Of a DNA stretch of 39,903 nucleotides, positions 1 through 39,903 are shown piece after piece; the first letter of the stretch is position 1, and each line of letters opens with the position of its first letter. A program made the translations under genes and the position numbers. Source of the stretch: Luminiphilus sp. (lineage in GTDB: Bacteria; Pseudomonadota; Gammaproteobacteria; Pseudomonadales; Halieaceae); the NCBI GenBank assembly GCA_965658485.1, contig CBFHSJ010000004.1, forward strand, positions 1 through 39,903, in the 5' to 3' direction. The notes under the pieces were generated by a model. The model ran no database searches and had not been told where the DNA came from. It saw only the letters and a program-made list of their open reading frames with translations.

Positions 1-1827
1 ACTACTGATCAGCCTTTTGTCATCGGGGAGATCGGTGTGGGTACCGGATTGAATCTATGCCTGACCTTGGCCAAGTGGCTGACACACCGCCACCCGGGTG
101 CGACCCTGCACTATCTAGGATTCGAGAGAGCGCCTTTCAGGCCCGAGGATATGCGTCGCGCGCTCTGTCGCTGGCCCGAGCTGGCTCCCGTGCTCAATGC
201 GGTCCTGGCGCGCTGGCCCGACCCTCTCCCCGGTTGCCACCGACGATACTTTCCCGAGTGGGGACTCACGCTGGACCTCTGGTGGGCAGATGCCGCAGAC
301 GCCCTTGAAGATCTAGCCAGCCATGGCCGGCCCTGGATTGATGCATGGTATCTCGATGGCTTTGCGCCGTCACGGGAACCGGGCCCTTGGCAACAGCGGC
401 TCTATGACGCGATGGCTGGCCTGAGTCGGGCCGGGGCCACGTTCGCCACCTTCACGGCGGCAGGGGATGTGAGGCGAGGCCTCGCAGCGTCTGGATTTGA
501 GGTACACAAACGGCCGGGCTTTGGTAGCAAGCGCGATGCCCTTTGGGGGACGATCAAGCGCGCGCATGTGGCGGCACCCGCGATCACCCCGTGGGATCTG
601 AATCCTGAGGCTCACACACCGCAGCGAGCGCTTGTTCTCGGTGCGGGACTGGCTGGCGCACACGCCGCATTTGCGCTCGCCCGTCGAGGCGTTGCCGTGA
701 CAGTGCTGGAAGCCGCCAGCGTGGCCGGCGGCGGCTCAAGCAACCTGCAGGGCGTCACCTACACGCGACTGTCTCATCAGCATAATCCTCTGACCGATTT
801 CTCGCTCGCCGGGTTTGGCTTTGCCACCGATCACTATGAGACGCTCTTGCGAGACGGTGCGTTGACGGCAGATAAGGACATCGGCCTCGGCGGCTACGTG
901 CAGCTTCACGAGGCCGACGACACGCTGGCACATCTTAGTGAGGTGTTACCCCTAGCACCGGCATTTGCCCAAGTGATCAGTGCCACGGAACTCGCAGCGC
1001 TCACCGGCCTGACGCCGAGGTGCGGCGGCATTCACTACCAGAGGGGCGGCTGGCTCACACCACAGGCGGTCTGCCGCGCATTGCTGACCCACCCTTTGAT
1101 CTCCCTACAGAGCGACTGTGGGCTGCTATCGCTCAGCCGCGAGCAGGGTGGCCTCTGGCGGGCGATCGATGCGCAGGGCAATGTGCTGACAGAGGCCGAT
1201 ACCGCGGTGCTGGCCACGGCACATGCCGTACTACAGCAACCGGACCTCAAGTGGCTGCCGCTCAATACCATTCGCGGGCAGACGACACACCTGCCGACAC
1301 CGCCCCAGCTGGCACAACTGTCCGTGACCCTCTGCGATCAGGGCTATCTGCCGCCGGCGCGGGCGGGTCTACACTGTCTGGGGGCGAGTTTTTGCCCGGG
1401 GGATGCCGGCATAGATGAACGCGAGGCGGAGCATGCGCATAATATCGACATGATAAAGACCGCTCTGCCCGATCTGGATCTGCCCACCCCCGACGGAGGC
1501 TGGCAGGGTCACGTAGCGCATCGGTGTAATAGCAACGACTACCTGCCTGTTGCAGGTCCGGTACCTATGCTGAGAGAGTTCAACTGCCGCTACGAGCGAC
1601 TTCGACATGATCGCAAGCGGGTCATCGATGCGCCTAGCCCCGTCCTGCCGGGGCTCGCGGTGCTGACCAGTCTGGGATCCCGCGGCTTATCCGCCGCGCC
1701 CTTGGCCGCAGAAGTGATAGCGGATCAGCTGACGGGCACGCTGCCCGCAGTGCCCCGGTATCTGCAGCGAGCGCTCTCTCCCGCGCGTTTCCTCGAGCGG
1801 GCGCTGAAACGCGGGGAGCCTTTGTGA
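1..1827 (+). CDS. mnmC: Bifunctional tRNA mnm5s2U34 methyltransferase / FAD-dependent oxidoreductase MnmC (5' end outside window)
   Basis: Frame is open from base 1 (TTDQPFVIGEIGVGTGLNL, SAM-binding motif). DAWYLDGFAP, ATFTAAG.VRRGL and KRPGFGSKR are followed by an FAD-binding VLGAGLAG and a C-terminal LGSRGL..APL.AE. Confidence 0.93.
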   Translation, partial: TTDQPFVIGEIGVGTGLNLCLTLAKWLTHRHPGATLHYLGFERAPFRPEDMRRALCRWPELAPVLNAVLARWPDPLPGCHRRYFPEWGLTLDLWWADAADALEDLASHGRPWIDAWYLDGFAPSREPGPWQQRLYDAMAGLSRAGATFATFTAAGDVRRGLAASGFEVHKRPGFGSKRDALWGTIKRAHVAAPAITPWDLNPEAHTPQRALVLGAGLAGAHAAFALARRGVAVTVLEAASVAGGGSSNLQGVTYTRLSHQHNPLTDFSLAGFGFATDHYETLLRDGALTADKDIGLGGYVQLHEADDTLAHLSEVLPLAPAFAQVISATELAALTGLTPRCGGIHYQRGGWLTPQAVCRALLTHPLISLQSDCGLLSLSREQGGLWRAIDAQGNVLTEADTAVLATAHAVLQQPDLKWLPLNTIRGQTTHLPTPPQLAQLSVTLCDQGYLPPARAGLHCLGASFCPGDAGIDEREAEHAHNIDMIKTALPDLDLPTPDGGWQGHVAHRCNSNDYLPVAGPVPMLREFNCRYERLRHDRKRVIDAPSPVLPGLAVLTSLGSRGLSAAPLAAEVIADQLTGTLPAVPRYLQRALSPARFLERALKRGEPL

Positions 1828-2627
1828 ACAGCTGTCGCGCACTGCTTCGCTACCTTGTTGCCGGGCTGACGCTTTTAGGCAGCGGAGCCTGCCCAGCCGA
1901 AGAGGGTGAGTTGCCGCATGCCACCGTCCCCACCTACGGCTATGAGGTGGTGTCGCGCGTGCGCTTTGATCGCGCAAATTTCACTCAGGGCCTCGAAATT
2001 TACGACGGTCGCCTCTACGTCAGCTCGGGCCTCTACGGTGAATCCAAGATCAGAGTGTATGACTTTCCCGCCATGGAAGAGATGCAGTCCGTGTCCATAG
2101 ACCCCAGAATTTTCGCCGAGGGCCTCACGGTGATCGACAATCGGCTGGTGGTGCTGTCCTGGCGCGAACGCGTGATGCTGGTCTACTCCCTGCCCGATTT
2201 GTCGTTGTTGGGCCAAAGCACCCTGCCAGGACAGGGTTGGGGTGCCACCCACTCCGGCTCGACGCTGTGGTTCAGCGATGGCTCACACTACCTGTACTCC
2301 GCCGATATGAGTGACGATGGCAAACTGAACCGGCTACCGGTCGTGCTGGAGGGCAGGCCGCTGCGCAATTTGAACGAACTCGAGTGGGTGAATGGGGAGA
2401 TCTGGGCTAATGTATGGCAGACCGATGAGATCGCGCGCATCGACCCCATTACGGGTAAGGTAGTGGGCCTGATTGACCTCTCTGGCCTACTGCCTGAGGA
2501 AGACCGTCTGCGGGATACGGATGTGCTCAATGGCATCGCCATTGATCCGGTCACCCAGAACATTTGGGTAACCGGCAAACGCTGGCCCTGGCTTTTTGAG
2601 ATTACACTGGAAAGTCCCGCGGACTGA
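1824..2627 (+). CDS. Glutaminyl-peptide cyclotransferase (beta-propeller-type glutaminyl cyclase), exported
   Basis: Motifs FTQGL, SSGLYG, FAEG, GWG, SDGS, LNELE, ANVWQ, VLNGIA, TGKRWP. Hydrophobic N-terminal signal. GTGA overlap with the mnmC stop. Confidence 0.9.
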   Translation: MNSCRALLRYLVAGLTLLGSGACPAEEGELPHATVPTYGYEVVSRVRFDRANFTQGLEIYDGRLYVSSGLYGESKIRVYDFPAMEEMQSVSIDPRIFAEGLTVIDNRLVVLSWRERVMLVYSLPDLSLLGQSTLPGQGWGATHSGSTLWFSDGSHYLYSADMSDDGKLNRLPVVLEGRPLRNLNELEWVNGEIWANVWQTDEIARIDPITGKVVGLIDLSGLLPEEDRLRDTDVLNGIAIDPVTQNIWVTGKRWPWLFEITLESPAD

Positions 2628-2676
2628 CCGCATATCAACCCCTGACAACACCCACACAGCTAAACTGGAACCAAAC

Positions 2677-5625
2677 ATGACAGATGCCTCAACTCGCCCC
2701 GCCGCCGCACAAATCCCCAATACGTTTGTGCTGAAGCGGGCAGTGCCGATCCCCAGCCTGAATCTCACTGTCGAGGAGTACGCGCACCCCGGCACCGGGG
2801 CCCAGCACCTCCATCTGAGCAGCGACTCCTCCGAGAATGTGTTCATGGTCGCTCTGCGCACGGTGCCCGAGGACTCCACGGGCGTAGCGCACATTCTCGA
2901 GCACACCGCGCTGTGTGGCAGTGAGCGCTACCCGGTTCGTGACCCTTTCTTCATGATGCTGCGGCGCTCGCTCAATACGTTTATGAACGCATTCACCAGC
3001 TCGGATTGGACTGCCTACCCTTTCGCCACCCAAAACCGAAAGGATTTCGGCAACCTGCTAGATGTTTATCTCGATGCCGTGTTCTTTTCGCGACTGGACC
3101 CGCTCGACTTCGCACAGGAAGGACACCGAGTAGAGTTTGAGAACGACGACAGTGCGCAACCGCTGGTATTCAAGGGTGTCGTATTCAACGAGATGAAGGG
3201 AGCCATGTCCTCCACGCCGTCGGTCCTGTGGGACCGGTTATGCCATGAGCTATTTCCTTCCAACACCTATCACTTCAACAGCGGCGGCGACCCGGAGCAC
3301 ATCCCTGATTTAAGTTATCAGGAGCTGAGGGACTTTTACGCCGAGCATTACCACCCCAGCAACGCGATATTTCTCACCTTTGGCGATATCAGCGCCGAGG
3401 CACACCAGCACGTTTTTGAGGCGCAGGTCCTGCAGCGTTTCGGCGCGCTGGAGCGGAAAATCGAGGTCGCGCTCGAAACCCCCTTTAATGCTCCGGTGCA
3501 AGCAACACACCCCTATGCGGTGGATGCGGAAGAAGGCTCGGAGAAGAAAACGCACCTGGTTATGGGCTGGAAGCTCGGCGAGAGCGCCGACCTGACCGCC
3601 ATGCTGGAGGCGCAACTGGTGTCCTCGGTGTTGATGGAGAACAGCGCCTCGCCGCTGATGCACTACCTGGAGACTACCGATCGGGGCGCCGCACCCTCTC
3701 CGCTGTGCGGGCTGGAAGAGTCGATGCGGGAGATGGTGTTCTGCTGTGGTATCGAAGGCAGCGAGGCGGAGCACGCCGAGGCCTTTGAGGCCGAGGTGCT
3801 GGCCTGTATCGAACAGGTCGCCACCGACGGTGTCGATGAAGAGAAGGTCGACGCGATCCTGCGGCAGATCGAGCTACACCAAAGAGAAGTGAGCGGCGAC
3901 GGAATGCCTTACGGACTCAACCTGATGTTGAGAGCCCTTGGCGCCGCCACACACTATGGTGATGCGGTGGCAGCACTGGATCTCGAGCCGGTGATTGCCA
4001 CGCTTCGTGAACGGGTCAAAGACCGCGATTATCTGCCGGGACTCATTCGCAGTCTGTTGCTCGACAACCCCCACCGGGTCAGACTGGTCGTGACGCCGGA
4101 CATCGGCCTCTCGGCCAGCCGTGAGTCCGCTGAGGCGGCCCGTCTCTTAGAGATGAGGGAAAATCTCAGCAGCGAGCGCACAGCGGAGATTCTCGACCTC
4201 GCCGAGCGGCTCAGGGCGCGACAGAGCCAGAAAGATGACCCAGACGTGCTGCCGAGAGTGGCACTCTCGGATATTCCAGCAGAGACCCCATCCCCCGAGC
4301 CTGTTATTGAGTCTGGCACATCAACCCATTACCGCTACACCGCGGGCACCAACGGGCTCGTTTATCAGCAGTGGGTGAGCCCGCTACCGGCGCTGACGGC
4401 AACCGAGCAGCAGCATTTGCCGCTGGTGACGGCATTGATGCCCGAGGTTGGGGTCGGTGAACTCAACTATCTTGACACCCAGGAGCGGCACTCAGCGACA
4501 GTGGGCTCACTCAGCGTGTCGGTCAGCAGCCGCGCGCACCGCGACAGCGAGCAAAGCAGCGACAGCTTCTTTGTGCTGTCTTCCAAGGCCCTCGCTGATC
4601 GCATTCAACCGCAGCTGGAACTGATGTCGGATACGCTTCAAGCCGCGCGTTTCGATGAATGCTCGCGCATCCGGGATCTGGTCAGCCAAATGCGCGCGCG
4701 GCGCGATCAGGGCATCACCGGCAGCGGCCATGCGCTGGCCATGACCGCAGCCTGTGCCGGTATGAGCCCCCTCGCCAAGCGGGGCCACCAGCAAGGAGGA
4801 CTCGAGGGTATCCGCACGCTGCGCGCGCTGGATGACGTACTCAAAGATGAAGGTGAGCTGGACGCGTTCGCTCATTCGCTGGGCGCCATCCACCAGAAGC
4901 TGGCGGGTGCGGGGGCACCGCTTTTGTGCACCGTCACCGATGACCCGAACATTCAGCCTGCGAGCGAGGCTGCTTCTAAGAGCGCAGGGGCCCTGCCAAC
5001 GACGTCCTATGCCAGCATTACGCTGGAACCGGTCCGAGCCGCCATTCAAGAGATTTGGGTCACCAACACCCAGGTCAATTTCTGCGCCAAGGCCTACCCG
5101 ACAGTCCCCTCCGGACACCCCGATGCGCCGACGCTGTCGGTGCTCGCCGCTTTCCTGCGCAATGGGTTTTTGCATCGCACCATCAGGGAACAAGGTGGTG
5201 CTTATGGCGGGGGCGCCAGCCACGACCCGAATATCGCAGCATTTCGCTTCTTCTCCTACCGAGACCCACGCTTAGTCGAAACGCTGGAGGACTTCGATGC
5301 CTCCATCGCCTGGCTGCTGGAGACACAGCATGAGCAGTTGGCGCTGGAAGAGGCGATTCTCAGTGTGATGGCCAGCCTCGATAAGCCGGGATCCCCGGCC
5401 GGCGAGGCAAAGCGGGACTTCCACGAGAGACTGTTCGGACGCACCGCAGAGCACCGCCGCATCTTGCGCGCCGGCATTGTGAGCACCACCCTTGATGACC
5501 TCCGCCGCGTGACCGAAACCTACCTGAAGCCCGAGCTTGCCAGCACGGCGGTTATCACCCACACCGCGGGTGCGGACATCGTGGCAAAGCGCCAGTTACC
5601 CCTCACCCGGCAGGACCTTCTCTAA
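2677..5625 (+). CDS. M16C (presequence protease / insulinase family) zinc metallopeptidase
   Basis: Inverted zinc motif HILEH in DSTGVAHILEHTALCGSERYPVRDPFF. Also FMNAFT, GVVFNEMKG, IREQGGAYGG, SYRDP. Start placed at ATG 2677. Confidence 0.92.
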   Translation: MTDASTRPAAAQIPNTFVLKRAVPIPSLNLTVEEYAHPGTGAQHLHLSSDSSENVFMVALRTVPEDSTGVAHILEHTALCGSERYPVRDPFFMMLRRSLNTFMNAFTSSDWTAYPFATQNRKDFGNLLDVYLDAVFFSRLDPLDFAQEGHRVEFENDDSAQPLVFKGVVFNEMKGAMSSTPSVLWDRLCHELFPSNTYHFNSGGDPEHIPDLSYQELRDFYAEHYHPSNAIFLTFGDISAEAHQHVFEAQVLQRFGALERKIEVALETPFNAPVQATHPYAVDAEEGSEKKTHLVMGWKLGESADLTAMLEAQLVSSVLMENSASPLMHYLETTDRGAAPSPLCGLEESMREMVFCCGIEGSEAEHAEAFEAEVLACIEQVATDGVDEEKVDAILRQIELHQREVSGDGMPYGLNLMLRALGAATHYGDAVAALDLEPVIATLRERVKDRDYLPGLIRSLLLDNPHRVRLVVTPDIGLSASRESAEAARLLEMRENLSSERTAEILDLAERLRARQSQKDDPDVLPRVALSDIPAETPSPEPVIESGTSTHYRYTAGTNGLVYQQWVSPLPALTATEQQHLPLVTALMPEVGVGELNYLDTQERHSATVGSLSVSVSSRAHRDSEQSSDSFFVLSSKALADRIQPQLELMSDTLQAARFDECSRIRDLVSQMRARRDQGITGSGHALAMTAACAGMSPLAKRGHQQGGLEGIRTLRALDDVLKDEGELDAFAHSLGAIHQKLAGAGAPLLCTVTDDPNIQPASEAASKSAGALPTTSYASITLEPVRAAIQEIWVTNTQVNFCAKAYPTVPSGHPDAPTLSVLAAFLRNGFLHRTIREQGGAYGGGASHDPNIAAFRFFSYRDPRLVETLEDFDASIAWLLETQHEQLALEEAILSVMASLDKPGSPAGEAKRDFHERLFGRTAEHRRILRAGIVSTTLDDLRRVTETYLKPELASTAVITHTAGADIVAKRQLPLTRQDLL

Positions 5626-6193
5626 GCGAGAGCAGGTAACCCTCGCCACGAGGTGCCCAGGCGGCCAGAAAACCCTCCCGGGTCCAGATCAGCCGGCCCT
5701 GTGACGGATCGGCCAGGGCAACGTGACGGCCAGCCAGCCCGGTTAACACACTGAAGTGAGGACCCGTGGGTAGCTGCAGGTAGACCAGAACCGGCAACCT
5801 GAGGGTCGACAACGATCTGGCACTGAGCCTGAGCACCTGCGGACTGGCACCGGCATCCTGTGCCAACCGGGCCAATTGCTCAAGACTGAAACCCTCGCCC
5901 AGAATCCTCTTGGTTTCCGCTGCGCTGACACCGAGGCGCGCAATGAGCCCCGTTAGATCGAAATCAGCACCCCTGTGTGCAGCCATCAACGTGGCGAGCG
6001 CAGCAGGCCCGCAATCATAGTCTCCAGATTGGCGCACAATTTCCCGCTCGAAAATGCGCACGGGTTGCGACCACGCTGTATCGCTGCCCAGCGATACCCC
6101 GGTGAGCGCAACGGCGAAGCCCACACTGAGACTTACCCGCCCCGCCCACCGAAGTGGAGCAGATCTAGCTCTCGTCCGAATACCGCCGGGCAC
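5603..6193 (-). CDS. Stand-alone C39-family cysteine peptidase with N-terminal signal/anchor
   Basis: RQSGDYDCGPAALATLM (oxyanion Gln and catalytic Cys), GPHFSVL (His), LADPSQG (Asp), F...W.G tail. Hydrophobic N-terminal segment. No ABC domains fused. Confidence 0.88.
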   Translation of the reverse strand: MPGGIRTRARSAPLRWAGRVSLSVGFAVALTGVSLGSDTAWSQPVRIFEREIVRQSGDYDCGPAALATLMAAHRGADFDLTGLIARLGVSAAETKRILGEGFSLEQLARLAQDAGASPQVLRLSARSLSTLRLPVLVYLQLPTGPHFSVLTGLAGRHVALADPSQGRLIWTREGFLAAWAPRGEGYLLSLREGPAG

Positions 6194-6428
6194 GACGCTC
6201 TAGCCAGATGACCAGGAGCACCGCAACACTAAAGTAAGTAGTGAGCGCCACACCCAGGCTGATCAGTCCTCCGGCGGCCACCGTAGCGGCGGCCATCAAC
6301 AGCGCCCAAAAGAGCAGCACCGGGATGATACGCAACGCAAAATATTGCTCACGCACACGCCAACGGGCATCGCGGGCTAGCTTCTCCCGCAGCTGCTCGA
6401 CCGGGTTATCCCCTTTTAGTCCCGCCAC
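6165..6428 (-). CDS. Small membrane protein (87 aa, ~2 TM), possible immunity or accessory factor
   Basis: GTG start preceded by a strong GGAGGG SD just after the upstream stop. Long hydrophobic hairpin flanked by Arg-rich ends. Lies between the precursor and C39 genes. Confidence 0.7.
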   Translation of the reverse strand: MAGLKGDNPVEQLREKLARDARWRVREQYFALRIIPVLLFWALLMAAATVAAGGLISLGVALTTYFSVAVLLVIWLERRARRYSDES

Positions 6429-6443
6429 TGTTGAGCCCTCCCA

Positions 6444-6746
6444 TTAAGGCAGTTTGTAGGCGGGGCTGGGCTCCGCGTAATGCGGCACGTAGACCCCCCA
6501 GTAGAAGCCCGCCAGCGCCAGATCAAGCGTGGCCACACCCACGATGAACGGCAGCACTCTGCCGCGCAGTTGCGATGCCTCAAGAAACGACAACGCGAAT
6601 GACTGCTCGTCGGGAAGGGGTGATGGCGCCACCCGCACCGTGGCGGTCTCTAAACTCAGCGGCGGGATGCGAAGTGGGGAAGCAGCCTGAGTGAGCGGTG
6701 CAGATACGACACCACACAGGCCTAGTACGAAAATCCATTTTCTCAT
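6444..6746 (-). CDS. Secreted peptide precursor (Sec signal + double-glycine-like leader + hydrophobic 37-aa core)
   Basis: AGGAG SD 8 nt before ATG. Signal MRKWIFVLGLCGVVSAPLTQA. LSFLEASQLRGR matches LSxxELxxIxGG spacing. Adjacent C39 peptidase. Confidence 0.75.
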   Translation of the reverse strand: MRKWIFVLGLCGVVSAPLTQAASPLRIPPLSLETATVRVAPSPLPDEQSFALSFLEASQLRGRVLPFIVGVATLDLALAGFYWGVYVPHYAEPSPAYKLP

Positions 6747-6857
6747 GTTGCTGGCTCCTAGTTATTCAAAGTCGTAGCGAATTGAGACTCGTTCATTACC
6801 GATCGCGGCAGAAATACTGTCGTGACCGTCTCAGTCCGTACTTTGCCTATTGGACTA

Positions 6858-6887
6858 TTGCCCCACCACGTCTTGGGCGAGCACAAT
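6858..6887 (+). promoter_or_regulatory. Possible sigma70 promoter for the TauD-family gene
   Basis: TTGCCC-18 nt-CACAAT, about 45 nt upstream of the start. Imperfect consensus. Confidence 0.3.
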
Positions 6888-6932
6888 CCCCCCACGCCCC
6901 GATGAGGTCGCTGAAGGACAGGAGAGAATGCA

Positions 6933-7754
6933 ATGATGGTGAAGCGTGTTGCGGGGGCGCTGGGTGCCGAGTTACAGGCCGTCAATTTAGGCGACGGACT
7001 CGACGCTGAGCTCGCCGGTACCTTGCGCGCCCTGCTTAACGAGCACGAGGTGCTGTTTCTTCGCGATCAGGTCATCGAACCCGCCGCACAAAAAGCACTG
7101 GCCGAGATTTTTGGGCCGCTACAAACACACCCTGCCTACAACACTGTAGAGGGCCTGCCTGAAGTGATGATTCTGGAGAGCACCCGGGAGAACCCCTCAA
7201 AAATTGAGATCTGGCACTCGGATATGACGTTTCGCCAGCATCCTCCCTCGGTCACGGTGCTCCGCGGCATCACGATTCCGGAGGTGGGTGGAGACACCCT
7301 GTTTGCCAGCATGACGGCGGCCTACGACGGCCTGTCCTCGGGAATGCAGCGCTACCTCGACGGCCTCGTAGCAGTGCACGATTTCAGCCATGGATTTAAA
7401 GAGAGCCTAGCCGAGCCCGGGGGCCGGGACCGTCTGGCGGACGCCGTGGCCGCCAACCCGCCGGTGCGTCACCCGGTGGTACAAACCCACCCCGAAACCG
7501 GCAAAAAGGTGCTGTTCGTCAACGCCCTGTTTACAACCCACATTGAGGACCTGCCACCTCTGGAGTCTGCTGAAGTTCTGCAGTTTCTCTGGCGCCACGC
7601 CAGTCTTCCGGAGTTCACCTGCCGCTTTGACTGGCAACCGAACAGCATGGTGCTCTGGGATAACCGCAGCACCCAGCACAAACCGGTGAATGATTTCTTT
7701 CCTGCAACGCGGCGCCTGCACCGCGTGGTGAGTGAAGGCGATCAGCCCTACTGA
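6933..7754 (+). CDS. TauD/TfdA family Fe(II)/2-oxoglutarate dioxygenase
   Basis: WHSDMTF (HxD), GGDTLFASM, HPVVQTHPETG, WDNRSTQH, R.LHRV. SD GGAGAG upstream. Confidence 0.92.
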   Translation: MMVKRVAGALGAELQAVNLGDGLDAELAGTLRALLNEHEVLFLRDQVIEPAAQKALAEIFGPLQTHPAYNTVEGLPEVMILESTRENPSKIEIWHSDMTFRQHPPSVTVLRGITIPEVGGDTLFASMTAAYDGLSSGMQRYLDGLVAVHDFSHGFKESLAEPGGRDRLADAVAANPPVRHPVVQTHPETGKKVLFVNALFTTHIEDLPPLESAEVLQFLWRHASLPEFTCRFDWQPNSMVLWDNRSTQHKPVNDFFPATRRLHRVVSEGDQPY

Positions 7755-9196
7755 TTGGCCTTGATGTCTGCCAGGTAGCAGTTCACTTCGCGCCGCACCA
7801 GAGGCGCGAACAGATACAGCATGAGCACGTTCGGCAAGGCAATTAAAAAGGTCATCGCATCTGAGAAGTCGAGTACTGCGCGCAACTCGAGCATGCACCC
7901 CAGCGCGATAAAGGCGCAAAAAATCATCTGGAAGACGACGCTCTTGACCTTCCCTTCACCCAGCAGATAGGTCCAGCCCTTGAGGCCGTAGTAAGACCAG
8001 GCCAACGCACTCGAGAAAGCGAAGAGCAGCGCAGCCACCGCGATCACGTAGGGCGCCCACGCAAAGTGCCAGGCAAACGCCGCCGAGGTGAGCTCAATCC
8101 CCGCAAGCCCTGACCCCATCAGGCCCTGGGGGATCGCCGTTGTCAGGACCACCAGTGAGCTCAGTGAACACACGATTACAGTGTCAATAAAAGGCTCCAG
8201 CAGCGCCGTGATGCCTTCAGAGGCCGGTTGCTCGGTCTTGACCGCGGAGTGCGCAATCGACGCTGAGCCAATACCGGCTTCGTTGGAGAACAGTGCCCGC
8301 TGAAAGCCAATCACCATGGCGCCCAGAATGCCACCCGATGCCGCCTGTCCCGTGAAAGCCTCTGATACGACCAAAGCCAGCGCAGCGGGCAGGTGTTCTG
8401 CGCTGAGGCCAATCACCACCACCGCGGCGATCACGTAGATCAGACCCATCACCGGCACCAGCACCGCCGCCACCTGCGCGATGGACCGGATGCCCCCGAT
8501 GATCACCGCGGCAATCACCGCCGCCAGCGCGAGCCCGAAAAGCCAGCCTCGATCAGCGAAAAAAGAGGTCTCGCCGCCGGTAATCACGACAAACTGGGCA
8601 AAGGCTTGATTGGACTGAAACATATTGCCAATGCCCAAACAGCCAATGACCAACGCCAGTGCATAAAAGGCGCCAAAGCCCTTGCCTACGCCCGGCCATC
8701 CTCGCTCCCGAAAATAGGCCTCCATATAAAACATCGGTCCACCGGACACCGAGCCGTCGGCGTTATAGCGCCGATACTTAACGCCCAGCGTGCACTCCAC
8801 CAGTTTGGTCGACATCGACAAAAGTCCAGCCACGAACAGCCAAAACGCCGCACCCGGACCACCGAGGGAGATCGCCACGGCCACGCCGCCAATGTTGCCC
8901 ACGCCAACCGTGCCAGACACCGCCGTCGCTACGGCCTTGAAGTGACTGATCTCGCCGCGGGCGTCAGGATCTGAAAAATCGCCGCGGGCATGACGAATTG
9001 CAAGCCACAGCGCTCGAACATTGATGACCCGCAGATAACCCGTGAAAAACAGGCCGGCCGCTGCCGTCCACATGACAATCAGCGGCACGTCGGTGTCAGC
9101 AATGGGTACCGTATAGAACACAAAGGACGATAACGCTTCTGCGATAGGGCCGAGGTACGCCTCAACCCACTGGTCGGGAGACAGGCTCAACCCCAC
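7748..9196 (-). CDS. Alanine/glycine:cation symporter (AGCS family)
   Basis: GTVGVGNIGGVAVAISLGGPGAAFW, GGPMFY, FSNEAGIGS, LEPFIDT, WSYYG. Start probably GTG 9196 or TTG 9190, overlapping the desaturase stop, not 9373. Confidence 0.9.
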   Translation of the reverse strand: MGLSLSPDQWVEAYLGPIAEALSSFVFYTVPIADTDVPLIVMWTAAAGLFFTGYLRVINVRALWLAIRHARGDFSDPDARGEISHFKAVATAVSGTVGVGNIGGVAVAISLGGPGAAFWLFVAGLLSMSTKLVECTLGVKYRRYNADGSVSGGPMFYMEAYFRERGWPGVGKGFGAFYALALVIGCLGIGNMFQSNQAFAQFVVITGGETSFFADRGWLFGLALAAVIAAVIIGGIRSIAQVAAVLVPVMGLIYVIAAVVVIGLSAEHLPAALALVVSEAFTGQAASGGILGAMVIGFQRALFSNEAGIGSASIAHSAVKTEQPASEGITALLEPFIDTVIVCSLSSLVVLTTAIPQGLMGSGLAGIELTSAAFAWHFAWAPYVIAVAALLFAFSSALAWSYYGLKGWTYLLGEGKVKSVVFQMIFCAFIALGCMLELRAVLDFSDAMTFLIALPNVLMLYLFAPLVRREVNCYLADIKANQ

Positions 9197-10098
9197 TGCA
9201 CCGTATGGCGCAATACCTGTTGGTAGCCGTTGAAGTTCGGCACCTCGTCGAGCAGACCTTTTTCCTTCAGCAATACGCGAAAACCAGGCAAGCGATAACA
9301 GGGCACAGCGGGCAGCAGGTGATGCTCGAGGTGGTAGTTCACAAAGTGCGGAGCCATCAGAAAACGCTGCCACACCGGCGCTTCAACCGTACGGGTATTA
9401 AAACGGGGATCGGGGTTATCCGCATCGGGCACTGCCGCGTGCTCCGCGATTTGTCGCAGTCGTGCCACCAGCATATAAGACGTCATCAGGCTCGCAAACC
9501 AGAGCCACCAAGTCCAGCCAATGCCCAGCAACATCAGGATACCGGCCAGCGCCGCCTGCACTCCGATCTGCTTGAGCAACAAGGATTTGCCATCCGAGCT
9601 GCGGCCACCAAAGTGAGCTAACCCGCCGCGCAGGATACCGGCTATCAATTTAAATCCGGTCTGCCCAGTCAGATCTCGCACCACCTTGCGCCGAAAGCTT
9701 ATGCCATCGACGGGGTAAGCCCGATAATTGGGGAGATCGGGATCATCGGCCGTTCCAGCCAGCCGGTGGTGATCGAGATGCCCGGTGGCATAGGCAGTCA
9801 GATCATTCAGCGTTGGCAGGGCACACAGCCACTGTCCCACCCACTGATTCAATACACGGCTGGCGAACAGGGTGTTGTGACCAGCCTCGTGCATGAGTAC
9901 CGACAATCCCAGCTGGCGCCCTGCCAATAGTATCCATACCAATAAGATCGTAATGGGATGTGGCAAAGCGCCCGCAAGTAGCAGCAACCCAATCGCCAGC
10001 GCCCAAGTCGAGAGCACCAGCCACCAGGCCCACAGATCGCTGCGCCTCAGCACCTGCTCCCGCTCCGCGGGGGTCAGATAGTTATTGATCTTCAGCAT
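9187..10098 (-). CDS. Membrane fatty-acid desaturase family protein
   Basis: His boxes HEAGH, HLDHH and NYHLEHH, plus QIAEH, with hydrophobic segments. ATG 10098 preceded by GAGGT. Confidence 0.88.
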   Translation of the reverse strand: MLKINNYLTPAEREQVLRRSDLWAWWLVLSTWALAIGLLLLAGALPHPITILLVWILLAGRQLGLSVLMHEAGHNTLFASRVLNQWVGQWLCALPTLNDLTAYATGHLDHHRLAGTADDPDLPNYRAYPVDGISFRRKVVRDLTGQTGFKLIAGILRGGLAHFGGRSSDGKSLLLKQIGVQAALAGILMLLGIGWTWWLWFASLMTSYMLVARLRQIAEHAAVPDADNPDPRFNTRTVEAPVWQRFLMAPHFVNYHLEHHLLPAVPCYRLPGFRVLLKEKGLLDEVPNFNGYQQVLRHTVQWG

Positions 10099-10238
10099 GC
10101 CCACCTCATCATGAGTCAATTATCAGTGATTTGCGTGGCACCGCAAACGGGTTGAGCGTCTGACTTCTCAGAATTCACTCAGGCGTCAACGTTAGCAGAG
10201 GCTTTGGGAAATCTGGGATCTTACAGAGCTTCAGGGAA

Positions 10239-11960
10239 TTAAAGGGGAAACACCCGCGGCAGCAGCACCAGAACAACAATGGAGTAGGACAGCGATATCA
10301 GCCAGCCAAAGCGCAGGTAATCCGCGCGGGTGTAGCCGCCAAGGTTCTGCACCATCAGGTTAGTGGTGTAGCCGTAGGGCGTAAGGAATGAGGCGCTGCC
10401 ACCGAGCGCCACCGCCATCACAAATGCCATAGGATCAAGCCCCGCGGTGAGCGCCAATGTGTACCCCAACGGAAACATCAGGGCGGCCGCAGCATTGTTG
10501 GTAATGAGTTCGGTCATCGCCAATGTCAGGAGGTAGACCAAAATCAGCATGGCTATCGGTGGCACGCTACCAATAAGAGGTCCGAGGAAAGTCATGGCAT
10601 GCCCCATGAACCCGGAATCCATCACCGCCTGACTGATGGCAAGCGCGGAAGAGACAATCAACCACATTTCGAAGGGGAAGCGACGCCGCAACTCAGCCGC
10701 ACTGAATAATTTCAGGGCCAGCATCAGTAATAGTAAAAACATCAGGCCTGTCGCGAGGGGCACCCAGCCAAGCACGGAACACCCCACCGCCATGAACATA
10801 CCGGCGGCGACCGCGAAGCTCTTGCCGCTGGATAAGCTGTGACTGGCGACGCTGCTATCCACGATCAGAAAATTCCGGCTGAGGTTACTGCGCTTCTGAA
10901 AGTCGGGACCCACCGCCAGCATCAGCGAATCACCTGCGCGCAACGTAATGTTGCCCAGCTGACCCGACAATCGCTCACCGTCGCGGTGCACACCGACAAC
11001 CGCCGCATCAAATCGCGAACGGAACTCGCTGTCTTTTATGGTCTGACCGATCACCGCAGCACCAGGTAACAACACGACCTCAGTCAGATTGGTGCCCAGC
11101 AAGCCTTGATCGATCGCAAACGAACGCAAACCATGAAAGCGCTCCAGAATGCCGACCTTCGACACGTCACCTGAGAAGATCAGTCGATCACCCGCCTCCA
11201 GCTGCTCGCCAGGAGACACAGGAGTTAACAGACGGCCCTCGCGCACCAGCTCAACCAAGAACAATTCACCCAGATCGCGCAGGCCGTTTTCGGCCACACT
11301 TTTACCGATCAACCGGGAGTCGTCGCCCACGATCATCTCGATGAGAAAATCATTAAAAGGAAGCCCGTCCTGATCCGAGCGCGGCAGCACTTTGTGCATC
11401 AGCAGCATGGCCAGCAGCCCTGCTATCGCTGCTGGCAGCGCCACTGGCAGAAAGGCAAAAAACGCGATGCCCTCGCCAGTCACATCCTCTAGAAAACTGC
11501 TGACAATCAAGTTGGTCGAGGTGCCAATCAGGGTCAACGTGCCACCCAAAATCGCTGCATAGGAAATAGGCAGCAGTATCTGGCTAGCCGCGTGATACGG
11601 ATTTTTACGGAGCGTGCCCGCGAGCGTGGCCACTACGGCGGTATTGTTCACAAACGCCGAGAACACCATGGTCATACCCGACAGACTCAACAGGGTTCTG
11701 GATAACGACCCCTTCACAGCTTTGTTGGACAGCGCCAATAGCCAGGGCAGGCGCTCCAGACCAATGGAGACCAGTAAGAGCAGTAACAAAGTTACCAAGC
11801 CTTCATTGGTGGCCTTGCTCATTACTGTTTGCATATCGATCGGACCGACGAGCACACAGGCGGCCATCGCCGCTGTAAACAGCAGTGCCGGCGACAGGCG
11901 ACTGAAGATCAACATGACAATCAGCGTCGCCAGAATCAGCGCAACGAGCGTGGGCTCCAT
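10239..11960 (-). CDS. SLC13/DASS family permease with two TrkA-C domains (sulfate or di/tricarboxylate)
   Basis: SAFVNNTAVV, GGTLTLIGTSTNL, TELITNNAAA, FLTPYGYTTNLMV. Central soluble TrkA-C repeats. Confidence 0.88.
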   Translation of the reverse strand: MEPTLVALILATLIVMLIFSRLSPALLFTAAMAACVLVGPIDMQTVMSKATNEGLVTLLLLLLVSIGLERLPWLLALSNKAVKGSLSRTLLSLSGMTMVFSAFVNNTAVVATLAGTLRKNPYHAASQILLPISYAAILGGTLTLIGTSTNLIVSSFLEDVTGEGIAFFAFLPVALPAAIAGLLAMLLMHKVLPRSDQDGLPFNDFLIEMIVGDDSRLIGKSVAENGLRDLGELFLVELVREGRLLTPVSPGEQLEAGDRLIFSGDVSKVGILERFHGLRSFAIDQGLLGTNLTEVVLLPGAAVIGQTIKDSEFRSRFDAAVVGVHRDGERLSGQLGNITLRAGDSLMLAVGPDFQKRSNLSRNFLIVDSSVASHSLSSGKSFAVAAGMFMAVGCSVLGWVPLATGLMFLLLLMLALKLFSAAELRRRFPFEMWLIVSSALAISQAVMDSGFMGHAMTFLGPLIGSVPPIAMLILVYLLTLAMTELITNNAAAALMFPLGYTLALTAGLDPMAFVMAVALGGSASFLTPYGYTTNLMVQNLGGYTRADYLRFGWLISLSYSIVVLVLLPRVFPL

Positions 11961-12135
11961 ACTCCGCCTAACATTGGGTCCAATCCTCAGAATACGCGTT
12001 CTTTAGGTGACACAAAAAGCCCGAAATCTGGTTATCCTGCCGCTTCGCCGATAAGCTCGCAGGCGTTATGAGCGCATACCATCCGCCCTGCGACGTTGGC
12101 CACGCACCATTTATAAATTGATTGAGGAATGAACC

Positions 12136-12513
12136 ATGCTTGCCTATACGACTCTCGGCGTCTCAGATTTTGAGCGCGCCAAATCTTTTTACGAGGCGCT
12201 GCTCGGTGTTATTGGCGCAAAGGAAGTGGTGGGCACTGAGCGGATCGCGCTCTATGGCCATGACGTGGCTAGCCCCATGCTGGCCGTGTGTATTCCCTAC
12301 GACGAGGGAGAACCCGGCGCGGGTAATGGCACGATGGTCGCCATTCGCGCAGGCGGCCCTGCCGAATGTGACGCCATGTACGAGAAGGCCATCGAACTAG
12401 GTGCGACCTGTGACGGCCCACCCGGGGAGCGTATGCCCGGCTTTTTCTATGGCGCTTATGTACGCGACCCCGACGGTAACAAGCTATGTTTCTGCCAGAT
12501 TGGTCCGCAGTAA
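12136..12513 (+). CDS. VOC/glyoxalase family protein
   Basis: TLGVSDFERAKSFY, GNGTMVA, G.PGER, FYGAYVRDPDGNKL. SD GAGGA. Confidence 0.88.
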   Translation: MLAYTTLGVSDFERAKSFYEALLGVIGAKEVVGTERIALYGHDVASPMLAVCIPYDEGEPGAGNGTMVAIRAGGPAECDAMYEKAIELGATCDGPPGERMPGFFYGAYVRDPDGNKLCFCQIGPQ

Positions 12514-12568
12514 TTCACAAACCAATGCTTTTCTTGCTCTGATTCATTTTCACCATTGGAGGCCGGTA

Positions 12569-13756
12569 GTGCGTCTCTCACCTCTGTTAACCAAATTGGC
12601 TGCGCTCTGCATCAGTTTCAGCAGCGCGCAAGTGTGGCCCCACGCCAAGACGGACATCGTCACGGTGGATAATGGCGATCAAATTACGGGGGCCGTAAAC
12701 GCCATGTCGTCGGGAAAACTGTCCTTGAGCACCGACTACGCAGGCATCGTTAATATCAAATGGCGTGAGGTGAGGCAGATCGAGAGTCGATATATTTACG
12801 AGGTGAGGCTTGATGACGGCGAGCGGATGTACGGGCGCTTTGTTGGCAACGACATACCGAATCAGCTGACTTTTCAGTCTGGCACAGTCAATCGACAGGT
12901 CGACATTGACGACATCGTCGAGGTCCGATCGATTGAGAATGAACTGGCAGACAAACTCGATTTGGCACTAGGCGCTACTGTTTATGCTGACCCCAATACC
13001 CAAACGCTGGTGCTGAATGCACGGGGGCAATACGACGTGCGCGGTGGTCGAACCAACTTTCAGGCCAGCATCAACGATACTCGCACCAGCATAAAAAGCG
13101 GTGCCGGAGAGCCCCCCTGTGATTGCTCCGAGAATCCGGACGAAGGCACTGTCGACACGGCTGAAGCCTCTGCGAATGAGAAAACCGAGAGCAGTAACGC
13201 CTCGAGCTTCGAAATTTCGAGAGAATTTTGGCGGGAGCGCGGCACTGCCCAGTCTTATCGTGTTTTGAACGCTCGCTACGAAACGAACGACGAGCTAGGC
13301 ATTGCGCATCGCGGCTCACTGGGCTTCGGTTTAGGGCGCTACCTGATCAACGATCTCGGTAATGAGTTGGCGATTTCGGCAGGGCTCCAAGGCGTGCAGG
13401 AGCGGAGAAAAACCTGCGACGATCAAACAGGAGGCTCGCGAGAAACAACCCCCATTGAGGATGATGCGAGGGAAACGTGCAACGACGCTGAGCTATTTCT
13501 GAATGTTAAGTGGCACCTTTACAGCTTTCAAACTCTCGATATGGACATCTCGCTCAATGGCAATACCTATCCGTCATTATCTGACTGGGGGCGCGTGCGC
13601 GGCGATCTGAAGCTATTGATCAATTGGGAGCTGTTCGACAGTTTTTATTGGACGGTCGATGCGCAAACCATCATCGACAGTGCGGGCGACCGGGACGATA
13701 ACTCGTTGAGCAACAGTGACTATACGATCTCGACGGGAGTGACCTGGCGGTATTGA
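12569..13756 (+). CDS. Outer-membrane beta-barrel protein, DUF481-like, with acidic Cys-containing insertions
   Basis: GGAGG SD before GTG 12569. Signal peptide, D.V...NGD.ITG N-domain, alternating beta-strands, C-terminal GVTWRY barrel signature. Confidence 0.72.
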   Translation: MRLSPLLTKLAALCISFSSAQVWPHAKTDIVTVDNGDQITGAVNAMSSGKLSLSTDYAGIVNIKWREVRQIESRYIYEVRLDDGERMYGRFVGNDIPNQLTFQSGTVNRQVDIDDIVEVRSIENELADKLDLALGATVYADPNTQTLVLNARGQYDVRGGRTNFQASINDTRTSIKSGAGEPPCDCSENPDEGTVDTAEASANEKTESSNASSFEISREFWRERGTAQSYRVLNARYETNDELGIAHRGSLGFGLGRYLINDLGNELAISAGLQGVQERRKTCDDQTGGSRETTPIEDDARETCNDAELFLNVKWHLYSFQTLDMDISLNGNTYPSLSDWGRVRGDLKLLINWELFDSFYWTVDAQTIIDSAGDRDDNSLSNSDYTISTGVTWRY

Positions 13757-13804
13757 GGTCGGCAGTACCGAGGGATAGGACCACTCAAAAATCGGCTCAC
13801 CGGT

Positions 13805-15532
13805 TTATCTGGCGGGCGTCGACTCAGTCTGCTGTGCCATATGCACGTCGCGCTGCGGGAACGGGATGGTAATGCCCTCGGCGTCGAAGCGCTGTTTGAC
13901 CGCTTTATTGAGCGCCCACAATGTCTCCCAGAACTCCCCGGTTCTCGCATAGGCGCGGACCAGGAAGTCGATTGAGGAATCACTGAATTGCTTGACCCGG
14001 ACGATGGGCGCCGGCTCGGTCAAGAAACGCTCATCTGAGGCAACGAGTTCTTCCAGCACGCGCTGCACATGATCAAGATCGTCGCTGTAGCTCACGCTGT
14101 AAGTCACATCGGTGCGTCGCAAATGCTGCCCTGTGAAATTCATGATCACACCGCCCCAAATCTTGCTATTGGGGATGATCAACACGCGGTTATCAATGGT
14201 GACGATCGTGGTGTTGACCAAATTCATCTTGCGGACTTCACCTTCCACATCGGCCGCAGAGATGAAATCACCGGTATCAAAAGGTCGATAGGCAAGAATC
14301 ATGGCGCCTGCCGCAAAGTTACTCAGGGTATCCTGTAGCGCAAAGCCGACAATAAAGCCCACCACGCCCAGACCGGCGATCATTGGCGTGACCGACACAC
14401 CCACCTGCGACAAAGCGACCAATGCTCCCACCAGGAACACGATGGTACCGGAAATGGAGATCAGCATTTCTTTCAACAGCTGCGAAACGGACTGGTCGGA
14501 GTGCCGCAGCGCCCGTTCGGTCACGCGTCGTGTCATGCGCGCTAGCCACCGTGCCACGATCAGAATGGCGACGAAGAGACATGCTGAAAGCAATGTGCTG
14601 GCACCACGATTGGCGAGCCAATCTTTGAACTTGGCGGTCGCCTCGGCGTAGAGCACACTAACGATGTCCGTATCGACCAGCGACAGGGCCAGACTTCCGC
14701 GCTCCTCGATCAGCGTACGCCGCATTTCCAGAGTATCGCCCCCCAAGCGGTCGAGCTGCGCCACCACACCTCTCAGGCGCATCACCGACAGCTGCAAACG
14801 CTCTGACTCATGCCGCGCCGCCTGAATCAGATCCGAGTCGGTGCCATCCGTCGCCTGTCGCTCCGCCAGCATTTTGAGGCCGTACTGGTGGAGATGAATC
14901 AGGCCCATCATTTCCTCACCAAACCACGTCAGGGTCCGCACCACTTTCTCGCGCAGGCTGGTGTCATCAATGTCCAATGCGACGAGGAGGAGCACCTGCT
15001 CTGTCGACAGCTCCAAGTACTGCAGGCGCTGAACGTCCACCAATTCAGCAAAGGACTCCTCCGCCAACAAAGCCGGCCCTGAGAGATCAGCCTGAAGCTC
15101 CAGCGACTCGTTCAGGCGCGTGGTTAGGCTGATAAAGCGGTCCACTAGCGCCTGCTCGATCAAGTCACCGCGAGCGCGCATCAGTTGATCTAACGTGTCG
15201 CGCTCGGGGGCATCCCCAGGAAGCGCCAACACCCTATCCGCCAGCGACATAATGCGGCGCAGCACGTGGATCGTTTTTTCATCGCGACGAATCTCAAGCG
15301 TGCGTCTCCGCTCAGAGGACTCGGGCATGGGGTAGCTCTCGAATGTGCGCAGGGAGGCGAGCTCTTTCGAGACCTTCTCTGACAGCTGAGCAATGGTCAA
15401 CTCACTGGCGGCAGGCGGTCCTGCAACGTCTATCTCCTGCGCGACAACAACGGCAGCCCATAAGAGCATCACAGCGGCGATAGTGAATCGCGTCCATCTA
15501 CTCAGTATGCTTATCGTAGATTGTCGCGTCAT
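13805..15532 (-). CDS. MscS-family mechanosensitive channel with large periplasmic helical N-domain
   Basis: GFALQDTLSNFAAG, RPFDTGD, IPNSKIW, GITIPFPQRDVH. N-terminal signal peptide. Confidence 0.9.
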   Translation of the reverse strand: MTRQSTISILSRWTRFTIAAVMLLWAAVVVAQEIDVAGPPAASELTIAQLSEKVSKELASLRTFESYPMPESSERRRTLEIRRDEKTIHVLRRIMSLADRVLALPGDAPERDTLDQLMRARGDLIEQALVDRFISLTTRLNESLELQADLSGPALLAEESFAELVDVQRLQYLELSTEQVLLLVALDIDDTSLREKVVRTLTWFGEEMMGLIHLHQYGLKMLAERQATDGTDSDLIQAARHESERLQLSVMRLRGVVAQLDRLGGDTLEMRRTLIEERGSLALSLVDTDIVSVLYAEATAKFKDWLANRGASTLLSACLFVAILIVARWLARMTRRVTERALRHSDQSVSQLLKEMLISISGTIVFLVGALVALSQVGVSVTPMIAGLGVVGFIVGFALQDTLSNFAAGAMILAYRPFDTGDFISAADVEGEVRKMNLVNTTIVTIDNRVLIIPNSKIWGGVIMNFTGQHLRRTDVTYSVSYSDDLDHVQRVLEELVASDERFLTEPAPIVRVKQFSDSSIDFLVRAYARTGEFWETLWALNKAVKQRFDAEGITIPFPQRDVHMAQQTESTPAR

Positions 15533-15536
15533 AGAC

Positions 15537-16598
15537 TTAGGCCGCTTTGCGTCTCTGTTGTGCGGCGCCTGCGAGGGCGTACAAGGTGGAGACCGTCTGC
15601 GCCCAGTCCATGCACGGATCGGTAATGCTCTGGCCGTAGACCAGATTGTTCTTGTCGACCACGTCCTGCCGACCCGCCTCGATAAAGCTCTCTAACATCA
15701 ACCCGATAATACGGCGATCACCACGGGCTACCTGGGTGGCGATATCCTCGGCCACTGACACCTGCCGCGCCGGCTGCTTTCGGCTGTTGGCGTGGCTGGC
15801 GTCAATCATGACGCTCTCGGCTAGCTTGGCCTTGGCAAGCATGGCGCAGGCATCATCTACCGAGAACATATCGTAGTTAGGCTGCGGGCCGCCGCGCAGA
15901 ATAAGATGGCAATATGGATTACCAGCAGTCTCAAAAATCGCCGACTGGCCGCCCTTGGTCACCGACAAAAAATGATGCGAGTGCTGCGCGGCACCGATGG
16001 CATCAACCGCGATCTGCACGTTCCCACCCGTGCCGTTTTTAAAGCCCACCGGACAAGAGAGGCCGCTGGCAAGCTCGCGATGGCTCTGACTCTCGGTCGT
16101 GCGGGCGCCGATGGCCCCCCAGCTCACTAGATCGGCGATGTACTGAGGCGAAATCAGATCCAGATACTCCGTGGCGGTGGGGAGGCCCACGCCATTGATG
16201 TCCAGCAGCAATTGGCGCGCGCGACGCAGGCCCTCGTTGACATCGAACGAGTTATCGAGGTGAGGGTCGTTGATGAGGCCTTTCCAGCCAACCGTGGTCC
16301 GAGGCTTTTCAAAATACACCCGCATCACCACAAAGATGTCTTCTGATACATCGTCTGCCAGCGTTTTGAGTCGCGCGGCATAGTCCATGGCGGCGTCCGG
16401 GTCATGGATCGAGCACGGCCCCACCACGACAACCAGACGGTCGTCGGCCTGTTCCAGAATCGACTGAATCACCCCGCGAGACACATTCACGTGCTGAGCT
16501 AATGGCCCTTCTGCCGGCAGCTCCGCAATGAGCGCCTCGGGCACCACCAGCTCGCGCAGATTCTGAATGCGAAGGTCGTCAGTGTTGGTAGACATCAT
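15537..16598 (-). CDS. aroG: Class I 3-deoxy-7-phosphoheptulonate (DAHP) synthase, AroG/F/H type
   Basis: GPCSIHD, RVYFEKPRTTVGWKG, IGARTTESQ, GFKNGT, DASHANS, GQSITDPC. Feedback specificity cannot be determined from sequence. Confidence 0.93.
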   Translation of the reverse strand: MMSTNTDDLRIQNLRELVVPEALIAELPAEGPLAQHVNVSRGVIQSILEQADDRLVVVVGPCSIHDPDAAMDYAARLKTLADDVSEDIFVVMRVYFEKPRTTVGWKGLINDPHLDNSFDVNEGLRRARQLLLDINGVGLPTATEYLDLISPQYIADLVSWGAIGARTTESQSHRELASGLSCPVGFKNGTGGNVQIAVDAIGAAQHSHHFLSVTKGGQSAIFETAGNPYCHLILRGGPQPNYDMFSVDDACAMLAKAKLAESVMIDASHANSRKQPARQVSVAEDIATQVARGDRRIIGLMLESFIEAGRQDVVDKNNLVYGQSITDPCMDWAQTVSTLYALAGAAQQRRKAA

Positions 16599-16653
16599 CG
16601 ATCGCCGCTTTAACCAAAACGAGTAAACTCAGGAGGATACCACCGCCGGCCGG

Positions 16654-17184
16654 TTAATCTGTGGCCAAGTATTCACTTTCTGCAAGGAGCTCATCGACTA
16701 ATTGACCGATGACATTGGGCGTGACCAGATGTGCGGCATACCAGGTGTGCAGACAGCGAATACGGGTAGGCTCACTGATTCCACCAATGCCACGCTCATC
16801 GAGCGCCGCCTGCATCCCTTTTTCGTTCAGTAGCTGCCGTTCAGCATCGGACAAGAAACGCGATCGCTCCGTCCGATGCTGCGTGTGATCATCGCTCATT
16901 GCCTGCTGCATTTCGGTCGAGGCATCCACTCGACCCTGCAATCGCGCAATCCATCCGGCGGCTTCAAGCCGATCAATCCGCAGACTTAGCTCCGCCCCTA
17001 CCAACCAGTACAGTGTCGGAAAAGGCTTGTTATCGACGACTGAGGCCACACGAATAACCAGCGGCTCACCGCATTCATCCGCCACAGCGATCGCGCGCAG
17101 CCCGCGGGGCTCTCGGCCCAGCAGCTCGGCGACACGGGCGCGTTGATCGCCAGTGAGAGGCGTTTCTTCATGTTCAGGCTGCAT
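16654..17184 (-). CDS. DUF501 family protein (Rv1025-like)
   Basis: LGREPRG, PFPTLYWL, LE..G.I, GIGG....IRCLH..YA.HL, N.IG motifs. Confidence 0.8.
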   Translation of the reverse strand: MQPEHEETPLTGDQRARVAELLGREPRGLRAIAVADECGEPLVIRVASVVDNKPFPTLYWLVGAELSLRIDRLEAAGWIARLQGRVDASTEMQQAMSDDHTQHRTERSRFLSDAERQLLNEKGMQAALDERGIGGISEPTRIRCLHTWYAAHLVTPNVIGQLVDELLAESEYLATD

Positions 17185-17209
17185 GCGCAAATGTTAACAC
17201 CGGGATCGA

Positions 17210-17238
17210 TTGATCCTGGTATCGAGTGCGAGTAAAGT
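17210..17238 (+). promoter_or_regulatory. Sigma70 promoter of the cobalamin operon
   Basis: TTGATC-17 nt-TAAAGT places +1 at about 17245, where riboswitch helix P1 begins. Confidence 0.65.
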
Positions 17239-17245
17239 GCTGCGA

Positions 17246-17397
17246 ATCAGGTGCCTGCCGGTCTCACGATCTGGGCAGGTTAAAAGGGAAGTCCGGTGAG
17301 CTTTAGCAAGTCCGGCGCTGCCCCCGCAACGGTCATCACTAAGGTGAGAGCCCGATACCTGCCTGATCAACACACATCATGTGGAGCGGAGGGCTCC
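17246..17397 (+). ncRNA. Cobalamin riboswitch (short form lacking the P8-P12 extension)
   Basis: P1 ATCAGG/CCTGAT (17246-51/17362-67). TTAAAAGGGAAGTCCGGTG..AAGTCCGGCGCTGCCCCCGCAACGGT core, AGCCCGATACCTGCC B12 box, P13 GGAGC-GGAGG-GCTCC. Lies upstream of btuB and cobO. Confidence 0.93.
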
Positions 17398-17506
17398 TGC
17401 AGGATGCGCTCGATACCCGTGACATCAGCTGTCACGACTGGTCGTGCATCCCCTGCCCCTCGCCCCGAACGTCGTATCGACGGCTTCGACACCAAAAGGG
17501 GAAGGG

Positions 17507-19525
17507 ATGACAGTTTCACATTCTCATGGCAATCACTCGATAGCCTTAGCAGCGAATCAGACACAGGTGCGGCCAGCATCTTGGTTTGCGAATCGGAATC
17601 TGCAGCGATATTCGGCTATCGGCGATACCACCATACCGCTTGCCATGCGGTCTTCTGGCACTATTTTTCGGTCCACTTCATTGTTGGTTTGGGCCCTAAC
17701 TGGTTCGTGCTTCACCACAGCGCAGAACACATCGTATGACGGGTCGACTGATGCCGCAGAATTAGAGGAAGTGGTGGTCTCCTCGCGAACACCCGACCTA
17801 ATTGATCAGATCGGGGTCTCGGTCAGCGTGCTCGATAAGGACATGATGCAATCGTTAGGCTATCCCGACCTGGCCTCATTGCTCGATGCCCAACCGGGCG
17901 TCACCGCGACCATGGATGGTGGTTACGGGAAAGCGGCGGCAGTTAGGATCCGAGGTGAGGAAGGCTACCGCACGCGCATTGTGCTGGACGGCATCAATAT
18001 CGCGGACCCCTCTTCCCCGCAGGTCAGCCCGCGTATCGAGCATTTGGTGAGCAGTGGTTTGACCCGCGTGGAAATCCTGCGCGGTCCTCAGGGATTACTC
18101 TGGGGCGCAGATGCCGGTGGCGTGATTCTCATGTCTACTACCGACGCGGTAACCGAGTCGGGTGTGGAAGGCCATTTAGAGGCCGGCAGCGACGACTTTT
18201 ATCAGGGTGCGATCAATGGCGTCTTGAACACTGACCAGCTGAAAGCGTCGGTGTCTCTCTCACAGCTGGAAACCGACGGCTTCAACGCGCGGGAGATCGA
18301 CAGTGCCGATCCTGACCGAGACGGTTACGAGAACACGACGGCTCATGGCGCTCTCTCCTGGGCTATCAACAACGTCATCTCTGTGGAGGTTACGGCAACC
18401 GATATTTCCGGCGACAACCAATACGATGGCTGTTACGACACCGCAACATTTGCATTGATTCACGACTGTGACGATAAGTATGGCCAACAAGCCTGGCGCA
18501 GCGCGCTGCGTTTCGTGGCTGAGCAACATACCCTCGAAATCAGCTACGCCTCGAGCGACACCGAGCGCGCTTTTTTCTCTGCTGGCATTGTGTCCTACGA
18601 AACCGAGGGTGAGACGGATACGACGTCCCTCATCGGCGCGTGGCGGCTCACGGACAACACTCGGCTCACGTATGGTGTCGATCACGAGGAGCAGACGCTC
18701 TCTGATGCCAGCACCGATTGGTCCAGAGACAACACCGGCATCTACTTAGAAGCCCAGCAGCGCTATGGCCGCGGCGTTGTGACCTTTGGCTGGCGTCACG
18801 ATGACAACGCCGATTTTGGTGAGTTCGACAGCTGGCGTGTGAGCGGGCGCTACGATCTGGACGGCATGGCCAAGGGCTGGTCGCTGCGCGCCGCGATCGG
18901 CACCGGGTTCCGCGCCCCGAGTCTCTACGAGATCGCCTATAACAGTGGGCCGTTTGCTTACGCTCCTGCGAGCAGCACGCCGCTCTTAGAGGAACAATCC
19001 GAGGGCTGGGAAATCGCCGTCTTGGGCTCGATGGGAAATCTCGATCTCGAGCTAATCTGGTTTGATCAGGAAATTGACAACGAGATCATCTTTGACCTTG
19101 CAGGTTACAGTGGCTACCTGCAAACCACCGGGACCAGTCAATCCGAGGGCCTGGAAATTATCGCCAGCTTGCCCCTGTCCGAGCAATGGCGCATTGAGGG
19201 TAATTTCACCTCACTCGATGCCACGCAGCAAAACGGTGACGATCGCGCCTATCGACCAGATCAAACGGGCCGGATGAGCATCGTATGGACGCGCAATGAT
19301 TTGCGAGCCCGAGTCACCGGCCGCTATACCGGAGAAGCAACCGACCCTTTCATGACTTCAATTGATGACACCTTTACTATCGACCTGAGCGCTCAGTGGG
19401 ATCTTTCGGGCCGTTGGGCGCTAGAAGCAAGGGTTCTCAACGTCACAGACCACAATGACCGGCTGCTACCCGGTTATTATGTGCCGGGCATGACGGCCTA
19501 CGCCGGCGTGCGCGTGAAACTATAG
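17507..19525 (+). CDS. btuB: TonB-dependent cobalamin receptor (BtuB-like)
   Basis: TonB box EEVVVS, plug IRG, VEILRGPQ..LWG.DA.GGVI, TGFRAPSLYE, C-terminal beta-strand. B12 specificity is inferred from the riboswitch and cobO. Start is 17507 (SD) or 17645. Confidence 0.85.
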   Translation: MTVSHSHGNHSIALAANQTQVRPASWFANRNLQRYSAIGDTTIPLAMRSSGTIFRSTSLLVWALTGSCFTTAQNTSYDGSTDAAELEEVVVSSRTPDLIDQIGVSVSVLDKDMMQSLGYPDLASLLDAQPGVTATMDGGYGKAAAVRIRGEEGYRTRIVLDGINIADPSSPQVSPRIEHLVSSGLTRVEILRGPQGLLWGADAGGVILMSTTDAVTESGVEGHLEAGSDDFYQGAINGVLNTDQLKASVSLSQLETDGFNAREIDSADPDRDGYENTTAHGALSWAINNVISVEVTATDISGDNQYDGCYDTATFALIHDCDDKYGQQAWRSALRFVAEQHTLEISYASSDTERAFFSAGIVSYETEGETDTTSLIGAWRLTDNTRLTYGVDHEEQTLSDASTDWSRDNTGIYLEAQQRYGRGVVTFGWRHDDNADFGEFDSWRVSGRYDLDGMAKGWSLRAAIGTGFRAPSLYEIAYNSGPFAYAPASSTPLLEEQSEGWEIAVLGSMGNLDLELIWFDQEIDNEIIFDLAGYSGYLQTTGTSQSEGLEIIASLPLSEQWRIEGNFTSLDATQQNGDDRAYRPDQTGRMSIVWTRNDLRARVTGRYTGEATDPFMTSIDDTFTIDLSAQWDLSGRWALEARVLNVTDHNDRLLPGYYVPGMTAYAGVRVKL

Positions 19526-19534
19526 GAACACTCC

Positions 19535-20134
19535 ATGGACCGTAACACTAAACACAACAAAGCCATGGCTAAACAGAAGGTCGCTGTGGATGAAGGCATC
19601 GCCAAGGCGGATGTCGAACGCGGGGTGTCGGTTTTACTCACCGGTGATGGCAAAGGCAAAACCAGTTCCGCCTTCGGCATGGTGATGCGGGCGCTGGGCT
19701 ACGGCCAAAAGGTAGGCGTCGTGCAATTCATTAAAGGCGTGCAGGCCTCGGGTGAAGAAAATTTTGTCAGAGATCATTTGCCCGGCGTGGACCTCTACCA
19801 GATGGGTACGGGGTTTACCTGGGACACGCAGGACCGGGAGAGCGATATCGCCGCAGCCAAACGGACCTGGGAACGCGCCTTGGCGATGCTGGGCGATGCC
19901 AGCTACAACCTGGTGGTGCTCGATGAGCTCACATACATGTTGGCGTTCGACTATCTCCCAGAAGACGAGGTGATCAGTGCGCTCACCGGGCGACCCGAGT
20001 CACAAAGCGTGGTAGTCACCGGTCGTGGGGGCGGTCAGGCCCTGCGCGAGGCCATGGACACCGTGTCTGAGGTCAAAGAAGTCAAGCACGCCTATCGCGC
20101 CGGCATTCGCGCCCGACAGGGTGTGGACTATTAA
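19535..20134 (+). CDS. cobO: Cob(I)yrinic acid a,c-diamide adenosyltransferase
   Basis: TGDGKGKTSSAFG..MRALG, VVQFIKG, GFTW, VVLDEL, VVTGR, KH....GI.A..GVDY. Confidence 0.95.
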   Translation: MDRNTKHNKAMAKQKVAVDEGIAKADVERGVSVLLTGDGKGKTSSAFGMVMRALGYGQKVGVVQFIKGVQASGEENFVRDHLPGVDLYQMGTGFTWDTQDRESDIAAAKRTWERALAMLGDASYNLVVLDELTYMLAFDYLPEDEVISALTGRPESQSVVVTGRGGGQALREAMDTVSEVKEVKHAYRAGIRARQGVDY

Positions 20135-20135
20135 C

Positions 20136-20765
20136 ATGGGCGCGCATCCGGCGATCCGCCCCGCCGCCTTCATCCGCTACAAATTCCTCAACTCGCTCTT
20201 TCTCGGGCTGTCTGTCGGCGCGGTGTTTGTGCTGTACACACCCTTGTCCCCCGCGGTGTTCTCCGCAGGCGGCATCGGACTCGCGTTAGGTACCCTGATA
20301 GTCGCCTCCCAGTACCGACGGATTCTGGCACCGAGCTGGTTTTTTCGGCTGTCGCTCGGGGTAGAGCTGGTGACACTAAGTGGCGTGTTAGCGGTGCTCC
20401 TGTTCCCCCTGGAGTTGGCCCTCGCGTTGTTTATCTACATCGGCTACCAGGTCACCTTCTCGCTGGGGAATTACCTGGTGCGCTGCGAGACCCTGCTGAT
20501 GGTCTCGGTGGAACAGCTGCGCAAACTCGACGTGGCGAAACAGGCTGGCTATTTACTCGGCATGGGAGGTGCGTGGGCGGTGTATGCAGGCCTTGAGCAA
20601 TTTGCCGCGATCGATGGACGGGTCGAGCAGGTGATCTCCCTGCACTGGTTGCTGGCGGTTACCGAAGTCTTGGTAGTGGCCTCACTGTGGCGGGCCTTTA
20701 ATCGAGATCAGCTAGCCAACAGCGCCCTGCTGATAGGCGACGAAACAGCTCTCGCGGCCGATTAA
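20136..20765 (+). CDS. Uncharacterised ~6-TM membrane protein, last gene of the B12 operon
   Basis: ATG 1 nt after the cobO stop. 209 aa with about six hydrophobic segments. No family recognised with confidence. Confidence 0.75.
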   Translation: MGAHPAIRPAAFIRYKFLNSLFLGLSVGAVFVLYTPLSPAVFSAGGIGLALGTLIVASQYRRILAPSWFFRLSLGVELVTLSGVLAVLLFPLELALALFIYIGYQVTFSLGNYLVRCETLLMVSVEQLRKLDVAKQAGYLLGMGGAWAVYAGLEQFAAIDGRVEQVISLHWLLAVTEVLVVASLWRAFNRDQLANSALLIGDETALAAD

Positions 20766-21550
20766 TCCAAGAGATCCGGCTGCTCATTCAGAATGACATC
20801 GAACAGCGGCTGGGCACTGAACCATCCCGCCAGCGTGCTGCCCACCTGCCCCGCCGTATGAAGCGCCATGTCGTGAGGAATGGGCTGGGTTGTGCCCGCC
20901 GCCTCGGCCATCAGCTGAGCCTGACAGCTGCGCTCAAAGGTCACGTACCACCACAGCGCCTCATCAACTGACTCACCCACCGTCAGGTGACCATGATTCT
21001 TCAACACTATCGCTTTTTTATCGCCGAGTGCCTCAGCCAAACGCTCCCCTTCACTCATCGACACCACCACACCGGTGTAGTCGTCCAATAAAGCGAGATC
21101 GTCATAAAACGCGCAAGCGTCCTGTGTAATGGGGTCTAGCAAGCGCCCCAGTGCAGACCAGGTCTTGCCGTAAATCGAGTGGGCGTGGGCCGCCGCGGTG
21201 ACTTCGGGTCGGGCCTGATGTATGCGGCTGTGAATCGTGAACGCCGCGCCATTCAGAAGCCCCCCACCCTCAACGATCTCCCCATCATGACTGACCCTGA
21301 TCAGATCGGAGACCCGCATGAGTTTGAACGAACGACCCATGGGATTGACCCAAAAAGTCTCTGTATCGATTGGGTCACGAACGGTAATGTGTCCGGCTAC
21401 CCCCTCATCAAAACCAAACTTACCGAAGATTCTCAATGCCGCGGCGAGGCGTTGCTTGCGCTGCAGCTGCTCCGCTGCCAGATCCAGCCTGTCACCGGGC
21501 ATCGCTGCCAGATCCGCGTTCATCACCAACTGGTTCACTTGCTCGTTCAT
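20762..21550 (-). CDS. Class II aldolase/adducin family protein
   Basis: EGVAGHITVRDP, FWVNP.G, AAFTIHSRIH, AAHAHS, LKNHGHLTVG. Confidence 0.9.
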   Translation of the reverse strand: MNEQVNQLVMNADLAAMPGDRLDLAAEQLQRKQRLAAALRIFGKFGFDEGVAGHITVRDPIDTETFWVNPMGRSFKLMRVSDLIRVSHDGEIVEGGGLLNGAAFTIHSRIHQARPEVTAAAHAHSIYGKTWSALGRLLDPITQDACAFYDDLALLDDYTGVVVSMSEGERLAEALGDKKAIVLKNHGHLTVGESVDEALWWYVTFERSCQAQLMAEAAGTTQPIPHDMALHTAGQVGSTLAGWFSAQPLFDVILNEQPDLLD

Positions 21551-22104
21551 GCCTGATCGCTCCTATTCTCGCGCCAATACTGTGCCGCCTCGCGCGCCAG
21601 CTCACCCTCCGAGGGGAGCGGCCGTCCCTGCGCATTCAAGTGCGCAACATAGGCACTCACCATCTCCCCGGGCTGCGCCGAGACTTCTTCCGGGCGCAGC
21701 GGGTCGCCGCAATCGCCACAAGATAATACCGCCCGGGTGTGCTTGCCACACAAGCTGTGGCGGTATAGCTGGGGCGGGCCGTTGCCGTCGTCCATCCAAT
21801 CATCACCCCACTGACTCAGCGTCATCAACACCGGGTACAACGCCAAACCCTTTCGGGTTAATCGGTACTCATAGCGCGTAGGCCGCTCCATGTAGGCCAC
21901 TCGAGTCAGCACCCCTTCATCAACCAATTTGCCGAGTCGCTCCGAGAGGCGATGCCGCGTCACACCCAGGCTGCGCTGAAAATCGTCGAACCGGCGGGTG
22001 CCACGAAAGGCGTCGCGAATGATCAACAGGGTCCAGCGCTCACCCAGCACCGAGAGTGCTCGCGCCACTGAACAGGCCTGTTGATCAATGTCGTCCCACT
22101 TCAT
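21547..22104 (-). CDS. HxlR-family winged-helix transcriptional regulator
   Basis: CSVARALSVLGERWTLLIIRDAF.G.RRFDDF, EYRLT.KG, C-terminal H..CG...C..CG. ATGA overlap with the aldolase gene. Confidence 0.9.
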   Translation of the reverse strand: MKWDDIDQQACSVARALSVLGERWTLLIIRDAFRGTRRFDDFQRSLGVTRHRLSERLGKLVDEGVLTRVAYMERPTRYEYRLTRKGLALYPVLMTLSQWGDDWMDDGNGPPQLYRHSLCGKHTRAVLSCGDCGDPLRPEEVSAQPGEMVSAYVAHLNAQGRPLPSEGELAREAAQYWRENRSDQA

Positions 22105-22111
22105 GCTTGAA

Positions 22112-22140
22112 AGAGTGCGCGCGACCGACGCCAAACGCAA
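22112..22140 (-). promoter_or_regulatory. Putative leaderless sigma70 promoter of the HxlR gene
   Basis: TTGCGT-17 nt-CACTCT-7 nt-ATG. No SD. Confidence 0.5.
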
Positions 22141-22164
22141 GCGCGGGCACCGAAGTGCCCGCGC
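22133..22164 (-). terminator. Intrinsic terminator of aceA
   Basis: Perfect 10-bp stem GCGCGGGCAC-TTCG-GTGCCCGCGC (cUUCGg tetraloop) followed by TTGCGTTT, 26 nt after the aceA stop. Confidence 0.8.
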
Positions 22165-22190
22165 CGATTCGCCTTTACCCGGCCTGTGAT

Positions 22191-23786
22191 TCAGCCAAAC
22201 TGGTTCATGGTGTTGTCATCACCGGCGGCTTTCAGCGCCGCATCACCGGAGAAGTACTCCTTGTGATCATCGCCCATGTCGGAACCCGCCATGTTCTGGT
22301 GCTTCACACAGGCGATGCCCTGACGGATCTCCTTGCGCTGCACACCCGCTACATACCCCAGCATACCCGCCTCACCGAAGTACTCCTTGGCGAGATTATC
22401 GGTGGACAGCGCCGCCGTATGGTAGGTAGGTAATGTGATCAGGTGATGAAAGATGCCTGCCTCGCGCGATCCGTCGCGCTGGAAGGACTGAATGCGACGA
22501 TCTGCCTCTGCCGCCAGATCCGTTTCGTCATAGCTTGCGTCCATCAATGCCTCACGATCGTACGCCGATACGTCCTGACCCGCCTCGGACCAGGCGTCGA
22601 AAACCTGCTGCCGGAAGCTGAGTGTCCAGTTAAACGATGGGCTATTGTTGTAGACCAGCTTCGCGTCCGGCACGACCTCGCGGATACGATTCACCACCGA
22701 GGCAATCTGGCCGACGTGGGGCTTCTCGGTCTCGATCCACAGTAGATCAGCACCGTTCTGCAAAGAGGTGATGCAGTCGAGTACCACACGATCCTCGCCC
22801 GAGCCCTTGCGGAACTGGAACAACCCGGATGCCAAACGGGCCGGCTTCAACAACTTGCCGTTGGCCTTGACCACCACGTCACCATTTGCAATGTCATCAG
22901 CGCTGTCGATGTAATCACCATCGAGGAACCCGTTGTAGAGATCACCCAGATCACCCGGCTCTTGCGTCACCGCAATCTGCTTGGTAAGGCCTGCGCCGAG
23001 CGAATCGGTGCGCGCCACGATAATGCCGTCTTCCACGCCCAGCTCCAGAAAGGCATAGCGAATCGCGCGAATCTTGGCGATAAAGTCGGCGTGGGGGACC
23101 GTTACCTTGCCGTCCTGGTGTCCGCACTGCTTCTCGTCGGAGACCTGGTTCTCAATCTGGATAGCGCAGGCGCCCGCCTCGATCATGCGTCGAGCCAGCA
23201 GGTAGGTGGCCTCCTCGTTGCCGAATCCGGCATCGATGTCAGCGATAATCGGTACCACGTGGGTCTGAAACTCATCAATTTGCTTGGTAATGCTTTGCAC
23301 CTCGACGTCGTTGCCATTCTCACGGGCTTTGTCGAGAGCGCGGAACAAGCCACCGAGCTCGCGGGCGTCGGCCTGTCGCAGGAAGGTGTAAAGCTCTTCA
23401 ATCAGCCCGGAGACTGAGGTTTTCTCGTGCATCGATTGATCGGGTAGAGGACCAAACTCTGAGCGCAGCGCGGCGATCATCCAGCCTGACAGGTACAGGT
23501 AGCGCTTGTCGGTAGTACCGAAGTGCTTTTTGATCGAGATCAGCTTCTGCTGTCCAATAAAGCCGTGCCAGCAGCCCAGAGACTGGGTGTAGTGGCCCGG
23601 GTCGCTGTCGTAATCCGCCATATCTTTGCGCATGATCGCTGCGGTGTACCGAGCGATATCAAGTCCGGTCCTAAAGCGGTTCTGCAAGCGCATCCGGGCA
23701 GCGTACTCAGGGCTGATATCTGACCAGTTATGGGATTGTCCGCAACTGGTTTCCATCGCCTTGATGGCCTCTGCGTATGTCGACAT
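22191..23786 (-). CDS. aceA: Isocitrate lyase (long Pseudomonas-type, 531 aa)
   Basis: [21 protein letters not shown] catalytic motif, [30 protein letters not shown] before ATG 23786. Confidence 0.96.
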
Positions 23787-23947
23787 GGTGTCTCTCCTAT
23801 TCATTCGCACCGCCGAAGCAGCATCTTCAACACGTCGGCAGTCTAGGTGCCGGCTCATTATTTTCAAACCAAATAGATCTCATACTTACCATTCATAGCC
23901 TAAATATCTCGCTCTGCCGTGAATTGTCTGGCCGTGAAAGGCTTCCC

Positions 23948-23976
23948 TTTAAAGTCGCTGCGTTTGCCCCTAGACT
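23948..23976 (+). promoter_or_regulatory. Putative sigma70 promoter of purEK
   Basis: TTTAAA-17 nt-TAGACT followed by a GC-rich discriminator, CCGGCCC. Confidence 0.5.
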
Positions 23977-24022
23977 CCGGCCCTTGCCCACGCCTCTGCA
24001 CTATAGGTTAGGAGAAAACAGC

Positions 24023-24505
24023 ATGAGCGAACCGCTGGTCAGCATCATCATGGGATCTCAATCAGACTGGGAAACCATGCAAGCTGCCACCACCGTGCTC
24101 ACCGAGCTAGGCGTGCCCTTTGAGACACGGGTTGTGTCAGCGCACCGAACACCCGCGCGGCTGATGAAATTTGCCGAAGGCGCTGCATCGCGTGGCCTGA
24201 AGGTCATCATCGCGGGCGCCGGTGGTGCCGCACATCTGGCCGGCATGGCAGCGTCGATGACCCACCTGCCGGTAATCGCCGTGCCTGTCTCCAGCATGCA
24301 GCTCAAAGGCATGGACAGCCTGCTCTCGATGGTGCAAATGCCCAAAGGCGTGGCCGTAGCCTGTCAGGCGATTGGCGAAGCTGGCGCTTTCAACGCGGGT
24401 TTGATGGCGGCACAGATTCTGGCCACCTCCGATCCTGCGCTGTCACAAGCGATCCAAGACTGGAGAGCCAGGCAAACCGACAACGTTCCCCACGCCGTAG
24501 ACTGA
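24023..24505 (+). CDS. purE: N5-CAIR mutase
   Basis: [39 protein letters not shown]. Confidence 0.97.
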
Positions 24506-25620
24506 TGCGGATTGCCATCGCCGGATGCGGCCAATTGGCGAGAATGCTGGCCCTTGCGGGCTGGGAAATGGGCCACTACTTCTCCTTCATCGCGGACCCG
24601 GGGGAGGGCACGGATTGTGTTGCCGGTCTGGGACCGGTCGTAGCCGGGGATGACTACCCCGAGCCGGCGGCGCTCTTTGAGGCGCTGGGGCGTCCCGACA
24701 TCGTCACCGTCGAGAAAGAGCATGTGAGCCTGGCCGTGCTCGAGGGACTCGCCGAGCACTGTTTGGTCGCGCCCTCCCCCGAAGCCATTCGCATCTGCCA
24801 ACATCGCGGCCGAGAAAAAACCGCACTGCAGAACCTTGGGATCAGTACTGCCCCTTTCCAGTTGGTGGAGGATGGCACGTCATTAATTACCGCAGTGGAA
24901 GCACTAGGCTACCCCGCATTCGTGAAATCCTGTGAGCAGGGCTATGACGGCCAGAACCAATGGTTACTGCGTGACTCCGCGTCGCTGGAAGCGCTGGCGG
25001 CAGAAATGGATTCTCTGCCTCCGTTGGTCGTTGAAGGCGCCGTTCACTTTGACCGAGAGCTGTCGATGATTGCAGCGCGCTCCGTGAGTGGCGAGACCGC
25101 GCTCTACCCGCTGGCCGAAAATCGCCACCGTGAGGGGATTCTGCTCACTTCGGAAGTACCCGCGGCCAATATCAGTGAGGAGACTCAGGCACAGGCCAAC
25201 CACATTGCTCGCACATTGCTCGAGCAGTGGTCGTATGTGGGCGTCCTCTCTATTGAGCTCTTTGATGAGGGAGGCAGGCTTCGCGTGAACGAACTGGCAC
25301 CCCGCGTCCACAACAGTGGCCATTGGTCTCAGGATGCAGGCGTCACCTCCCAGTTCAGCAACCACATTCGCGCCATTACCGACACGCGTCCTGGCAACAC
25401 GCGACCTGCGCTCTACGCGGGCATGGTGAACCTTTTGGGCCGAGAACCCGACGCGACGCTTTTACAGGCGGAGGATGTGAACCTGCATTGGTACACGAAG
25501 TCTGTCCGCAGCCGCCGAAAAGTGGGGCACATTAATGTGCAGGCTAAGGATCGTGCTCGGCTACAACAGCGCCTTGCTGAACTGGAAGCGGCCCTGTATC
25601 CCGAGGGAGAGCCGCTATAG
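24505..25620 (+). CDS. purK: N5-CAIR synthase
   Basis: G.GQLARML, GYDG.NQ, NELAPRVHNSGHW, SQF.NHIRA, RKVGH. Overlaps the purE stop. Confidence 0.96.
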   Translation: MRIAIAGCGQLARMLALAGWEMGHYFSFIADPGEGTDCVAGLGPVVAGDDYPEPAALFEALGRPDIVTVEKEHVSLAVLEGLAEHCLVAPSPEAIRICQHRGREKTALQNLGISTAPFQLVEDGTSLITAVEALGYPAFVKSCEQGYDGQNQWLLRDSASLEALAAEMDSLPPLVVEGAVHFDRELSMIAARSVSGETALYPLAENRHREGILLTSEVPAANISEETQAQANHIARTLLEQWSYVGVLSIELFDEGGRLRVNELAPRVHNSGHWSQDAGVTSQFSNHIRAITDTRPGNTRPALYAGMVNLLGREPDATLLQAEDVNLHWYTKSVRSRRKVGHINVQAKDRARLQQRLAELEAALYPEGEPL

Positions 25621-25627
25621 CGCACTA

Positions 25628-27055
25628 TCATCTATCGCGCTTTTTATTGCGCGTTTTCTTCTCTGATTTTTTGATGTGGCTCATCATACGTCTGCGTCGT
25701 TGCACCTGGCGTTGGGTCAACTTGTTGCGCTTCCCTGCATAAGGGTTATCGCCGGATCGCAGTTCGATACGAATGGGTGTGCCATGGAGCGCCAGCTCCC
25801 GGCGAAAGATCTTTTCCAGATAGCGCTGATAACTCGCCGGCAGCGCGTCCGTCTGGCTGCCGTGAACCACTACAACGGGTGGATTCTGGCCGCCGGCGTG
25901 GGCATAGCGGAGCTTGATCCGTCGTCCGTTCACCATCGGTGGCGGATGGCTCGCCACCGCGTCCTCGAGAATTCGGGTGAGGCGCGGCGTGCTCAAGGTT
26001 CGGGTCGCTGCGTCATGGGCCGCATGAACCGAACCGTAAAGCTTACCTACTCCAGACCCGTGCAGAGCTGAGATGAAATGAATATCGGCATAATCAATAA
26101 ACTGCAGTCGGCGGCGCAGCTCTGAGCGAATCCAATCCCGCTCGTCGGACTCAATACCATCCCATTTGTTCAGGGCAATCACGAGCGCTCTACCTGCGTC
26201 GATACATTGGCCCAACAAATGCAGATCCTGCTCCACCAGGCCTTCGTGGGCATCCATTGTGAGGATCACCACTTGAGCATCGGCGATGGCCTTCAGGGTT
26301 TTCACGATAGAAAACTTTTCCACGGCCTCGCGGACGTTCTTGCGCTTGCGCACTCCGGCAGTATCAATCAGCGTGTAGTGCCTACCCCGGCGCTCGTAAT
26401 CGATATAGACGCTGTCCCGGGTGGTGCCGGGCTGGTCGAAGACCACTACCCGCTCCTCACCTAGCAGTCGATTAACGAGCGTCGATTTGCCCACGTTGGG
26501 ACGGCCGACAATTGCGACGCGGATGGCGCCCTCGATTGTTGGAGGCGCCTCCTCATTGGCTTGTTCTAACCAGGGTGTCAGGACGGTGGCAATGAGCTTG
26601 CGCACGCCCCGATTGTGGGAGGCCGCAATCGTATGCAGGTGATCAACCCCAAGCTGATAAAAATCACTGGCAGCGATGTCATCACCCACGCCATCGATTT
26701 TATTTACCACCAAATGGAAGGGCTTGCCCTCAGTGCGCAGATGCGTCACGAGTGCCTCGTCGCCCGGGTGGAGACCCGCGCGGCCATCCACCAACAGCAA
26801 GACCACGTCCGCCTCGGAGATGGCCGCCATCGACTGGCTCGCCATTGCCGCATCGATGCCCTCCTCCTCACCCGAAATGCCACCAGTGTCGATGACAATA
26901 AAGGCCGTGTCGTCCAGTTGCCCTTGGCCGTACTGTCGATCGCGGGTCAGACCCGATAAATTGGCAACCAAAGCGTCCCGACTGCGGGTCAGCTGGTTAA
27001 AGAGCGTGGATTTGCCGACGTTGGGACGGCCCACCAAGGCGAGCACAGGCAGCAT
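25628..27055 (-). CDS. der: Ribosome biogenesis GTPase Der (EngA)
   Basis: Two [11 protein letters not shown]-domains, DTGG/DTAG, NKID/NKWD, KH-like C-terminus. Confidence 0.97.
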
Positions 27056-27059
27056 GACG

Positions 27060-28232
27060 TCAGTTTCGCGCTTCGACGTCGTAGGCTTTTAAGGTACCGT
27101 CGTTGGTGTAGATAAACAGCCGGTTGCCCCGCGCGATCATGTCGGCTCGCGCGCCCTTTGAATCGACCTTGGTACGGCCAACAATTTCTCCATCGACCTG
27201 CGATAGCAGATGCAGATACCCCTCGAAATCAACCGTTGCCGCATAGCTGTTGACCGGCGTCGGTCGCGACAACTCGCGGAAACCGAGATCGATATTCTGC
27301 CAGCGAACTCCTTGCCCATTGCGCAGGAAGGCACTCACGGTGCCATCGTCGTCAGCGACGTACACGTTGCCGAAGCCCACACCCACTCCCGATACCGACG
27401 ATACGTTGCGCTGCCATAGCCGCCGACCGGAACGCGTGTCGATAGCTGCCAAGCGACCTTGATAGCTCGCGACATACAGTTCGCTGCCCTGAAGCGCCAT
27501 GGAACCATCGATATCAACAATGCGTTCGATTTCAGATCGGCCCTGCGGAATCGCCACCCGGGACTCCCAAGCCACATTGCCAGAGCGCAGATTGATGGCG
27601 ACCACCTTGCCATCGGCGAATCCGGCGATGGCGTTATCGCCGAGAATCATCGGCGTACCGGTACCCCGCAGAGTCAGTACGGGCACGTCACTGGTGTAGG
27701 TCCAGCGGGTCTCACCGGTTTCGTAATCGAAACCCATGAGCTTGCCATCATAGGTCTGGGCCACCACATAGCGACCATTACCCTGAGGGGCCGACAGCAC
27801 TTCTCCCGAGACCACTGCACGCCAGATTTCCTCGCCGCTGTCGGCCGACAGGCGCATGACCAGTCCTTCGGAAGCACCGACGAAAATGGAGTCGGCGTAG
27901 TGCCCTACACCGCCAGACAATGCCAAATCCAGATTACTCTTCCATCGCACTCGGCCCGTCTCGGCATCGACCGAGGCGAGCTTACCCTCGGAGGAGGCGA
28001 CATAAATGCTGTCATTTACGAGGATGGGATTGATCTTGTAGAAGCCTTCACCCTGGCCATCACCGACCCCGCGGGACCAACGGCTCTTGAGCTTGACCTG
28101 CTCGTCGATCTTCTGGAGTTCTACGGGTTCACGCGGATCGAAATCATCATCGCTGAACCAACCCGTAATCGTGCTACAGCCCGCACTGAGCGCGAAGCTC
28201 ATCACCAGCACTGTGCGCGTGAGCTGTCTCAT
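27060..28232 (-). CDS. bamB: Outer membrane assembly lipoprotein BamB
   Basis: Lipobox LSAGC, PQQ-type repeats, [15 protein letters not shown]. Conserved position between yfgM and der. Confidence 0.93.
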
Positions 28233-28909
28233 CAGCTGGCATCCTCGGCGACGTCGGTCTCAGGTGAGGCAGGCAGGCGCGTCTCGAGCGTGCGTACCTT
28301 GTTATCAAGTACGACGCTGTACTGACCCAACTCTGTGGCCCGATCGCGGCCCTCGCGATAGGCCGTTAACGCGTCATCAGTGCGGCCCGCCGACAAGTGG
28401 ATATCGCCCTCAGCTTGAGCATAGGCGACGGGATAGGCGTCGCTGCCCTGGGAAAGTATTGCCAGCGCTTCGGTTTCTTGACCCTGTGCTGCGATAACCC
28501 GCGCTAACCGCAGCTGAATCAGTTGCCCAATATCAGAGCGGGTGTCGCCGGCGGCCAGCGCCCATCGCAAAGCGGATTCCGCGCCAGAGAGATCGGCTGC
28601 CTCAACGGCCACCTTCGCCTCCAGCATGGCACCGAATCGCGCATAGGTGGAACCAGCATGATTTTCTCTCAACTGCGCTGCCAGCGCTGCGATTTGCTCG
28701 GAGTCATCGCCTTCGATCTGGACGGCGAGCATGCTGGCATAAAGATCCGAGGCGGCTTCGGCTTCAGAGGCAGTGAACCCCTGATACTGCTGCCAGCCCA
28801 CCGTCCCCAGCACGGCCACCACGACTGCGGCGACGATGCCTTTGCCGTTCTCATCCCACCACCGCTTTAGGGCCTCGAGATCTGCCTCATCCTGCATATG
28901 TTCTGCCAC
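28232..28909 (-). CDS. yfgM: YfgM TPR ancillary SecYEG subunit
   Basis: LKRWWDENG, a single TM helix, LRLARV, GDI. Synteny. Confidence 0.9.
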   Translation of the reverse strand: MAEHMQDEADLEALKRWWDENGKGIVAAVVVAVLGTVGWQQYQGFTASEAEAASDLYASMLAVQIEGDDSEQIAALAAQLRENHAGSTYARFGAMLEAKVAVEAADLSGAESALRWALAAGDTRSDIGQLIQLRLARVIAAQGQETEALAILSQGSDAYPVAYAQAEGDIHLSAGRTDDALTAYREGRDRATELGQYSVVLDNKVRTLETRLPASPETDVAEDAS

Positions 28910-28924
28910 GCGTGACTCCTTTTA

Positions 28925-30205
28925 TCAGGCGCTGTGTGCCGCCGCGAGATAGTTGGCCAGAAAAGACTCCAGCTCGGCATCCGTTATGGTCTGTTGCTCG
29001 GCTTCCGCCCGCAAGGGCTTGAGCGTGACCTGGTTGTTTGCCACTTCGGCGTCACCATAAACCAGAGCCCAGGCAGCGCCACTTTTATCAGCACGCTTGA
29101 ACTGGCTCTTGAAACTGCCACCACCTAGGTGCTGCACCATATCAAGGTCCGGGAACTGCCGACGCAGGGCATCCAGCCTCGGCAGACTGTGTCGATAGGC
29201 ATTTTCGTCTGCCGTCACAACATATAGGTCCGCAGGGGCCGAGACTGTAATATCCAACGCCTGCATGAGCAAGATCAGTCGCTCTAGGCCCACGGCAAAA
29301 CCGGCCGCAGGCGTCTCTTTACCGCCAAACGTCGATACCAGCGTGTCGTAGCGCCCACCGCCGCATACCGTGCTCTGCGCCCCGAGATGCTCAGTGGTCC
29401 ACTCAAATACCGTTTTATTGTAGTAATCGAGACCGCGTACCAGTCTGGGATTAACCACATAGGCAATACCGAGCGCATCAAGCTGGCTGAGTAATTCGGC
29501 AAATTCAGCCTGAATCTCAGCATTGAGATAGTCAGACAGCACCGGTGCCGAATCAAGCACCGCCCGCGTATCCGGACTTTTGCTGTCGAGAATGCGGAGC
29601 GGGTTAGTCTCCAATCGGCGCTGACTGTCCTCATCTAGACTGTCACGATGTTGGCCGAGATAGCCCACGAGGGCCTCCCGGTAGCGCGCACGATCAGCCG
29701 CAGAACCAATGCTGTTGATCTCCAACTGCAGGCCATCGTCCACGCCGAGGCGTCGCCATAGCTGCCGACTCAGTGCGATTAGCTCGGCGTCCTGATCAGG
29801 TGTCGCCACGCCGAAGGCCTCAACGCCCAGCTGATGAAACTGGCGCTGGCGGCCCTTTTGGGGTCGCTCGTAGCGAAACATCGGCCCCATGTACCATAGG
29901 CGTTGAGGCGTCACAGCGAGGTTATGCTGCACCACCGCCCTCACGCACCCCGCCGTACCCTCCGGGCGCAGCGTCATGCTCTCGTCGTTGCGATCCGCAA
30001 AGCTGTACATCTCTTTTTCAACAATATCGGTGACCTCACCGATGGAGCGGGCGAATAGATCAGTCGGCTCAATAATGGGCAGACGGATCTCGGCATAGCC
30101 ATAGCTCGACAACACCTCGAGCGCGACCGTCTCCATTGACTGCCACAGCGGGGTGTCCTCGGGCAGAATGTCGACCATCCCGCGTATCGCTCGAAAAGTT
30201 GTCAT
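28925..30205 (-). CDS. hisS: Histidine--tRNA ligase
   Basis: LRPEGTA, FRYERPQKGR.RQF, LVRGLDYY, GGGRYD, GLERL. Confidence 0.98.
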   Translation of the reverse strand: MTTFRAIRGMVDILPEDTPLWQSMETVALEVLSSYGYAEIRLPIIEPTDLFARSIGEVTDIVEKEMYSFADRNDESMTLRPEGTAGCVRAVVQHNLAVTPQRLWYMGPMFRYERPQKGRQRQFHQLGVEAFGVATPDQDAELIALSRQLWRRLGVDDGLQLEINSIGSAADRARYREALVGYLGQHRDSLDEDSQRRLETNPLRILDSKSPDTRAVLDSAPVLSDYLNAEIQAEFAELLSQLDALGIAYVVNPRLVRGLDYYNKTVFEWTTEHLGAQSTVCGGGRYDTLVSTFGGKETPAAGFAVGLERLILLMQALDITVSAPADLYVVTADENAYRHSLPRLDALRRQFPDLDMVQHLGGGSFKSQFKRADKSGAAWALVYGDAEVANNQVTLKPLRAEAEQQTITDAELESFLANYLAAAHSA

Positions 30206-30213
30206 GATGTGAG

Positions 30214-31341
30214 TCAGTGTGTGCTGGAGATGATGTTGGCTTCCCGCTCCGAGCGCGCGACTTCAAGGGCCTGTGCGCGATCGCGAATCACCGATTCAAG
30301 ATGGTCCACAAAGTCCTGGTTGCTGACTTTGTGGTCGGGCTCACCGGAGATGTAGATCAGGTTGTTGGGTGTAGCACCCGTGAGGCCAACATCCGCCTCC
30401 CGCGCCTCGCCTGGCCCGTTAACGATGCAGCCAATCACCGCCACATCCATGGGCGTGCGGATATCCTCAAGACGGCTTTCCAGCTCATTCATGGTGCTGA
30501 TCACATCAAAGTTCTGGCGCGAGCAACTTGGGCAAGCGATGAAATTGATGCCATTGGCACGCAATTTCAGGCTCTTCAAGATTTCAAAGCCCACCTTGAC
30601 CTCTTCCACCGGATCGGCGGCCAATGAGATCCGGATCGTATCGCCAATGCCTTCCATCAACAGCATGCCGATCCCCACCGCAGATTTCACGGTGCCACCG
30701 CGCGTGCCACCCGCCTCGGTAATACCCAAATGAAGCGGCTGTTCAATCTGCTGAGCCAGCTTGCGATAGGCCTCTACCGCCATGAAGACCTCCGAGGCCT
30801 TGACGCTCACCTTGAAGTCCTGAAAATCGTGACGGTCCAGTATCTCCACATTCCTCAGCGCGGACTCCACTAGGGCGTCGGCATTCGGCTCCGGGTACTT
30901 GCGCAGTAGCTCCTTACCCAAGGACCCGGCATTCACACCAATACGAATCGGAATACCCCGGTCCTGGCACGCCGCAATGACTTCCTTCACTTTGGCCTCG
31001 CGACCGATATTGCCAGGGTTGATACGCAGACAGTCGACACCGTACTCGGCGACCTTAAGCGCTATTTTGTGATCGAAGTGAATATCCGCCACCACGGGGA
31101 CACCGGCTCTGGGTCGAATCTCTTTAAAGGCCTCAGCAGCCTCCATGCTCGGCACAGAGACCCTGACCAAATCGGCACCCGCCGCTGCAATGGCATGGAT
31201 CTGTGCGACCGTTGCCTCAACATCACAGGTTTCAGTATTGGTCATGCTCTGCACGGCGATGGGGGCATCGCCGCCAATCGGCACGTTGCCTACCTGAATC
31301 TGTCTACTCACGCGGCGCTTTATGGGCGAAGGCTGGTTCAT
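30214..31341 (-). CDS. ispG: (E)-4-hydroxy-3-methylbut-2-enyl diphosphate synthase
   Basis: [49 protein letters not shown]. Confidence 0.97.
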
Positions 31342-31383
31342 GGCCACTGTCCTCCTGTATCCGGCTTTTGAACCGAATACTCG

Positions 31384-32226
31384 TTATCGACTCTGACGCT
31401 CTATCCAGGCCCTGTACTCGAGAGAATCCGGGTACAGATTGCGCAATGCCAACTCATAGCTACCCAGCGCGTCCTGATCGCCTGTTTGACTGGCGATTTC
31501 CAGACCGAGTAGCAGCCCCCGCGGCGATTGCTGTGGAGAGACCGTCCTGTAGGCACTATGATACCGCGCGGCTTCGTTAGTATCACCCGCTTCAAGTCGA
31601 AGAAAACCCATCTCCAGAAGCGCTACCAGATTGCGTCGGTCCATGGATAGGGCTCGGGTAAACGCCGCCTCGGCGCCCGCGTTGTGGTCAAGCTGCAGCC
31701 GACACAACCCTAAATTCACAAAGGTCATGGGGCGACCGCCATATAGCGTATCTTCCGTCACGCGATAAAACTCGCGCTCCGCCTCGATATAACGCCCTTG
31801 AGCGTAAAGAAATGCAGCATAGTTGTTGCGGGCTCTGGAGAGTTTGGGCTCTGCTTTCAGGGCCGCTAAGAATTGATTTTCTGCCATCTCGAACTCGCCG
31901 GTGCTCTGGTACACCAGCGCGAAGGCCTCGAAGACCTCGGCATTCTCGGGATCCACCTCCCGGGCCAATTCGAGATTGCGCTTGGCGTTTTCCCAGTCAC
32001 CCACACCGATATATTGCCTGGCGAGTGCCACACGCTTGTCCAGCGTAGCGTCGGGGTTAGAGGACATCTGTGTCCCGCCGCTGTACTCTGTGACACAACC
32101 GACCATCAGGCTCAGCAAAATCAGAAGCGCACCACCGCGGAAGAGGCCGCCGCTGTGACCTTGTGCCGCGCGGCCCAAGCGGGCGCCACACTCTAGTTGG
32201 CTCTGTGGCAAGCCCTTCGCTTTCAT
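31384..32226 (-). CDS. pilW: Type IV pilus biogenesis/stability TPR lipoprotein PilW (PilF)
   Basis: Lipobox MVGC, TPR repeats, [20 protein letters not shown]. Follows rlmN. Confidence 0.88.
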
Positions 32227-33398
32227 GGGCCCGATTCCAACAGGCTGTGATCGCCGCGTCCAGCCCGGTGGCGTTCAGCGCGTCGGGTTCGGTCTACAAC
32301 CTCGCCCACGAGCTGGCCACAGGCCGCGTCAATATCATCGCCCCGGGTAGTGCGCACTGTCACCACAAAGCCGGCGTCGGTCAGTACCTGCCAAAACCGA
32401 CTGACCGCATTGCCGCTGGGGCGTTGATAACCTGAATTGGGGAAATCGTTAAAGGGGATGAGGTTGATCTTGCAGGGATAGCCCTCAAGCAAGGTGGCGA
32501 GTTCTCTCGCCTGCTCGACGCTGTCATTGACCCCCGCGAGCAGGGTGTACTCAATAGTGACCACCCGTTTTTTGTCGGCTTGCGCGTCCAGATAAGCCCT
32601 GGCGGAGGCCAGCAATCGGGCGATCGGATATTTCCGATTAATGGGCACGATCTGGTCCCGAAGCGCGTCGTTGGGCGCATGGAGTGAAACCGCCAAACTG
32701 ACATCTGCCCACTCAGCGAGCCGATCCAGACTAGGCACCACCCCCGATGTCGAGAGCGTCACCTTGCGCTTGGAGAGCCCGTAGGCCAGGTCGTCGCACA
32801 TCAAGCTCATGGCGGACACGACATTATCAAAATTAAGGAGCGGCTCCCCCATACCCATCATGACCACATTGGTCACGACACGGCCCTTACCAGACTGCCA
32901 GGCATCGTAGGAGTTAATGGCCAGCCACACCTGGCCGATGATCTCGGCCGCAGTCAAATCACGCTGGAAGCCTTGCTTTCCGGTGGAACAAAAGGTGCAG
33001 TCGAGGCTGCACCCAACCTGCGAGGACACGCATAGTGTCGCGCGATCACCTTCGGGGATCAGAACCGCCTCCACCAGGCTGCCACCGTCTACCGCTATAG
33101 CCCACTTTCGAGTGCCATCCTGTGAATCGTGCTGCTCAGCGATGTTAGGTGGCGTGATCTCGGCTATCTCACCCAACTGCGCCCTGAGGGACTGACTGAG
33201 GTCCGTCATCTCCTCAAAGTCGCGCACGCCACGATGATGGATCCACTTCATGACCTGCTGGGCACGGAATCGCTTCTCGCCGAGATTAGCGAAGAATGTC
33301 TCGAGCTGTTGTCGGGTCAAACCCAGTAGGTTGACCCGATCGGTTACCGGTGAAGCGGCGATGAGTTGGTCTGCTGCGGTCATGGCATCAGACTCCAT
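32223..33398 (-). CDS. rlmN: Dual-specificity 23S rRNA/tRNA methyltransferase RlmN
   Basis: [35 protein letters not shown]. Confidence 0.97.
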
Positions 33399-33401
33399 GC
33401 C

Positions 33402-33827
33402 TCAGCGCGGGCAGATCTCACTCGAGGCAAAGAAGTAGGCAATCTCGCGCTCAGCAGAAGCAGGGGAATCGGAACCGTGGACCGCGTTGGCATCGATAGA
33501 TTGAGCAAAATCGGCGCGGATGGTGCCGGCCTCAGCTTCCTGAGGATTAGTTGCCCCCATCAGCTCGCGATTTCGCGCGATCGCATCATCACCCTCAAGC
33601 ACCTGTACAACCACTGGGCCTGAAGTCATGAACTTGACAAGATCCGGATAGAAGGGGCGCTCTTTGTGCTCGGCGTAAAAACCACCGGCAAGGTTATCAG
33701 ACAGATGCAGCATTTTAGCCGCTACCACGGTCAGTCCTGCCTCTTCAAAACGGCTGATAATCTGGCCAATCACGTTTTTCCCCACCGCATCGGGCTTGAT
33801 AATCGATAAGGTACGCTCCACCGCCAT
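33402..33827 (-). CDS. ndk: Nucleoside diphosphate kinase
   Basis: [27 protein letters not shown]. Confidence 0.98.
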
Positions 33828-33880
33828 GTTGCTCTCCGTTTTCTACTAATGAAGTCAAGGCGCTTGCCTCGCGGGCGCGG

Positions 33881-33910
33881 AGTATAAGGGGTTTTACACC
33901 GCAGTGTCAT
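33881..33910 (-). promoter_or_regulatory. Putative sigma70 promoter of ndk
   Basis: ATGACA-18 nt-TATACT followed by GC-rich CCGCGCCC. Confidence 0.5.
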
Positions 33911-33940
33911 GGCAACAATGCCACCCGGATTGCCCCGTAT

Positions 33941-34279
33941 CTAGTGCCGCTCTGAGGCGTGGTTGATGGTGTAGCGCGGGATTTCGACCACCAGATTGGT
34001 ATCACCTACCCGTGCTTGGCAAGACAGCCGGGATTCCGGCTCAAGTCCCCATGCTTTATCGAGGTAATCCTCCTCGAGCTCATCGGCCTCTGCCAATGAC
34101 TCAAAGCCCTCGCGCACAATGACATGGCAAGTGGTGCACGCACAGGACATCTCACAGGCGTGTTCAATCTCGATATCGTTACGCAGCAGGGCTTCGCACA
34201 CACTCTCTCCCTGCTCGGCCTCAATCACAGCCCCTTCGGGGCAGATCTCGTGATGGGGTAATAAAACGATTTCTGTCAC
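33941..34279 (-). CDS. fdx: ISC system [2Fe-2S] ferredoxin
   Basis: EHACEMSCACTTCH, SRLSCQ, PRYTINHA. Confidence 0.96.
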   Translation of the reverse strand: MTEIVLLPHHEICPEGAVIEAEQGESVCEALLRNDIEIEHACEMSCACTTCHVIVREGFESLAEADELEEDYLDKAWGLEPESRLSCQARVGDTNLVVEIPRYTINHASERH

Positions 34280-36156
34280 GGTGTAGATTCCTCTGCGACA
34301 TCGGACTCGAGCTCCGAGAGCGCGACGCCCTGAAGGGCTTGTTGAATGCTGCGATCCATGCGGCGAGCCGCGAAAACCTCGCTCGCCTTACCCAGGATCT
34401 CGGTTGCCTCACGAATATCGTCTGGCTGGTTCGCCGCCATCACGGCCCCAAGACTCTGCATATCGGATTGCAGCGCAGCTGTCTCGTCTGCGGACAGCAA
34501 GTCACCATCGGCTGCCATTGCGGCCTGCAGTCCGTCGAGTAGGGCCTCGGCCTCGACCCGAGCTTCACCGAGCTTGCGCGCCTGCATGTCCTCGCTGGCA
34601 TGCTCGTATCCTGCTTTAAGCATGTCGGTAATCTGTGCTTCATCCAAACCAAAGGCCGGCTTCACCACGATCTCGCTGCGGGCACCGGTTTGCTGCTCCA
34701 CTGCAGAGACAGCGAGAATGCCGTCGGCGTCCACCTGAAACGTCACCTCAATGCGGGCAGCACCCGCAACCATTGGCGGAATACCGGTGAGCTCAAAACG
34801 GGCCAGAGAACGACAGTCCTCCACGCGCTCCCGCTCCCCCTGCACCACGTGGACAACCAGCCCAGTTTGGCCATCCCGAGCAGTGGTAAATTCCTGCGCC
34901 CGCGCAACGGGGATCGTGCTATTTCGGTCGACAATACGCTCTACCAGCCCACCATAGGTCTCGAGGCCCAGTGACAGCGGGATGACGTCGAGCAACAGCG
35001 CTTCATCGCCCTGCCGATTACCCACCAGGATGTCCGCCTGCCGAGCAGCGCCCATTGCCACGACCTGATCCGGATCAAGATTGCATAGGGGTTCCAGACC
35101 AAAGCAGTTTGCGACCGCCTGACGCACGGCCGGCGTGCGGGTCGACCCTCCGACCAGCACCACGCGATCAACCGCATCGACCCTGGCGTCTGCGAGGGTC
35201 TGGCGGCAGGCATCAAGGGTGCGCTCAATATACGGCGAGAGTAGCGATTCCAGGGTCGATCGAGATACCGTGATTTCGTGGTCGCCCGCATCGAGCCCGC
35301 TCACATCGAGGTCCACTGACACCGTGTCACTCAAGCGCTCTTTGACGTTCCGGGCCAGTGACAACGCGACCCGTCGTTGAACCACTGTGGGCTCACCGAT
35401 CGACAGCTCAGCGAGTAAATAAGACGCTAATGCGCGATCAAAATCATCACCGCCCAGCGCACTGTCACCCCCTGTGGCAAGCACTTCGAACAAGCCCGCG
35501 CGCATGCGCAAAAGCGAGATATCAAAGGTCCCACCGCCCAGGTCATAGACCGCCAATAGGGATGATTCCTCAGCCTGCTCATCAAGACCGTAAGCCACCG
35601 CCGCTGCAGTGGGTTCATTGAGTAAGCGCAGGACTTTAATACCAGCCAGCTCCGCAGCTTGGCGGGTGCCCTGGCGTTGCGCGTCGTCAAAGTAGGCCGG
35701 TACCGTGATCACGGCACCGGCGATGGGCCCGCTCAACTGCGGCCCAGCTCTGTCTTTCAGCGCACCTAGGATCGCCGCCGAGACCTCAACAGGCGTCTTG
35801 GTACCCGCATCGGTCGCAAAAGCGAGGCCCTCGCCCCCGGCCAGCTGAATATAGGGGTCGTCTTCAAACTCTCGACGTGATCGGCCCAACATCCTCTTGG
35901 CAGACGCGATAGTATTGCCCGGTTCAGCACTAGCGTGTTGCTCAGCATCTGAGCCCACCAAAGTCTGCGACGTGCCGAAGTACACCACCGAGGGCAACGA
36001 TGCCTGCCCGCTGTCATCCGTCAGCACATTCAACTTTGTTCCATCGAAGTGCGCGATCAAGCTATTGGTGGTACCGAGGTCGATGCCAACGGCGATCTGA
36101 CGTTTGGTATGACTCTCAGGCGCGGCACCCGGTTCAGAAATCTGTAAAAGCGCCAT
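34276..36156 (-). CDS. hscA: Fe-S assembly chaperone HscA
   Basis: MALLQISEPG start, GIDLGTTNS, DLGGGTFD, LLDVIPLSLG, FAARRMD. Confidence 0.96.
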   Translation of the reverse strand: MALLQISEPGAAPESHTKRQIAVGIDLGTTNSLIAHFDGTKLNVLTDDSGQASLPSVVYFGTSQTLVGSDAEQHASAEPGNTIASAKRMLGRSRREFEDDPYIQLAGGEGLAFATDAGTKTPVEVSAAILGALKDRAGPQLSGPIAGAVITVPAYFDDAQRQGTRQAAELAGIKVLRLLNEPTAAAVAYGLDEQAEESSLLAVYDLGGGTFDISLLRMRAGLFEVLATGGDSALGGDDFDRALASYLLAELSIGEPTVVQRRVALSLARNVKERLSDTVSVDLDVSGLDAGDHEITVSRSTLESLLSPYIERTLDACRQTLADARVDAVDRVVLVGGSTRTPAVRQAVANCFGLEPLCNLDPDQVVAMGAARQADILVGNRQGDEALLLDVIPLSLGLETYGGLVERIVDRNSTIPVARAQEFTTARDGQTGLVVHVVQGERERVEDCRSLARFELTGIPPMVAGAARIEVTFQVDADGILAVSAVEQQTGARSEIVVKPAFGLDEAQITDMLKAGYEHASEDMQARKLGEARVEAEALLDGLQAAMAADGDLLSADETAALQSDMQSLGAVMAANQPDDIREATEILGKASEVFAARRMDRSIQQALQGVALSELESDVAEESTP

Positions 36157-36158
36157 CG

Positions 36159-36683
36159 TCAGCTCACCCGCAGCTTCGGTTCGCTGAGCAGTTTGGCGAG
36201 GTAGCACATTTCCTGCCAATGACGCGCCGCATCCAGATAGGCATCAGCGGCGAGGGTTTTGGCGAACTGATCGCGACTCGCTGTGTAGTGAGCCTGAATG
36301 GCTGCAGTCAGGTCCTGGCGGCCGGCAGCGTCTGACGGGCCTAGCTCCTCCAACTGCTCGCGCAAACTGATCTGGGTCATCAAAAAAGTGGACTCAACAC
36401 CCGCGCGTTCCGCCGCAACCAGATCGACACCCGCTTGTTGCAGCAGGTATTCAGCACGGGAGACTTCGTCAGATAGGATCCGGTAGCCGCTGTTAATGTC
36501 AGCGCAAAACTGCGCCGCCACTCGCTGCTCAACTTGAGGTTTGCCTGCATAGCGGTCGGGGTGAAACTGGATCAGCAGGGAATGGTAGGCTCTCTCAAGC
36601 GCCGTCTCGTCCAACGCGAAGTCGGGCTCTAACTGAAACAACGAAAAATAGTCGCGCGCCGTCGCGCCCGCGGTGGTACTCAC
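36159..36683 (-). CDS. hscB: Fe-S co-chaperone HscB
   Basis: DYFSLF, J-domain HPD, RAEYLL, FLM.Q..LRE.LE. Start GTG 36683. Confidence 0.9.
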   Translation of the reverse strand: MSTTAGATARDYFSLFQLEPDFALDETALERAYHSLLIQFHPDRYAGKPQVEQRVAAQFCADINSGYRILSDEVSRAEYLLQQAGVDLVAAERAGVESTFLMTQISLREQLEELGPSDAAGRQDLTAAIQAHYTASRDQFAKTLAADAYLDAARHWQEMCYLAKLLSEPKLRVS

Positions 36684-36685
36684 GC

Positions 36686-37009
36686 TCAGACCGTGAAGCT
36701 TTCGCCGCAGCCGCACTCTCCGGCAACATTGGGGTTACGGAACTCGAGGCCCTCGTTCAGACCTTCACGGGCAAAATCCACTATCGTGCCATCAAGGTAC
36801 ACAAGACTCTTTGGATCGACAAAGACTTTGACACCATCGGACTCAAAGAAGGCGTCCTCCGGCTCCACCTGATCAACAAACTCAAGGACATAAGCGAGAC
36901 CCGAGCATCCCGAAGTCTTCACCCCGATACGAATGCCCTCGCCTTTGCCGCGACTGGCAAGCTGACGGCTCACGTGCTCCGCCGCTTCACTGGTCAGGCT
37001 GATCGACAC
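36686..37009 (-). CDS. iscA: Fe-S cluster assembly protein IscA
   Basis: [15 protein letters not shown]...ECGCGESF. Start GTG 37009. Confidence 0.96.
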
Positions 37010-37010
37010 C

Positions 37011-37394
37011 TCAGCTGTCCTGCTTGTCTCGGTAGTTCTGAACGGCGGCTTTGATCGCATCCTCGGCCAACACCGAGCAGTGAATTTTTACCGGCGGCAG
37101 TGACAGCTCCTGTGCGATCTCGGTGTTCTTGATCGATGCGGCTTCATCCAGATTCTTGCCTTTGACCCACTCAGTCAGGAGTGAACTCGAGGCGATGGCC
37201 GAGCCGCAGCCATAGGTTTTAAACTTAGCATCCTCGATGACACCGTCGTCGTTCACCTGAATCTGCAGGCGCATCACGTCGCCACAGGCCGGCGCACCGA
37301 CCATGCCGGTTCCGACGTTGTCGTCGCCATCGTCTAGCTTGCCGACGTTGCGCGGGTTCTCGTAGTGGTCAATTACTTTGTCGCTATATGCCAT
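37011..37394 (-). CDS. iscU: Fe-S scaffold IscU
   Basis: [41 protein letters not shown]. Confidence 0.98.
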
Positions 37395-37424
37395 GGTTCT
37401 CTCCCAAAGGCTTTAGTGACGGCG

Positions 37425-38657
37425 CTAGTGCGCCGCCCATTCAATCGTATTGAGGTCTACACCGTCCTGATACATGTCCCATAATGGAGACAACTCGCGC
37501 AGTTTTTCTACCGCGTGTCGGACAGACTGCGCCGCATGGTCCACTTCTGCCTCGGTGGTGAAACGCCCGAAACTGAATCTCAATGAACTGTGCGCCAGCT
37601 CGTCATTCAGCCCCAAAGCCCGCAACACGTAGGACGGCTCAAGGCTGGCCGAGGTACAAGCCGAGCCGCTTGAGATCGCCAGATCTCGCAGAGACATGAT
37701 GAGCGACTCTCCTTCAACAAACGCAAAGCTGACGTTGAGCGCCCCCGGCAACCGCTGATCAGGATCGCCGTTGATGTGGACTTCAGGAATATCATTGATC
37801 GTGTCCCAGAACCGGTGACGCAGTGCCGATAAACGCTCTGCTTCGTCTGCCATCTCAGCTTTGGCGATCCGTGCCGCCTCGCCAAAGCCCACGAGCTGAT
37901 GGGTAGCCAGCGTCCCGGATCGCATGCCGCGTTCGTGACCACCGCCGTGCATCTGCGCTTCGAGTCGAACACGCGGCTTGCGGCGCACATAGAGCGCACC
38001 GACGCCCTTGGGGCCGTACATTTTATGCGCCGACATCGACAACAGATCGACCTTCATGGCCTCCATGTCTAGAGGTACCTTGCCTGCGCTCTGCGCGGCA
38101 TCCACATGGAGCAGTGCACCCGCAGCGCGACAAATCTCGCCAATCCCTGCAATGTCGTTGACCACACCAATCTCGTTATTGGCGTGCATCACGCTAACCA
38201 GAATCGTGTCTTCTCGAAGTACGGCCTGAACCATAGCGGGCGTTGTTAGCCCCTGCTCGTTCGGATCCAGATAGGTCACCTCGTAACCTTCACGCTCCAA
38301 CTGCCGGCAAGTATCCAGCACGGCTTTGTGCTCAATCTTGGAGGTAATAATGTGCTTGCCCTTCTTGTGATAGAAGTGCGCCACCCCTTTTATCGCCAGG
38401 TTATCGGATTCAGTCGCGCCCGAGGTCCAGACAATCTCCCGCGGATCGGCATTGATGAGTTCGGCAACCTGATTGCGCGCGTTCTCGACCGCCTCCTCGG
38501 CTTTCCAGCCAAATACGTGGGAGCGGGACGCGGGATTGCCAAACACCCCCTCCGTAGAGAGGCAGTCGGCCATGACCTTGACCACCCTCGGGTCGGCCGG
38601 CGTGGTCGACAAGTAGTCGAGGTAAATCGGTGTTTGTACTGTCACCGGTGCATTCAT
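37425..38657 (-). CDS. iscS: Cysteine desulfurase IscS
   Basis: [43 protein letters not shown]. Confidence 0.98.
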
Positions 38658-38714
38658 ATTCAATTCATCTCTCTTTGTTGTGCTTGCCCGATCAAACCAG
38701 TGATCACACTGTCG

Positions 38715-39173
38715 TTATCGAATAGACAGGGTCTGCAATACCCCGTCCGTCATCTGTTGGCCTGGGCGGCGCCCGCGTCCATCCATAAGGTCTCCCAGAC
38801 TGATCTGGCTGAGAAACTCGTGGATTTGGCCCGAGAGGTCCTCCCAAAGGTGATGCGTCAGGCAGGTTTCTCCCTGATGGCAATTCCCCTTGCCCTGGCA
38901 GTTGGTCACATCGACCGACTCATCGACCGCATCAATAATCTCGGCGACAAAAATGTCTGCGCCGCTGCGCGCAAGACGGTACCCACCACCGGGCCCTCTA
39001 GCGCTGGTCACCAGTTGCTCGCGGCGCAATTTAGCGAACAACTGCTCCAGATAGGACAGGGAGATTTCCTGCCTACCGGAAATGTCCGCCAATGAGACCG
39101 GTCGACTGCCACCATTGATGGCCAAGTCGAGCATGGCAGTGACGGCATATCGCCCGCGTGTCGTCAGTTTCAT
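38715..39173 (-). CDS. iscR: Fe-S cluster transcriptional regulator IscR
   Basis: [34 protein letters not shown], three Cys plus His (C.....C.....CLTH). Confidence 0.96.
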
Positions 39174-39180
39174 GCATTGA

Positions 39181-39213
39181 ATTGTCCTATTCCCGACTAT
39201 TTTAGTCAAGAAT
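39181..39213 (-). promoter_or_regulatory. iscR promoter overlapped by an IscR type-1 operator
   Basis: Imperfect palindrome ATTCTTGACTAAAATAGTCGGGAAT (39213-39189) resembles the type-1 IscR consensus. It contains -35 TTGACT, with -10 GACAAT 17 nt further on. Confidence 0.8.
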
Positions 39214-39227
39214 AAGCCAAAGTGGTT

Positions 39228-39903
39228 TCAGTCGGCTTTTCGAGACGCTACTTTCTGGGTTTCTGTGAGAATACCGCGCAGGATATTGAGCTCCATATCG
39301 TCCAATCGCACCCGGTTATAGAGGCGCTTCAGTCGCCGCATGAGCTGGCGAGGGGCCCCCGGGTTGAGGAATTCGATATCGATCAGCGTTTCTTCGAGGT
39401 GCGTGTAAAAACGCGTCATGTCCTCTGCGGTGGCGAAAGGTGTATCCCACTCTGCGTCCTCAGGGAGCGCCGTCTGTCCGGCTAACTGCATCATGCGGCA
39501 CTCGTAGACCACGATTTGCACCGCCATCGCCAGATTCAGGCTCGCATATCCCTCATGCGTGGGGATATGACAGTGCAGATTGCAGCGCTGCAATTCCTCA
39601 TTGAGCAGTCCCCGATCCTCGCGGCCAAATAAAATCGCCACCCGCTCGGCGACAGAGTGCTGAGCAACCCTCTCCGCGCAGCGGCGGGCATCCTGTACCG
39701 GCCAGGGAATGCGGCGCTCCCGCGCACTGGTGCCTACGACAAATTGGCAGTCAGCGATCGCCTCGTCGAGGGTGTCTACTACGCGCGCATTTTCCAACAC
39801 ATCTACTGCGGATGCTGCACGCCAGGTCGCCTCAGGCGCGGGGTACTCTAGCGGAGCCACAAGAGTCAGCCGGGTCAGACCCATGTTCTTCATGGCACGC
39901 GCG
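39228..39903 (-). CDS. trmJ: tRNA (cytidine/uridine-2'-O)-methyltransferase TrmJ (5' end outside window)
   Basis: ARAMKNMGL, VGTSAR.R, FGREDRGL.NEEL, SLNLAMAVQ, ELNILRGIL. Upstream of iscR. Confidence 0.93.
   Translation of the reverse strand, partial: ARAMKNMGLTRLTLVAPLEYPAPEATWRAASAVDVLENARVVDTLDEAIADCQFVVGTSARERRIPWPVQDARRCAERVAQHSVAERVAILFGREDRGLLNEELQRCNLHCHIPTHEGYASLNLAMAVQIVVYECRMMQLAGQTALPEDAEWDTPFATAEDMTRFYTHLEETLIDIEFLNPGAPRQLMRRLKRLYNRVRLDDMELNILRGILTETQKVASRKAD

Follow-up and report, generated by a model that had tools for sequence, protein, structure and literature searches.

A vertically inherited Luminiphilus cassette predicted to pair a Sec-exported, leader-bearing precursor with a stand-alone C39 peptidase

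The window analyzed here is the whole stretch of 39,903 nt of Luminiphilus sp. (Halieaceae) taken from contig CBFHSJ010000004.1 of assembly GCA_965658485.1. Three ORFs of the same direction are found on its minus strand, encoding a precursor peptide, a protein with two hydrophobic segments (2-TM protein) and a C39 peptidase; their coordinates (5603–6746) bear out the tight, co-oriented packing described in the initial annotation. The features are as follows.

6747..6932, no strand: 186-bp spacer up to a divergent tauD-like gene, the place of the barrel gene in other Halieaceae genera
6755..6759, minus: Shine-Dalgarno-like AGGAG, read from the sequence, 8 nt ahead of the precursor ATG
6444..6746, minus: precursor, 100 aa, ATG start, with signal, pro-region, double-glycine-type leader and core (ORF and homologues)
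6684..6746, minus: predicted Sec signal peptide, residues 1–21 (basic n-region, hydrophobic h-region and small-residue c-region, also in homologues)
6594..6683, minus: variable pro-region, residues 22–51 (low-confidence coil in the structure model)
6558..6593, minus: double-glycine-type leader, residues 52–63 (positions −12 to −1), ending in Arg-Gly-Arg (homologues; predicted helical)
6447..6557, minus: predicted mature core, 37 aa, residues 64–100 (homologues, dN/dS and structure model)
6165..6428, minus: 2-TM protein, 87 aa, a charged N-terminal helix and two hydrophobic segments (ORF and homologues)
5603..6193, minus: stand-alone C39 cysteine peptidase, 196 aa, with a hydrophobic N-terminus (Pfam match and alignment)

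The 2-TM gene and the C39 gene overlap by 29 nt, and the GC content of the cassette (0.61–0.63) is similar to that of the neighboring genes. No ABC transporter was found among the 39 ORFs scanned in the window and the 196-aa C39 is not fused to one, as had been annotated. No promoter or terminator exceeding chance was detected at the locus. Among four metatranscriptome assemblies, two show even coverage that extends through the divergent spacer, which is the pattern expected of DNA, and one metatranscriptome assembly provides a low-depth contig spanning the precursor only.

The C39 ORF matches Peptidase_C39 (PF03412) with 59 bits against a cut-off of 22, and is the sole C39 match in this 92%-complete genome. 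Its annotated Gln, Cys, His and Asp residues were located at Q55, C61, H146 and D162, and the hydrophobic stretch said to begin the protein lies near residues 17–35. In an alignment of 85 C39s, from which 5 short or N-containing sequences were left out, the Cys, His and Asp are retained in every sequence (38/38 for Luminiphilus), the catalytic-site Gln is retained in 80, and a hydrophobic stretch ahead of the domain is seen in 83 of the 85 scored. Five Luminiphilus C39s have lost this oxyanion Gln, and the Luminiphilus sequences lie on longer branches in the C39 tree; together, these features could mean decay. The tree is unrooted, because the PCAT C39 chosen as the outgroup fell below the profile threshold. 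Thus, although the Halieaceae C39s form a group apart from the NapP-like and Fap-like ones, whether NapP or FapD is closer cannot be read from it. The linkage between precursor and peptidase is conserved: of the 93 genome loci, 90 have a C39 gene downstream of the precursor and the other three end within 430 nt of it, while a C39 gene also follows in all 66 metagenome loci having at least 900 nt downstream. The profile search of genome contigs with the C39 alone gave 4 loci.

The precursor family was found in 72 of 200 Halieaceae genomes, nearly always as a single copy, and in none of 340 genomes from the rest of the order; within Luminiphilus, it occurs in 29/36 and 19/20 sampled genomes of 1.3–3.6 Mb. 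It has no named family in Pfam, NCBIfam, the PDB sequences or the ESM Atlas. The signals of both the precursor and the C39 were judged from hydropathy and homologues. A lipoprotein signal on the precursor was rejected, since a lipobox-like motif occurs in few homologues and is not conserved. A phage or inovirus-coat origin was also rejected: no relative of the precursor was found in viral contigs, and the barrel is missing from the phage collection. The same 200 genomes gave no link to phototrophy. Reaction-centre genes are absent or largely absent from several genera that carry the cassette (0/3 in g27, none listed for g59, two genomes in g62), while g38 carries such genes in 10/11 and the cassette in 0/11.

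The leader assignment of the initial annotation (L52, S53, E56, L60 and G62, with R63 at −1) was confirmed in the sequence, and the leader is conserved among homologues, with Gly at −2 in 92 and a hydrophobic residue at −12 in 91 of the 93 precursors. The leader was placed by requiring Gly or Ala at −2; an unforced alignment likewise gives R61/G62 at a frequency of at least 90%. A relaxed leader pattern matched only this precursor among the 209 signal-like ORFs of the genome and 0.055% of 20,000 shuffles, values that set an upper bound on specificity, the pattern having been designed after the family was seen. The −1 residue is variable (Gly, Ala, Arg, Lys, Glu or Gln), being mostly Arg, Lys or Glu across the family. 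A Gly-Gly end is found in 13 of 39 Luminiphilus precursors, and a Gly-Gly or Gly-Ala end in 16 of these 39 versus 3 of the 54 others. A suggestive co-variation was seen, in few independent lineages, between the −1 residue and the C39 position two before the His. A feature absent from the initial annotation is the Ala at −7 of the window precursor, where 53 of 54 non-Luminiphilus sequences have Leu or Met.

The 37-aa core that a cut after R63 would leave has a net charge of −1 (−5 to +2 across 39 Luminiphilus cores). This core consists of a hydrophobic helix with an invariant Asp75, followed by an aromatic Trp-Gly-x-Tyr-x-Pro belt, and was modeled as a single helix with pLDDT 81–95 over residues 61–90. 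Its hydrophobicity is only marginal, and is compatible with full translocation before activation. In 50 of 54 non-Luminiphilus loci, the core closes with a CxxC-type pair. The core is the most constrained part of the precursor: in six disjoint Luminiphilus pairs, covering the time after barrel loss, dN/dS was 0.04 for the core, 0.08 for the leader, 0.24 for the C39 and 0.32 for the 2-TM gene. The 2-TM protein, which has no named family in Pfam, NCBIfam or the ESM Atlas, is putatively immunity-like by its genomic position. Eight of the 38 Luminiphilus loci lack its gene, and searches of four such genomes found no copy at another site (a control genome gave E 9e-15). When the 2-TM protein and the core were modeled as a complex, without folded controls, the score was 0.00.

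The initial annotation called the cassette transporter-less. This description holds for Luminiphilus and fails for the other genera, in which a gene for an outer-membrane barrel of the FapF fold stands just upstream of the precursor, as the first gene, in 52 of 54 loci. FapF was the top structural match of the relatives' barrel model (Foldseek E 3e-13, TM 0.68), and the Halieaceae barrel aligns with a full-length barrel of the NapF type from gonococcus (hhalign 99.8%, 27% identity). The ORF behind the latter shows the same layout of signal, leader and first helix (hhalign 90.8%). Only one of 61 Luminiphilus genomes (G252) keeps the barrel; it is missing from the genome of the window and from two single-contig Luminiphilus genomes, and no substitute barrel of PF13557 was found in 4/5 genomes. 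The transporter-less state is thus derived from an ancestral form with the barrel first. In the tree of the adjacent PreP gene, the remaining 35 Luminiphilus form the sister group of G252 (SH-aLRT 89). In the C39 tree, G252 groups with one Luminiphilus subclade, and its root position is moderately supported, so that the barrel may have been lost more than once. In 67 of 93 loci the cassette occupies the same chromosomal site, next to PreP, and it clusters by genus; its inheritance is vertical. Since Luminiphilus has a type II secretin, which is present in 5/5 genomes, the peptide could still exit by type II secretion or in vesicles.

The closest parallels are found in systems with periplasmic C39 peptidases. 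The nap island of Neisseria, a system characterized as promoting autolysis, comprises the periplasmic C39 NapP, the barrel NapF, the peptides NapA–C and NapI, according to the available text of Poncin et al. (2025, PMC11798529), which notes signal peptides for NapF and NapP only, proposes a holin for inner-membrane passage, and gives NapP processing as a model. The stand-alone, signal-bearing C39 is common to both systems, and the window C39 has a gonococcal C39 as its best match among plasmid-collection records (36.5% identity, E 7e-13); the proposed route, a periplasmic cut and exit through the barrel, is also the same in the barrel-bearing relatives. The linked barrel, however, is absent in 60 of 61 Luminiphilus genomes, being present in other Halieaceae genera. 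Nap peptides are several, cationic and phase-variable and lie on a low-GC, horizontally acquired island, whereas Luminiphilus has one highly conserved, neutral-to-acidic peptide with its own Sec-type signal in a vertically inherited cassette of host-like GC. The comparison with Pseudomonas FapD made in the initial annotation is a fair one: FapD needs its catalytic Cys and works in the periplasm (Rouse et al. 2017, PMC5557850, as far as the accessible text goes). The stand-alone periplasmic C39 is shared with Fap, and the relatives' barrel is FapF-like. Nevertheless, the window C39 scores 52 bits on the FapD model against a cut-off of 330, and neither the FapF channel nor the Asn/Gln-rich amyloid subunits occur in the Luminiphilus cassette. 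The FapD target is unclear in the consulted part of PMC5557850, while Halieaceae offer a single candidate substrate, whose leader is of the canonical type. Acinetobacter Fil (FilB, NF050078; FilC, NF050079) likewise combines an exported C39 with a barrel partner. However, the window C39 reaches 40 bits on FilB against a cut-off of 475, there is no pilin-sized subunit, no FilC-like gene lies in the window, and the relatives' barrels score at most 13.6 bits against a cut-off of 630. With class II microcins and PCAT exporters, the cassette shares the leader pattern, a hydrophobic core under 10 kDa and a small membrane protein beside the precursor. The 2-TM gene stands where cognate immunity would be expected but is absent from 8/38 loci. 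The cassette lacks the ABC-fused C39 and the adaptor. The PCAT leader is N-terminal with a Gly-Gly or Gly-Ala end, unlike the internal Luminiphilus leader, which follows a Sec-type signal and ends in Gly-Arg. No literature on the Halieaceae C39 peptidase was found in a search whose coverage excluded most subscription journals.

Taken together, we give about an even chance to the interpretation that this is a vertically inherited, reduced cassette of the Nap/Fap type, whose product is exported by Sec, cut by the periplasmic C39 and retained as a helix in the producer's envelope. Because the relatives keep a NapF-homologous upstream barrel, it is regarded as a reduced periplasmic-C39 system and not as a new kind. 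The precursor would be carried by Sec into the periplasm, where its signal is removed; such export is highly probable. The co-encoded C39 would then cut after Gly62-Arg63, a step that, judged from the sequences, is probable to nearly the same degree, and two-step processing is thus predicted as likely. The cut would free the 37-residue hydrophobic helix, which the pro-leader may keep from inserting or aggregating beforehand. Without the lost barrel, the helix would stay in, and act on, the producer's own envelope; its insertion into the membrane, or formation of small oligomers, around the invariant mid-helix Asp is somewhat favored. The 2-TM protein has perhaps an equal chance of being a restraint that derives from immunity and can now be dispensed with. 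Against this interpretation, the −1 Arg does not follow the Gly/Ala rule that holds for cytoplasmic C39s and, like the −7 Ala, counts against a C39 cut, and the core could act as a stop-transfer anchor instead.

The bacteriocin or signaling role proposed in the initial annotation is weakened by the extreme core conservation, the vertical inheritance, the losses of the 2-TM gene and the want of a consistently linked receptor among the matches listed for 20 wide loci. A microcin-like bacteriocin processed in two steps, released by type II secretion or vesicles and forming pores in competitors, while the 2-TM protein confers immunity, is rather unlikely. The predicted hydrophobic, helical core and the type II secretin would suit it, as would related loci of other proteobacteria with a barrel and a C39 (an Acinetobacter plasmid, L130, and N. 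gonorrhoeae, L129), where precursors with a Sec signal and a leader have variable cores and a separate small ORF often comes after each one, like toxin–immunity pairs. The Halieaceae core, in contrast, is near-invariant family-wide, more strongly constrained than the 2-TM gene, and not cationic. An invariant, single-copy core at one chromosomal site would make all kin alike, which argues against a bacteriocin, as do the 2-TM gene losses without a copy found elsewhere and the related Naps, described in the available part of PMC11798529 as without detectable antibacterial activity. It is less probable still that the core is a structural subunit polymerizing after leader removal into a fiber or surface coat similar to Fap or Fil. 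Its strong conservation would fit a polymer, most non-Luminiphilus cores have the CxxC-type pair, the closest C39 models, FapD and FilB, are both from fiber systems, and microcins can form amyloid fibers (PMC13188072, in its accessible portion). Nevertheless, the precursor has no Asn/Gln-rich repeats, the core is predicted to be a single helix and matches none of the solved chains in the PDB sequences, and it is still conserved in Luminiphilus, where the export barrel needed by such fibers is gone.

Two further explanations are improbable. Peptide pheromones too can carry double-glycine leaders, and a two-component pair lies downstream in at least 2 of 20 wide loci (L072 and L077), as would suit a diffusible signal. 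However, among the matches listed for these 20 loci, no sensor or receptor gene is consistently linked, the core, which is very hydrophobic, hardly varies among genera, and the dedicated exit pore is lost. Slightly more improbable is decay, with only a remnant of the cassette left in Luminiphilus. The stepwise losses of the barrel, the 2-TM gene and the catalytic Gln, as well as the long C39 branches, point that way; they are countered by the low dN/dS of the core and the C39 after barrel loss, by the cassette being carried in most Luminiphilus genomes sampled, and by the Cys, His and Asp kept throughout the genus.

The substrate and specificity of periplasmic C39s are left open in the accessible text of the two primary papers found (PMC5557850 and PMC11798529), and S2 Fig of PMC11798529, as far as that source was available, may show the Sec-and-leader ORFs of the second gonococcal locus. 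Such ORFs adjoining NapF-type barrels are candidate substrates of this C39 class. In the cassette, nature has paired a single peptidase with a single conserved substrate whose site can be predicted, a minimal set that, together with the natural −1 variants, opens the question of specificity to direct tests in E. coli. Lineages without the barrel or without the 2-TM gene serve as deletions made by nature, which separate processing from export and immunity, and they suggest that a bacteriocin-like peptide serves its own producer. In Luminiphilus, a widespread and abundant marine bacterial group, what was once an export system of the bacteriocin type may now be turned on the envelope of its own cell. 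A bolder, tentative reading is that the export cassette was domesticated, with two periplasmic cuts yielding a protease-switched, Asp-gated envelope microprotein that needs neither pore nor immunity gene. If this were true, periplasmic C39s would be shown to cut Gly-Arg, Gly-Lys and Gly-Glu sites, and this abundant marine group would hold an undescribed class of C39-activated membrane microproteins.

With the window precursor as a single-protein query, homologues were found in 29 of 36 genomes of the same genus and in none of 24 genomes from other families. A profile built from 32 precursor sequences matched 72 of 200 Halieaceae genomes, spread over 12 of 40 genera, with one match per genome except for a fragmented genome with two; it matched no viral contig and, within the same order, not one of the 340 genomes from other families. 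In a library of 1.84 billion proteins, the family forms 100 clusters at 50% identity. The family is bounded and has no name; no paper on it was found in the open-access literature.

A convergent M16C (PreP-like) peptidase gene and, on the other side, a divergent TauD-like gene flank the cassette, whose GC content matches that of the neighbouring genes. Its ORFs are as follows.

6746–6444, minus strand: precursor
6428–6165, minus strand: 2-TM protein
6193–5603, minus strand: C39 peptidase

The initial annotation held that no ABC transporter is nearby, and indeed none was found among the 39 window ORFs scanned. The PreP-like gene occupies 2596–5625, and its last 23 nt overlap the stop end of the C39 gene. 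This gene adjoins the cassette in 67 of the 93 loci described below, and in none of the 16 loci of genus g62; therefore, the association probably reflects position and not function. Two genes from the cassette, at 1824–2627, lies the gene for an exported glutaminyl cyclase (PF05096), and Gln is often the first residue after the signal in the predicted mature C39 and in the barrel of the relatives; this neighbourhood is probably incidental synteny. The region 12136–39893 is ordinary chromosome (the isc cluster, ndk-rlmN-TPR-ispG-hisS-bamB-der, purEK, isocitrate lyase, a TonB receptor with cobO, and MscS).

Precursor anatomy was tabulated for 93 loci in 92 genomes. These comprise every non-Luminiphilus genome that the 32-sequence profile matched (53), 38 Luminiphilus genomes matched in the single-protein and profile searches, and G252, a Luminiphilus genome added because the barrel search turned it up. 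In the window precursor, the double-glycine leader residues occur at the positions originally assigned, with one mismatch to the consensus left out at that time (Ala at −7). Of 209 signal-like ORFs in the genome, this precursor alone fitted a relaxed version of the leader pattern, as did 0.055% of shuffled sequences. Across the loci, position −12 is hydrophobic in 91 of 93, and Gly occupies −2 in 92 when the site is located by rule, and in at least 90% in an unforced alignment; position −1 is Gly in 13 of the 39 Luminiphilus loci and otherwise mostly Arg, Lys or Glu. All 93 loci encode a hydrophobic core centred on Asp, followed by an aromatic-Gly-x-Tyr-x-Pro belt (Asp 93, Gly 93, Tyr 91 and Pro 87 of 93); the Asp and Gly served as anchors, with no failures. 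A CxxC-type pair closes the core in 50 of 54 non-Luminiphilus loci and in none of 39 Luminiphilus loci. The predicted structure consists of a coil pro-region and one helix (residues 54–90). For six disjoint Luminiphilus pairs, dN/dS was 0.04 in the core, 0.08 in the leader, 0.20 in the pro-region and 0.26 in the signal, and 0.24 and 0.32 in C39 and the 2-TM protein, respectively; the core was again lowest (0.14) in 16 pairs from other genera.

Precursors of L070 and other loci of genus g59 carry a long acidic tail and then a terminal cysteine pair. In one Luminiphilus-type lineage (L237, L241, L243–L245), a variable 12-bp tandem array, whose unit resembles a Shine-Dalgarno sequence plus an in-frame ATG, lies at the precursor start; the called proteins (among P0053–P0123) have 103–139 aa, mostly in 4-residue steps. 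The array may adjust the level of translation or extend the basic n-region.

The window C39 scores over the Pfam cut-off for Peptidase_C39 and far under those of the FapD and FilB models, and is the sole C39 match in its genome. The expected linkage of precursor homologues to C39 was borne out: a C39 gene lies downstream in 90 of 93 genome loci, the other three ending within 430 nt, and in all 66 metagenome loci with enough sequence. The catalytic Cys, His and Asp are kept in all 85 aligned C39s and the Gln in 80; all five losses are in Luminiphilus genomes, and the 2-TM gene is absent from these five as well. The family of this gene is divergent (mean column identity, 27%), and the gene is missing at 8 of the 38 Luminiphilus loci that carry C39. 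No copy was found elsewhere in four of those eight genomes, one of them a single contig (control genome, E 9e-15), and the core is still of the conserved type in the Luminiphilus genomes without it. The g59 2-TM protein is unlike the main family. The C39 tree groups by genus, with longer Luminiphilus branches. Most C39s of genus g48 have Arg at the second position before the catalytic His, and Glu predominates at −1 in the substrates of this genus; no C39 whose substrate has Arg or Lys at −1 carries either residue at that position. Charge matching is possible, the independent lineages being few.

Outside Luminiphilus, the precursor is preceded by a co-oriented gene of about 260–300 aa (52 of 54 loci; the other two lie at contig ends). 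Its product is modelled as a barrel with some 12 long strands, and FapF gives the best structural matches. The barrel profile scored 144 bits against a full-length N. gonorrhoeae barrel (hhalign, 99.8%), whose N-terminus resembles NapF as shown in S1 Fig of PMC11798529. The barrel occurs in only one of 61 Luminiphilus genomes (G252) and one of the 44 metagenome loci that extend 1 kb upstream; it was not found in the window's genome, and four of five genomes tested had no PF13557 gene. The PreP tree places G252 as the sister of the remaining 35 Luminiphilus (SH-aLRT 89, long branch). Vertical inheritance, with the barrel lost early, is the simplest reading. P0301, a library protein of 244 aa without context, has an N-terminal barrel half fused in frame to a precursor pro-leader and core, and is either a deletion intermediate of this loss or a misassembly.

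Across the class, the barrel profile matched 19 of 400 genomes, a tally including one unpublished genome on which no other statement depends. Several of the strong loci carry C39 and precursors with a Sec signal, a leader and variable, unrelated cores; the same holds for a plasmid of Acinetobacter and for the gonococcal locus. On the plasmid (L130:5069-9165), the barrel, C39 and three precursors lie near transposases; signals and leaders are near-identical, cores differ, and a small ORF follows each, which makes up a polymorphic, toxin-immunity-like array. In N. gonorrhoeae, an ORF behind the full-length NapF-type barrel (L129:7898-8437), followed by small ORFs, encodes a signal, a canonical-type leader ending in Gly-Ala and a hydrophobic first helix; it is a candidate substrate of that C39 class, and is not taken up in the main-text sections of PMC11798529 covered here.

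The Luminiphilus cassette shares its way of working with the Nap and Fap systems, but lacks the barrel of both, the cationic cargo and island of Nap, and the amyloid cargo of Fap. A PCAT microcin identity was rejected. Most likely, the precursor would be exported by Sec and cleaved at the predicted signal site near Ala21; periplasmic C39 would then recognise the leader helix and cut at the predicted site after Arg63, and the freed helix would insert into the membrane. According to PMC5557850, a cytoplasmic C39 requires Gly or Ala at −1, and periplasmic ones may use another sequence. In the barrel-bearing relatives, the peptide would by analogy exit via the barrel, as is proposed for the Nap peptides in PMC11798529.

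Several other roles were weighed. That the peptide is a bacteriocin leaving the cell by type II secretion or in vesicles is unlikely; a type II secretin is present. It is rather improbable that the mature core is a fibre subunit, and a pheromone function of the mature peptide is very doubtful; decay of the Luminiphilus cassette is given slightly less credence still. In Luminiphilus, no dedicated exit is left, and selection on the leader and core is undiminished; therefore, action of the peptide in the producer's own envelope is favoured over these alternatives, with about an even chance of being correct.
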